From: Nanobdellati archaeon
Lineage (GTDB): Archaea > B1Sed10-29 > WALL01
Assembly: GCA_015522845.1 (NCBI GenBank)
Contig: WALL01000021.1
Coordinates: forward strand, 1 to 46,666
DNA: 46,666 nt
Direction: 5' to 3'
Below, one piece after another: positions 1 to 46,666 of the stretch (the first letter of the stretch is position 1; each line of letters starts with the position of its first letter). The notes under the pieces were generated by a model that saw only the letters and a list, made by a program, of their open reading frames with translations, ran no database searches and was not told where the DNA came from. The translations under genes were made by a program, and so were the position numbers.

Positions 1-450
1 CTCACAAACTCCTCTTTCTTGCACTTGCCGGAGGTGCGGGAAGGCTTAAGGCAGTTTGATATGATACAAGCAAAGCTTGATGCCCCCAGTGAGGAGCTAT
101 TTAGGAAGATAAACCGGCCTGCGGAGGGGATAAGCTTCGATGATATTATTGGCGGGATCAAGGCAATGAAGCGGGAGTTTAAGGGGGAGCTTTCGCTGCA
201 AATGATGTTCGTGGAATTGAACAAGGGATATGCAGGCGAGATGGCAGCAATTGCAAGGGAGATAAGGCCGCATAGCGTCTTCCTTGGCACGCCACTTAGG
301 CCGGGTGCTAGCAAGCCCCTTACGAAAGAAGAAATGGATAGGATAAAGTCCGAGTTTGCTGGCTTAAACGTGTTCATGGTTTATGATAGGGAAAGGCCAA
401 AAGCCGTGCCGCTTAATTTGCATGAGACAAGGATGCGGAGGCCAGAATAG
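1..450 (+). CDS. Radical SAM Fe-S oxidoreductase, C-terminal part (COG0731/TYW1-like), 5'-truncated by window
   Basis: Frame open from base 1 (LTNSSFLHLPEVR...AKLDA...FRKINRP...LQMMFV...TPLRP). These motifs are typical of this radical SAM family, which usually neighbours MinD-ferredoxin ATPases. Confidence 0.7.
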   Translation, partial: LTNSSFLHLPEVREGLRQFDMIQAKLDAPSEELFRKINRPAEGISFDDIIGGIKAMKREFKGELSLQMMFVELNKGYAGEMAAIAREIRPHSVFLGTPLRPGASKPLTKEEMDRIKSEFAGLNVFMVYDRERPKAVPLNLHETRMRRPE

Positions 451-1316
451 TGAAGCTAAATGTCCTTTCTGGCAAAGGAGGGGTTGGAAAGAGCAGCATC
501 ACTGCATCGCTTGCGGTCCTGCTCTCACGGGAGCATAGGGTTGTTGCTGTTGACTGTGATGTGGATGCATCGAATTTGGCATTGGTGCTGGGGGTCAGGG
601 AGATTTCCAGCAAGAAGAAGCTCTCACTTAGCGAGAAGGCGCGCCTTGCCCCTAACAAGTGCACAGGCTGTGGCAAGTGCGTGGAGGCCTGCGCCTTCGG
701 GGCGATAAAAATGGAATCAGGGAAGCCAGTGATCAACAGCGCCCTCTGCGAAGGGTGTGGTTCGTGTGCCCTTGCCTGCCCCTTGGATGCTATTGAGCTA
801 TACCCTATTGAGGATGCAACCATTGGGTCTGCAAATACCAAATATGGCTTTCCAGTTGTTTCTGCCCAGCTTGAGATGGGGGAAGCCGGCTCCGGGAAAG
901 TTGTTTATGAGGTAAAGAAGCTTGCCGCGGCATTTCCCGCGGATATAACCATAATTGACTCTGCTGCGGGAATTGGCTGCCCGGTCGTGGCGTCAGTCCA
1001 AGGGAGCGACTATGTAATAGCCGTTACCGAGCCCACCCCCGCGGCACTCTGGGACCTGAAGCGCGCGCTGAAAGTAGTGTCGCACTTCAACATCCCAGCG
1101 GGCATAGTTATAAACAAGGCGGATTTAAATCCGGAACAGGCGGAAGCCATCAGGCGGTTTGCATCCAAGAATGGCCTAAGAATCCTTGCCGAGATACCCT
1201 ACGACAAGGCGTTTGTTGAGGCGCTTGTCCGCATGGAGCCGCCTGTGGCTTACAAGCCGGAGCTTGAGCCAATTTTCAAAAAGATAGCTGATGCGGCGCT
1301 TCTTGGCAGCGGGTGA
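450..1316 (+). CDS. MinD/ParA-family P-loop ATPase with inserted 2x[4Fe-4S] ferredoxin domain
   Basis: Deviant Walker A SGKGGVGKS, DCDVDA, two CxxCxxCxxxC ferredoxin motifs, DSAAGIGCPV, INKAD. Confidence 0.9.
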   Translation: MKLNVLSGKGGVGKSSITASLAVLLSREHRVVAVDCDVDASNLALVLGVREISSKKKLSLSEKARLAPNKCTGCGKCVEACAFGAIKMESGKPVINSALCEGCGSCALACPLDAIELYPIEDATIGSANTKYGFPVVSAQLEMGEAGSGKVVYEVKKLAAAFPADITIIDSAAGIGCPVVASVQGSDYVIAVTEPTPAALWDLKRALKVVSHFNIPAGIVINKADLNPEQAEAIRRFASKNGLRILAEIPYDKAFVEALVRMEPPVAYKPELEPIFKKIADAALLGSG

Positions 1317-1320
1317 TCAT

Positions 1321-2172
1321 ATGCCGTTTGTGAATGCCATGATTTGGGAGGCATTTGCGGGGACCATGAAGATCCTTACAATTGTCTTTGTCCTCATGGT
1401 AATTGTTGAATATCTTATGCTCCGCTACAAGAAGGCCATAACTTCCCATGTCACTGGAAAGCCATTTACCCAATATGTGTTTGCTTCTATGCTGGGCGCA
1501 ATTCCTGGCTGCATTGACGCGTTTTTTATTGTCTCACTCTACATTAGTGGCATAGTTGGGTTTGGTGCGCTGGTGGCAGTTATGCTTTCCACCGCTGGGG
1601 ATGAGGCCTTTGTGATGCTGGCTATGTTTCCTGACACGGCACTTTTGATTTTTGGGATATGTATTATCCTAGGCATTATTGGTGGGTTCCTTGCAGATAA
1701 GCTTGCAAAGGCACTAAATTTGCACCTTTCAAAGAAGTGCCAGGTAGTGCCACATAAGGGAGAAATGTCGCTGGGGCTTAGCCATTTTATCCACAAGCAT
1801 GTATGGGAGCATATAGTAAAAAAACATATGCTCCAGCTGTTCCTTTGGCTTTTTTTCACTTTGCTTGCAATGAACTGGCTGACAGCAAACTTTGACTTGC
1901 AGGCGGTGATCCCCCAAAACCGCCTTCTCATGCTCCTGTTTGCTGCGCTAATAGGCGTTATCCCAGAGTCTGGCCCGCACCTGATATTTGTGGTAATGTT
2001 TGCGCAAGGGCTGATCCCCTTTTCTGTCCTGTTGGTGAGCACATTGAGCCAGGATGGCCATGGCCTTCTTCCGCTTTTGTCTTATTCTGTGGAAGATACA
2101 ATTTATGTGCAGATATTTACAACGCTGTTTGCTGTGGCAGTAGGGCTTGTCCTGTTTGCGCTAGGATTCTAA
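1321..2172 (+). CDS. Putative heavy-metal/manganese exporter (10-TM, ArsP_2/DUF2899-like)
   Basis: Multi-TM protein with LGAIPGC, STAGDEAFV, GVIPESGPH and SQDGHG motifs and a His-rich loop. ATG 1321 is preferred over 1291, which overlaps the upstream gene. Confidence 0.75.
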   Translation: MPFVNAMIWEAFAGTMKILTIVFVLMVIVEYLMLRYKKAITSHVTGKPFTQYVFASMLGAIPGCIDAFFIVSLYISGIVGFGALVAVMLSTAGDEAFVMLAMFPDTALLIFGICIILGIIGGFLADKLAKALNLHLSKKCQVVPHKGEMSLGLSHFIHKHVWEHIVKKHMLQLFLWLFFTLLAMNWLTANFDLQAVIPQNRLLMLLFAALIGVIPESGPHLIFVVMFAQGLIPFSVLLVSTLSQDGHGLLPLLSYSVEDTIYVQIFTTLFAVAVGLVLFALGF

Positions 2173-2177
2173 AGCAA

Positions 2178-2573
2178 TCAGGGCTGTGTGAGCCCAGGGT
2201 AGCAAAGCTTTTTTGCCTTTGCCACATCATCAACAACAAAGCCCATCATACTCCCGTTTCTTTCCTTGCCTACTATGTAAGCGGACTTGATGTTGATGTT
2301 ATCCTTTGCAAAGTCCTCTATGCATTTCAGCAGCTGGCCCGGCTTGTCTTCCAGCCGCATTGTCACTACTTCATTCTCCGCGAACTTAAATCCCCCCTTT
2401 TTAAGGGTCTCGCGTGTCTTATCATGGTCATTTGTGATGACCCTAATCTGCCCTTCCTTGCCACAAACATCAGTTGAGACAGCTTTGATGTTTATGCCTG
2501 TGCTTGCGATCGCCTTAAATACATCACGCACCGCACCAATCCTGTCACTTGTTGAAACAATAAACTCTTTCAT
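2178..2573 (-). CDS. Tandem ACT-domain protein
   Basis: Two ACT repeats (DRIGAV..GINIKAV; EDKPGQL..NINIKSAY). Paralogous to 36913..37299. Confidence 0.8.
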   Translation of the reverse strand: MKEFIVSTSDRIGAVRDVFKAIASTGINIKAVSTDVCGKEGQIRVITNDHDKTRETLKKGGFKFAENEVVTMRLEDKPGQLLKCIEDFAKDNINIKSAYIVGKERNGSMMGFVVDDVAKAKKLCYPGLTQP

Positions 2574-2676
2574 AAGCCCACCATATTATTCTTATGCCTT
2601 GCTCATAAAAAGCTTGCCGGTAGAGGAATTAGTGGGCTTTTTATTGTAAGATGTGTATATCCCCCCGGGTGCTTAA

Positions 2677-3240
2677 ATGCTAAGCGAAATTGCTGATGAG
2701 ATACGGGCCTGCAGGAAATGCAGCTTGTGGAAAACGCGGAACAGCGCCGTCCCAGGAAGCGGGAACATGAATGCAGCGGTCATGCTCATTGGCGAGGCGC
2801 CCGGCCGCAATGAGGACATGCAGGGGAAGCCATTTGTCGGTAGGGCCGGGGAAATACTAAATAGCCTCCTGGCTTCTGCCGGGCTAAGCCGTGAGGAGAT
2901 ATTCATTACCAACGTGGTGAAGTGCCGCCCGCCCCAGAACCGGAACCCATTGCCCGGCGAGATAAAAGCATGCTCCCCCTACCTGGACAGGCAGATCGAC
3001 GCCATCCGGCCCAAAGTGATCGGCACGCTTGGGAACTTTGCCACCACTTACGTAATGCAAAAGTTTGGGCTTGAGCCACGGCCAATAGGCCAGGTGCACG
3101 GCCAGGCGTTTGCGGTAAACACGCTGGTGCACCACCTTGTAGTTGTCCCGCTTTACCACCCCGCGGCGGCGATTTACGATCCCACGAAGATGCCAATCTT
3201 GGAAAAGGACTTCATGCTCCTAAAGCCAAAAAGGCTTTAA
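2677..3240 (+). CDS. udg: Family-4 uracil-DNA glycosylase
   Basis: CxxC, GEAPG..ED..G.PFVG, TNVVKCRPPxNRxP and YHPAA motifs. Confidence 0.95.
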   Translation: MLSEIADEIRACRKCSLWKTRNSAVPGSGNMNAAVMLIGEAPGRNEDMQGKPFVGRAGEILNSLLASAGLSREEIFITNVVKCRPPQNRNPLPGEIKACSPYLDRQIDAIRPKVIGTLGNFATTYVMQKFGLEPRPIGQVHGQAFAVNTLVHHLVVVPLYHPAAAIYDPTKMPILEKDFMLLKPKRL

Positions 3241-3313
3241 AGGCGGCTGGCTGGCCTGCCAGGTTATTTTTTGGGCTGGAGCTCATGCTTGGGATAAAGG
3301 CTGCCTTCGAGGG

Positions 3314-3490
3314 CTAGAGCAGCTCTATCGACAGCCGCACCTTCCGCCTGTCGCCGATGTTCGGCGCTATCGAAAGGAGCATCTTCTCGAACTCCCCTGT
3401 CCCGCCATCATCGAACCCGAGGTGGTTCACCTTCTTTCCGCCAATTACCTCGATGCGGTTATAAACAGTCCCTTCCACATAGTCCCCCAT
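3314..3490 (-). CDS. Small hypothetical protein, 58 aa (MGDYVEGTVYNRIEVIGGKKVNHLGFDDGGTGEFEKMLLSIAPNIGDRRKVRLSIELL)
   Basis: ATG..TAG ORF below the track cutoff. It fills the gap divergent to 3526, has coding-like codon usage and an AT-rich promoter zone upstream. Confidence 0.6.
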   Translation of the reverse strand: MGDYVEGTVYNRIEVIGGKKVNHLGFDDGGTGEFEKMLLSIAPNIGDRRKVRLSIELL

Positions 3491-3525
3491 AAACCCTTTT
3501 ATTTGCGGGGCAATTATTTTAACCT

Positions 3526-4116
3526 ATGCCCCGGCGCGTGGTTTATGTGATGAAGGAGTCACTTAACTGGAACATCGTGCTGTTTCCTGGTGTTGTCTTC
3601 CACGAGCTTAGCCACTTTATTATGAGCATACTTATGGGCTCACGCGTAACCAAAGAGCGGTTTTGGGGGGAAAGGGACGCGGCGATAACGCACGAGGAGG
3701 TTCCGGGGATACGCGGCTACCTCATATCGTCAGCGCCGTTTTTGTTCGGGACCGCGACGGCGGTGGCGCTGCTCTGGCTGGCAGAGATGGCCGCAGTTGG
3801 GCTCACACTTTATTCACCCTGGCAGGCTATATTCCAGGTGTTCCTCCTTTATTATCTCGCACTTTCAATAGCAGTGCACTGCTTTCCCTCGTCAAAGGAT
3901 GCAAGCAATGCAATGCACAGCTTATCATCATTTTATGCACGCAAGGCATCAATGGCTGATGGCATTTTGCAAGGCATCTTTTGGCTGCTCACTGTCCCGT
4001 TTGTCTTTTTCCCATTGTATCTTGGTGCCATTATCATGGGCGTGTTTTCCACCATCCGCAACCTAGGGTTCTTGTGGTTTGCCATTTTGTTTTGGCTCGT
4101 GGCAGTTTATTTGTAA
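3526..4116 (+). CDS. Membrane zinc metallopeptidase-like protein (HExxH; DUF3267/M50-like)
   Basis: PGVVFHELSH motif, ..SAP.. and FPS..D motifs, several TM helices. Confidence 0.7.
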   Translation: MPRRVVYVMKESLNWNIVLFPGVVFHELSHFIMSILMGSRVTKERFWGERDAAITHEEVPGIRGYLISSAPFLFGTATAVALLWLAEMAAVGLTLYSPWQAIFQVFLLYYLALSIAVHCFPSSKDASNAMHSLSSFYARKASMADGILQGIFWLLTVPFVFFPLYLGAIIMGVFSTIRNLGFLWFAILFWLVAVYL

Positions 4117-4140
4117 TCTTTATATACCTCCTATTGGATA

Positions 4141-4446
4141 ATGCTTAGCATGACCGTAAAGATATACAAGATAAATCCAGCTAAAGTGGCAGCCATACGC
4201 CAAGTGTTGGCAGCAGACCACTGGGCTAGGAAGGGGTATACCCTGCGCTCTGGAAAGGGTATGGGCTTTGACATAGCAGAGTATTTCCTTTATGTAGACG
4301 CTCCAGACAAGTTTTTTGACCAGTATGAGGGAGAAGTGCTCATTGATGGGGTAGTAGCTATAAAGGGCAACGAATATGATAATGTCAAGAAAGCCTTCGA
4401 TGCTGAAGAGGACAATGTTGCCAGTGGCATAGCGCTTTTCGGCTGA
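4141..4446 (+). CDS. Conserved archaeal hypothetical protein
   Basis: Clean ORF with TATA (tttatata) about 22 bp upstream. The pattern ARKGYTLR..G...YLY...EEDNVASG..LFG resembles a small archaeal family of unknown function. Confidence 0.65.
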   Translation: MLSMTVKIYKINPAKVAAIRQVLAADHWARKGYTLRSGKGMGFDIAEYFLYVDAPDKFFDQYEGEVLIDGVVAIKGNEYDNVKKAFDAEEDNVASGIALFG

Positions 4447-4458
4447 TTATCTATAACA

Positions 4459-4496
4459 TTTAAATACAATGTCGCTGTTAATATCGGTGTCGATAT
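4459..4496 (+). promoter_or_regulatory. padR-tes promoter: TATA box plus palindromic operator ATATCG-N4-CGATAT
   Basis: TTTAAATA at 4459-4466. A perfect 6-bp inverted repeat at 4481-4496 overlaps the expected TSS, with a degenerate copy ATGTCG-N4-TAATAT at 4469-4484. Confidence 0.6.
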
Positions 4497-4509
4497 AAGA
4501 GGTAGTTAG

Positions 4510-4926
4510 GTGAGCCTATTTACGCATGGCCTGTTAAAAGTGTACCTATTGCATATGGCCAAGCAAAGCCCCATCTCCGGGAAAATGGCCGTTAATGAGA
4601 TTGCTGCTGCCACTCTCGGTAAGTGGAAGCCAAGCCCTGGTTCGGTTTACCCCCTCCTGAAGAAGCTTGAGCAGGATGGCTTGCTCCGGCGTGAGGAAGC
4701 CATTGCAAAGGCAGGGCGGCAGCTGTTTTATTCAATAACAGCAAAGGGGCTACAAGAGCTTAAGAAGCAAAGAAAAGAGTATATGGCAAAATACAGCGAG
4801 TACCTTAATTCGCTTTTGCCGCTTGTTTTCCAGCTGGATGCTGGCAAGGAGCTGGACGGCATTGCCCGTGGATTAAGCAAGGCACTTGCCATTTGTAAGG
4901 AGCATTCGCTAAGTTATACTAGCTAA
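4510..4926 (+). CDS. PadR-family transcriptional regulator
   Basis: WKPSPGSVYPLLKKLEQDGL...YSITAKG wHTH signature. Confidence 0.9.
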   Translation: MSLFTHGLLKVYLLHMAKQSPISGKMAVNEIAAATLGKWKPSPGSVYPLLKKLEQDGLLRREEAIAKAGRQLFYSITAKGLQELKKQRKEYMAKYSEYLNSLLPLVFQLDAGKELDGIARGLSKALAICKEHSLSYTS

Positions 4927-4931
4927 TAGAA

Positions 4932-6410
4932 GTGAGAAAAATGGCCGAGGAAAAGTTATTGAGGGAAACGTTCTCCGTATGCCCGGAATGTGGCAAGAAA
5001 ATACCTGCAAAGATCGTTGAAAGCGATGGGAAAGTCCTTATGCGGAAGCACTGTGACGAGCATGGGGACTTTGAGGATATATACTGGGGCAGTGCCAAGA
5101 CATATGCAGAATACATGAAATGGTTTTATACAGGGGATGGTGTCTCCAACCCAAATACAAAGTCCACAGGGAGCTGCCCTTATGACTGCGGGCTTTGCAG
5201 CAACCACAAGTCCCAGACAATTCTCTCGATTATAGATGTCACAAACCGGTGCAACTTTAACTGCCCAATTTGCTTTGCAAATGCGAACAAGGCAGGCTAT
5301 GTCTATGAGCCATCAAAGGAGCAGATAGAAGAGATGCTGGATATGCTTGCTTCGCAGAAGCCAAGCAGGAATTGGGTAGTCATGTTTTCTGGTGGGGAGC
5401 CAACTGTCAGGGATGACCTCCCCGAGCTGATAAAGATGGCCCGTGATAAGGAGTTCTTTGTCCTTATAGCAACCAATGGGAAGCGTATGGCAGAAGACAA
5501 GGCATTCTGCAAGAAAGTGGTGGATGCTGGGCTTGATATTGCTTACCTGCAGTTTGATGGCGTAACACCCGAGCCGTACATTGTAGCGCGCGGCTTTAAT
5601 GCATTTCCGCTAAAGACCAAGCTTCTCCAAAACTTCCGTGAGATTGGGTTTAAGGGGACAGTGCTTGTGCCAACTGTTGTTAAAGGTGTGAATGATGGGC
5701 AGGTTGGTGACATCATCCGGTTTGCATTCGACAACATAGATGTTGTGCGGGGGGTTAACTTCCAGCCCGTGTCCTTTGCTGGCAGGACAGACAAGAGCAA
5801 GCTTAAGGAGCGGAGAATAACAATACCTGACTTGATAGACAGGATTTCAGAGCAGACCAACGGCGACCTTTCGCAGGATGACTTTTACCCCATTCCTGTT
5901 TCCATCCCGCTAAGCAAGTTCCTTATGAAAAAAGGGCAGCCTTGGGAGCTTAGCGCACACCCAATGTGCGGCGCATCCAGCTACATTATAAAGACAAAAG
6001 AAGGGAAGCTCAAGTCCATACCCCAAATGGTCGACATTAAGAAGCTTATGGGCCTTTTGAAAGAAGCTAATGAGGGGAAGATAGGCAGGGCGCGGCTTGC
6101 AATGCAGCTGCCTGGGATAATGAAGCCTGGAAGCATGAGGTGGGGCGGTGCAAAGCTACTAAGCTGGATTAAGGGGGTTTTCTTTGGCGATGAAAATGTG
6201 AGGAACTTCCAGACGCCAGACATGCTTTTTATAGGCATGATGCATTTCCAGGACAAGTACAATTTAGACTTGGAGCGCCTTGAAAGGTGCATTGTGCATT
6301 ATGCAACGCCTGATAAAAGGATAATCCCGTTCTGCACATACAATAATTTCCACCGTGTTGGTGTGGAAAAGGACTTTTCAAGGCCGCTTAGCTCACCGCC
6401 CAAAGTGTGA
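4932..6410 (+). CDS. tes: Radical SAM tetraether (GDGT) lipid synthase Tes / GDGT-MAS homolog
   Basis: N-terminal CPEC..CDEH metal site, auxiliary CPYDCGLCSNH, radical SAM motif CNFNCPIC, YLQFDG, RGVNFQPVSF, and C-terminal MHFQDKYNLDLERLERCIVHYATPDKRIIPFCTYN. Confidence 0.8.
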   Translation: MRKMAEEKLLRETFSVCPECGKKIPAKIVESDGKVLMRKHCDEHGDFEDIYWGSAKTYAEYMKWFYTGDGVSNPNTKSTGSCPYDCGLCSNHKSQTILSIIDVTNRCNFNCPICFANANKAGYVYEPSKEQIEEMLDMLASQKPSRNWVVMFSGGEPTVRDDLPELIKMARDKEFFVLIATNGKRMAEDKAFCKKVVDAGLDIAYLQFDGVTPEPYIVARGFNAFPLKTKLLQNFREIGFKGTVLVPTVVKGVNDGQVGDIIRFAFDNIDVVRGVNFQPVSFAGRTDKSKLKERRITIPDLIDRISEQTNGDLSQDDFYPIPVSIPLSKFLMKKGQPWELSAHPMCGASSYIIKTKEGKLKSIPQMVDIKKLMGLLKEANEGKIGRARLAMQLPGIMKPGSMRWGGAKLLSWIKGVFFGDENVRNFQTPDMLFIGMMHFQDKYNLDLERLERCIVHYATPDKRIIPFCTYNNFHRVGVEKDFSRPLSSPPKV

Positions 6411-6447
6411 AGCTTTTATATCCCCCCACTAAACAATTAGTGCTCGT

Positions 6448-6564
6448 GCGGGGGTTCCAGAGTGGCCAAATGGGATGGACTCAAGGGGTAAGGCAGCATA
6501 GCCCGTCTTTCCGGTGAAATCCATTGGCTTAGTGCCTTCGGGAGTTCGAATCTCCCCCCCCGCA
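6448..6564 (+). tRNA. tRNA-Leu(CAA) with 33-nt intron at canonical 37/38 (6486-6518)
   Basis: Acceptor GCGGGGG/CCCCCGC-A, anticodon stem ATGGA/TCCAT around CT-CAA-G, long variable arm, T-arm GGGAG-TTCGAAT-CTCCC. CCA is not encoded. Confidence 0.92.
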
Positions 6565-6601
6565 CTGGGCTTTGTGCCCCAGAGGTTCTAGTTTCCGCCA
6601 G

Positions 6602-6663
6602 CTGGCAAATTGCGAAGCAATTGCCGGGGCACCTGGCAAATTGCGAAGCAATTGCCGGGGCAC
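6602..6663. repeat. Perfect tandem 31-bp repeat (x2) of a palindrome with a GCGAAGC core
   Basis: CTGGCAAATTGCGAAGCAATTGCCGGGGCAC at 6602-6632 and 6633-6663. Confidence 0.95.
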
Positions 6664-6755
6664 TGCTTTTCTCACAGCTTTTCACGGAAAACTCTCCCTG
6701 CTGCAACCGTAATTCTTTTATTTTTTAGATGCACAAATAAGGGGGAGGTGGTTTT

Positions 6756-7172
6756 ATGTATTGGGATCCTTTTGATGAAATGCAGCAGGAGATGAATAGG
6801 ATTTTCTCTTCGTACAAAAGCAAGCTTCCAGAGCGCGCTGCCTCGCAGCCTGCAATGGACATGATGGACAACGGCAAAGAGATTGTTGTTATTTTAGATT
6901 TGCCTGGTGTTGACAAGCGCAACATACAGATAGACTGTGACGGGAAGTTCCTGCAGATAAGTGCAAAGTCGTCTGCCGGCACTGAGGAAAAGAAAGAAGG
7001 CTATTATTTTGCTGAGAGGAGCGCTTCCTCGTTTAGCAGGGGCGTATCTCTCCCTACAGAAGTAATCCCCGAGAAAGCAAAGAGCACCTTTAAGAATGGG
7101 GTTCTTGAGATCCGCCTTCCAAAGAGAGAGGCAAAGGCGGGAAAGAGAGGGCATAGGATACGGGTTGATTGA
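6756..7172 (+). CDS. Small heat-shock protein Hsp20/alpha-crystallin
   Basis: DPFDEM N-terminus, DLPGV, ERS...F.R...LP, F.NGVLEI.LPK and an IxV tail. Strong GGAGGTG Shine-Dalgarno. Confidence 0.95.
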   Translation: MYWDPFDEMQQEMNRIFSSYKSKLPERAASQPAMDMMDNGKEIVVILDLPGVDKRNIQIDCDGKFLQISAKSSAGTEEKKEGYYFAERSASSFSRGVSLPTEVIPEKAKSTFKNGVLEIRLPKREAKAGKRGHRIRVD

Positions 7173-7224
7173 GGGGGCATTTGCCCCCTAACTTTTTATA
7201 AGTAAGCTATGCTTATTTAGCACT

Positions 7225-8775
7225 ATGCCTGCTAGGAAAGAGTTTGTTGTTGCCGCTTATGTTATAAAGGGCAATAAAGTTCTGCTTGTCCACCACAAAA
7301 AGCTTGGCATGTGGCTGCCACCTGGTGGGCATATAGAGCAGTACGAGACACCGGAAGAAGCGGTTGTCCGTGAGGTAAAGGAGGAAACTGGCCTTAATGT
7401 TGAAGTAGTGCGGGAGGCGGGCGGGCATCCACGGACGAACGTTGAGATTCTTGCCCAGCCAAAGCATATACAGCTTGAGAACATTAAGGGCACCCATGAG
7501 CATATAGATCTGGTGTATGTCTGCAGGGTTACTGGGGGGAAGCTCTCCATAAACCACGAGGTGCATAGCGCACAGTTTTTTAGAATTGGGGAGATAGCTG
7601 TATTAGAGGGTGTGCCAGCCGATGTAAAGCACTATGCTCGGGTGTTCTTGCACAAGGAGACAGACAGGACAGCTTATGACCTACCGGTGTTTAGGGAGCT
7701 GGTCAGGGAAAACAAAGTTGACTTTTCAGGCATTTCGCTGTTGGTTATACAGCATCTTAAAAAGAATACGGTACAATTTATCAAGTTGCTAGGTGAGGCT
7801 GGCTTTAATGGCATTACAGTTATTGGGAAGCCTTACTCAATAGACAGAAGCGCAATGGCAGATATAAAAAGGTATGCCACTGTGCTTACCCCCTCTTTTC
7901 GGCAGATGGAAAGCTTAGAGGCAGTGGAGAAAGCGGTAAAGGCCACCAGCGGGAAATTTATATGCCTTGACCTTGGCGGCTATTTTACAAGGTACTTTGA
8001 TAAGCAGGGCACCCCTCCCGGGCTATTGGGGGTTGTTGAAGATACAAAGAATGGGATTTGGTTTGATAGGCAAAAGAAGTTTAGCTACCCTTTTTTTTCA
8101 GTTGCAAACTCAGAGCTGAAGAGCCATGCAGAAAGCTTTTTTGTGGCAAAGGCAATTGTGCGCAATATCGAGAATGTACTCATAAGCAGCTTTCAGGAAA
8201 CTTTAGCTGGGAAGTACGTGCTTGTGGTGGGCTATGGCACAATAGGAACGCACGTGGCAAGGATACTCCAGGCAAGCTCTAATGTTTGGGTTTATGACAT
8301 TGATCCAATTAGGCTGCTGCGCGCAAAAGTGAGTGGCTATGGGATTATCAGCGATTTGCTTGGCATCCATAAGTTTGATGTAATAATTGGGATCACTGGA
8401 AAAATTGCCATTAAGGAGGGGTTGAAGTATGCAAAAAATGGTGTGGTTCTTGTTAACGGCTCAACCCGGCAAATGGAATTTGACCGCAGCTCAATTAGGC
8501 AGCTGTCACGGAAGGCAATTAAAAAGAGGCAATTCACAAAATATGAGCTTTGGAACGGAAAAAATATTTACCTGCTTGCCGATGGCTACCCCATAAACTT
8601 TATGGGAACCGAGTCTGTCCCTGAGTTCATTTTGGACATGATATTCTCGGAAATGTTCCTTCTCTGCAAGATTCTGAAAGAGAGGGAAGTTAAGCCGGGG
8701 TTTTATCCAGTAGAAACAGCACATCCAGAGGTTGAGCAGGGGGTTGCAGAGAGGTGGCTGGATTATTGGGCATGA
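7225..8775 (+). CDS. NUDIX hydrolase fused to a divergent S-adenosylhomocysteine-hydrolase-like (NAD-binding) domain
   Basis: NUDIX box GGHIEQYETPEEAVVREVKEETGL, then SAHH-like motifs IQHL, DLGG, EDTKNG, SELKS, GYGTIG and LLADGYPINF. Confidence 0.75.
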   Translation: MPARKEFVVAAYVIKGNKVLLVHHKKLGMWLPPGGHIEQYETPEEAVVREVKEETGLNVEVVREAGGHPRTNVEILAQPKHIQLENIKGTHEHIDLVYVCRVTGGKLSINHEVHSAQFFRIGEIAVLEGVPADVKHYARVFLHKETDRTAYDLPVFRELVRENKVDFSGISLLVIQHLKKNTVQFIKLLGEAGFNGITVIGKPYSIDRSAMADIKRYATVLTPSFRQMESLEAVEKAVKATSGKFICLDLGGYFTRYFDKQGTPPGLLGVVEDTKNGIWFDRQKKFSYPFFSVANSELKSHAESFFVAKAIVRNIENVLISSFQETLAGKYVLVVGYGTIGTHVARILQASSNVWVYDIDPIRLLRAKVSGYGIISDLLGIHKFDVIIGITGKIAIKEGLKYAKNGVVLVNGSTRQMEFDRSSIRQLSRKAIKKRQFTKYELWNGKNIYLLADGYPINFMGTESVPEFILDMIFSEMFLLCKILKEREVKPGFYPVETAHPEVEQGVAERWLDYWA

Positions 8776-8797
8776 TCCCTTGCTAGCAGGCGATAAT

Positions 8798-9493
8798 ATG
8801 ATTTGGGAATGGGATGGCAAGAGGAAGGAGTTTCGCTTTTCTAAGGAGCTGATCACTCCAGATGTGCGCACATATGAGCAGATGAAGCCAGTCCTTTATG
8901 ACCCTCTGGCAGATGCGCCTAGCGTGTTTTATTATATGTACCGTGGCCTAAGCCTTCCTGAAGATAAGGGGCTCTTTGCAAGCCAAAAAATACGATATGA
9001 TATAACTGTTATGCCTGCTGCAGCAATTGGCGGGGAATACATCAAGACAAAAGGGCATTTCCACCCAGTGAAAGGCGAACACAGTTACCCCGAGATTTAT
9101 GAGGTGCTTGCTGGTGAGGCTTATTACCTCCTCCAAAGCCGCAAGGAGCTGTTGGCAGCTCATGCAATCGCAGGCGATAAGGTAATTATCCCCCCAGACT
9201 ATGGGCATGTTACAATTAATCCGGGGGAGGGAACACTCGTCATGGGCAATTTGGTATCATCAGAGTTCAAGTCAGACTATGCCCCTTTCCTGAAGGGGCA
9301 TGGTGCTGCATTTTACCTGTTGGAGAGTGGCTGGGTTAAGAACCCTAACTACAAAGGGGTTTCCCTGCATGTGGGGCCATTGCATACCAAAAAGGTTTTC
9401 CTAAGGGGGGAGGGGGGCCTGTATTATCTCTTTAGGGAGAATCCAAAACGCTTTGCATTCTTGAATAACCCTAATTTTTACTTTGAAAAATAG
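8798..9493 (+). CDS. pgi: Cupin-type (archaeal) glucose-6-phosphate isomerase
   Basis: RYDITV...EYIKTKGHFH, PEIYEVL.G, IPPDYGHVTINPG and DYAP..GAA motifs. Start placed at ATG 8798, after an AGGCGA SD-like site. Confidence 0.85.
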   Translation: MIWEWDGKRKEFRFSKELITPDVRTYEQMKPVLYDPLADAPSVFYYMYRGLSLPEDKGLFASQKIRYDITVMPAAAIGGEYIKTKGHFHPVKGEHSYPEIYEVLAGEAYYLLQSRKELLAAHAIAGDKVIIPPDYGHVTINPGEGTLVMGNLVSSEFKSDYAPFLKGHGAAFYLLESGWVKNPNYKGVSLHVGPLHTKKVFLRGEGGLYYLFRENPKRFAFLNNPNFYFEK

Positions 9494-9552
9494 AAAAGTT
9501 TAAATACGGTTGATAGGTAATTCGTTTTATAATCTTCATAGGAGGTAAGTGA

Positions 9553-9696
9553 ATGCCGGCAAAGAAGAAAAAGACGACAAAGAAGAAGGTTGTGAAGAAG
9601 GCAACTAAGAAAAAGACAACCAAGAAAAAAGTCGTGAAGAAAAAGACCACAAAAAAGAAGACAACAAAGAAGAAAACCACTCGTAAAAAGAAGTAA
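9553..9696 (+). CDS. 47-aa Lys-rich (KKKxx pentapeptide repeat) histone-H1/Hc2-like basic protein
   Basis: MPAKKKKTTKKKVVKKATKKKTTKKKVVKKKTTKKKTTKKKTTRKKK. It has a GGAGGT SD at 9541, TTTAAATA upstream, a T-rich terminator downstream, and mixed AAA/AAG codons. Confidence 0.85.
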   Translation: MPAKKKKTTKKKVVKKATKKKTTKKKVVKKKTTKKKTTKKKTTRKKK

Positions 9697-9768
9697 ATTG
9701 TTCTTTGTAGACTGGTCTTTTTGAACCCTTCTCTTTCTGTTTCTTAAAGCCCCTCAGGGGGGCATTCT

Positions 9769-10002
9769 TTAAAGCCCGAGAAGCTCATCGATTTTTGCTT
9801 TGTCGAATCCAACAACAATGTTTCCATCGATGTCAACTACAGGCACGCCACGCTGGTGGCTCTTTTCAATCATTTCCATTGCCCTATCAAAGTCTACTGA
9901 CACATCGTAGTTATCAAAAGGTATCCCCTTGTCAGTAAGGTAGCCCTTTACCCGTGCACACCACGGGCAGTTTGGCGTTGAATATACAATGACTTTAGCC
10001 AT
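9769..10002 (-). CDS. Glutaredoxin-like protein (YruB/NrdH type)
   Basis: YSTPNCPWC, GVPV and VGFD motifs. Confidence 0.92.
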   Translation of the reverse strand: MAKVIVYSTPNCPWCARVKGYLTDKGIPFDNYDVSVDFDRAMEMIEKSHQRGVPVVDIDGNIVVGFDKAKIDELLGL

Positions 10003-10054
10003 GGCCTACATTATAGCCACCACTTATATAAATCTCTAACCCCTAACTAAGGGT

Positions 10055-10729
10055 ATGAGGGCAATAGCCGCCATGCAAGGTGCCTGGCATGCATACAAAG
10101 CAAGCTTTGCTAGGCTTATTATAGGGACAGCTGTCCTTCTGATTGCCTACGTGCTGTTAGTCATGTTTTCTTTTCTCCCACTTCTGCTAACAGCGGTATC
10201 AGCAAGCAGAGGTATGCTCTTCTTTTCACTGTCGCTCTTTTCCCTGTTTGCTCTTGTTGCCATTGGCGTTGCGGGATTGTTCTTTCACGGGTATCTAAAA
10301 TTCTTATCAAGGGCTTCTACCCGGCCGTCTTTCATAACAATCTTAAAAGATGCAGCTAGCGGCAAGCGTATGGCGGCCTTAGCATATGCTTTTGTGGCTA
10401 GCCTTGTAGTCATCTTTGCCATCCCCTACTTTTACACATCATCCAGCTTGTCCCTCCTGCTTGCAGCGCCTTTTGCAGCAGCTTTCCTATTTTTTACTGC
10501 GCTTTCCCCATGTGTGGTGATATTTGGAAAGCTCCAGCCGCTTGAGGCTTGGGGGAAATCATTTGAGCTTGTCGTGGCGAGCTTCTGGCAGTTCCTGTGG
10601 CTGTCTGTTATCCTTTGCGTCATTGGCATAGCGGTCTTAGTGATCCCTGCTGTTGGGCCTGCGCTGCTTTTTGTAATTTTCCCGTGGATGGTCCTCTCAT
10701 ATGAGCGGTTTTATGAGGGGTGCAAATAG
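10055..10729 (+). CDS. Multi-pass membrane protein, unknown function
   Basis: About 6 hydrophobic helices and an 'AWGKSFELV' pattern. Confidence 0.7.
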   Translation: MRAIAAMQGAWHAYKASFARLIIGTAVLLIAYVLLVMFSFLPLLLTAVSASRGMLFFSLSLFSLFALVAIGVAGLFFHGYLKFLSRASTRPSFITILKDAASGKRMAALAYAFVASLVVIFAIPYFYTSSSLSLLLAAPFAAAFLFFTALSPCVVIFGKLQPLEAWGKSFELVVASFWQFLWLSVILCVIGIAVLVIPAVGPALLFVIFPWMVLSYERFYEGCK

Positions 10730-10746
10730 CTAGGGCAGGCGGCCAG

Positions 10747-10886
10747 ATGAGGCTTGGGATAATTGTTGCTGACGAGGCTTTCTTGGCCATTCGCCTTCGG
10801 CTCATTAAGAAAGCCCCGCCGGCAAAGAACCTGTTCGCTTTGCTCACAAGGGTGGTTGCATGAGGCTTGGGATAATTGTTGCTGAC
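10747..10886 (+). repeat. 27-bp direct duplication of the ribH start flanking an 86-bp palindromic insert
   Basis: ATGAGGCTTGGGATAATTGTTGCTGAC at 10747-10773 and 10860-10886. The insert carries the inverted repeat GGCTTTCTT...AAGAAAGCC. Confidence 0.9.
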
Positions 10887-11249
10887 TTCAATAAGGAGAT
10901 GACTGAGAAGATGCTTGCCAGGGCAGAAGAGGTTGCATCATCTCTTGGCATAGATGTGGTTGTCAAGCATGTGCCGGGTGTCTATGACATGCCGCTTCAA
11001 ATAAAAAAGATGCTCCCATCGGTGGATGCTGTTGCACTTCTCGGCGTTGTGAAGAAAGGCAAAACCGCTCATGACCGCATTGTTGCTGAAAATGCAGCAC
11101 GCCTTGCAGCGGACTTGAGCTTGGTGTTCAATAAGCCAGTGGCACTTGGCGTGATTGGGCCGGATGCCCCATTAGATGTTGCTAGGGAGCGCTTGGATGG
11201 CTATGCTGAGCGTGCAGTCCTGGCTGCGTACAAGCTGGTGAAGGAATGA
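10860..11249 (+). CDS. ribH: 6,7-dimethyl-8-ribityllumazine synthase
   Basis: LGIIVADFN, VPGVYDMP, LGVVKKGKTAHD and KPVALGVIGP motifs. Confidence 0.92.
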   Translation: MRLGIIVADFNKEMTEKMLARAEEVASSLGIDVVVKHVPGVYDMPLQIKKMLPSVDAVALLGVVKKGKTAHDRIVAENAARLAADLSLVFNKPVALGVIGPDAPLDVARERLDGYAERAVLAAYKLVKE

Positions 11250-11959
11250 ATATCCCAAAGTCACATCCAAGATATAAGTCATTGCTTTACCGTGAGAAGA
11301 TAGTTGAGGGCATTAATCGTGGCTATACTTCCCAGGTGGGGCTTGTTGCCCATGGCCGGGGTGAGGCATTTGACTACCTCCTTGGCGAGAAGACCAGCAG
11401 TTATGCCCATGCTGCCTGTGAAGCGGCAGTGGCAAAGCTTATGTCAACCCGTTCAGTCCTTTCTGCCAATGGGAACGTTGCCGCACTATGTGCGGAGGAA
11501 TATGTCACACTAAGCAAGGTGCTTAACGCCCCAATTGAGGTGAACCTGTTCTACCGCACGCCGGAAAGGATGAAGGCTATGGAAAAGCGCTTCCTTGAGG
11601 CTGGTGCGGAAGAGGTCCTTGGCTTGGCGGAGGATGCGGAGATACAAATCGAAAGCGAGCGCCGCAAGGTGGATTCGCGCGGCATTTACTCTAGGGAGAC
11701 GGTGCTTGTTCCTCTTGAGGATGGGGACCGCACTGAGGCACTCAAGCGCATGGGGAAATTTGTTATTGCGATTGACCTTAACCCGCTTTCGAGGACTGCG
11801 AAAAAGGCAGACATAACTATTGTCGACAACATAGTGCGTGCTGTCCCGCTTATGGTTGAGCTAGCCAAGAAGAAGCCGCGATGGAGGGGATTTGACAATG
11901 CTGCAAACCTTGCTGGCTCTATGGCAATTATGCAGCAGAACCTTTCCAATTCCCAATGA
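11246..11959 (+). CDS. Archaeal phosphopantothenate synthetase (4-phosphopantoate--beta-alanine ligase)
   Basis: IPKSHPRYKSL, AHGRGEAFDYLLGEKT, EVNLFYRT, VPLEDGDRTEAL and IDLNPLSRT motifs. Confidence 0.93.
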   Translation: MNIPKSHPRYKSLLYREKIVEGINRGYTSQVGLVAHGRGEAFDYLLGEKTSSYAHAACEAAVAKLMSTRSVLSANGNVAALCAEEYVTLSKVLNAPIEVNLFYRTPERMKAMEKRFLEAGAEEVLGLAEDAEIQIESERRKVDSRGIYSRETVLVPLEDGDRTEALKRMGKFVIAIDLNPLSRTAKKADITIVDNIVRAVPLMVELAKKKPRWRGFDNAANLAGSMAIMQQNLSNSQ

Positions 11960-12307
11960 GCTGACTGCCAGCTCCCTAGCAGGAGGCCACCACCAGCAAG
12001 CGGTATTGCCAGGCTTGGCTTGAGCATGCTTGCACGGATATGCGAGAATCCGTTGCCGTCGCCCCATTTCTGGCCGTAGTGGTAGCTGCCCTTTGGGATA
12101 AGGCGCCCCACTGCTTCCATAAAGCCTGCTTGGAGCTGTGGCCTATATTCGGTTCTCGTCACTGCCCCGGTGCCTCCGGGACAAACACAAGGGCTTGCCC
12201 ATCCTTCAGGCTGGATGCATCCAAGATAGACTGTACATCCTTAGTTATGCCCATCATCTTTGGCTCTGCTGTTGGGCTAAGCCGTATCTTCTCTTTATTA
12301 CGTGCAT
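11953..12307 (-). pseudogene. yjbQ: Degraded YjbQ/UPF0047 (secondary thiamine-phosphate synthase) gene
   Basis: Fragments in different frames: MHVI / KEKIRLS..GITKDVQSILDASSLKDGQALVFVP / GTGAVTRTEY..GDGNGFSHIRASML.PSL.IP...L.LGSWQ. At least two frameshifts, and the C-terminus is lost. Confidence 0.8.
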
Positions 12308-12364
12308 CAGCTTTATAATGCAAGCCGGGCTAATTAATATTATGCTCGGAGAAGGTGGCAAAGG

Positions 12365-12973
12365 ATGCTTGGCATAGCGCTTGTCTCGGGCGGGATTGAC
12401 TCTCCAGTTGCAGCGCATATGATTGCAAAGCGGGGCGAGGCACTCCTGCCAGTCTATTTTGATAATTTCCCCCACGCAGGCGAAGCCGCAAAGCAGCGCG
12501 CCCTTAAGGTGATACACAAGCTGCAGTTAGCCCACCGGAGCATCCTTGACCCGGTGATCCTCCAGCACGGGCATTCGCTGGAAACATATGCCAAGGAATG
12601 CAACCGCAGGTACCAGTGCATCTTCTGCAAGCGGATGATGGTGCGTGTTGCCTCTGTACTTGGGAGGAGGGAGGGTGCGGGCTATATAATAATGGGCGAC
12701 TCGCTTGCGCAGGTTGCATCCCAGACTCTTCAGAACCTGTACGTTGTTGAGCAGGCCGCATCGCTGCCAATTGTTAGGCCGCTAATCGCACTGGACAAGG
12801 TGGAGATAGAGAAGGCTGCAAAGGAAATTGGGACGTTTGGCATTTCAACGGCAGAGCAGCCCCCCTGCCCGTTTGTCCCTGAAAGGCCAAGCACCAATGC
12901 GCAGCTTGATGCCATCCTTGCTGAGGAGGCGAAGCTGGACATAAGCGGGCTTGTTGAAAGCCATTTCCAGTAA
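12365..12973 (+). CDS. thiI: ThiI-like PP-loop sulfurtransferase lacking the THUMP domain
   Basis: SGGIDSPVA, CIFCKRMM, GDSLAQVASQTLQNL, RPLI..DK.EI and PCPF motifs. Only about 200 aa. Confidence 0.75.
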   Translation: MLGIALVSGGIDSPVAAHMIAKRGEALLPVYFDNFPHAGEAAKQRALKVIHKLQLAHRSILDPVILQHGHSLETYAKECNRRYQCIFCKRMMVRVASVLGRREGAGYIIMGDSLAQVASQTLQNLYVVEQAASLPIVRPLIALDKVEIEKAAKEIGTFGISTAEQPPCPFVPERPSTNAQLDAILAEEAKLDISGLVESHFQ

Positions 12974-13005
12974 GACTTTTAAACTCCAATGGCTTATTCC
13001 TGCAT

Positions 13006-13434
13006 ATGGAAAAGGTGCAGATTGCTTTGATTGGCGGCGCGGCAGTTGTTTTGGTCGTGCTAATTATCCTTGTAGGGATGCTAGGGCTAATTGGCTATAT
13101 GTATTTCAAGTCGCACCCAAACGCCGGAAATTACAACTATAGCACTTATAACGGCTCGGTAACCGTGACTCCCAGCCCAAGCGCAACGCTGGTTCCATCG
13201 GCAACTCCAACGCCGGCGCCAAATGCAACTGTGACGCCCACGCCAACCCCTACGCCAACGCCAAGCCCTTGCCCGGCATATGAGGGGAAGACAGCAGCCG
13301 GCTCGCGAGTATGTGGCGGCAAGGATGCGGACCCGACGAAGAAGTATGTATGGGAATGCCAGGACGGAAGCTGGACTTTCATTGAGGCTTGCTCGTCTGC
13401 ATCCGCCTGCTCGGACGGCATCTGCAGCAGTTAG
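13006..13434 (+). CDS. Membrane-anchored surface protein with Pro/Thr linker and small Cys-rich domain
   Basis: N-terminal TM helix, TPTP repeats, and six Cys in the C-terminal ~50 aa. Confidence 0.75.
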   Translation: MEKVQIALIGGAAVVLVVLIILVGMLGLIGYMYFKSHPNAGNYNYSTYNGSVTVTPSPSATLVPSATPTPAPNATVTPTPTPTPTPSPCPAYEGKTAAGSRVCGGKDADPTKKYVWECQDGSWTFIEACSSASACSDGICSS

Positions 13435-13435
13435 C

Positions 13436-13604
13436 TTTAAATATAATTGCGAGAAAAGGATAGCGATGCGTAAAATGGCCTGTTGCTGTTGCTGCTGAGA
13501 AAGCATCCAACTACTTCTTGCAATGGGCCTGGCAATTGCTTTAGAAGGCTTACACCTTGTGCTGCCGCCTGTTGCATGAACCCAAAAAACAACAGGCGAT
13601 TGGC
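13436..13604 (+). promoter_or_regulatory. Putative cysteine-responsive translational attenuator of cysK
   Basis: Segment 1 GGCCTGTTGC (13477-86), segment 2 TGCAATGGGCC (13519-29), segment 3 CGCCTGTTGCA (13566-76) and segment 4 CAACAGGCG (13590-98, overlapping the SD-like AGGCGA) form mutually exclusive 1:2, 2:3 and 3:4 helices. Confidence 0.7.
13466..13498 (+). CDS. Poly-cysteine leader peptide MRKMACCCCC
   Basis: ATG CGT AAA ATG GCC TGT TGC TGT TGC TGC TGA. It lies 22 bp after the TATA box TTTAAATA (13436-13443) and directly upstream of cysteine synthase. Confidence 0.8.
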   Translation: MRKMACCCCC

Positions 13605-14516
13605 GTGATATACAAAAGCGTGCTGGACATGATTGGAAAAACCCCGATGGTGGAGCTCTCCCTGAACCGCAACCCCCGGGCAAAGCTATTCGCAAAGCTG
13701 GAGAAATTCAACCCCGGCGGCTCTGTAAAGGACAGGATAGCGCTCTCAATGATAGGGGATGCCGAGCAAAAGGGGATCCTGAAGCCAGGGTCCGTTATTG
13801 TCGAGCCAACCAGTGGCAATACGGGCATTGGCCTCGCACTTGTTGGTAGGCGAAAGGGATACCGCGTGAAGATAGTCATGCCTGCGGATGCAAGCAGCGA
13901 AAGGAAAGTAATGATTCGGGCGTTGGGCGGCGAGCTGGTGCTGACCCCTGCTTCCAAAGGTGTCGATGGGGCAAGGGAGCGTGCTGCGGAGCTGGCTGCA
14001 AACCCAAACCATGTCATGCTTGACCAGTATTCCAATGATGCCAACTGGCTTGCGCATTACAGCACAACGGCAAATGAGATATGGGGGGACACGGGCGGCA
14101 AGGTTACGCATTTTGTTGCCGGCATGGGAACGGGCGGCACGCTTATGGGAGTCTCGCGCCGGCTGAAGGAATTGAACCCAAGCATCAAGATAATTGGCGT
14201 GGAGCCAACCAAGCACCATCACTTGGCCGGGCTGAAAAACATGCGCTCGCAGGAAAGGCCAGCCATATATGACGAGTCATTGATTGATGAAGTAATCACT
14301 GTTACCGACGAGCAGGCTTCTCACATGGCCCGTGCCCTCGCCGAAAAAGAAGGGCTTCTCGTGGGCATGTCCAGCGGGGCTGCTGCTTATGCGGCACTGG
14401 CACTCACAAGGCACCTGGATGGGGGGGTTGTCGTCGCCCTTTTTGCGGATGGTGGCGAGAGGTATCTGAGCACACGGCTCTTTGACAGTAAGGGTTTTAA
14501 ACGGGTTGGTGCTTAA
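13605..14516 (+). CDS. cysK: PLP-dependent cysteine synthase (CysK/CysM family)
   Basis: IGKTP, KLEKFNPGGSVKDR (PLP Lys), EPTSGNTG, GMGTGGT, GMSSG and DGGERYLST motifs. GTG start after AGGCGA. Confidence 0.93.
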   Translation: MIYKSVLDMIGKTPMVELSLNRNPRAKLFAKLEKFNPGGSVKDRIALSMIGDAEQKGILKPGSVIVEPTSGNTGIGLALVGRRKGYRVKIVMPADASSERKVMIRALGGELVLTPASKGVDGARERAAELAANPNHVMLDQYSNDANWLAHYSTTANEIWGDTGGKVTHFVAGMGTGGTLMGVSRRLKELNPSIKIIGVEPTKHHHLAGLKNMRSQERPAIYDESLIDEVITVTDEQASHMARALAEKEGLLVGMSSGAAAYAALALTRHLDGGVVVALFADGGERYLSTRLFDSKGFKRVGA

Positions 14517-14573
14517 AATGCCGTTAGGGCATGCAAAGCATGCCCCGAGAGGCTGGTCCATGCTCCTATGGAC

Positions 14574-14647
14574 GCAGAGGTGGCAGAGCGGCTATGCACC
14601 CGGCTGCAGACCGGGAGACTCGGGTTCAAATCCCGACCTCTGCTCCA
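14574..14647 (+). tRNA. tRNA-Cys(GCA), CCA encoded
   Basis: Acceptor GCAGAGG/CCTCTGC, U73 discriminator, anticodon stem CCCGG/CCGGG with loop CT-GCA-GA, T-arm TCGGG-TTCAAAT-CCCGA. Confidence 0.95.
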
Positions 14648-14832
14648 GTTACCCACCCTTACTGGAGGGTGAGGATCCCCAGGGTATCCAGGGGGGCTGT
14701 GCCCCCCTATGGACGCTGTTTTGATCCCGACCTCTGCTCCAGTTACCCACCCTTACTGGAGGGTGAGGATCCCCAGGGTATCCAGGGGGGCTGTGCCCCC
14801 CTATGGACGCTGTTTTGATCCCGACCTCTGCT
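14630..14832 (+). repeat. 94-bp tandem repeat (2 full copies + 15 bp) beginning in the tRNA-Cys 3' end
   Basis: ATCCCGACCTCTGCT at 14630, 14724 and 14818. Units 14630-14723 and 14724-14817 are identical and contain several hairpins. Confidence 0.95.
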
Positions 14833-14836
14833 TTTT

Positions 14837-15097
14837 ATGAGAATAGAGAAAAAGGTCTGGCCCGAATATTTCCAAAAAATCCTTAATGGCGACAAAACGT
14901 TTGAGTTGCGCCTAGCGGATTTTGAATGTGCTCCTGGTGACACGCTGCTGTTGGGGGAGTGGGATCCAGCAACGCGGGATTATACCGGTAGGGAAACCGA
15001 AAAGACGGTCAGCTATGTTATAAAAACAAAAGGCCAGAAGTTTTGGCCGCAGAGAGATGTGGACAAATACGGGTTTCAGGTAATCGCGTTCAGCTGA
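14837..15097 (+). CDS. DUF3850/ASCH (PUA-like) domain protein
   Basis: KKVWPEYFQKIL.G.KTFELR..DF...GD.L.L.EW.......YTGR signature. Confidence 0.85.
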   Translation: MRIEKKVWPEYFQKILNGDKTFELRLADFECAPGDTLLLGEWDPATRDYTGRETEKTVSYVIKTKGQKFWPQRDVDKYGFQVIAFS

Positions 15098-15104
15098 TGC
15101 CTGC

Positions 15105-15536
15105 TTATTTCCAAAGTGACTTCTTTAAGTGCCTCTTTGGCTCGTAGTAGTATAACCCCATCCATGAGCGGATGGCGGGCTTGGCGGGAACAAGCGTTTC
15201 CTGGTAGCCCTCCTCCCATTCATCCACAAGCTTTTTTACCTGTGGCTGGCCTAAGCCGGTCTCGTCGGCTATGCGCTTGCTAGCCTGCTCCTTGAATTTA
15301 TTTGGCAGCATTGCTAACGGGCTTATACCTTCCCAAAACTGAATGTAGCGAGGGCTGTCCCCCCACTGTTCCTGCATGCTCTTATCCCTTTTGGCGGCTT
15401 CCTCAAGGAATATCTTGTGTATGGTGGCAACATGCTCTTCTTTTATTTTGCCTTTCTTTGCAAGGTGTTCCAGATGGGCTTTCCATTCCCTTTTAACCTT
15501 GCTGATTTTCCTCTCATAATATGGCTCTTTTGGCAT
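15105..15536 (-). CDS. Hypothetical charged helical protein
   Basis: 143-aa ORF with coding-like bias and a TATA-like element upstream. No recognisable motif. Confidence 0.6.
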   Translation of the reverse strand: MPKEPYYERKISKVKREWKAHLEHLAKKGKIKEEHVATIHKIFLEEAAKRDKSMQEQWGDSPRYIQFWEGISPLAMLPNKFKEQASKRIADETGLGQPQVKKLVDEWEEGYQETLVPAKPAIRSWMGLYYYEPKRHLKKSLWK

Positions 15537-15566
15537 ACAGCATCCCTTAGTTATACTCTCTTACAC

Positions 15567-16457
15567 TTAAAATGTTTTCGCAATGGAAAGCACACCCAGT
15601 GCGTAAGCAGCCGCCTGCGAGGCGCGCATCGGCTCGCTCGAGCGCGGTCCGAGGTGCACGACGGCCTTGCACTGCCTCTGTGTGGAGAGCTTCAGCCCGC
15701 GCTCCTCGTTGCCAAAGACAAGTGCCTGTGCACCGCTTTTGGAAAGCCATTTCTCGCCCTTGTCACCCCAAAGCGAAAGTGCAACAGCGTCGAGGCCAGC
15801 GATAGCATCTGCTGTGTGCTTATAAGTCATAACTTTAGTTTTTTCATGGCCCTTAATGATTGACTTGGCTTCCTCAAGTGCGTGCAGCGTGCGCAGGTCG
15901 CCCTCCATCGAGATGCGGAGTTGTGCCTTAAAGGCGATTGCCAGCCGGAGGAAGTCGGCGATTTCGTGTGGTGTCTTTGGTGACTCAAGGACAAGGACAA
16001 CAGGTGTTTTAGCTTCTGTATGGAATTGGATTGGCAGGCCAACACGGATGTAGACACCACCGCCCTTCTTGTGTGCCTCCACATATAAGGTGCGCCCGGC
16101 TGGATGCTTAATCTTTTTCTTCACACGGTCGCGCAGTGCCCGCTCGTGGAAGGGCACATCCCCAAAAAGCTTCGCCCGGATGGTAAAAGACGATAGCTTC
16201 TGCTTTCTAGCAGCATTTATAATTAGCTTTGCAGCCTCAGATAATGTTTTTGTCTGCCCCTCCATGACAATGGGGATAACTTGGGAAACGCCCTCCACTT
16301 CAAACAGCTTGCCGTCTGCCTTGCCTTCCACAATTAGCCGCCGCTGGGGGGCAAAGGGGTCTGAATGCACATGGTACTCCATCTCAGAGATGCGGCCGGC
16401 TACTTCCTTTTGTTCGCTTGGGGAAACAAAACGGGCAAGAGTAATTAGTGTTTTCAC
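15567..16457 (-). CDS. SPOUT (SpoU/TrmH-like) RNA methyltransferase with THUMP-like N-terminal region
   Basis: C-terminal VLESPKTPHEIAD..R, LVFGNEERGL and PMRASQAAAY motifs. The N-terminal SFTIRAK pattern is THUMP-like. Confidence 0.7.
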   Translation of the reverse strand: MKTLITLARFVSPSEQKEVAGRISEMEYHVHSDPFAPQRRLIVEGKADGKLFEVEGVSQVIPIVMEGQTKTLSEAAKLIINAARKQKLSSFTIRAKLFGDVPFHERALRDRVKKKIKHPAGRTLYVEAHKKGGGVYIRVGLPIQFHTEAKTPVVLVLESPKTPHEIADFLRLAIAFKAQLRISMEGDLRTLHALEEAKSIIKGHEKTKVMTYKHTADAIAGLDAVALSLWGDKGEKWLSKSGAQALVFGNEERGLKLSTQRQCKAVVHLGPRSSEPMRASQAAAYALGVLSIAKTF

Positions 16458-16507
16458 AGCTATTTCTATGCGCCATTAAAATAAAAAGGGGGGGGCTAAA
16501 AGCCCCC

Positions 16508-16717
16508 TCAAGCCAGCCGTGCCATCCTCACAAAGACACCTGCCAGGATCCCCGCCTGCATAAAGACAAAATACTGCTGCAGCACCTGCTCGATGAACCC
16601 AACGGCTGCAGACAGCACCACGGCGTATTTCGTGAGGCCTGTTGAATATGCCCCCAAGGCAAAGCCAAGCACGAAGAGCCAGTATTTCCAGCCTTGCACT
16701 ATGAGGGCTGAAGCCAT
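16508..16717 (-). CDS. Small membrane protein (possibly a remnant)
   Basis: Hydrophobic 69-aa ORF followed by a hairpin/T-tract on the minus strand. No clear promoter or start context. Confidence 0.4.
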   Translation of the reverse strand: MASALIVQGWKYWLFVLGFALGAYSTGLTKYAVVLSAAVGFIEQVLQQYFVFMQAGILAGVFVRMARLA

Positions 16718-16938
16718 AAAAGCCAGCCAGTCATTCCAACCACCCCCGCAAATCGGAATGAGCCAAGCTTTCGAACACCTCGCTCGATGCCTTACTCACT
16801 AGGCACTTTTATCTTGTGTAAGCATATAGATTAAATTATCGATAAAAAAGTATACATTGTGTTAATCTAATTTGTTAGGATAGAATATATGTAAACTTTA
16901 TATATAAATATCTTTATAATATTTTTACGGGTGTCATT

Positions 16939-17406
16939 ATGCGCAAGCTTAGCAAATCCGAGAAAAAGGTCTTGGAAAGCCTAATGGCAGATGGGAGGCG
17001 GCCTCTTTCCAAGATAGCCAAAGACAATAAGCTGACAAGGCAGACTGTCCACAATGTTGTTAGGAGGCTTTATGACTCCGGCATCATCCAAAAGTTTAGC
17101 CTGAGGGTTGACATGGAAAAAGTGGGGCTGGACATAAAGGTCTACAGCCTGATATCGCTGAAGAAGAGGGACAACATCCGCAAGGTTGAGAAGACACTTA
17201 GCTATATGAAGGAGATATCCCAGATCCACCGCATCCTTGGCCATCAAGACTACATACTTGAGATAAGCGTGCCGAGCAGGTCAGCGCTGACCAAGCTGTT
17301 TGAGAGGATTGGGGAGATCCCTGACATTGAAAAGATGGAAACCATGCTGGTATTCCAGACAGTCAAGTATGCGCCAAATGACCCTGTTAGAAAGCTGCTT
17401 AGCTAA
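16939..17406 (+). CDS. Lrp/AsnC-family transcriptional regulator
   Basis: L..DGRRPLSKIA...LTRQTV..RL...GII HTH plus a RAM domain (G..DY.L). AT-rich upstream region. Confidence 0.92.
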   Translation: MRKLSKSEKKVLESLMADGRRPLSKIAKDNKLTRQTVHNVVRRLYDSGIIQKFSLRVDMEKVGLDIKVYSLISLKKRDNIRKVEKTLSYMKEISQIHRILGHQDYILEISVPSRSALTKLFERIGEIPDIEKMETMLVFQTVKYAPNDPVRKLLS

Positions 17407-18541
17407 GCGGGTATATGACAAGCCCGCTTAGCAGCTTTGGGTCGAACCACGTTGATTTTGGGGGCATGTCCATTCCCTTGTCTGCAATCTCCTCTATCTC
17501 TCCAGTTGTTGTAGGATAAAGGCTAAAGACAAGTGCATTTCCCATTTCAGTGACATAGCTCTCCAGATCCTCTTTTCCCATCTCGCCACCAATGAAGAAT
17601 ATGTTAGGGTCAGTCCGTGGATTGGCTATCCCAAGCACAGGCGACAGCAGCTTGTCCTGTAACATGGCAACGTCCAGCTTCCCGATGGGGCCTTTTCCCG
17701 CTTCGCGTGGGACAAGCTTGTACCATTTCCCATTGAACATGCATATCTCCCCCCTCTGCGGGCTTGAGCCCCCCTCAGTCACTTCAAAGTGCTCTGAAAC
17801 CTTTTTAAGGAAGCCATCAAAGCCCATCGGCAGCTTCCGTATGACTCGGTTGTAGGGCAGCACCCGGACCTCGTCGTCGTTGGCCATGTATGCCATCACA
17901 TAGTCCCACGGGCCATGCTCATTTTTTGTTTTCATATACTCATAGGCCGATGCAATGCGATGGTGTCCATCTGCAATATAAAGCTCATTCCCGCCGGCTA
18001 TCTTGATTATTTCCCTTTCGGTTTCTGGGGGGATTTTCCACATCTTATTTTCCCACCCATATTTGCTAAAGCTAAACAGCGGCTTGCCTTTTTCAACTTC
18101 ACTAAGCAATCCCTTTAGCCGGCTGTTTGACCTTATCATTAGCCAAACAAGCCCGCAGTCTGCTTTTGTTGCAGTGATGTGGGCAATCCTGTCACGGAGC
18201 GGCTTTTCCCGTGTTTTCTCATGGCGCTTTATATTGCCCCTAGCATAATCCTTGAGGCTAAACCCGCCTATCACACCCCGCTGGCGGAAGCTGCCGCGGC
18301 TTTGGCTGTATAAGTAAAGTGCTGGCCCCTCCATACTAAGCACCCCACTGGAAAGGTATTTTTGGAGCGTTTCCCTTGCCTTTTGGTAGTCCCCACCTTC
18401 TGGCAGGAGTATATGTATCATGCTTTTTGGCAGCTCCCTAAGCTTTGCTAGCTCACTGCTGGAGATAACATCATAGGGGTTTGTTGTGAATTCTGCTGGG
18501 TTAGACGGCAAGGCTGCGCGTATTGGCACCAACTTAACCAT
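17399..18541 (-). CDS. DUF1015-family protein (ParB/Srx-like fold)
   Basis: PYDVI, IKRHEKT, YIADGHHR and MPPKSTWFDPKLLSGL motifs. Confidence 0.9.
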   Translation of the reverse strand: MVKLVPIRAALPSNPAEFTTNPYDVISSSELAKLRELPKSMIHILLPEGGDYQKARETLQKYLSSGVLSMEGPALYLYSQSRGSFRQRGVIGGFSLKDYARGNIKRHEKTREKPLRDRIAHITATKADCGLVWLMIRSNSRLKGLLSEVEKGKPLFSFSKYGWENKMWKIPPETEREIIKIAGGNELYIADGHHRIASAYEYMKTKNEHGPWDYVMAYMANDDEVRVLPYNRVIRKLPMGFDGFLKKVSEHFEVTEGGSSPQRGEICMFNGKWYKLVPREAGKGPIGKLDVAMLQDKLLSPVLGIANPRTDPNIFFIGGEMGKEDLESYVTEMGNALVFSLYPTTTGEIEEIADKGMDMPPKSTWFDPKLLSGLVIYPLS

Positions 18542-18551
18542 TTGCAGCACC

Positions 18552-18998
18552 TTATCTTATCAGCTGGGAGATTATGTCATCTGCAAAGAGCAGCCCAGCA
18601 AGCTTCCCGTTTTCCATGACAGGCAGCACGCCTGCCTTTGCCATATACATCTTTTTTGAGGCGCTACGCAGCGTGTCGTCAGGCGATAGGAATGCATTGT
18701 GCTTGCGCATAACATCCTTCACGCTTTTTGGGAAGAAGCTCATCCCAAGCAGTGGCTCCATAACTATCTGCTGTGTTGACATATCGCGTGGGTCAATGAC
18801 TATCTTAAGCAGGTCCTCTTCAAAGACTTCGCCGAGGTAATTCCCACCATCCATCACAGGGAGCATGCTAAGCTCGTGGGAGCTGAGCCACCGTATTGCT
18901 GTTGCTACAGAGTCAGTTGGCTTAAGCTTTTTAATTTTCTTTTTTCTCATAATGTCTTTTACTAGTGTATTCCGAATTTCTTCCATGTCTACCGCCAT
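18552..18998 (-). CDS. CBS-domain pair protein
   Basis: Two VKDxM..LxPxD...LPV.D/E.G..G repeats. The ATG at 18998 overlaps the antiporter stop codon. Confidence 0.88.
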   Translation of the reverse strand: MAVDMEEIRNTLVKDIMRKKKIKKLKPTDSVATAIRWLSSHELSMLPVMDGGNYLGEVFEEDLLKIVIDPRDMSTQQIVMEPLLGMSFFPKSVKDVMRKHNAFLSPDDTLRSASKKMYMAKAGVLPVMENGKLAGLLFADDIISQLIR

Positions 18999-20170
18999 TA
19001 GGTTCCCTCCTTTTTTATGAATATCTTTAGTAGGATTGCTGTGATGATTGCCCCAAGCAGGACAATCAGCATAGTTGTTGAGAACATTAGGTTCCCAATT
19101 TTTGGCGTTACTATAAGCGAGCCGGATGCGCCCACCATAGTCGTGGCAATCGAGACAAGTATTAGGTTTATGTCGCCGCGCGGGAGCATGCTTATGCTCA
19201 TAAGCAGGCAATCATCCTTGGAAAAGTGGTTCAGCTTCCCGGAGAAATAAGCCGCGAGGGCGTTTGCAATTAGCACGGCGCCAACAACAACAAAAGAAAC
19301 CAGCTCGAGTGAGCTAAGGTTCAGCAGCAGGCCTGTCCAAACAAAGAACAGGGGCACAAAGATTGCATATGAAATGCTGGATATCTTCTCTATGAAATTA
19401 GTCCCCGCAATTGGCGAGCGCGCAAGCACGGCGCCAGCAAGGAAAGCCCCAATTATGCCGTGCATGCCAAATACTTCTGCCAGCCATGCAACCAGTATCA
19501 TGAAGATAAATGCGAAGCTAAACTCCGCTTGCTCCACCGTTAGGTGCTCAATGCTATCAATTAGCATTGGGATGAAGCGCTGTATGAGCAGGAACACCAG
19601 GAGGAAAATGATTATTGAGACAACCACCGACCCAAGCTCAAAGAAGTCAAGGTGCCCAACTGACAGGTAAGTCATGATTGCTGTGAAGATGATTAGCCCG
19701 GTTGTCCCGTCCATCACTGTTACGCCAAGCATTGTCTTGCCAGCACGGGTGCCAAGCTTGCCAACGCTGTTAATGCTCTTTAGTGTTATGCCGGAGTCTG
19801 TTGCAGCCATTATCATACCAAGCAAGAGCGCTTGGTTCATGGTAAAGCCAAAGCCCAGGGCAACTGCCATCGCGGCCCCGTAAGGCACGAAATACCCAAT
19901 CCACGAGACACTTGCAATTGCCTTGATGTTGTGCAGCAGCTCCTCTATGTTCCCCTGCTCAAACCCAGTTACAAAAAGCATAAGGATTATCCCAAGCTGG
20001 GCAAATGCTGAGACGTCATCCGCAGTGCTTATCCCAAGGAACATTGGGCCTGCGATTACCCCTGCAAATATGTACCCAATCACGCTTGGCAGCCCTATGC
20101 GCTCGGCTAGTTCCCCAAGCAGCTTCGCCCCCACCAGGAGCACAACAAGGCCAATGATGATTTCTGCCAT
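18998..20170 (-). CDS. Cation:proton antiporter (CPA2/NapA/Kef type)
   Basis: GLPSVIGYIFAGVIAGP, GIILMLFVTGFE, IIGAFLAG, FVPLFFV..G and MLPRG motifs. About 12 TM helices. Confidence 0.92.
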   Translation of the reverse strand: MAEIIIGLVVLLVGAKLLGELAERIGLPSVIGYIFAGVIAGPMFLGISTADDVSAFAQLGIILMLFVTGFEQGNIEELLHNIKAIASVSWIGYFVPYGAAMAVALGFGFTMNQALLLGMIMAATDSGITLKSINSVGKLGTRAGKTMLGVTVMDGTTGLIIFTAIMTYLSVGHLDFFELGSVVVSIIIFLLVFLLIQRFIPMLIDSIEHLTVEQAEFSFAFIFMILVAWLAEVFGMHGIIGAFLAGAVLARSPIAGTNFIEKISSISYAIFVPLFFVWTGLLLNLSSLELVSFVVVGAVLIANALAAYFSGKLNHFSKDDCLLMSISMLPRGDINLILVSIATTMVGASGSLIVTPKIGNLMFSTTMLIVLLGAIITAILLKIFIKKEGT

Positions 20171-20204
20171 TGCAGTGGAAAGAGGATAAGGGGATTTTTA
20201 AAGG

Positions 20205-20809
20205 TTAGTCTTTGCTCCAGAAATTGCCCAGGAGGGGGAACAATGCAAGGAGGGAGAGCGGCAATACCACCATCCAGTCCCCTATCCCCAGCGGTGCCGT
20301 CTTGAGTAACCGTTGCAATACGGGCACGTATATGACCGCAAGCTGAAGTACAAGGCTAAGCCCGACCGATGCCAGGAGTGCCCTGTTTTTGAACATGCCG
20401 TTGAAGACGGACTGGCGGGGCGACCGGCAGTTGTAGACGAAAAAAAGCTCGAAGAGAACTGCGGTGGTGAATGCCATTGTGCGGGCTTTTTCGACACAGC
20501 TCCCCAATCCAACAACAAACGCGACGGAGGTGGCGGCAGCTGCAATTGCCCCGGCCATGATTATCTGGTCGCTTATCCCGTGGAATATGTGCTCATCCCT
20601 TCGGCGCGGCTTCTGTTCCATCACAGACGGATTAGGCGGGTCAAGCCCGAGGGCAAGTGTGGGGAACCCGCCGGTAACCAAGTTAATCCAGAGTATCTGG
20701 GCGGGCAGGAACGGCAGGGCATCCTCATCAATGCCGCCCCGCCAACAACAATTATCTCATCGAAATTAGGTGCCAAAAGGCCTCTGGGAAAAGTAGCGCA
20801 TTCACGCAA
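20205..20809 (-). pseudogene. Truncated, frameshifted C-terminal remnant of a Ca2+-type (P2A) P-type ATPase
   Basis: LLAPNFDEII../frameshift/LPFLPAQILWINLVTGGFPTLALGLDPP..VM..KPR..ARTMAF..YNCRS. The catalytic domains are absent and the conserved VTD reads VTG. Confidence 0.85.
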
Positions 20810-20853
20810 TTAAACCCAACACATATATATTAGAGTAGCCCGTTAATCTGTTT

Positions 20854-21786
20854 GTGATCGGGCAATTTGTTGTATTTATTATAAGCTTGCTTGTGGTTGT
20901 CTTCTTCAGCAATATAGTAATCCGCGCCGTCATGAAACTCGCGGAGTACCTGAAGATAGCGGAGTTTGCAATCGGCTTCGTGGTAATTTCCATTTTCACC
21001 AGCCTGCCTGAGTTTATTATCTCGACAACAGCTGCCTATTCAGGCGAGCCGGGGATAGCTGTTGGGAATGTGCTTGGCTCAAACATAACTAACATACTGC
21101 TTGTGCTTGGCCTTGCAATTGTTTTGCGCGGCGTGGTTGTCCGCAGGAAGGAGCTTGAGGAGAACTCTGAGATACTTCTGTTAATAACCCTTGCACCGCT
21201 TATTTTCTTCCTGAGGGGGACGCTTGGCTTCTTTGAGGGCTTGTTGCTGGTGCTCCTGTTTGCAATTTACGTATTCTTTGTCATTAAGCGCGATTATAGG
21301 TTCGAATTCCCTGACCATGTCCTTGCAAAGGATTGGATAGCAACCAACCTGCAATTTTGGTTTGGCATGGTGGTTGTGATAGTGTCGGCAAGGTTTGTCA
21401 TCAGCTCTGCAGCAGCGCTGGCAGCCATGCTTTCATTGCCTGAGTCGGCCATAGGCGTTACCATAGTTGCATTTGGCACATCGCTGCCGGAGCTTGCGAT
21501 AGCAGTTGGTGCTGTTAAGAAAGGCCATACAGGCCTTGCACTTGGGGAAGTGCTTGGGAGCAACGTCGTAAATTTAACGCTGGTGCTTGGCGCTGCGGCA
21601 ATCATTCATCCGCTTAGTGCAGACTACAGCACCTTTGCGTCAACAATTGCATTTCTTGTGGCCATATGCATACTGCTGTGGTACCTTCTTGTAAAGCACA
21701 ACCGGCTTAGCCGCCGCCATGGCATGCTGTTTGTGTTGCTTTACATACTATTCATAATGTCAGAGATGCTTATCCAAGCAGTCTAA
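20854..21786 (+). CDS. Na+/Ca2+ exchanger (CaCA, YrbG/NCX_Mj-like)
   Basis: Two alpha repeats: TSLPE..GNVLGSN and GTSLPE..GEVLGSN. Confidence 0.93.
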   Translation: MIGQFVVFIISLLVVVFFSNIVIRAVMKLAEYLKIAEFAIGFVVISIFTSLPEFIISTTAAYSGEPGIAVGNVLGSNITNILLVLGLAIVLRGVVVRRKELEENSEILLLITLAPLIFFLRGTLGFFEGLLLVLLFAIYVFFVIKRDYRFEFPDHVLAKDWIATNLQFWFGMVVVIVSARFVISSAAALAAMLSLPESAIGVTIVAFGTSLPELAIAVGAVKKGHTGLALGEVLGSNVVNLTLVLGAAAIIHPLSADYSTFASTIAFLVAICILLWYLLVKHNRLSRRHGMLFVLLYILFIMSEMLIQAV

Positions 21787-21938
21787 AAAAACCGGTAAAC
21801 CCGCTCCGCGCGGGCGATTGAGTCTTTTGTTAGCTCAATGAAATCGTGATATTCCCGTGTGGATATCTTTCCCTTCTTCCATTTCATATGCATATCCTTT
21901 AGGTTATGCACCGTCTCCGGATTCGTAAGCAGCCGCAT
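21783..21938 (-). CDS. Small hypothetical protein, 51 aa (MRLLTNPETVHNLKDMHMKWKKGKISTREYHDFIELTKDSIARAERVYRFF)
   Basis: ORF below the track cutoff, with TTTATAAA 22 bp upstream. The 'GKIS.REY' pattern is SHOCT-like. Confidence 0.6.
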   Translation of the reverse strand: MRLLTNPETVHNLKDMHMKWKKGKISTREYHDFIELTKDSIARAERVYRFF

Positions 21939-21985
21939 AAGCCCAGCTATGCAAGCTTAGTTTATAAAGGTAGCCCCACCAGCCA

Positions 21986-22246
21986 TTATTTCTTCTCAGC
22001 AGCCGCGGCTTCTGGCGCTTCTGGCTTGCCTGCAGTTATGTCTATGACTCTCTGCTGCCCATCGGGGGTGAAATAAATTACATGCACTACCCCAAACGCC
22101 TTTCCACCATCTACCCACTGCTGCAGTGATGCCAGCGATGCAGTATCCTTAACGCTAACTCCCCCCTCAAATATTATCTCTGCCACCTTAAAGCTATTAT
22201 CTTTTAGCATGCGATAAGTGGTCTTAACCTCATCTTCCATAGTCAT
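21986..22246 (-). CDS. Hypothetical protein
   Basis: 86-aa ORF with TATA (TTTAAATA) upstream on the minus strand. Confidence 0.6.
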   Translation of the reverse strand: MTMEDEVKTTYRMLKDNSFKVAEIIFEGGVSVKDTASLASLQQWVDGGKAFGVVHVIYFTPDGQQRVIDITAGKPEAPEAAAAEKK

Positions 22247-22289
22247 GCGAACACCCTTAGTTACAAAATCAGTTGTTATTTAAAAAGCT

Positions 22290-23015
22290 TTAGTGGCCGC
22301 GCGGCTTTAAGCCCCTCACAATCTTTGATGCTTTTCCAATTAGGTTATTGCTAACTTTTCCCCACTGCTTTCCCCACTCCATAACATTGATTGCCTGCTG
22401 TGTGAGGTTGCTAACGCCATTTGCAGTGCCTCCCCTAGCTATCCCCGTGGCCTTCATCGCTGTCGATTCCCTTAAGGCTGCCCCATTCAGCCTACTTACC
22501 AGCCTCCCGGTTATGGGCGACTTGCTGGCAGTGCGCACTACCATTTCCTCCGTACGGGTGGCAACTGCCTCCATCCTAAAGGTGCGGGTTATAACTGCAA
22601 GCCCGCCAAAGAATGGCAGCAGCTCGCTAAGGAGTATCAGCCCGTCAATGCCATCTGCATGTATGTGGCTTCCCTTTGCGAAGTCTATAGACCTTTGCAT
22701 CAAGTAGGCATAGCCTGATGCGGCCATGGTTATCCCACTGACATCCATAAGGATTGCATCGTGCTGCACATAGGCAATTGCTGCAAGTATGGCCCCATAA
22801 ACTGCAAGCACGGTCATTGCTTTGTATGGCTCATATGGCGACTCGGCAAGGAAAGTTATTATGCTTTTTGGCTTTGTAAGCACTGAAAGTGAGCCAACCA
22901 CAAGCTCAAAGACCTTCAGCGCAAACATCAGCGGGTGCCGGATTGCCCAAGCGCTTTCCCTAAAGAATTCTATTACAGAGAGCCACCAGCCGAGGAGCAT
23001 ATGCCTTATGCGCAT
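22290..23015 (-). CDS. Hypothetical membrane protein
   Basis: 241-aa ORF with hydrophobic N-terminal helices and a basic amphipathic C-terminus. Confidence 0.6.
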   Translation of the reverse strand: MRIRHMLLGWWLSVIEFFRESAWAIRHPLMFALKVFELVVGSLSVLTKPKSIITFLAESPYEPYKAMTVLAVYGAILAAIAYVQHDAILMDVSGITMAASGYAYLMQRSIDFAKGSHIHADGIDGLILLSELLPFFGGLAVITRTFRMEAVATRTEEMVVRTASKSPITGRLVSRLNGAALRESTAMKATGIARGGTANGVSNLTQQAINVMEWGKQWGKVSNNLIGKASKIVRGLKPRGH

Positions 23016-23069
23016 ATAATAATTATTGCAGGGGAAGTTTATAAAAGCTTCCCTTCTTATTATTGCCCC

Positions 23070-23441
23070 ATGGAAATGGTTTCAACATCTAAGGCACCGG
23101 CTGCGGTTGGCCCATATTCGCAGGCCATTGTGGCCAGTGGATTTGTTTTTACAGCGGGGCAGATTGCGCTTCGGCCAGATGGCACGCTTGTTGGGGGCGG
23201 CATCGCCGCACAGACAGAGCAGGTGATAAGGAATTTGGCTGCAGTGCTTGGGGCTGCTGGCTCATCGCTTGCCAAAGCCGTAAAGGTAACAGTTTACCTT
23301 GCAGACATTGGTGACTTTGCAGCAATGAACAAGGTGTATTCCAAATACTTCACCGCCAAGCCTGCGCGCTCCACGGTTGCAGTGAAGGCGCTGCCGAGGG
23401 GTGCCCTTGTTGAAATTGATGCAGTTGCGGTGGTGGGATGA
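23070..23441 (+). CDS. ridA: RidA/YjgF enamine-imine deaminase
   Basis: APAAVGPYSQA, AGQI, KVTVYL, PARSTVAV..LP..LVEID motifs. Confidence 0.93.
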   Translation: MEMVSTSKAPAAVGPYSQAIVASGFVFTAGQIALRPDGTLVGGGIAAQTEQVIRNLAAVLGAAGSSLAKAVKVTVYLADIGDFAAMNKVYSKYFTAKPARSTVAVKALPRGALVEIDAVAVVG

Positions 23442-24838
23442 GGATATTCAACACGATGGGCAGGAAGCTCCAGGAGTTTATTCCAGTGCACAAGGGGGAG
23501 GTGCGCATCTACTCGTGCGGCCCTACAGTGTATGCAATGCCGCACATAGGTAACTTCAGGACGTTCTTCCTCACCGACATAATCCACCGCTACTTTGAGT
23601 ATAAGGGATACAAGGTCACACTTGTCATGAACATTACTGACATCGATGACAAAACCATCCGTGGCTCCGAGGCGGCGGGCATGACGCTGAAGGAGTTCAC
23701 CGACAAGTACACGAAGGTGTTCTTCGACGGCCTCGACGCGCTGAACATACTCCGCGCAGACCATTACCCGCGTGCCACCGAGACGGTGCCGGAAATGCTT
23801 GATATTATCCAGCACCTGCTTGAGAATGGAGTTGCATACATAGCGAATGGCTCTGTCTATTTCTCCATACACAAGTTCCCAGCCTATGGCAAGCTTTCTG
23901 GGATGGACTTGGATGCCTTAGACCACGGGCACCGCGTTGACAGCGACGAGTACGAGAAGGATGCCCCCGGTGACTTTGCACTCTGGAAGGCGGCTACGCC
24001 AGACGAGCTCAGGCGCGGCATATTCTTTGAGGCGCCATGGGGCAAGGGCCGGCCGGGATGGCACATCGAGTGCTCGGCGATGGGCCCAAAATACCTTGGC
24101 TCTCCCCTGGACATCCATATTGGGGGGGTTGACCTGATATTCCCGCACCACGAGAATGAGATTGCACAGTTCGAGGCAGCTTATGGCAAGAAGTTTGTAA
24201 ACTATTGGGTGCATGGCGAGCACCTTGTAGTTAATGGCAGGAAGATGAGCAAGTCAAAGGGCAACTATTTCACGCTAAACGACCTGCTGAAGAAATACAC
24301 TTACAACGAAATACGCTACCTATTCCTCTCGACACATTACCGCGACAAGCTTAACTATACTGAAAAGGCGATGCAGAATGCTGCAAAGGGCGCGGCAAAG
24401 CTAGAGCTAGCGCTGCAGAACTTGGATTTCTTCATTGCAAATGCAAAAGAGGGGGAAAGCGACAGCGGCTTCCTAGCAACTGCCAAGCAGCGGAGGAGGG
24501 AATTTGAGGAGGCAATGGACGGCGACTTCAATACCCCCAAGGCCCTTCGTGTTATCCATGAGCTTGTTTCAGATATTTACAAGTATGCTGGCAAGGAAAA
24601 GGGAACCCTGGAAACGGCCCGCAGTACCCTCCTGCTGATGCTCCATACCTTCGGGCTCTTTGAGAAGGAGGGTGAAAGCTCACAGCTGCCAGCGGAGCTT
24701 ATTAAGGAGATCCATGAGCGCGAAGCAGCAAGGGCAGCTAAGGACTGGGCGAAAGCGGACGCTATCCGCAGCAAACTAAAAGAAAAAGGGATACTCCTTG
24801 ATGACTTCCCTGAAGGAACACGCTGGAGAAGGGCTTAG
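23438..24838 (+). CDS. cysS: Cysteinyl-tRNA synthetase
   Basis: CGPTVY, HIGN, DFALWK, GRPGWHIECSAM, FPHHENE and KMSKS motifs, plus the anticodon-binding tail. Confidence 0.97.
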   Translation: MRIFNTMGRKLQEFIPVHKGEVRIYSCGPTVYAMPHIGNFRTFFLTDIIHRYFEYKGYKVTLVMNITDIDDKTIRGSEAAGMTLKEFTDKYTKVFFDGLDALNILRADHYPRATETVPEMLDIIQHLLENGVAYIANGSVYFSIHKFPAYGKLSGMDLDALDHGHRVDSDEYEKDAPGDFALWKAATPDELRRGIFFEAPWGKGRPGWHIECSAMGPKYLGSPLDIHIGGVDLIFPHHENEIAQFEAAYGKKFVNYWVHGEHLVVNGRKMSKSKGNYFTLNDLLKKYTYNEIRYLFLSTHYRDKLNYTEKAMQNAAKGAAKLELALQNLDFFIANAKEGESDSGFLATAKQRRREFEEAMDGDFNTPKALRVIHELVSDIYKYAGKEKGTLETARSTLLLMLHTFGLFEKEGESSQLPAELIKEIHEREAARAAKDWAKADAIRSKLKEKGILLDDFPEGTRWRRA

Positions 24839-24841
24839 TGC

Positions 24842-25006
24842 CTATTGGATTGCAGATACTGGGCATGCCTTTTTTGCTGCTTCAACGCAGTCTGCATTCC
24901 CGTCCTTGACGTGCGACTTGCCGTTGCTTCCCATCTCAAACCCTGCTGGGCAGATGCTAACGCAAGCGCCGCAGCCAATGCATAAGTTCTCATTTACCTT
25001 AACCAT
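24842..25006 (-). CDS. Small single-cluster ferredoxin, 54 aa
   Basis: MVKVNENLCIGCGACVSICPAGF...DCVEAAKKACPVSAIQ. Missed by the ORF track. Confidence 0.92.
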   Translation of the reverse strand: MVKVNENLCIGCGACVSICPAGFEMGSNGKSHVKDGNADCVEAAKKACPVSAIQ

Positions 25007-25042
25007 AAAAGCACCTGTTGTTGGATTTACTTATTCCCCTTT

Positions 25043-25249
25043 TTATTCTTTATCCCTGATTGCTACATTGATACGCCTAACCGTTTCCTCAGGGTCAAGG
25101 CCGTGTGCAAGGCATCCCTGCTCCAATGTCTCGAATTGGGCGGCAATGCATCCGATGCAGTGCATTCCCATCTCCAGGAGTAATGGAATGCTCTCAGGAT
25201 ATCTTTCAGCAAGCTCTGTTATGCTAATCTCCTTCGTTATGGATGCCAT
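25043..25249 (-). CDS. DUF1858-domain protein
   Basis: IT.E.SI.E...YPE....GMHCIGC.AA.FETLEQG..AHG signature. Confidence 0.9.
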   Translation of the reverse strand: MASITKEISITELAERYPESIPLLLEMGMHCIGCIAAQFETLEQGCLAHGLDPEETVRRINVAIRDKE

Positions 25250-25319
25250 ATTGGCGTTCTAATAATGGCACTATTTAAGGGTTAGTATTAAATATGCCAC
25301 TAGCTTAATTTTTCCAACG

Positions 25320-25994
25320 GTGAAAACAATGCTTTCCCCTAAACAGCTATTTTTCATACTAGCGTTCAGCCTGCTTGTCCTTGTTGGCTCGCAGCTGAAC
25401 TTCTCGCCGATTATCGGTGCCGACAACCAGTTCTTCACGATGTTCCAGTTCTTTGGCCCAACTGCGGGCGCTTTCCTTGGCCCGATTGTTGGTGCAGCAA
25501 CCGTGCTGCTTGCTGAGCTAATTAATTTCGTGTTTGCTGGAAAGGCATTCACGCTTATAAACTTGGCTTGGCTGGCGCCGATGCTGTTTGCAGCAGCCTA
25601 TTTCAATGGCAAGGGCAAGCGGCTAGTTGCAGCAGTGCCGCTGCTTGCGATGGTACTCTTTTGGATGCATCCCATTGGCAGACAGGCATGGTTCTACGCG
25701 CTTTACTGGCTGATTCCAATTTTGGCAACGCTTAAGCCGAATCTGATAAGCCGCTCCCTTGGCGCGACATTTACCGCACATGCCATTGGAAGTGTTGCAT
25801 TCCTCTATGCAGTGCCAACTACCCCTGCCCTTTGGATCGGGCTTATCCCGATAGTTGCATTTGAGCGTGGCCTGTTCTCGCTAGGGATTGCTGCCAGCTA
25901 TGTCGTGCTAAATACCGTGATGGCAAAGCTACACCTGCCAGTCTTTGATGTTGACCCGCGCTATGTCATCTCGAAGCGGCTTTTGCTGGGATGA
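25320..25994 (+). CDS. Membrane protein, ECF S-component-like
   Basis: About 6 TM helices, with QFFTMFQFFGP.AGAFLG and TFTAHAIGS motifs. Confidence 0.6.
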   Translation: MKTMLSPKQLFFILAFSLLVLVGSQLNFSPIIGADNQFFTMFQFFGPTAGAFLGPIVGAATVLLAELINFVFAGKAFTLINLAWLAPMLFAAAYFNGKGKRLVAAVPLLAMVLFWMHPIGRQAWFYALYWLIPILATLKPNLISRSLGATFTAHAIGSVAFLYAVPTTPALWIGLIPIVAFERGLFSLGIAASYVVLNTVMAKLHLPVFDVDPRYVISKRLLLG

Positions 25995-25998
25995 TTAA

Positions 25999-27054
25999 AT
26001 GGCCCCCTCAAAGAAGAAGGCAGCGGCTAAAAAGCCATTGGGGCAGAAAGCAAAAAAGCCAACTAAAGGTGGCACTGCTGGGCCACGGCGTATTGCCTAC
26101 CATGAGCGCCTCGGCCTCTCTAAAGACCAAGCTTATTTTCTTGGCATTACTGCAGCCTTAGTTTTTGCGGTTGCAGTTTATTTTGCCTTCAGCTCTGCCC
26201 ATCAAATCCCTGCTGCGCCCCCTGCCATTGAAGCGCCGCAGCAAGAGGTAGGGACAGTCCTTACGGTGGTGGATGACCCAAGCTGCACCTTCTGCAATAA
26301 GTTCATCAAGCCAGTTGAAAGCCAAATCATGGAGGCAGCCTTTAGCGGGCTGTCGATAAGGCAGGTATCGGCAAGCTCAAAGGAAGGCAAGTTGCTGATA
26401 TCTAGCTTGGGCATTAAAGCTCTTCCGGCATACGTCTTCAACAGCCATGTAGCTGCAGAGGAAAACTATTCGGTTTTCAAGCCATTCCTCCACAAGGCAA
26501 ATGGCAGCTACTTGCTTGATGAGAAAACTATAAGAGGCGTGGCGGTCCGCTACTTCTCCCCTCCCCCCACGGGGGGCGAGCCATCCCTTGGGGCACCAGA
26601 TGCAGCAGTTACAATTATAGTTTTTTCGGACCCTGCCTGCAAGGCATGCAAAGTGTTTGGCTTAAAGACGCTCCCATTTTTAGAGAGTGCTTATAACAGC
26701 ACAGTTCGTGTGGTATTTAAGGCGCTTCCGCTTTCACCGAGCACCCTTAACGCATCGATTGCAATGGAATGCGCTGCAGGGCAAGGGAAGTTTTGGGAGT
26801 ATGCGCATGCTGGCTATGAGAGTGGCATTGGCAATCTAACTCGCCTGGCTGATGAAGCAGGGCTTAATACAACGGAGTTTAATGCTTGCCTCTCCTCACA
26901 AAAGTATAAGGATAAGGTAATGCACAACCGCGTAGAGGCATTTAACTATGGCGTTAGCGGTGTGCCAACTTTATTCATCAATGGGATTAAGATAGTTGGC
27001 GTTCCAACTGATGCAGCCATAAGGCAAATTATTGGTTCGGAGCTGGCGCGATGA
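25999..27054 (+). CDS. Membrane-anchored DsbA/thioredoxin-fold oxidoreductase (two CxxC domains)
   Basis: Basic N-terminus plus TM helix, CTFC and FSDPACKAC motifs, QGKFWEY and GVSGVPTLFING. Confidence 0.88.
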   Translation: MAPSKKKAAAKKPLGQKAKKPTKGGTAGPRRIAYHERLGLSKDQAYFLGITAALVFAVAVYFAFSSAHQIPAAPPAIEAPQQEVGTVLTVVDDPSCTFCNKFIKPVESQIMEAAFSGLSIRQVSASSKEGKLLISSLGIKALPAYVFNSHVAAEENYSVFKPFLHKANGSYLLDEKTIRGVAVRYFSPPPTGGEPSLGAPDAAVTIIVFSDPACKACKVFGLKTLPFLESAYNSTVRVVFKALPLSPSTLNASIAMECAAGQGKFWEYAHAGYESGIGNLTRLADEAGLNTTEFNACLSSQKYKDKVMHNRVEAFNYGVSGVPTLFINGIKIVGVPTDAAIRQIIGSELAR

Positions 27055-27416
27055 ACATTGCCATAATTGGTGCCTCCAAGGATAGGAGCAAATATGGGAA
27101 CAAGGCCGTGCGTGCCTATGCCATGATGGGGCATACTGTCTTCCCGGTCAACCCGCATGAAACAGAAATCGAAGGGCATGCCTGCTATAAGGCAGTCACT
27201 GCAATCCCCTACAAGATAGACCGGGTGTCGCTGTATGTTCCCCCGGAGGTAGGCATAAAGCTTGTGAGCCAAATAAAGAAGGTCAATCCAAAAGAGGTTT
27301 ACATAAACCCTGGTGCGGAGTCAGATGAGCTCATTGAGGCATTTAGGAAGGTGGGCATAAACCCCCTTTTGGTGTGTGCGATAAACGCCATCGGAGTAGA
27401 CCCTGGCAAGATATGA
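27051..27416 (+). CDS. CoA-binding protein (YccU-like)
   Basis: IAIIGAS.DRSKYGNK, FPVNP and NPGAES motifs. Confidence 0.9.
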   Translation: MNIAIIGASKDRSKYGNKAVRAYAMMGHTVFPVNPHETEIEGHACYKAVTAIPYKIDRVSLYVPPEVGIKLVSQIKKVNPKEVYINPGAESDELIEAFRKVGINPLLVCAINAIGVDPGKI

Positions 27417-27539
27417 CAGAAGGTTTAAATAGCTTTTTCTGCCATAATTATGCGGTGTGATTATCGGATAAGCTCGTGCTCTTTTTGCCGGAAAACCTGA
27501 GAGAACAAAGCTTAAAAACCGAAGCATCGTAGTCTACCT

Positions 27540-28469
27540 ATGCGCATTGTTATTGTCTTATTGGCACTTCTCCTGTTGGGTTGTGTCGGGACAGCGCCCC
27601 AGCCTACGCCTGCGGCGGCGCCTGCCCCCACTGTAGCCCCAAGTGTAATACCCACACCCGCCCCGTCATACGGCCCGGCAGTAGTTAATGAGACTGTCGA
27701 GCGCGGCGACTTTCTCGTAAAGATAATCTCTGTTGGGAAATACAGCTATGTTTCTCCTTTTGGGAAGAACCGGACCGACTACCGCGTTGACATGGGGATT
27801 ACAAACACCGCACGCCAGCCAGAGGAATACCGTTTTGCATACCTGCTCTTTAACGACGACAGGCACTTCCCACTGCGCTGGTACTCAACACTTGATGACC
27901 AGGGGCTTTTGCCGGCAGGCGGAGAAACTGAGGGCTACCTCCTTTTTGATGTTGGCAACTCCACGGGGCCGTTCAAACTAGTAGTCGCTACACTCCCGCT
28001 ATCTAGTTTCGACTACGTTGATGTAATTGGCAAAAACGAGCTTGGGAAGCCGGTGGCGGGAAACCGAATGTATGGAAACACTTGCGGCACGAGCACATTG
28101 GGCGAAAAATATCTTGGCTCGCTGCTTGGTGGGGAGCCATGCAAAAGCATATCCGCTGCCCGCGACCTATATGTATACCCATCTTGGCATGACGACCACG
28201 TCGTCATAGTGCGCCTCAAGCTCAAGAACTCGGCGGAGCATGGCGCTAATGTGCTGGTTGTTGATGAGATACCAAAAGGATTTGGTGTTACAGCGCACAA
28301 CATCAGCTACAGCAAGCAGCCAATATTCCTTGACAGCTACCACCCGGCATGGCTAATCCACCTATCGCGCAATGAGATATGGAAGACAGACATGAACTAC
28401 AGCATTTTCCTTGATGGCAACCAGGTTGGGAACATGCCTGCGCCCGTGGTGCTGGGCATCAGCCTGTAA
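27540..28469 (+). CDS. Putative lipoprotein with Pro/Thr linker and Ig-like domains
   Basis: LLLGC lipobox-like signal, PTPA linker, a beta-rich region with 'ETEGYLLFDV' (DUF4352-like) and 'VVDEIPKGF'. Confidence 0.7.
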   Translation: MRIVIVLLALLLLGCVGTAPQPTPAAAPAPTVAPSVIPTPAPSYGPAVVNETVERGDFLVKIISVGKYSYVSPFGKNRTDYRVDMGITNTARQPEEYRFAYLLFNDDRHFPLRWYSTLDDQGLLPAGGETEGYLLFDVGNSTGPFKLVVATLPLSSFDYVDVIGKNELGKPVAGNRMYGNTCGTSTLGEKYLGSLLGGEPCKSISAARDLYVYPSWHDDHVVIVRLKLKNSAEHGANVLVVDEIPKGFGVTAHNISYSKQPIFLDSYHPAWLIHLSRNEIWKTDMNYSIFLDGNQVGNMPAPVVLGISL

Positions 28470-28572
28470 ACCGCATATCCATCAAACCGGTGTATTTATA
28501 TATAAATTCGTACAAAATGGATATCCACCAATTTGGTGCTAATCTTAATACGATTAAAGGAAGTGATATAAA

Positions 28573-30237
28573 ATGACACAACAGTTAGCAGGACAATTGG
28601 CAGGACAGCCAATACTTGTATTGCCTGAGGGCGCCCAAAGGCTCTTGGGCAGGGATGCGCAGCGGTCGAACATCGCCGTTGCCAAGGCAATAGCGAATGC
28701 AATAAGAACCACACTTGGCCCGAAGGGAATGGACAAGATGCTCGTTGATGACCTAGGGGACATAGTCATAACAAACGATGGTGCAACAATCCTTGAAGAA
28801 ATGACTGTCGAGCATCCCGCCGGGAAAATGATGGTTGAGGTTGCAAAGACGCAGGATGAGGAAGTGGGGGATGGCACAACAACAGCTGTAGTCCTTGCAG
28901 GTGAGCTCCTTAAGAATGCAGAGGACCTGCTTGAGAAAAAGATACACCCCAGCGTGATAATCCGTGGATATGGCATGGCATCTGCTAAAGCCCTTGAATT
29001 CCTTAGGGAGAAGTCAGCAGACGTAAGCTTTGATGACGATAAGCTCCTTAAGCAAATGGCAATGGTTGCTATGACAGGGAAGGGTGCGCAGCGCGCAGGT
29101 GACCATTTTGCTGGCATTGCAGTGCAGGCCGTAAAGCAGGTTGCAGACCGCAGCAAAGGCTCTGTCTCAATAGACAGCGACTACATTAAAATTGAGAAAA
29201 AGCAGGGCGGCGACCTTATTGACACTGAGCTTATCAATGGGATTGTCATAGACAAGGAGCGCGTCCACTCAGGGATGCCTAAGAAAGTTGAGAATGCAAA
29301 GGTGGCCCTCCTTGATTCTGCACTTGAGGTTAAAAATACCGAGACGGATGCTGAAATCCGCATTACAGCACCAGACCAGCTCCAAGCGTTCCTAGCACAG
29401 GAGGAGAACATGCTCAAGGAGATGGTTGATGATATCCAAAAGAGCGGTGCAAATGTGCTTTTCTGCCAGAAAGGGATTGATGACATGGCACAGCATTTCT
29501 TATCAAAGGCAGGCATTCTTGCTGTGCGCCGTGTTAAGAAGAGCGACATGGAAAAGCTCTCCCGGGCAACAGGGGCCACAATTGTCACAAGGATACAGGA
29601 CCTTTCAGCAGGGGATCTGGGCGATGCTGGCCTTGTTGAGGAGCGCAAAATAGCTGGCGAGGACATGGTCTTTGTTGAGAAGTGCAGAGACCCCAAGGCC
29701 GTCACTATACTTGTCCGCGGCGGGACAGAGCACGTTGTTGATGAGGCAGAGCGTGCCCTTACTGATGCAATTGGGGTAATCTCTTCTGCACTTGAGGACA
29801 AGAAGGTTGTTGTCGGCGGCGGAAGCATCGAGATTGAGCTGGCGCTCGCGCTGAACAACTACGCAAAGACGGTAGGCGGCAGGGAGCAGCTTGCAATATC
29901 TTCATTTGCAAGCGCCCTTGAGATCATACCACGCACGCTTGCCGAGTCTGCAGGCATGGACTCCATTGACACGCTTGTTGAGCTCCGTGCAAAGCATGAG
30001 AAAGGCGACAAGTTTGCTGGTGTTGATGTGATGGGCGGCAAGGTCTCCGATATGGAAAAGATACATGTCTTTGAGCCAGCAAAAATCAAGAAGCAGGCAA
30101 TAACAAGCGCGAGCGAAGCAACCGAGATGATACTTCGCATAGATGATATAATTGCCTCTTCTGGAAAGGGATCCAATACGCCACCTGAAATGCCGCCTGG
30201 AGGCGGCATGGGTGGCGGAATGCCCGGCATGATGTGA
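28573..30237 (+). CDS. ths: Thermosome (group II chaperonin) subunit
   Basis: [28 protein letters not shown] and GGM-repeat C-terminus. Confidence 0.98.
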
Positions 30238-30250
30238 GCCAATAAGAACC

Positions 30251-30285
30251 CCGCGGGCATCATGCCCGCGGCTTGCTATTTTTTT
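30251..30285 (+). terminator. GC hairpin plus T-tract after thermosome
   Basis: CCGCGGGCAT-C-ATGCCCGCGG followed by TTTTTTT. Confidence 0.55.
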
Positions 30286-30364
30286 ATGCAAACGTGCCCG
30301 TAATTGGCATCGGCAGCACCCAAAACCCTTGCTTTTTATATATTCGTTGGTATAATTTTTACAT

Positions 30365-33300
30365 ATGCCCCTGGAAAGATTGCACGAGTTCAGCAGGCGC
30401 TTTCACGAGTTCGAGCCAGTCAGCAGGCTGGAAACAAAAAGGAAAGATCTTGTTGTCTCATCAATGGAAAGGTATGCCAAAGCGTTCGAAAGCAGGCAGA
30501 ACTTACTCAAGGCAGGCAAAAGGCTCGAAGCTGAAAAGGCGCTTGGGGTGATGATGGAGCATGCCGACAAAATAAAAAGCACTTTCGAGAAAAACGAACT
30601 GCACTCAATTCTCCACGATGCAGTGGACAAGGGAATCATCCACTACAGCGACCTGAAGTCATTCACGGGGCTTGTTGACAAGCAGGCGCTGGAAAGCGTT
30701 TCACAGCGGCTGAAGCAAGGCATTCAGATAAGGCAGGCAACAACGGGGGATCTTGCGGGCATAATGCAGGTGGAAAAAAGGTTCCCGGGGGACCTGCAAA
30801 CAGAAGAAAGCACATACAAGGAGATTATCGGGCTGCACCCGGAAGGCAACCTTGTTGCGGAAAAGGGCGGCAAAATACTTGCTTACCTATCCTCAATCCG
30901 GCTAAAGGACAGGGAACTTTCATGGGGCCCCGATGTGGAGCCAAGCGACCACGACCCAAAAGGGAAGCACACGTTCATATGGTCACTTGCCGTACTGCCG
31001 AGCCATGAGGGCCTTGGCATTGAGTCCGAGCTGATGAAAAAGCTCGTTAAGGGGGAACACGGCAGGGAGATTATCTCCATCACTCCCGATGCCAAGAGGT
31101 TTTATGAAACGATGGGGTTCAAGCAGGAAGACGTTGTGGGAGACTATTACAATGAGGGGGAAGATGCCCCCCTCATGGTGAAAATCCCTGAGAAAGCAAG
31201 TGTGGAAAGCAAAGAAACTGCCCCTGTGGAAATCCCCGAGAAAGTTCCCACGGAAAGCAAGAAGGCCTCCGTGGAAGGTAAAGAGAGCAGGAAAGCAGTG
31301 CCTTCCGCACCAGGCCCTCCAACTCCAATTAAGCCGAAGGGGGAGGAACACCCAATCACCGAAACAGTGAGGGCAATTTCAAAAGTGCTGGAGACGCACA
31401 CCGCCAGGGACTTAAGCCGCATTGAAGAAGCAGTTAGCTCTGGAAAAGCGGAGGAGGTTGAGAAGGAGCTGCAAAGGCTCCATGGCTATGCCCTCCCGCT
31501 TGCCATTAAGGAGGCGATGGTCGAGTCCAAAAGCCCGGAAGAGCTTGAGAGGAAGCTCATGGAAAAGCTGCAGCCGAAATCAAAATTAACGGAGCTGCTG
31601 GCGGATTATCCCGACCTTCTCAGGGAGGGGGTGGATCACAAAAAAATTGTGGGGATGGCAAGGGAAAAGCTGACGGGGGAGGAAACAACAGGCGGCGGCC
31701 TGAGCCACACGGAAACGGCTATCCTTGCGTCACTTACCCATGACACTGTTTTGGCGTTGCACGAAAAGAAGCCGTTCGGCGACAGGGAAACAAACAAAAA
31801 AATTATGGAGCGGGTAAAGGAGATTGAGGAAAAGCAGGGCTTAATCCCCAATGCGGAGCAGCTGCTAAAGCCATTTGCGAAATACCGGCTGGAGGCATTG
31901 GAGGCTATAGCAGAGGCTGAGCCGGAGAAGGATGCCGGGGAGTTTTATAACAAGGATGTGCCTGCCATGATGGGGGCACTCACAGCCATTCCGGATGGGG
32001 AGAGGATGGAAGCATTGAAGGTTATGGCAGAGGCTGCGCCGAAGGGGTATGCCTGGGCGTCTTGGATATTTTATAAAGAGAATGTGCCAACCGTAATGAA
32101 AGCACTCACGGCCATTCCGGAGGGGGAGAGGATGGAGGCTTTGAAAGTTATAACAGGGGCTGCGCCGAAGGGGTATGCCTGGGCGTTTTATGAGAAGATT
32201 GTGCCTGCGGTGGTTGGGGCATTCAAAGACATCGGGCAAATCAAGGAGGCTTTGAAGGTTATAACGGAGGCTGAGCCGGAGGAGGATGCCAAAGAGTTTT
32301 ATGGGGATAGTGTGCCTGTGGTGGTTGGGGCATTCAAAGACATCGGGCAAATCAAGGAGGCGCTGAAGGTTATAACGGAGGCTGAGCCGGAGAGGCATGC
32401 CTGGAGGTTTTATGGGGGGAGTGTGCCAACCGTAATGAAAGCACTCACGGCCATTCCGGAAGGGGAGAGGATGGAGGCTTTGAAGGTTATAACGGAGGCT
32501 GAGCCGAAGGAAGATGCCTGGGCGTTTTATGTTAAAACTGTGCCAACTGTAATGAAAGCACTCACGGCCATTCCGGAAGGGGAGAAGGGTGGCATACTAA
32601 AAGTTGTGCTGAAAGAGATTTCGCACCATGGCTCTGCAGTGATACAGGAGGGGGAATATTGGGGGGATATCCTCAAAACGCTCCCCTTGCTTTCGGAGGG
32701 GTATGGCAAAGAGGTGGAATTGCAAAGGAAAAGCCTTGAGGAGTCGCTGAAAAAGGCTCCTGAAGCGGCAAAGCCAAGGATAGCCGCCAAAATAAAAGGG
32801 CTAACCGCGGCCAGGTTTGCCTTGAACGACATAGTGCGGCTTATCCATCAGAGCGGCGGGAGCGCGAAATACGCCGCCACGGCCCTGGAATACATCGATG
32901 CCAGCACACTGAAAAAGGGGAAAATTTCCGAAGTTGACAGCAGGCTCATGCGCGCGCTGGAAAAGCGCGTTGGGCTAAGCCTGTTTGGGGGGAAAATTAC
33001 GGACTTTGGCTGGAGCCGGCCGAAGATCGTTGACTTTGAGAGGAATGTGGATGATTTCGTGGAGCATAAGGCCATACTCCAGCACATCAACAATTACAGG
33101 GAGTGGTTTGAGGCGCAGCACAAGGGGGAATACCAGAGCCTGCGGAAAGCAGGTTACAACACGGATGTCCTGCTGGGGGACTGGAGCGACTCAAAAAAGG
33201 TAGAGGCCAGAGCCGAGGTGCCGAAGCTGCCAAAGGATGAGGAGGATGAGCTTGTCAGGCGGTCGGCGGAGATTATGCGCGAGGCCGTGGAAACAAAGGG

Positions 33301-34288
33301 GGAGCTGGCTGAGCTGGCTGGGAACGTGCTGGCCAAGGCAAAGGAGATAAGCATACCTAACAAGAGAAAGCAGGAGCTGGTTTCCATATTGGAGAGGGCG
33401 CTTGAGCATCCCTCCCAGGAAAGCATTGAGGGCGCGCTAAGGAAGATTGAAAAGCCGCCACTGATGAGCCTCGTGCTTAGGCCAATGCTGAAAAAAGGGC
33501 TCTTGGAGCCATACGCCCTGCTGACTAGCCAGCTAACCGCCCGGAGGATGGGGCACTACCTCTCGCACTTTAAGGTTGAAGGGCTTGCATCCGCAAAGCA
33601 GGCAATGAATGCGATATCGGAATTTTTCAGGGACGAGGATGCCTATGGGTTCAAAAGCGCCATTGACGCAAAGTCGCACAGCAGGATAATAGCAAAAAGC
33701 CGCGAGCTGGCAAATAAAATCCCGGAAACAACCGAGAGGGGGGCGACAATAACCGCAGTGCAATGGGACAGGGACCCCAAGTCGGACACTTTCAACGGCA
33801 GGTTCTCCGGTGACTGCACCTCGCCACCGGGGGAAGGGGACTATGGCGGGAACAAGTTCTGGGCGAACTTCACTTATTTGCAGGATGCCGGGACGGCCAT
33901 CCTGAACCTCTATGCAAACAAGAAGCCCATCGGCAGGGCATACATAATGCTTTCGGACAAGGGCCCCGTCCTGGACAGTGTGGAGGTAAGCACGGATTAC
34001 TTCACGCGATATGGCTCAACAAAGGCGCATAAGAAAGTGTTTTTCGGCCTTGTTGACAGCTATTGCAAAGAGCTGTATGGGAAAGGGGCGATGCTTTCAG
34101 AGAGGGTTTCAAACAGGAATGAGCTGAAAGGTTACGCGAAAAAGGAATACGCTTTGAAAAATATGGTGCTCAAGAAACTGGGGGTGAGGAAAAACATTTA
34201 CACCGATACGTGGGATACTGATGATGAGGATGATATCAGCAGTAACAAGACAGAGGTTAGGGTGAGGAAGCCCCCCAAGTCAAGGTAG
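30365..34288 (+). CDS. 1307-aa multidomain protein: RimI-like GNAT, low-complexity linker, six helical repeats, C-terminal Cys-containing enzyme-like domain
   Basis: IRQAT..DL..IM.VE...IWSLAVLPSHEGLGI.S.LM...A.RFYE.MGF...DYY..EDAPLM (GNAT). Repeats span 31886-32584. C-terminus contains GDCT...YLQD...IGRAYI..PVLDSVE. Confidence 0.8.
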   Translation: MPLERLHEFSRRFHEFEPVSRLETKRKDLVVSSMERYAKAFESRQNLLKAGKRLEAEKALGVMMEHADKIKSTFEKNELHSILHDAVDKGIIHYSDLKSFTGLVDKQALESVSQRLKQGIQIRQATTGDLAGIMQVEKRFPGDLQTEESTYKEIIGLHPEGNLVAEKGGKILAYLSSIRLKDRELSWGPDVEPSDHDPKGKHTFIWSLAVLPSHEGLGIESELMKKLVKGEHGREIISITPDAKRFYETMGFKQEDVVGDYYNEGEDAPLMVKIPEKASVESKETAPVEIPEKVPTESKKASVEGKESRKAVPSAPGPPTPIKPKGEEHPITETVRAISKVLETHTARDLSRIEEAVSSGKAEEVEKELQRLHGYALPLAIKEAMVESKSPEELERKLMEKLQPKSKLTELLADYPDLLREGVDHKKIVGMAREKLTGEETTGGGLSHTETAILASLTHDTVLALHEKKPFGDRETNKKIMERVKEIEEKQGLIPNAEQLLKPFAKYRLEALEAIAEAEPEKDAGEFYNKDVPAMMGALTAIPDGERMEALKVMAEAAPKGYAWASWIFYKENVPTVMKALTAIPEGERMEALKVITGAAPKGYAWAFYEKIVPAVVGAFKDIGQIKEALKVITEAEPEEDAKEFYGDSVPVVVGAFKDIGQIKEALKVITEAEPERHAWRFYGGSVPTVMKALTAIPEGERMEALKVITEAEPKEDAWAFYVKTVPTVMKALTAIPEGEKGGILKVVLKEISHHGSAVIQEGEYWGDILKTLPLLSEGYGKEVELQRKSLEESLKKAPEAAKPRIAAKIKGLTAARFALNDIVRLIHQSGGSAKYAATALEYIDASTLKKGKISEVDSRLMRALEKRVGLSLFGGKITDFGWSRPKIVDFERNVDDFVEHKAILQHINNYREWFEAQHKGEYQSLRKAGYNTDVLLGDWSDSKKVEARAEVPKLPKDEEDELVRRSAEIMREAVETKGELAELAGNVLAKAKEISIPNKRKQELVSILERALEHPSQESIEGALRKIEKPPLMSLVLRPMLKKGLLEPYALLTSQLTARRMGHYLSHFKVEGLASAKQAMNAISEFFRDEDAYGFKSAIDAKSHSRIIAKSRELANKIPETTERGATITAVQWDRDPKSDTFNGRFSGDCTSPPGEGDYGGNKFWANFTYLQDAGTAILNLYANKKPIGRAYIMLSDKGPVLDSVEVSTDYFTRYGSTKAHKKVFFGLVDSYCKELYGKGAMLSERVSNRNELKGYAKKEYALKNMVLKKLGVRKNIYTDTWDTDDEDDISSNKTEVRVRKPPKSR
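31886..32584 (+). repeat. Six intragenic tandem repeats of 37-42 codons
   Basis: Consensus EALKVIxEAxP-xxxAxx-FY-xxx-VP, followed by either ALTAIPEGERM or AFKDIGQIK. Confidence 0.92.
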
Positions 34289-34339
34289 ACGATGGCGCCA
34301 CAAGGGTGCCCGGCGGCATCACGCAAACCACCTATGCTT

Positions 34340-34576
34340 TTTTCCATCAATGCTTTTACTGATTTTTGGCTTCGTGCCGAAGGCACTGATTTCCCCAGGC
34401 TTTGCCTACAGGGGAAAGGCTGCTGTAATGCTTAGCCAAAGCCAAAAATCCTTAACAGAAAAGGATTGTTTTCCATCAATGCTTTCCCACGCACCCTTTT
34501 CTGTTAAGCATTAGCGAAAAAAGCGTGCACGGAAAACGGCGGGCAAGCGAGCGTGGCTCTAACAGAAAAAGGATTG
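34340..34576. repeat. Composite palindromic intergenic element with direct and inverted repeats
   Basis: TTTTCCATCAATGCTTT at 34340 and 34469. TAACAGAAAA(A)GGATTG at 34453 and 34560, with an inverted copy at 34495-34508. A 12-bp IR (34361-72 / 34439-50) encloses three hairpins. Confidence 0.85.
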
Positions 34577-34578
34577 CT

Positions 34579-34746
34579 TTAGATTTGATACAGCTGCCCC
34601 TTGAACCACTGGTAGATGAAGGCAAATGCAATTAGGTTTGCAAACAAGAAGACAACTAAATTACTTCTGAAGGCGCCATATAGTATCTTGAATACAGTAA
34701 AATAATATACGATTGCTATAATTAAAATCATTATAACCCGTTTCAT
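34579..34746 (-). CDS. Small two-TM membrane protein, 55 aa
   Basis: MKRVIMILIIAIVYYFTVFKILYGAFRSNLVVFLFANLIAFAFIYQWFKGQLYQI. TTTATATA lies upstream on the minus strand. Confidence 0.6.
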   Translation of the reverse strand: MKRVIMILIIAIVYYFTVFKILYGAFRSNLVVFLFANLIAFAFIYQWFKGQLYQI

Positions 34747-34804
34747 CAGCTATCTGACAGCACGCATATATAAATTTATATTGGGGAATGCCCTTATCAA
34801 CCCA

Positions 34805-36916
34805 ATGAGACGGCTATTGTTCCTGCTCCTGCTTTTTACCCTTGCACTTGGGCAAATAAGTGAGCCAAAGCTAGTCCAGCAGGTAAATGCCACGGTGCTT
34901 CAAAAGGGGTCAATCCAAGCTAGTGGGGGGGATATATACCTGCTTGGCTTAAACTTAACTGTGCCTCAGACAACCGGCTACCAGCACGCCAGCACAGAAA
35001 GCACTACTGTCACGGACAGCGAGGGGAATGAGCTGGCCCACCTGTCTGCTTCTGCCCCTGGGCAGTCATACTCATATGCTATCCGTTCGAACGTTACAAC
35101 CAATGAGCGGATAACGGCGTCGCTTCCAGAGTCATACTCAATCCCGCAGGAGCTTATGAGGTACACGCTGCCTTCTGCAAAGGTCCAAAGCAACAGCCCA
35201 GAAATCCGCCAGTTTGCGAAGTGGATTACAGCAAATTCTACAACCGACTTTGAAAGGGTATGCCGCCTTGCTGGCTGGGTACATAATCATGTAAAATACA
35301 ATTTAGGGCTGGTAGGGCAGCGGGAAGATGCGCTTTGGGTGCTTAACAACGGGGAAGGGGTCTGTGTGGAATATGCGACCTTGTTTGCGGCCTTCGCCCG
35401 CTCGCTTGGCTATCCAACACGCTTTGTCCTCGGCCAGGCCTATGGCGACTATGGCTGGCTAGGGCATGCCTGGAATGAGGTATACATTGGGAAGTGGGTT
35501 CCGGTTGATGCAACTTGGCTGGAGGTGGGGCACTTAGATGCTACCCATATTGAGTTTTCAAAAGGTGCTGAGCCAAATTCAAGCAATACTGTTGTTGCTA
35601 AGGTAAGCAGTGCTGCATCAATACACTGGCAAAAGCCGGAGTTTGCAGGTGAGAGCAGCAGTGGGGTACAGGTAAAAGTAGCATCTGCCAGGAGTGCGTC
35701 ACCCCCGGATAGCTATTCCCTTTCAATAGCATCGCCCATCCTTGGGTTTGGGGACCAGACATTAGTTACTTTTTCAATGCGCGGAAGCGATTATCGCCTC
35801 ATTGACTTGCGGCTTGTTCCCTGCTTGTCTGATACCCCCATTATAAGCGTATCAAGCCCAATCCGCTCAGTAGTTCTTGAGCCAGGGAAGGAGGCGCATG
35901 TTAGCTGGATTGTTTCAACATCAAATAAGCTTAATCCATCTATTGTATACACCTGCCCCCTTACATTGAATTCACGCTATCTTAAAGAGAAAAGCATCCC
36001 AGTTACCGTAAGCAAGGCAGCTTCCAGAAGCGGCTTTACAGCGTTCTTATCTGATACATCGGTGGCACTTGGGGGGATGTTATCTGTTTATGTGCGGGCC
36101 ACACCTGGAGAGCGTATCACCGTTTATAGCGATGGGCACTTAGAGACACGCATGGCAACTGCTGGCACGACAAAGTTTGGCTTTGTGCCAGCCCATGCTG
36201 GTGCCCATACTGTGTATGTGGCTTCTGAGACAGGGGGGGTGGCAACACTTGCCTTCACAGTAAGGAGTTCCCCAGGCATCTACATAAAGCATATAAGCTT
36301 GCCAAAGCAGGCGTTTGTTGGTGAGCCAGCCAGCTTTGATGTTACCATTGAGGGCCCGAAGGCTGCACATACCCTCTCTGTAAGTGCTGCTACAAATGGC
36401 AGCGAATACCATAGCCGCCTAGTGGTATCCGGTGAAACACAGCTTAACTTTACACTCCTCCCGCATGAGCCGGGCGAGCAGGCACTTACAGTATCAATAG
36501 ATGGCGATAGTGCCCATAACACCAAGAGTGTTCCATTTTTTGCTTATGAAGCCCCGTCCCTGTCGGTCGGCAAGCCTATCTTTAGTGAGTACAATGGGAA
36601 AGTAGTGGTGTCGGCCCCAATTACCAAATCCAATTCAGTCACTAATGTGCTGGTGTCGCTTGGCAGCCAAAGCCAGACCTTAAACGGGAGCAAGGCTAGC
36701 TTCCTTGTTAAGCAAGGGAGTTACAAGCTTTCTGTTAGGTGGTACGATATAAGTGGTGCAGAGCACATAACTACAACCACAATAAACGCCGTTAAGCCAT
36801 ACAAGGGGGCGGACATAGCAGGGAGCTATCCCTTCTTGTTTGCAACAATGGTTGCATTTGCCTTATTCCTAGGGTTTTATGCATTCTCTAAAATAATAAG
36901 AAAAATAAGGGGCTAG
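34805..36916 (+). CDS. Secreted, C-terminally anchored transglutaminase-like (Cys-His-Asp) protein with Ig-like domains
   Basis: Signal peptide MRRLLFLLLL, catalytic triad motifs GVCVEYA / HAWNEV / VDATW, beta-rich repeats, and a C-terminal TM plus basic tail. Confidence 0.88.
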   Translation: MRRLLFLLLLFTLALGQISEPKLVQQVNATVLQKGSIQASGGDIYLLGLNLTVPQTTGYQHASTESTTVTDSEGNELAHLSASAPGQSYSYAIRSNVTTNERITASLPESYSIPQELMRYTLPSAKVQSNSPEIRQFAKWITANSTTDFERVCRLAGWVHNHVKYNLGLVGQREDALWVLNNGEGVCVEYATLFAAFARSLGYPTRFVLGQAYGDYGWLGHAWNEVYIGKWVPVDATWLEVGHLDATHIEFSKGAEPNSSNTVVAKVSSAASIHWQKPEFAGESSSGVQVKVASARSASPPDSYSLSIASPILGFGDQTLVTFSMRGSDYRLIDLRLVPCLSDTPIISVSSPIRSVVLEPGKEAHVSWIVSTSNKLNPSIVYTCPLTLNSRYLKEKSIPVTVSKAASRSGFTAFLSDTSVALGGMLSVYVRATPGERITVYSDGHLETRMATAGTTKFGFVPAHAGAHTVYVASETGGVATLAFTVRSSPGIYIKHISLPKQAFVGEPASFDVTIEGPKAAHTLSVSAATNGSEYHSRLVVSGETQLNFTLLPHEPGEQALTVSIDGDSAHNTKSVPFFAYEAPSLSVGKPIFSEYNGKVVVSAPITKSNSVTNVLVSLGSQSQTLNGSKASFLVKQGSYKLSVRWYDISGAEHITTTTINAVKPYKGADIAGSYPFLFATMVAFALFLGFYAFSKIIRKIRG

Positions 36917-37299
36917 CCTTTCAGCAGCTCTGCCCCTTGCTTTGGGTTGTCGAGGGAAAACACGAGGCTTATCCTGTCTTTGCCCTTGCCAGCCAAATAA
37001 AGCGATTCAATGTTTACACCAGCGGAACCGAGCCGCTTCGCTACATCTGTTAATGCATTTGGCTTGTTAGGGAGTGACTTGACAACAACTTCATTTTTGG
37101 CATATACAATGTCGTTGCTATCGAGCACATCTTCCATCTCCTTTTCCCTATCAACAACCATCCGCACGAATACTTGCTTTCCCGTGCGCTCTGTGGCTAT
37201 TGCATTTAGGTTAATGCCGTTCTGCCCGATAAGCTCGCATATCCTTGCAAGCTCGCCTGGGTTGTTATCAAGCTCAATGACAAACTCGTTTGTCCTCAT
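36913..37299 (-). CDS. Tandem ACT-domain protein
   Basis: LDNNPGEL...GINL and LPNKPNAL...GVNIESLY repeats. Confidence 0.85.
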   Translation of the reverse strand: MRTNEFVIELDNNPGELARICELIGQNGINLNAIATERTGKQVFVRMVVDREKEMEDVLDSNDIVYAKNEVVVKSLPNKPNALTDVAKRLGSAGVNIESLYLAGKGKDRISLVFSLDNPKQGAELLKG

Positions 37300-37346
37300 T
37301 TTAACACCTCAACCATATTGCTCATCCCAGCTATAAATCACTTTTG

Positions 37347-38558
37347 TCATAGCCCTTTGGCTATTGCATCAGCGATTTTAGCCACCTCCTCATCGCTAAG
37401 CCTGCCAAATTCCCCTTTTTTAACCTTCCCCATCACTTGGGAAATAACGTGCTTTGCTGTCTCCTTTTGTATTCTCTCCAGCATTTTTGGGTGGATGCTT
37501 TTGCCGATGCGCTCCTGAAGTGCGGCTACCACCTGCCTTGTGGCTATATGCGTCATTGCTAGCGAATGTGCGCGCCTCTCAAGCCTTTCCTTTTCTGCTG
37601 GCGTGAAAATGATTTTTTTCACACCCGTTCCATGCATCTCCTCAAGCTCCAGCTTCCTACTCTTGTTCCACACCTTGCCTATTTCCCCGATAGCGTGCCC
37701 GTCGAGGCCATATTGCTCAAGAACGCGGTTTTTTATTTTCTTTGCAGCTACAAGATACTGCTTTGGTGTCATGGCTTCTGCTTTGCTGTAATCCCCTGCC
37801 AGCCCCCGCGCCTTATCGGCTATTTCCCTGCTCCTCTTAATGAGCCCCTCCTCGCCAAGGCTGCTGAGCCCTTCTTCCTCTATCCATTCTGCAAGTGCAC
37901 GGCCGAATGCATTTCTTTGGGGTTCCCCCATTGCTTCTGCCAGCATTCCAACTTCCGCGCCAATCGGTTCCAGCCAGCCTGAGAACACAATCCCATTATC
38001 ATGCACCTTTATGGCAGTTGGCTCGCTGCCTATTCCCTTGGCTTCCCTGTCCAGCTGGGATATGTCTGTGTAGTATTCCCACTTGTCCTTGGGCACATGC
38101 AGCAGCTTGAGCAGGTGCTCCCTTATCTGTGTTTGGTGGCCCTCTTCGAGCATTGAAAAAAGCTTTGCAGGCGACAGCTTCTTTAGCGCCCTTTCGGGCA
38201 GCGAAACGCCCCTCTCTTCCAGCCTGGAAATGAGCTTGTCCCTTAGCTTTCCAGGCCGTGCAATCTCCCTTTCCTCCCTGATTCTTGCCAGCTCTTCTGC
38301 AATCGCATTGTGGTGCCGTGTGGGGGCTGCCTTTTTAAGCCAGTTTGGCAGTTCTACCCCCTTTTTGCTTTCTTGGTGCCACTCCTCTGGGGCCTTAAAC
38401 CCAGGAATCTCCTTCTCCATTATGCGCAGCAGCTGGCCAGCCGTTCTTGGCCTTCTTTTCCTTATGATTCCTGATATTGCTTGTGCATGCTCAGGAAATC
38501 TCTTTTTTATCTCATCAAGTGACTCATGTAGCAGGCTCTCAGGGTGGAATTCTGGCAT
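37347..38558 (-). CDS. Hypothetical charged helical protein
   Basis: 403-aa E/K/R-rich ORF with no recognisable motif. Confidence 0.65.
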   Translation of the reverse strand: MPEFHPESLLHESLDEIKKRFPEHAQAISGIIRKRRPRTAGQLLRIMEKEIPGFKAPEEWHQESKKGVELPNWLKKAAPTRHHNAIAEELARIREEREIARPGKLRDKLISRLEERGVSLPERALKKLSPAKLFSMLEEGHQTQIREHLLKLLHVPKDKWEYYTDISQLDREAKGIGSEPTAIKVHDNGIVFSGWLEPIGAEVGMLAEAMGEPQRNAFGRALAEWIEEEGLSSLGEEGLIKRSREIADKARGLAGDYSKAEAMTPKQYLVAAKKIKNRVLEQYGLDGHAIGEIGKVWNKSRKLELEEMHGTGVKKIIFTPAEKERLERRAHSLAMTHIATRQVVAALQERIGKSIHPKMLERIQKETAKHVISQVMGKVKKGEFGRLSDEEVAKIADAIAKGL

Positions 38559-38599
38559 AGCTAATGCTATGCCTTTCTAAAAATAAAAAGGGGGAGGGG

Positions 38600-40360
38600 C
38601 TAGTCGTCAGCCATCGTTGAAAGGTCGCCAGTTGGGAGCCCAAGCTCCTTTGCCTTTAGGACGCGCCGCATTATCTTACCAGAGCGTGTCTTTGGCAGGT
38701 GGTCAACAACCTCTATCTCCCGCGGTGCCGCATGTGCTGCAAGGCCCTTCTTCACGAATTGCCTTATGTCCTCAAGCAGCTCAGGGGTGTTCTTATAGCC
38801 CGGCTTTAAGGTTATAAACGCCTTTATAATATTCCCCCTAATTGGGTCCGGCTTGCCTATGACGCCAGCCTCTGCAACGGCAGGGTGCTCAACGAGCTTT
38901 GACTCCACTTCAAAGGGGCCAACGCGCTCGCCACTGGTCTTAATTACATCATCTATCCTCCCTTGGAACCAGAAGTACCCTTCGTCATCCATGTATGCTG
39001 AGTCACCCGATACATACCATTTTGTCCCGTCGTCGCCCTTCACAAAATAGCTCTTATACTTCTCATCATTGCCCCATATCTTTCTCATCATTGAGGGCCA
39101 GCCGGACTTTATTGCCAGGTTGCCAATTGTATATGGCGGGACAACGTGCCCATTGTCATCAATGATTGCTGCGGTCACACCCGGCACAGGCTTCCCCATT
39201 GACCCCGGCTTAAGTGCCAGCGCAGGGTAGTTTGCAATAAGCTGCATGCCAGTTTCAGTCATCCACCAGTTCTCATATATTGGAAGGTGGAACACCTTCA
39301 GCCCCCACCTAATTACCTCTGGATTCAGCGGCTCACCAACTGAGTATATAAGCCTAAGCGAGCTTAGGTCATATTTCCTGACAAGATCGTCTCCCTTTGC
39401 CATCAGCAGCCTGAATGCTGTTGGTGCTGAGTACCAAACTGTTACTTTGTAGTCCTCTATTGTCTTATACCATTCCTCTGCGCTGAACCTGCCCCCCTTT
39501 ATTAGCGATGACACACCATGTAGCCACGGGCCGTAAATGCCATAGCTTGTCCCAGTCACCCAGCCAGGGTCGGCTGTGCACCAGTAAACATCCTCCTCGT
39601 GCAGGTCAAGCACCTTCTCAGCGGTGTGGTAGTGCCCAATCATTGCGTTTTGGACGTGGAGGACGCCTTTTGGCTTTCCTGTTGAGCCGCTGGTATAGTG
39701 CAATATTAGCCCATCCTCAAGCCCAAGCCACTCAATGTCAAATTTGTCACTTGCTTGGCTCATCTCGCGGTGGTAGCTTACCTCCCCACCTTTTATCATG
39801 CCCTCCTCCCCAACCATTATGACATTCTTAAGCGCTGGCAGCTCTTCCTGAGGAATGCGGCTTCGCATGGGCGGGGTGGTAATTATTGTGCTTGCCCCGG
39901 AATCCTTCATCCGGTCCCTCACTGCCTCCTCCATGAATGCCTCAAACAAGGGCATTGCAATTGCCCCAATCTTTGCAATGCCAATGAATGATATGTAAAG
40001 CTCCGGTGAGCGCGGCATAAACACAGCAACGCGGTCGCCCTTCTTCACACCAAGCTTCTTTAGGACGTTAGCAAACTTGTTGGAGAGCAGCTTCATTTCC
40101 TGAAACGTGTATTTTTCTTTCCTTTCCCCATTATCATAGTAAAGTGCAACCTTATTCCTCCTCCACCCTTCTGCATGGCGGTCTATTGCCTCATAGGCCA
40201 TGTTCACCTTCCCTGTTGTGTGCCAGGAGAAGTTCTCTTTCACATCATCCCACTTGAATTCCTGATAAGCCTTATCGTAGTCCTCCATGTTTGGCTTAAG
40301 CTTGTGCGCTTCTATGGGCGTATTTATAACTTCCTGTTCCATTAGCTTCTGGCCCTCCAT
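38600..40360 (-). CDS. acsA: AMP-forming acetyl-CoA synthetase (acetate--CoA ligase)
   Basis: YTSGSTGKPKG, WCTADPGWVTG, SVGEPLNPE, WWMTETG and PKTRSGKIMRR motifs. GAGAAGGTGA SD upstream. Confidence 0.95.
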   Translation of the reverse strand: MEGQKLMEQEVINTPIEAHKLKPNMEDYDKAYQEFKWDDVKENFSWHTTGKVNMAYEAIDRHAEGWRRNKVALYYDNGERKEKYTFQEMKLLSNKFANVLKKLGVKKGDRVAVFMPRSPELYISFIGIAKIGAIAMPLFEAFMEEAVRDRMKDSGASTIITTPPMRSRIPQEELPALKNVIMVGEEGMIKGGEVSYHREMSQASDKFDIEWLGLEDGLILHYTSGSTGKPKGVLHVQNAMIGHYHTAEKVLDLHEEDVYWCTADPGWVTGTSYGIYGPWLHGVSSLIKGGRFSAEEWYKTIEDYKVTVWYSAPTAFRLLMAKGDDLVRKYDLSSLRLIYSVGEPLNPEVIRWGLKVFHLPIYENWWMTETGMQLIANYPALALKPGSMGKPVPGVTAAIIDDNGHVVPPYTIGNLAIKSGWPSMMRKIWGNDEKYKSYFVKGDDGTKWYVSGDSAYMDDEGYFWFQGRIDDVIKTSGERVGPFEVESKLVEHPAVAEAGVIGKPDPIRGNIIKAFITLKPGYKNTPELLEDIRQFVKKGLAAHAAPREIEVVDHLPKTRSGKIMRRVLKAKELGLPTGDLSTMADD

Positions 40361-40454
40361 TTTCTCACCTTCTCAATTTAGCAATGATGCTTTAGCAGTA
40401 AAGAATACGCTTATTGTGCTTTTTTTTGTCTCTTTTAGTATATAAATACGTCGA

Positions 40455-40721
40455 TTATTTAATTATCTTATATATCTTTGACTGGTGGTAAATCCCAAAT
40501 ATTATGACAAGGTAAGCTATAATCTGTATCCCGATTATTGGGAAGTCACCAACCAGCTTTCCCACGCTAAGTATTGTAGCTAGGTGGACTACAGCAAAGA
40601 AAGCAAACGCATCTGCCAGGAACATAAATATCCTGTCACTAGTGGTTTTGTATTCCACATACGCCATTGCAGTGACTACAAGTGCTAGGAAAAAGCTGAC
40701 GACCATTAGCAGCAATCCCAT
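40455..40721 (-). CDS. Small 3-TM membrane protein
   Basis: Hydrophobic 88-aa ORF following the ttuA-like gene. Confidence 0.6.
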   Translation of the reverse strand: MGLLLMVVSFFLALVVTAMAYVEYKTTSDRIFMFLADAFAFFAVVHLATILSVGKLVGDFPIIGIQIIAYLVIIFGIYHQSKIYKIIK

Positions 40722-40743
40722 GCCTTCGCCTACTCCATTTTTG

Positions 40744-41625
40744 TTAATAAGCCTTTAGGTGTTCCAAAATTTGGCATGCCTTGCATATCTCTCCACTCGA
40801 CGGCTCGCCGCAAATCTTGCACCTGTTTGGTGTGCCTTTTGGCTTTTTTCCGCCATACTCATGCAAGTAAAAGGCGATTATATTGTCTTTCACATTTGGG
40901 TGCTTCTTTTCAAGCGTATCTAAAAAGTCCCTAAAGCTCTTGCGGTAAGCCCCCACTGAATAGGGGCACCTGCTGTAATTTACAGGAAAGCCCATTGCCT
41001 TTGAGTATGCTGTAGTCTCCCTTTCCTTCAGCAGGTAAAGCGGCTTCACGCGTGTGGCAAGCCCACTTCCCTTGCTCTTTGGCCCTCCACGCAAGGCTTG
41101 TGCGCTATCATTCCGGGATATGTTCATCAAAAATGCCTGGGCCTCATCATCCATGGTGTGCCCGGTTGCCACAGCATCAAAGCCTTTTGCTGCACGGCTT
41201 ATCAGCTGCCTCCTAAGGACCCCGCATACTGCGCATGCGCTCATTGGCGTATGCCTTTCTTTAAGCACGTCAAGCATCTCCTTAAGCGTATAGCCGTATT
41301 CCCCCTTAAATGAGGCCACCTTCAGCGGGATGCCATACTTGCTGCAGATGCTTTGCAGCGCACTCAAATTCTTGTCTGTATAGCCAGCAATCCCCGGCTC
41401 TACCATCACCGCCTCAACGCCATAGCCAAACTTATGGAGCATGTAAAGCAGCACAGTTGAGTCTTTTCCTCCCGATGCTGCAACCAGCACCTTATCGCCC
41501 TTTTTCAGCAGTGAGAACTTCCGGATTGTGTATCTCACTTTTTTTTCAAGGTATTCCATGAAGTGCTCCTTGCAAAACCCGCTTTCGTACACTTTCTTGC
41601 CGCACTTCCTGCACCTCATGTGCAT
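40744..41625 (-). CDS. ttuA: tRNA 2-thiolation protein TtuA/Ncs6 (TIGR00269-like)
   Basis: N- and C-terminal Zn-finger CxxC motifs, SGGKDS PP-loop, ACAVCGVLRR, GHTMDDEAQ and CPY. Confidence 0.88.
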   Translation of the reverse strand: MHMRCRKCGKKVYESGFCKEHFMEYLEKKVRYTIRKFSLLKKGDKVLVAASGGKDSTVLLYMLHKFGYGVEAVMVEPGIAGYTDKNLSALQSICSKYGIPLKVASFKGEYGYTLKEMLDVLKERHTPMSACAVCGVLRRQLISRAAKGFDAVATGHTMDDEAQAFLMNISRNDSAQALRGGPKSKGSGLATRVKPLYLLKERETTAYSKAMGFPVNYSRCPYSVGAYRKSFRDFLDTLEKKHPNVKDNIIAFYLHEYGGKKPKGTPNRCKICGEPSSGEICKACQILEHLKAY

Positions 41626-41670
41626 ATTCTTCCCTCATTGTTTTTATTGGTTGTGTGCCTATTGCCTTGC

Positions 41671-41946
41671 ATGAAGCGTGTCCGCCTTGTCATATCCGGC
41701 CGTGTGCAGGGCGTCTTTTATCGTGCTGCCATCCGCAGTGTCGCTGCCAAATATCCTATTACTGGCTTTGTGCGCAACCTGCCTGACGGCACGGTAGAGG
41801 TAGTCGCCGAAGGCCCCGAGCCTGAGCTGCGCAGCTTTGCTGCTGAATGCAAGATTAATGATGGGGTCCGCAAGGCAGAAAAAGCGGATGCAACGTGGTT
41901 TGATGCCCCGTCGCGCGAGTTTAAATACTTCTCAATACGCTATTAG
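41671..41946 (+). CDS. acyP: Acylphosphatase
   Basis: ISGRVQGVFYR and GFVRNLPDGTVEVVAEG motifs. Confidence 0.95.
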   Translation: MKRVRLVISGRVQGVFYRAAIRSVAAKYPITGFVRNLPDGTVEVVAEGPEPELRSFAAECKINDGVRKAEKADATWFDAPSREFKYFSIRY

Positions 41947-41953
41947 TGGTAGG

Positions 41954-42721
41954 ATGAAATTGCCGTTTGGAATGCGCCCGTCCTCACTTGAGGAAAGAAA
42001 ACGATTTTACGAGTCATTTGACCTTAAGCGATCGCGCAACTGGGTAGGAAGGAAGCTTGTTTATGCGGCAATCATCGGGCGCCACTCCGGAGTTTATCCG
42101 CCGGAATACAAAGAAGACAAAAACGTCCCGCTTGTTATTGACAATTACACGTCCCTTAAGGAAGTCATGCGCTACATACTGCACTTCCTGCCAGAGGGCG
42201 TTTACTATGACCGCAATTACTACCACAACTTCTCACTCTGCCATTCGCATGACCTAAGGGATTGCTGGAATTGGGGCAACTTTGCAGGGCAGCAGCTGGC
42301 TTTTGACCTTGATCCAGAAAATGTAGACTGCCCAATCCATGGCCCCCTTAGCAGGCGCTTGCACAAGCAAGGGCTTTCGTTTTGCAAAACAGCTTTTGAG
42401 ATTGCCCGCCAAAACACGGTTTCCCTTTTTGATGAGCTATCCAGCCAATACAGCGATGTCCGTGCGGTTTTTTCTGGCCGTGGCTTTCACATCCATGTAT
42501 TTGATAGTGATGCAATCTCCCTAACCCGCCGTGAGCGTGCCAAGATTGCAGAGCAATACTCGCACTTTGGCATTGACAAATGGGTTACTGAAGGGGAGAT
42601 GCGGCTGATGCGCCTCCCTTACACACTCAATGGGATCTCTTCCCGCATAGTAACTCCCCTCAAGAAATCAGAAATAGCTTCGTTCGATCCGGCAATCCAG
42701 GCGCTTCCACCTTTCCTCTAG
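41954..42721 (+). CDS. Stand-alone archaeo-eukaryotic primase (PriS-like) protein
   Basis: AEP motif I LAFDLD, motif II FSGRGFHIHV, and motif III region D..VT...RLMRLPYTLNG. Confidence 0.8.
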   Translation: MKLPFGMRPSSLEERKRFYESFDLKRSRNWVGRKLVYAAIIGRHSGVYPPEYKEDKNVPLVIDNYTSLKEVMRYILHFLPEGVYYDRNYYHNFSLCHSHDLRDCWNWGNFAGQQLAFDLDPENVDCPIHGPLSRRLHKQGLSFCKTAFEIARQNTVSLFDELSSQYSDVRAVFSGRGFHIHVFDSDAISLTRRERAKIAEQYSHFGIDKWVTEGEMRLMRLPYTLNGISSRIVTPLKKSEIASFDPAIQALPPFL

Positions 42722-42846
42722 GCCTTCTTTTCCCCTTCTTTGTAGTAGTACTTCTTTTTTGCCTCTTCGGCCTTCTTTTCCCCTTCTTTGTAGTAATACG
42801 CCTTTTTCTCGCCTTCTTTGTAGTAATACTTCTTCTTTTCTCCCAT
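42718..42846 (-). CDS. 42-aa repeat peptide MGEKKK(YYYKEGEKKA)2EEAKKK(YYYKEGEKKA)
   Basis: Three identical decapeptides encoded with synonymous codon differences. AAAGCTTATTAA promoter-like element about 22 bp upstream. Confidence 0.7.
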   Translation of the reverse strand: MGEKKKYYYKEGEKKAYYYKEGEKKAEEAKKKYYYKEGEKKA

Positions 42847-42906
42847 GCTGTTCAATTTCTTTTTGACCTTAATAAGCTTTATCTATGTCCTCTGCATTAT
42901 TAAGCT

Positions 42907-43413
42907 GTGGAAAAATTGTTGCTTGTACTAGCCATCCTCTTGGCTGGCTGCACGCAATCCGAGGTGCATAACATGAATTTAACAAGCCCTGCATTTGAGG
43001 ACAAAGGGACGATCCCTATTAAGTATACCTGTGATGGTGAGGATATCTCCCCACCCCTTATGATTTCAGGCATTCCCAATGGGACAGATTCGCTTGCACT
43101 TATCCTTGACGACCCGGATGCGCCCATGGGCACCTGGGACCACTGGCTGCTTTGGGATTTTGACCCCGTTGACCGCATAGATGCCAATACAACTCCCCAA
43201 GGCGCAGTGTTGGGGATGAACAGCTTCAAGCGCCTTTCATATGGCGGGCCTTGCCCTCCAGACCGCGAGCACAGGTACTTTTTCCACCTCTATGCGCTTG
43301 ACATGAAGATCCAGCTTCCAGAGGGCTCATCCAAGGGGGCGCTCCTAAAGGCAATGCGCGGGCACATCCTTGCTGAGGCGGAGCTAATGGGCAGGTATGA
43401 CCGGAAGCGCTAA
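42907..43413 (+). CDS. YbhB/YbcL (PEBP/RKIP-like) protein with lipoprotein-type signal
   Basis: LLAGC, LTSPAF, YTCDG.DISPPL, DDPDAP, WDHW and YGGPCPP..EHRYFF motifs. Confidence 0.93.
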   Translation: MEKLLLVLAILLAGCTQSEVHNMNLTSPAFEDKGTIPIKYTCDGEDISPPLMISGIPNGTDSLALILDDPDAPMGTWDHWLLWDFDPVDRIDANTTPQGAVLGMNSFKRLSYGGPCPPDREHRYFFHLYALDMKIQLPEGSSKGALLKAMRGHILAEAELMGRYDRKR

Positions 43414-43562
43414 GCCCTTTTCTTCAGCCTTGCTAGCTCGTATTCTAAGTTGGACCTTTTCACCTTATCCATTATGGGCAGCTTAAGCTCGTTTTCTATC
43501 TCTGCAATCCTGTCCTTTATTCCCTTGGCCCGTGCATGGGCCTGCTTCTTGCTGATTGGCAT
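43410..43562 (-). CDS. Small basic coiled-coil protein, 50 aa (MPISKKQAHARAKGIKDRIAEIENELKLPIMDKVKRSNLEYELARLKKRA)
   Basis: ORF below the track cutoff. Its stop overlaps the ybhB stop, and it shows a heptad pattern. Confidence 0.55.
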   Translation of the reverse strand: MPISKKQAHARAKGIKDRIAEIENELKLPIMDKVKRSNLEYELARLKKRA

Positions 43563-43632
43563 GGGTTAGTAGTGGCTGCGGAACAATAAAAACCCCAGTT
43601 ATGCTTATAAGTGCCAATCCCATTTTACCATC

Positions 43633-43968
43633 ATGGCACTCAAAGCAATAAAATCGGTCGATGTGATGTCCGCTGCGAAGATGTACGCCGTGATGATGGG
43701 GGCGGTGGGATTCTTCTTAGGGGCATTCGTTGCGGTGATTTACGGCATTTTCCTTGGCGGAGTGGGCATGCTCGGGCTGATGGCTGGAGGCAATTTTGCA
43801 GGCATGAGCATAGTGGCAGTAATCGTAGGCATAATCATGCTGATTGTTCTTGTCGTCGTTGCCACCATAAGCCAAGCAATAATAGGCTTCATCAGCGGCG
43901 CAATCGGGGCATTCATCTACAACTTCTTCGCCAAGCGCGTTGGCGGAATTAAGATAGAGCTGGAATAA
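43633..43968 (+). CDS. DUF3566-like membrane protein
   Basis: IKSVDVMSAAK...two TM...AFIYNFFAKRVGGIKIELE signature. Confidence 0.8.
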   Translation: MALKAIKSVDVMSAAKMYAVMMGAVGFFLGAFVAVIYGIFLGGVGMLGLMAGGNFAGMSIVAVIVGIIMLIVLVVVATISQAIIGFISGAIGAFIYNFFAKRVGGIKIELE

Positions 43969-44055
43969 GCTGGGATGCCAAAGGGCGAACCCCCATCCCC
44001 AACAGCCGCTGAGCGGCTTATGGTGGTTCCGCCACTCACGCGTTAAAAGGACTGA

Positions 44056-44310
44056 TTAATACGCCTTGTCGTGATGGTCTATCGAGATTATTTTCACTAT
44101 GCCGTCTCTTATTGTATAAACCAACACAAAACTCCCGAAATGAACTCGCCTGTAACCAGCCAAGTCGTGTTTGAGCGGCTTGTATCTTTCCGGAGCCCCG
44201 ACAATTTCAATCAATTTTCTTTGTATTTGCTTGAAAAGAACGGAATCCTTTTTCTTCATCTTCTTCATTGATTTCTCAAACTGCTTGCTGAATTTAATCT
44301 TGTAATCCAT
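44056..44310 (-). CDS. Type II toxin, RelE/StbE/YafQ family mRNA interferase
   Basis: YKIKFSKQFEK...P..YKPL...L.GYRRVH.GSFVLVY.I......I..IDHHDKAY. Confidence 0.9.
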   Translation of the reverse strand: MDYKIKFSKQFEKSMKKMKKKDSVLFKQIQRKLIEIVGAPERYKPLKHDLAGYRRVHFGSFVLVYTIRDGIVKIISIDHHDKAY

Positions 44311-44540
44311 TAAAGCCCTTCCAAAAAGGCAATGGCCTCCTTCTTTCCCATGGCTTTCGCCTCCCTGTCCATTTCAGCCTCTATCTGCTCATACCTCGCA
44401 ATCCTCTTTGCCATCACTTTCTTCCGTATCTCGTCCAGTATGAATTCCTGTATGTTTTTGTAACCGTACTCTTCAGAATAGTCTTTAGATGCTTTGAACA
44501 GGTTCGCGGGCATCGTCACGCTTATTTGCTTCAAACTCAT
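44310..44540 (-). CDS. Ribbon-helix-helix antitoxin
   Basis: KQISVTMP..L......YGY.NIQEFI.D.IR RHH pattern. Its stop overlaps the toxin start. Alternative start at GTG 44552. Confidence 0.8.
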   Translation of the reverse strand: MSLKQISVTMPANLFKASKDYSEEYGYKNIQEFILDEIRKKVMAKRIARYEQIEAEMDREAKAMGKKEAIAFLEGL

Positions 44541-44609
44541 TGAATTCACCAACGTATTTATGCGTACGTCTAAGTATTTAAAGTTATTTGCTTTTTACGT
44601 AGCGGCACA

Positions 44610-44722
44610 GCTGGTTTCCCGGCGCCACCGCCACACGGGCATTAAAGCCGCTGAGCTACTTATAAGGGCTCAGCAGCTACTCCTACGCCACACAACAGGC
44701 GTTCCACGGTGCCGAAACCAGC
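44610..44722. other. Long branched palindromic element upstream of the TA operon
   Basis: Outer stem GCTGGTTTC/GAAACCAGC, then CGGCGCC/GGTGCCG, apical GCTGAGC/GCTCAGC and side arm ACGCC/GGCGT. Confidence 0.6.
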
Positions 44723-44916
44723 CTCCTGTACGGTTCTTAGGATGGCGATGTTTTTAATGGTCTCCATCAGCAACTGTTATCCTTCTTTCCCGAATAGTTC
44801 CATATGGAACGCCAAGTGGAATATCAAGAAACAAGGCGGGGGGATAAGAGCGGATTGATGAGGTGTTCTTATTTGGTTTCCTCTCAGATAAGTGATGGTG
44901 CCCCGGAGGCATAACC

Positions 44917-46158
44917 TCACTGGAGTTTATTGAAAAGAGGGTATAAATCAAACGATGCCCCCGTTTTCAACTTGAGGAATTCCTTTCTCCGGATTGCCTT
45001 GGTGGCATAACTCTCACAAATATCCAAGAACTCTTTTGCCCTTTCCCCAGAGATGGAGCCGGTTCCATGTGCAAATATCGAGTCGTTCCTCAAGCTCATG
45101 CTGCTCTCCAATTCCAGATCGTTCAGCATTTCCTCGGATAAGCGGTTTCCCAGTTCCTGCAAGAGGTATAATTTGCGTCTATATCCCAATCGTAGAGGCA
45201 GCTCAAGGCGATTTTCCAGTTTAAACTCATCGACCACTTTTTGGGTATCCTCTGTCACATCAGCCAATCGCAAGCCATTATGCTCGTCATATATCCCATA
45301 GTTGGACAAAAGTAGCTGGGCAATCATCTCCATAGCCCGATATGTGGTTGCAACGGCCGCATTGTAACGACCCTGTTTAATCCGGCGACTTGAGTTGTTT
45401 ATCAGGTCTGGCAACAACATACGCAGCTGCCCCGGGTAATCTTTTCCCTTCTTCAGTTTTGCAAGGTTCTGGAGATACGACCAATTCTCTTTGCTTAAGA
45501 GCGCGCCATCCCCATTTTTGATGGCCGAGCCATGGTTGAAGTTGTCCCATTCGTAAAATAAGTCCAATGTGTCTATTATACTGCCCTTATTCATGTTTGT
45601 AAGAAGCTTTTCCGCCCTTTTTTTTGCCGCGGAAAAGTAGTAGAGTTCCGAAAATTTCCTAATCATATACTCGTTTATCCTGTCCGAAGAGGTGTGGTTC
45701 TCAAATGCCATTATCTTTTCCGTATTGTCAATTGGCTTCCCCTTTTTGCCCCTATCCGGGACAATATACTCCAAGGTTATGTCCCTGCCATCAACAGCCA
45801 CCAACTCCGCCGCCGCGACAATCGCGGAAACGATGGGCTTTGTGCCGCCCGTGAAATTCAGTGTAATCATGTCCTCCGGCGGAATCCCCTTAAGGAATTC
45901 AAATACGGTCGTCTCTATGTCGGGCAAGTTTGTTGGCGATTGAAGCTTAAGAGGCAGGTGCGCGATTCCCGCGGCGGATAGCTCCTCGGAAAAACGCAGA
46001 TAAAGGTGTTCTGATGCATCAGTATGTATAAAAACCACCGTGGAGCTTTTCTTGCGCCCGTTTGTCTTCTTGGTTATATCATTGCTCACAAACCGTATCA
46101 GACCGGACTTTCCTGCCGCCTCCCAGTTTCCCAAAGAGTAAACGACCCACAGTCCCAT
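44917..46158 (-). CDS. CRISPR-associated CARF-HEPN effector (TIGR02710/Csm6-like)
   Basis: CARF motif LNFTGGTK, YEWDNFNH, NSSRR..QGRYNAAV..YRAME, and HEPN RNDSIFAHG. Divergent from cas6. Confidence 0.85.
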   Translation of the reverse strand: MGLWVVYSLGNWEAAGKSGLIRFVSNDITKKTNGRKKSSTVVFIHTDASEHLYLRFSEELSAAGIAHLPLKLQSPTNLPDIETTVFEFLKGIPPEDMITLNFTGGTKPIVSAIVAAAELVAVDGRDITLEYIVPDRGKKGKPIDNTEKIMAFENHTSSDRINEYMIRKFSELYYFSAAKKRAEKLLTNMNKGSIIDTLDLFYEWDNFNHGSAIKNGDGALLSKENWSYLQNLAKLKKGKDYPGQLRMLLPDLINNSSRRIKQGRYNAAVATTYRAMEMIAQLLLSNYGIYDEHNGLRLADVTEDTQKVVDEFKLENRLELPLRLGYRRKLYLLQELGNRLSEEMLNDLELESSMSLRNDSIFAHGTGSISGERAKEFLDICESYATKAIRRKEFLKLKTGASFDLYPLFNKLQ

Positions 46159-46159
46159 G

Positions 46160-46190
46160 ATGTTATTAATAAGTTCCAGCTTAATAACAT
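46160..46190. promoter_or_regulatory. Inverted repeat / bidirectional promoter between the CARF gene and cas6
   Basis: ATGTTATTAA-N11-TTAATAACAT occupies almost the whole 36-bp gap between two divergent ATGs. Confidence 0.65.
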
Positions 46191-46194
46191 TATC

Positions 46195-46666
46195 ATGCGC
46201 TTAAAGATTGTGTTACGCGCCTTGAACGAGGGCACCGTCCCCTACAATAAAAAGCGTGCGCTAAATGCGTGGATATACAACATGATAAAATCCGCTGAAG
46301 TTGAATTGGCGGAAAAAATGCACGACAGCAGGCAGATAAAATTCTTCACATTCAGTGATGTCTTTCTCCAAAAGCCCTATTCGCTAACTAATGACGGGAT
46401 AGCGGTGAGGAAATGGAGTCATCTAACCGTGGTGTTTTCGGCGTGGGATGACAATCTGCCAAAAGCCATATCAAAAGCGATGATAAAAATAGCCAACAAG
46501 AACCTGCGGCAACTGGTATTGGGCACTGTGACATATGACATATTGTTCATAGAGGGGATTGCTGAACCAGAAATAACGGAAGAAATGGAATTTGGGCCGG
46601 TCTCGCCAATATCCGTATCCACAGAAAAGAATGAAAAGATTGTGAGTGTTGAGCCTGTCTCTTATA
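46195..46666 (+). CDS. cas6: CRISPR-associated endoribonuclease Cas6 (3'-truncated by window)
   Basis: MRLKIVL...VPYN...L.AWIYNMI......AEKMHD...KFFTFS...SPISVS N-terminal signature. Not in the ORF track because no stop falls inside the window. Confidence 0.88.
   Translation, partial: MRLKIVLRALNEGTVPYNKKRALNAWIYNMIKSAEVELAEKMHDSRQIKFFTFSDVFLQKPYSLTNDGIAVRKWSHLTVVFSAWDDNLPKAISKAMIKIANKNLRQLVLGTVTYDILFIEGIAEPEITEEMEFGPVSPISVSTEKNEKIVSVEPVSY

What the first reader, a model, noticed from the sequence alone, without database searches (positions are those of the whole stretch)
13436..13607. Poly-cysteine leader peptide with a four-segment attenuator controlling cysteine synthase in an archaeon
Seen: a TATA box (13436-43) is followed 22 bp later by the mini-ORF MRKMACCCCC* (13466-98), with five consecutive Cys codons. 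The spacing matches the other leaderless genes in this window. A 106-nt spacer then leads to cysK (GTG 13605). The Cys-codon segment 1 (GGCCUGUUGC, 13477-86) can pair with segment 2 (GCAAUGGGCC, 13520-29; 10 bp, 2 G-U). Segment 2 can alternatively pair with segment 3 (GCCUGUUGCA, 13567-76), a near-copy of segment 1. Segment 3 can instead form a perfect 9-bp helix with segment 4 (CAACAGGCG, 13590-98), which overlaps the SD-like AGGCGA of cysK. Established: this is the logic of classical 1:2/2:3/3:4 ribosome-mediated attenuation, and leaderless poly-Cys sORF attenuators of cys genes are known in mycobacteria. Inference: when Cys-tRNA is low the ribosome stalls on segment 1, 2:3 forms, and the cysK RBS is freed. 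When Cys is plentiful, 1:2 and 3:4 form and block it. No U-tract follows 3:4, so control looks translational. I know of no characterised archaeal example. Caveat: segment 2 also has a local alternative hairpin with 13535-48.
Basis: partly seen in the sequence, partly recalled or inferred. Interest (0 to 1): 0.93.

Follow-up and report, generated by a model that had tools for sequence, protein, structure and literature searches.

The report
Archaeal poly-cysteine leader peptide attenuator
A ten-codon mini-gene ending in five cysteine codons, with a chain of alternative RNA helices, sits in front of the cysteine synthase gene of a tiny archaeon and is conserved in relatives, so it probably lets the ribosome sense cysteine supply, a kind of control not yet described in archaea.

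Summary
A TATA box (13436-43) lies 22 nt before the sORF MRKMACCCCC* (13466-98). Four segments can form 1:2, 2:3 and 3:4, and 3:4 covers the SD-like AGGCGAU and runs up to GTG 13605 of a CysM/CysK-type cysteine synthase. tRNA-Cys(GCA) follows the gene.

The genome is a 750-kb DPANN-type archaeon whose phylum holds 31 species genomes. All three family members that carry the synthase (3 of 3) have a 10-codon sORF ending in CCCC(C)*, a TATA box 22-24 nt upstream, and the same helix relay built from partly different sequence. The relay beat all 150 spacer shuffles in each genome.

A fourth 10-codon leader (MKSRTFCCCC*) precedes tRNA-Cys plus cysS in another family. There, segment 4 is the 5' end of the tRNA.

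Best reading: a Cys-tRNA-sensing, ribosome-mediated translational attenuator, analogous to mycobacterial poly-Cys sORFs and ermC (confidence about 0.65).

Weak points:
- There are no RNA data.
- Only four sequences exist, so covariation is not statistically significant.
- At equilibrium, blocking segment 1 opens the SD in this genome only. The other two need kinetic trapping.

No archaeal precedent turned up in six literature searches.

The parts
13436..13443 (+). TATA box TTTAAATA, the promoter of a leaderless transcript
   Evidence: Sequence. The 22-nt gap to ATG 13466 equals the genome-wide mode of TATA-to-ATG gaps (22-23 nt). TATA-like boxes lie 24, 24 and 24-25 nt before the sORF ATG in G001, G004 and G008.
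13466..13498 (+). Leader sORF MRKMACCCCC* (10 codons; Cys codons 13481-13495; stop TGA 13496-13498)
   Evidence: Ten-codon counterparts are MQGLACCCCC* (G001), MNTMDLCCCC* (G004) and MKSRTFCCCC* (G008). It is the only run of 5 or more Cys codons in the genome.
13477..13486 (+). Segment 1, GGCCUGUUGC (codons Ala5 to Cys7 of the sORF)
   Evidence: It pairs with segment 2 (-17.9 kcal/mol) or with segment 4 (-17.3). The MFE uses 1:4.
13488..13511 (+). Small hairpin over the last Cys codons and the stop (GUUG.UGCU GAGAA AGCA..CAAC)
   Evidence: Present in the MFE of G000, G001 and G004. It is not conserved in G008.
13520..13529 (+). Segment 2, GCAAUGGGCC
   Evidence: 1:2 is -17.9 and 2:3 is -17.5 kcal/mol. 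It lies inside the motif CUACUUCUUGCAAUGGGCC, which is conserved in 4 leaders.
13566..13576 (+). Segment 3, CGCCUGUUGCA (a near copy of segment 1)
   Evidence: 2:3 is -17.5 and 3:4 is -19.4 kcal/mol. These two helices are mutually exclusive.
13590..13604 (+). Segment 4, CAACAGGCG plus AUUGGC, containing the SD-like AGGCGAU (13594-13600)
   Evidence: The 3:4 helix extends to the base before GTG 13605. Mean P(unpaired) of the SD is 0.15 in the free leader and 0.50 with nt 1-30 blocked.
13605..14516 (+). Cysteine synthase, CysM/CysK type (303 aa, GTG start), the regulated gene
   Evidence: Pfam PALP E 1.8e-76. NCBIfam TIGR01136 scores 375 bits against a cutoff of 344; cysM scores 361 and cysK 335, both below their cutoffs.
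14574..14647 (+). tRNA-Cys(GCA), 57 nt after the synthase stop, possibly co-transcribed
   Evidence: ARAGORN and Rfam. I saw no TATA-like box in 14517-14573. The same gene order occurs in G001.

Best explanation
This is a cis-acting, ribosome-mediated cysteine sensor in the 5' leader of a cysteine synthase mRNA. Transcription starts at or next to the A of ATG 13466, giving a leaderless transcript. A ribosome loads on the 5' end and translates a 10-codon ORF whose last five codons are Cys.

When Cys-tRNA(Cys) is plentiful, the ribosome finishes and leaves. Segment 1 then pairs with segment 2, or in this genome with segment 4. The SD-like AGGCGAU and the GTG start region are held in a helix (3:4 or 1:4), so the synthase is poorly translated.

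When Cys-tRNA(Cys) is scarce, the ribosome stalls on codons 6-10 and covers segment 1. Segment 2 then pairs with segment 3 as it is transcribed. Segment 4 stays single-stranded and the synthase is translated.

Shown: the sequence elements, their conservation, their association with cysteine genes, and the pairing potential. Inferred: the TSS, translation of the sORF, stalling, the direction of the switch, and that the output is translational.
For: (1) All elements are present as described.

(2) The gap from TATA to ATG is 22 nt, which is the genome-wide mode for TATA-to-ATG gaps.

(3) Conservation. Within the phylum (31 species genomes), 7 genomes carry a cysK/M-like gene at E<=1e-20. The 3 in the window's family all carry a 10-codon sORF ending in CCCC(C)*-TGA, 100-130 nt upstream. 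The N-terminal residues differ (MRKMA, MQGLA, MNTMDL) and the Cys codons differ synonymously. In the relatives the frame upstream is closed (stop-to-stop 19, 21 and 15 aa).

(4) G000 and G001 belong to one genus, yet their synthases are only 45% identical (CysM-like against CysK-like). The sORF is 80% identical and the stretch from the stop to segment 3 is 74% identical. Flanking DNA is 48-56% identical.

(5) The relay holds in all three. 1:2, 2:3 and 3:4 are each -14 to -24 kcal/mol, and 3:4 covers the SD in each (AGGCGAU, GGUGA, GGAGG). G004 uses partly different sequence. The weakest link is -17.9, -19.2 and -17.1, against shuffle means of -10.3, -8.4 and -10.7, with 0 of 150 shuffles reaching it in each genome.

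(6) The SD is masked in the free leader: P(unpaired) is 0.15, 0.01 and 0.03. With nt 1-30 blocked, G000 opens to 0.50. With the transcript cut after segment 3 and nt 1-30 blocked, 2:3 forms in 4 of 4 leaders.

(7) A fourth homologous leader (CM score 69.8 bits) precedes tRNA-Cys plus cysS in G008. tRNA-Cys follows the synthase in G000 and G001. The association is therefore with cysteine and tRNA-Cys genes, not with one gene lineage.

(8) sORFs with CC among their last six residues occur upstream of 5 of 7 cysK/M-like genes in the phylum and 0 of 7 outside it. The background is 4 of 699 crude genes in G000.

(9) Precedent for the logic: mycobacterial leaderless poly-Cys sORFs whose Cys tract pairs with the SD and which act at the level of translation (bioRxiv 10.1101/834739, passages read).
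Against: No transcript, TSS or ribosome data exist; no RNA run was listed.

Only four related leaders are known. On the 4-sequence alignment, covariation is not distinguishable from shuffles (348 of 500 shuffles pair as well).

At equilibrium, blocking segment 1 does not open the SD in G001 or G004 (0.01 and 0.03). There 3:4 beats 2:3 by 4.5 and 8.7 kcal/mol, so the switch there needs kinetic trapping.

In G000 the free-leader MFE is 1:4 plus 2:3 (-51.7), not 1:2 plus 3:4 (-44.2).

The whole-leader MFE z-score is only -1.86.

A ribosome sitting at the stop codon would not reach segment 2, unlike in the trp model. This rests on a recalled footprint size, not on a call.

The 16S 3' end is not in the assembly, so the anti-SD is assumed.

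The exact 22-mer scan found no further member in metagenome contigs (0 of 66 hits real).
Confidence: 0.65

Rival explanations
1. This would be a two-partner version of the same sensor, as in the mycobacterial Ms5788A leader. The Cys-codon tract (segment 1) itself is the anti-SD and pairs directly with segment 4. A stalled ribosome simply uncovers the SD. Segments 2 and 3 form a static inner hairpin rather than a relay.
For: The MFE of the G000 leader is exactly this: 1:4 plus 2:3 at -51.7, against -44.2 for 1:2 plus 3:4. Blocking nt 1-30 raises SD accessibility from 0.15 to 0.50. The leader-only MFE of G008 has the same outer/inner layout. The mycobacterial precedent pairs the Cys tract with the SD.
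Against: 1:4 is weaker in G001 (-15.0; that state is 8 kcal/mol above the MFE) and poor in G004 (-9.4). In contrast, 1:2, 2:3 and 3:4 are strong in all three genomes, and the relay is significant in each.
Confidence: 0.15
2. The sORF senses Cys-tRNA, but the output is transcriptional or at the level of RNA processing. Examples would be premature termination, factor-dependent termination on ribosome-free RNA, or control of downstream tRNA-Cys maturation. SD masking would not be the output.
For: In G008 and G025 the next gene after the sORF is a tRNA, which has no SD. Those two leaders have T4-T5 runs 3-6 nt after the stop. tRNA-Cys follows the synthase in G000 with no obvious promoter of its own.
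Against: There is no run of 4 or more T anywhere in the G000 or G001 leaders, and only one T4 in G004. The 3:4 helix overlaps the SD in all three synthase leaders. G004 has a TATA-like box directly before its tRNA-Cys.
Confidence: 0.1
3. The element is not a translation sensor. Either the sORF encodes a functional Cys-rich micropeptide, or the structured leader binds a metabolite or protein and the Cys codons are a by-product of the stem sequence.
For: UGY repeats are good pairing partners for GCA- and CAA-containing strands, so stem constraints could favour them. No known Rfam family matches, which leaves room for an unknown RNA class.
Against: In 4 of 4 leaders the in-frame ATG, the 10-codon length, the TGA stop and the TATA spacing are kept, while the first five residues vary. 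Only the Cys run is conserved at the peptide level. The element is linked to the synthase, tRNA-Cys and cysS.
Confidence: 0.05
4. It is a chance ORF and chance complementarity in an intergenic region.
For: Runs of 3-4 Cys codons in some frame are common in this genome. The whole-leader z-score is only -1.86.
Against: The element is conserved in four genomes of two families in front of cysteine-related genes. No shuffle reached the relay strength, 0 of 150 in each genome. The background for terminal-CC sORFs is 0.6%.
Confidence: 0.02

Closest known systems
Mycobacterial polycysteine leaderless sORF attenuators (Ms5788A and the 'Cys' regulon; bioRxiv 10.1101/834739, passages read)
   Same: Both have a leaderless short ORF with a C-terminal run of Cys codons upstream of cysteine genes, including cysK. 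In both, the Cys tract can pair with the SD region of the next gene, and control is at the level of translation without an intrinsic terminator. In both, several cysteine-related operons in one lineage carry such leaders.
   Different: This one is in a different domain of life, with an archaeal TATA promoter and archaeal ribosomes. The sORF is far shorter (10 codons against 30 for Ms5788A). It has a four-segment relay that is conserved even where direct 1:4 pairing is weak (G004). One member precedes a tRNA gene and cysS. There is no sequence homology, so the resemblance is most likely convergent.
ermC / cat-type translational attenuation (recalled; ErmCL papers seen only as listings)
   Same: Both have four segments. 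A ribosome stalled on segment 1 in a leader peptide frees segment 2 to pair with segment 3, which releases the SD and start held in 3:4.
   Different: There the stall is caused by a drug and the nascent peptide. Here it would be caused by lack of a charged tRNA. Those systems are bacterial and SD-led; this one is archaeal and leaderless.
Classical amino-acid leader-peptide transcription attenuators (trpL, hisL, pheL; the pheM leader of pheST) (recalled; described in the introduction of 10.1101/834739)
   Same: Both have a leader ORF enriched in codons for the regulated amino acid and alternative 1:2 / 2:3 / 3:4 helices. pheM is a precedent for a leader peptide controlling an aminoacyl-tRNA synthetase operon, which compares with the G008 leader before cysS.
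   Different: In those systems 3:4 is an intrinsic terminator followed by a U-run. Here no U-run follows 3:4, and 3:4 holds the SD instead. Archaeal termination also works differently.
T-box leaders of Firmicutes (recalled)
   Same: Both are cis-acting leaders that sense tRNA charging and control aminoacyl-tRNA synthetase and amino-acid genes, including cysteine genes.
   Different: T-boxes bind uncharged tRNA directly and need no translation. No T-box or other Rfam family matched here.

Membership tests
Ribosome-mediated leader-peptide attenuator (functional class) | [quoted passage not shown] | tested here: met
   MRKMACCCCC* lies before the cysteine synthase. The same design occurs in G001, G004 and G008.
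Ribosome-mediated leader-peptide attenuator (functional class) | Mutually exclusive helices, the first of which overlaps the regulatory codons | tested here: met
   1:2, 2:3 and 3:4 are each -14 to -24 kcal/mol in 3 of 3 synthase leaders. The relay beat 150 of 150 shuffles in each.
Ribosome-mediated leader-peptide attenuator (functional class) | An output element: an SD/start-sequestering helix for the translational type, or a terminator for the transcriptional type | tested here: met
   The SD lies inside 3:4 in all three, and its P(unpaired) in the free leader is 0.15, 0.01 and 0.03. The terminator type is not met: G000 and G001 have no T run of 4 or more.
Ribosome-mediated leader-peptide attenuator (functional class) | Blocking segment 1 switches the output element | tested here: inconclusive
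   At equilibrium the switch appears in G000 only (0.15 to 0.50) and not in G001 or G004. With the transcript cut after segment 3, 2:3 forms in 4 of 4 leaders.
Ribosome-mediated leader-peptide attenuator (functional class) | The sORF is translated and expression responds to the amino acid | not testable with these tools
   No RNA run was listed, and the organism is uncultured.
Mycobacterial polycysteine leaderless sORF family | A leaderless transcript starting at the sORF start codon | tested here: inconclusive
   This is inferred only from the TATA-to-ATG gap of 22 nt, which equals the genome-wide mode. No TSS data exist.
Mycobacterial polycysteine leaderless sORF family | The Cys tract pairs with the SD region of the downstream gene | tested here: inconclusive
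   Met in G000 (MFE). Weaker in G001 (-15.0). Poor in G004 (-9.4).
Mycobacterial polycysteine leaderless sORF family | Common descent or sequence similarity with the actinobacterial leaders | not tested
The different domain of life and the very different sORF length make homology unlikely, which is inference.
Any curated RNA family (Rfam 15) | A match to a covariance model | tested here: not met
   In 12500-15000 at E<=1, only the tRNA and two sub-threshold chance hits lying over the tRNA region were found. Nothing matched the leader.

The most novel reading that the evidence does not exclude
The poly-Cys leader may be the sensor of a small Cys-tRNA homeostasis regulon in Iainarchaeota-type DPANN archaea. 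That regulon would cover the cysteine synthase, tRNA-Cys and CysRS.

In G008 the relay ends not on an SD but on the 5' acceptor and D-arm strand of tRNA-Cys itself. 3:4 is 15 bp at -17.9 kcal/mol, 1:4 is -18.5, and the relay beat 150 of 150 shuffles. A translated 5' leader on a tRNA precursor would then decide whether the tRNA can fold and be matured. A ribosome starved of Cys-tRNA would release more tRNA-Cys and CysRS. I know of no described case of a ribosome-sensed switch acting on tRNA folding (recall).
Probability: 0.3. Interest if true: 0.92.

Novelty: new variant of a known kind. Interest (0 to 1): 0.8.

Why it matters
Leader-peptide attenuation is a textbook bacterial mechanism that depends on coupled transcription and translation. 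I found no described archaeal case in six full-text searches, and I recall none.

A conserved, sequence-defined candidate in archaea gives a directly testable system. It could show whether archaeal ribosomes on leaderless mRNAs are used as amino-acid sensors.

It also shows convergent evolution of poly-Cys sORF control in mycobacteria and DPANN archaea. It points to regulated cysteine and tRNA-Cys supply in an organism with a 0.75-Mb genome, where few regulators are expected.

The G008 variant, in which the last segment is the tRNA-Cys 5' half, would be a new output for such a sensor.

Tried and rejected
Rfam scan of 12500-15000 at E<=1: only the tRNA was found and nothing matched the leader.

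Search of the window's own genome with the 172-nt leader: no second copy.

Exact-pattern scan (four Cys codons, TGA, then a 7-base conserved tail). In genome contigs it gave 20 hits, of which 2 were real and are the same loci as G001 and G004. In metagenome contigs it gave 66 hits, of which 0 were real. The pattern was too strict, because the G008 leader lacks the tail.

Pattern of four Cys codons plus a stop across the phylum: 11 hits, of which 4 are leaders and 7 lie inside coding regions. Repeating it at 'phylum' returned the same 31 genomes and was a wasted search.

Covariance model R1 (5' domain, 4 sequences): it recovers only its 4 training sequences (E 2e-21 to 1e-15). The next hits have E>=0.009. 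I inspected 7 of them, all were chance, and one was a CCCC run out of frame in a membrane-protein gene.

RNAalifold on the 4-sequence MAFFT alignment gave a register-shifted consensus. Pair counting on my structure gave 82.9% paired, but that was no better than shuffles. Covariation is therefore not demonstrated statistically. The compensatory differences I describe for G004 come from per-sequence duplexes.

My first, greedy version of the relay test mis-scored G004 (129 of 400 shuffles). I replaced it with an exhaustive search.

Other homopolymer-run leader sORFs in G000: of 50 TATA-preceded sORFs, only MLTIII* besides this one. It overlaps the TATA box of an HTH gene and was rejected.

The 72-aa ORF 13280-13498 in the sORF frame was rejected. 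It overlaps ORF 13006-13434 and is closed in the relatives.

cysS upstream regions across the phylum: cysS was matched in 27 of 31 genomes. My anchor motif located the gene in 21 of those 27 loci, so 6 loci were not scanned. Only G008 (and G025, found) has a terminal-Cys sORF; a CC-containing sORF in G006 was not followed up. The G025 leader shows no significant relay (56 of 150 shuffles).

cysE was not found in G000, which is 89.7% complete, so the substrate of the synthase is open.

Sequencing runs: no RNA holder was listed.

No supplementary files were requested. The supplements of 10.1101/834739 (its structure figures) might bear on the comparison.

Structure prediction, complex prediction and the protein-database searches were not needed.
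Full report
OBSERVATION

- TTTAAATA lies at 13436-13443.
- Twenty-two nt later comes ATG CGT AAA ATG GCC TGT TGC TGT TGC TGC TGA (13466-13498, MRKMACCCCC*).
- A 106-nt spacer follows.
- GTG 13605 opens a 303-aa PLP enzyme. Pfam PALP gives E 1.8e-76. NCBIfam cysKM subfamily scores 375 bits against a cutoff of 344. The cysM model scores 361 and the cysK model 335, both under their cutoffs.
- The GTG start aligns residue for residue with the ATG start of the 58%-identical ortholog in G004.
- ARAGORN and Rfam find tRNA-Cys(GCA) at 14574-14647, 57 nt after the stop.
- No Rfam family matches the leader.

The four segments have the stated coordinates and pairings. Duplex energies are 1:2 -17.9, 2:3 -17.5, 3:4 -19.4 and 1:4 -17.3 kcal/mol. 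The 3:4 helix contains the SD-like AGGCGAU (13594-13600) and reaches the base before the start codon.

The MFE of the whole leader pairs segment 1 with segment 4 and segment 2 with segment 3. It is only modestly better than shuffles (-52.5 kcal/mol, z = -1.86).

IS IT MORE THAN CHANCE?

- In the 749,914-bp genome this is the only run of five or more Cys codons in any frame. Runs of three or four are common.
- Genome-wide, the gap between a YTTAWAWA box and the ATG of crude gene calls peaks sharply at 22-23 nt (12 and 10 genes). The sORF gap is 22 nt, so the sORF ATG sits where leaderless genes of this organism start.
- I kept the sORF and the last 28 nt fixed and dinucleotide-shuffled the spacer. 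The best chain of three overlapping helices then has a weakest link of -17.9 kcal/mol, against -10.3 +/- 1.3. None of 150 shuffles reached it.

ORGANISM AND RELATIVES

The window is contig C21 of a 46-contig genome that is 89.7% complete, of DPANN size. Its phylum and class hold only 31 species genomes in the collection. Two named records that share the leader loci of G001 and G004 are titled Candidatus Iainarchaeum archaeon. NCBI places that genus in Candidatus Iainarchaeota.

Seven of the 31 genomes have a cysK/M-like gene at E<=1e-20. The three in the window's family (G000, G001, G004) all carry a sORF of ten codons ending in Cys codons and TGA, upstream of that gene. The peptides are MRKMACCCCC, MQGLACCCCC and MNTMDLCCCC. 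A TATA-like box lies 22-24 nt before each ATG.

The first five residues differ and the Cys codons differ synonymously. In the relatives the frame is closed a few codons upstream of the ATG. What is conserved is therefore a start, a length, a Cys run and a stop, not a peptide.

G000 and G001 are congeneric, but their synthases are only 45% identical and of different subtypes. Even so, the sORF is 80% identical and the stretch from the stop to segment 3 is 74% identical. Flanking DNA is 48-56% identical and the first 300 nt of the CDS is 62% identical.

THE RELAY IS CONSERVED

In all three leaders 1:2, 2:3 and 3:4 are each possible at -14 to -24 kcal/mol. In all three, 3:4 covers the SD: AGGCGAU in G000, GGUGA in G001 and GGAGG in G004. 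G004 achieves this with partly different segment sequences. For example, its 2:3 is a 13-bp helix, UCUCAAUAGGUCC with GGGCCUAUUGAGA.

The exhaustive relay test gives weakest links of -17.9, -19.2 and -17.1, against shuffle means of -10.3, -8.4 and -10.7. None of 150 shuffles reached the observed value in any of the three.

Formal covariation cannot be shown with four sequences. On the MAFFT alignment of the 5' domain my structure is 82.9% paired and in the right register (slid versions give 21-52%). However, 348 of 500 column shuffles do as well.

DOES THE SWITCH WORK ON PAPER?

Only partly.
- In the free leader the SD is masked in all three genomes, with mean P(unpaired) of 0.15, 0.01 and 0.03.
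- With nt 1-30 made unavailable, as under a ribosome stalled on the first Cys codons, the SD opens to 0.50 in G000. It stays at 0.01 and 0.03 in G001 and G004. There the 3:4 state is 4.5 and 8.7 kcal/mol better than the 2:3 state.
- When the transcript is cut after segment 3 and nt 1-30 are blocked, 2:3 forms in 4 of 4 leaders.

The model therefore works if folding follows the order of transcription, as in classical attenuators. Equilibrium alone supports it only in this genome.

In G000 the free state is 1:4 plus 2:3 (-51.7) rather than 1:2 plus 3:4 (-44.2). Either state hides the SD. No run of four or more T occurs in the G000 or G001 leaders, which argues for translational rather than termination control.

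Both SD-led and leaderless starts are used in this genome. An SD-like 4-mer lies at -20 to -4 in 239 of 709 crude genes, against 19% of random windows.

A WIDER CYSTEINE LINK

A pattern search for four Cys codons plus a stop across the phylum gave 11 hits. Four are leaders and seven lie inside coding regions.

The fourth leader is in G008, which is in the same order but another family and is 66% complete. On locus L123 it has a TATA-like box (1450-1457) and the sORF MKSRTFCCCC* (1483-1515, again ten codons). It also has the conserved motif around segment 2. tRNA-Cys(GCA) follows at 1623-1695, and an ORF from ATG 1709 with the CysRS signature follows that.

The covariance model built on the four 5' domains scores it at 69.8 bits. 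Nothing else scores above chance.

In G008 the relay ends on the tRNA itself. Segment 3 pairs over 15 bp with the last base of the leader plus tRNA positions 1-16, that is, the 5' acceptor strand and the D arm (-17.9). The Cys tract can pair with the same stretch (-18.5). The relay beats 150 of 150 shuffles.

tRNA-Cys directly follows the synthase in G000 and G001. An intron-bearing copy follows it in G004, with cysS about 0.7 kb further on. tRNA-Cys next to cysS is common in the phylum.

Weaker candidates:
- G025 has a TATA box, a 22-nt gap, MAAGLLCC*, then an intron-bearing tRNA-Cys-like sequence and cysS. Its relay is not significant (56 of 150 shuffles).
- G006 (..TSCC*) and G020 (..SCCWLYC*) have sORFs before their cysK genes.

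Overall, a sORF with CC in its last six residues precedes 5 of 7 cysK/M-like genes in the phylum and 0 of 7 examined outside it. The background is 4 of 699 crude genes in G000. Relatives are not independent, so I give no p-value.

MECHANISM

My best reading (confidence about 0.65) is ribosome-mediated translational attenuation that senses Cys-tRNA(Cys), as set out under Best explanation.

Shown are the elements, their conservation, their association with cysteine and tRNA-Cys genes, and the pairing potential. Inferred are the TSS, translation of the sORF, stalling, the direction of the switch and the level of control.

The main rival is a mechanistic variant: direct Cys-tract:SD pairing, as in mycobacteria. 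That variant is the MFE in this genome. A transcriptional or processing output is needed at least for the tRNA-linked leaders.

COMPARISON WITH WHAT IS KNOWN

The closest known system is the set of mycobacterial leaderless poly-Cys sORFs. In Ms5788A the Cys tract pairs with the SD, and control is translational (10.1101/834739; I read passages via the find mode). That paper states that uORF-mediated attenuation for cysteine had not been described before it.

The four-segment logic matches ermC-type translational attenuation, and in form the trp/his attenuators (recalled). The present element differs in domain of life, promoter type, sORF length and the conserved relay. In one member it also differs in target, which is a tRNA.

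Six full-text searches found no archaeal leader-peptide attenuator. A review of archaeal translation initiation has no occurrence of 'attenuation' or 'leader peptide' (find mode). I therefore class it as a new variant of a known kind.

LIMITS

- No RNA data exist; no RNA holder was listed.
- Only four clear members are known.
- The 16S 3' end is missing from the assembly.
- Ribosome footprint sizes are recalled, not measured.

Noticed in passing
window 14630-14832: A perfect 94-nt tandem repeat (2.2 copies, 100% identity) starts inside the 3' end of tRNA-Cys. The last 17 or so bases of the tRNA therefore occur three times, and the final copy runs into TTTTT. It could be an integration-site scar, a remnant of a split or duplicated tRNA, or an assembly artefact.
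   Followed up: partly
L123 (G008:C37) 1450-1720: A homologous 10-codon poly-Cys leader is followed by tRNA-Cys and then cysS. Segment 3 and the Cys tract can each pair with the 5' acceptor and D-arm strand of the tRNA. A second TATA-like box (TTATTTAA, 1589-1596) lies about 27 nt before the tRNA, so the tRNA may also have its own promoter.
   Followed up: partly
L157 (G025:C90) 1131-1510: A TATA-like box, a 22-nt gap and an 8-codon sORF MAAGLLCC* are followed by a tRNA-Cys-like sequence that ARAGORN misses, apparently because of an intron after the anticodon loop. cysS follows. No significant helix relay was found.
   Followed up: partly
L002 (G004:C26) minus strand, about 1440-1340: The tRNA-Cys after the synthase in G004 carries an insertion, which looks like a non-canonical intron in the T-arm region, and ARAGORN does not call it. 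A TATA-like box lies directly upstream.
   Followed up: no
L006 (G001) against window 13605-14516: Two congeneric genomes have the same leader and the same downstream tRNA-Cys. However, their cysteine synthases are of different subtypes (CysK-like against CysM-like, 45% identical). This suggests the coding sequence was replaced between conserved flanks. G001 also holds a partial copy of the tRNA 5' end between the synthase and the tRNA.
   Followed up: partly
L009 (G020) and L010 (G006), 40-60 nt before the cysK start: A second small conserved frame (..KGDYRC..) overlaps the cysK start region. It resembles the SD region of G001 at the DNA level (GGTGAC.AC.GGTG). Its meaning is unknown.
   Followed up: no
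whole genome G000: No cysE (serine acetyltransferase, TIGR01172) was found in the 89.7%-complete genome. The CysM-like enzyme may use another substrate such as O-phosphoserine, which is inference.
   Followed up: no
window 12365-13434: Upstream neighbours are a ThiI-type PP-loop protein (Pfam E 4e-51) and a 142-aa ORF rich in Thr, Pro and Cys with no Pfam match. Its stop (TAG 13432-13434) lies 1 nt before the TATA box. cysS of this genome lies in the same window at about 23438-24706.
   Followed up: no
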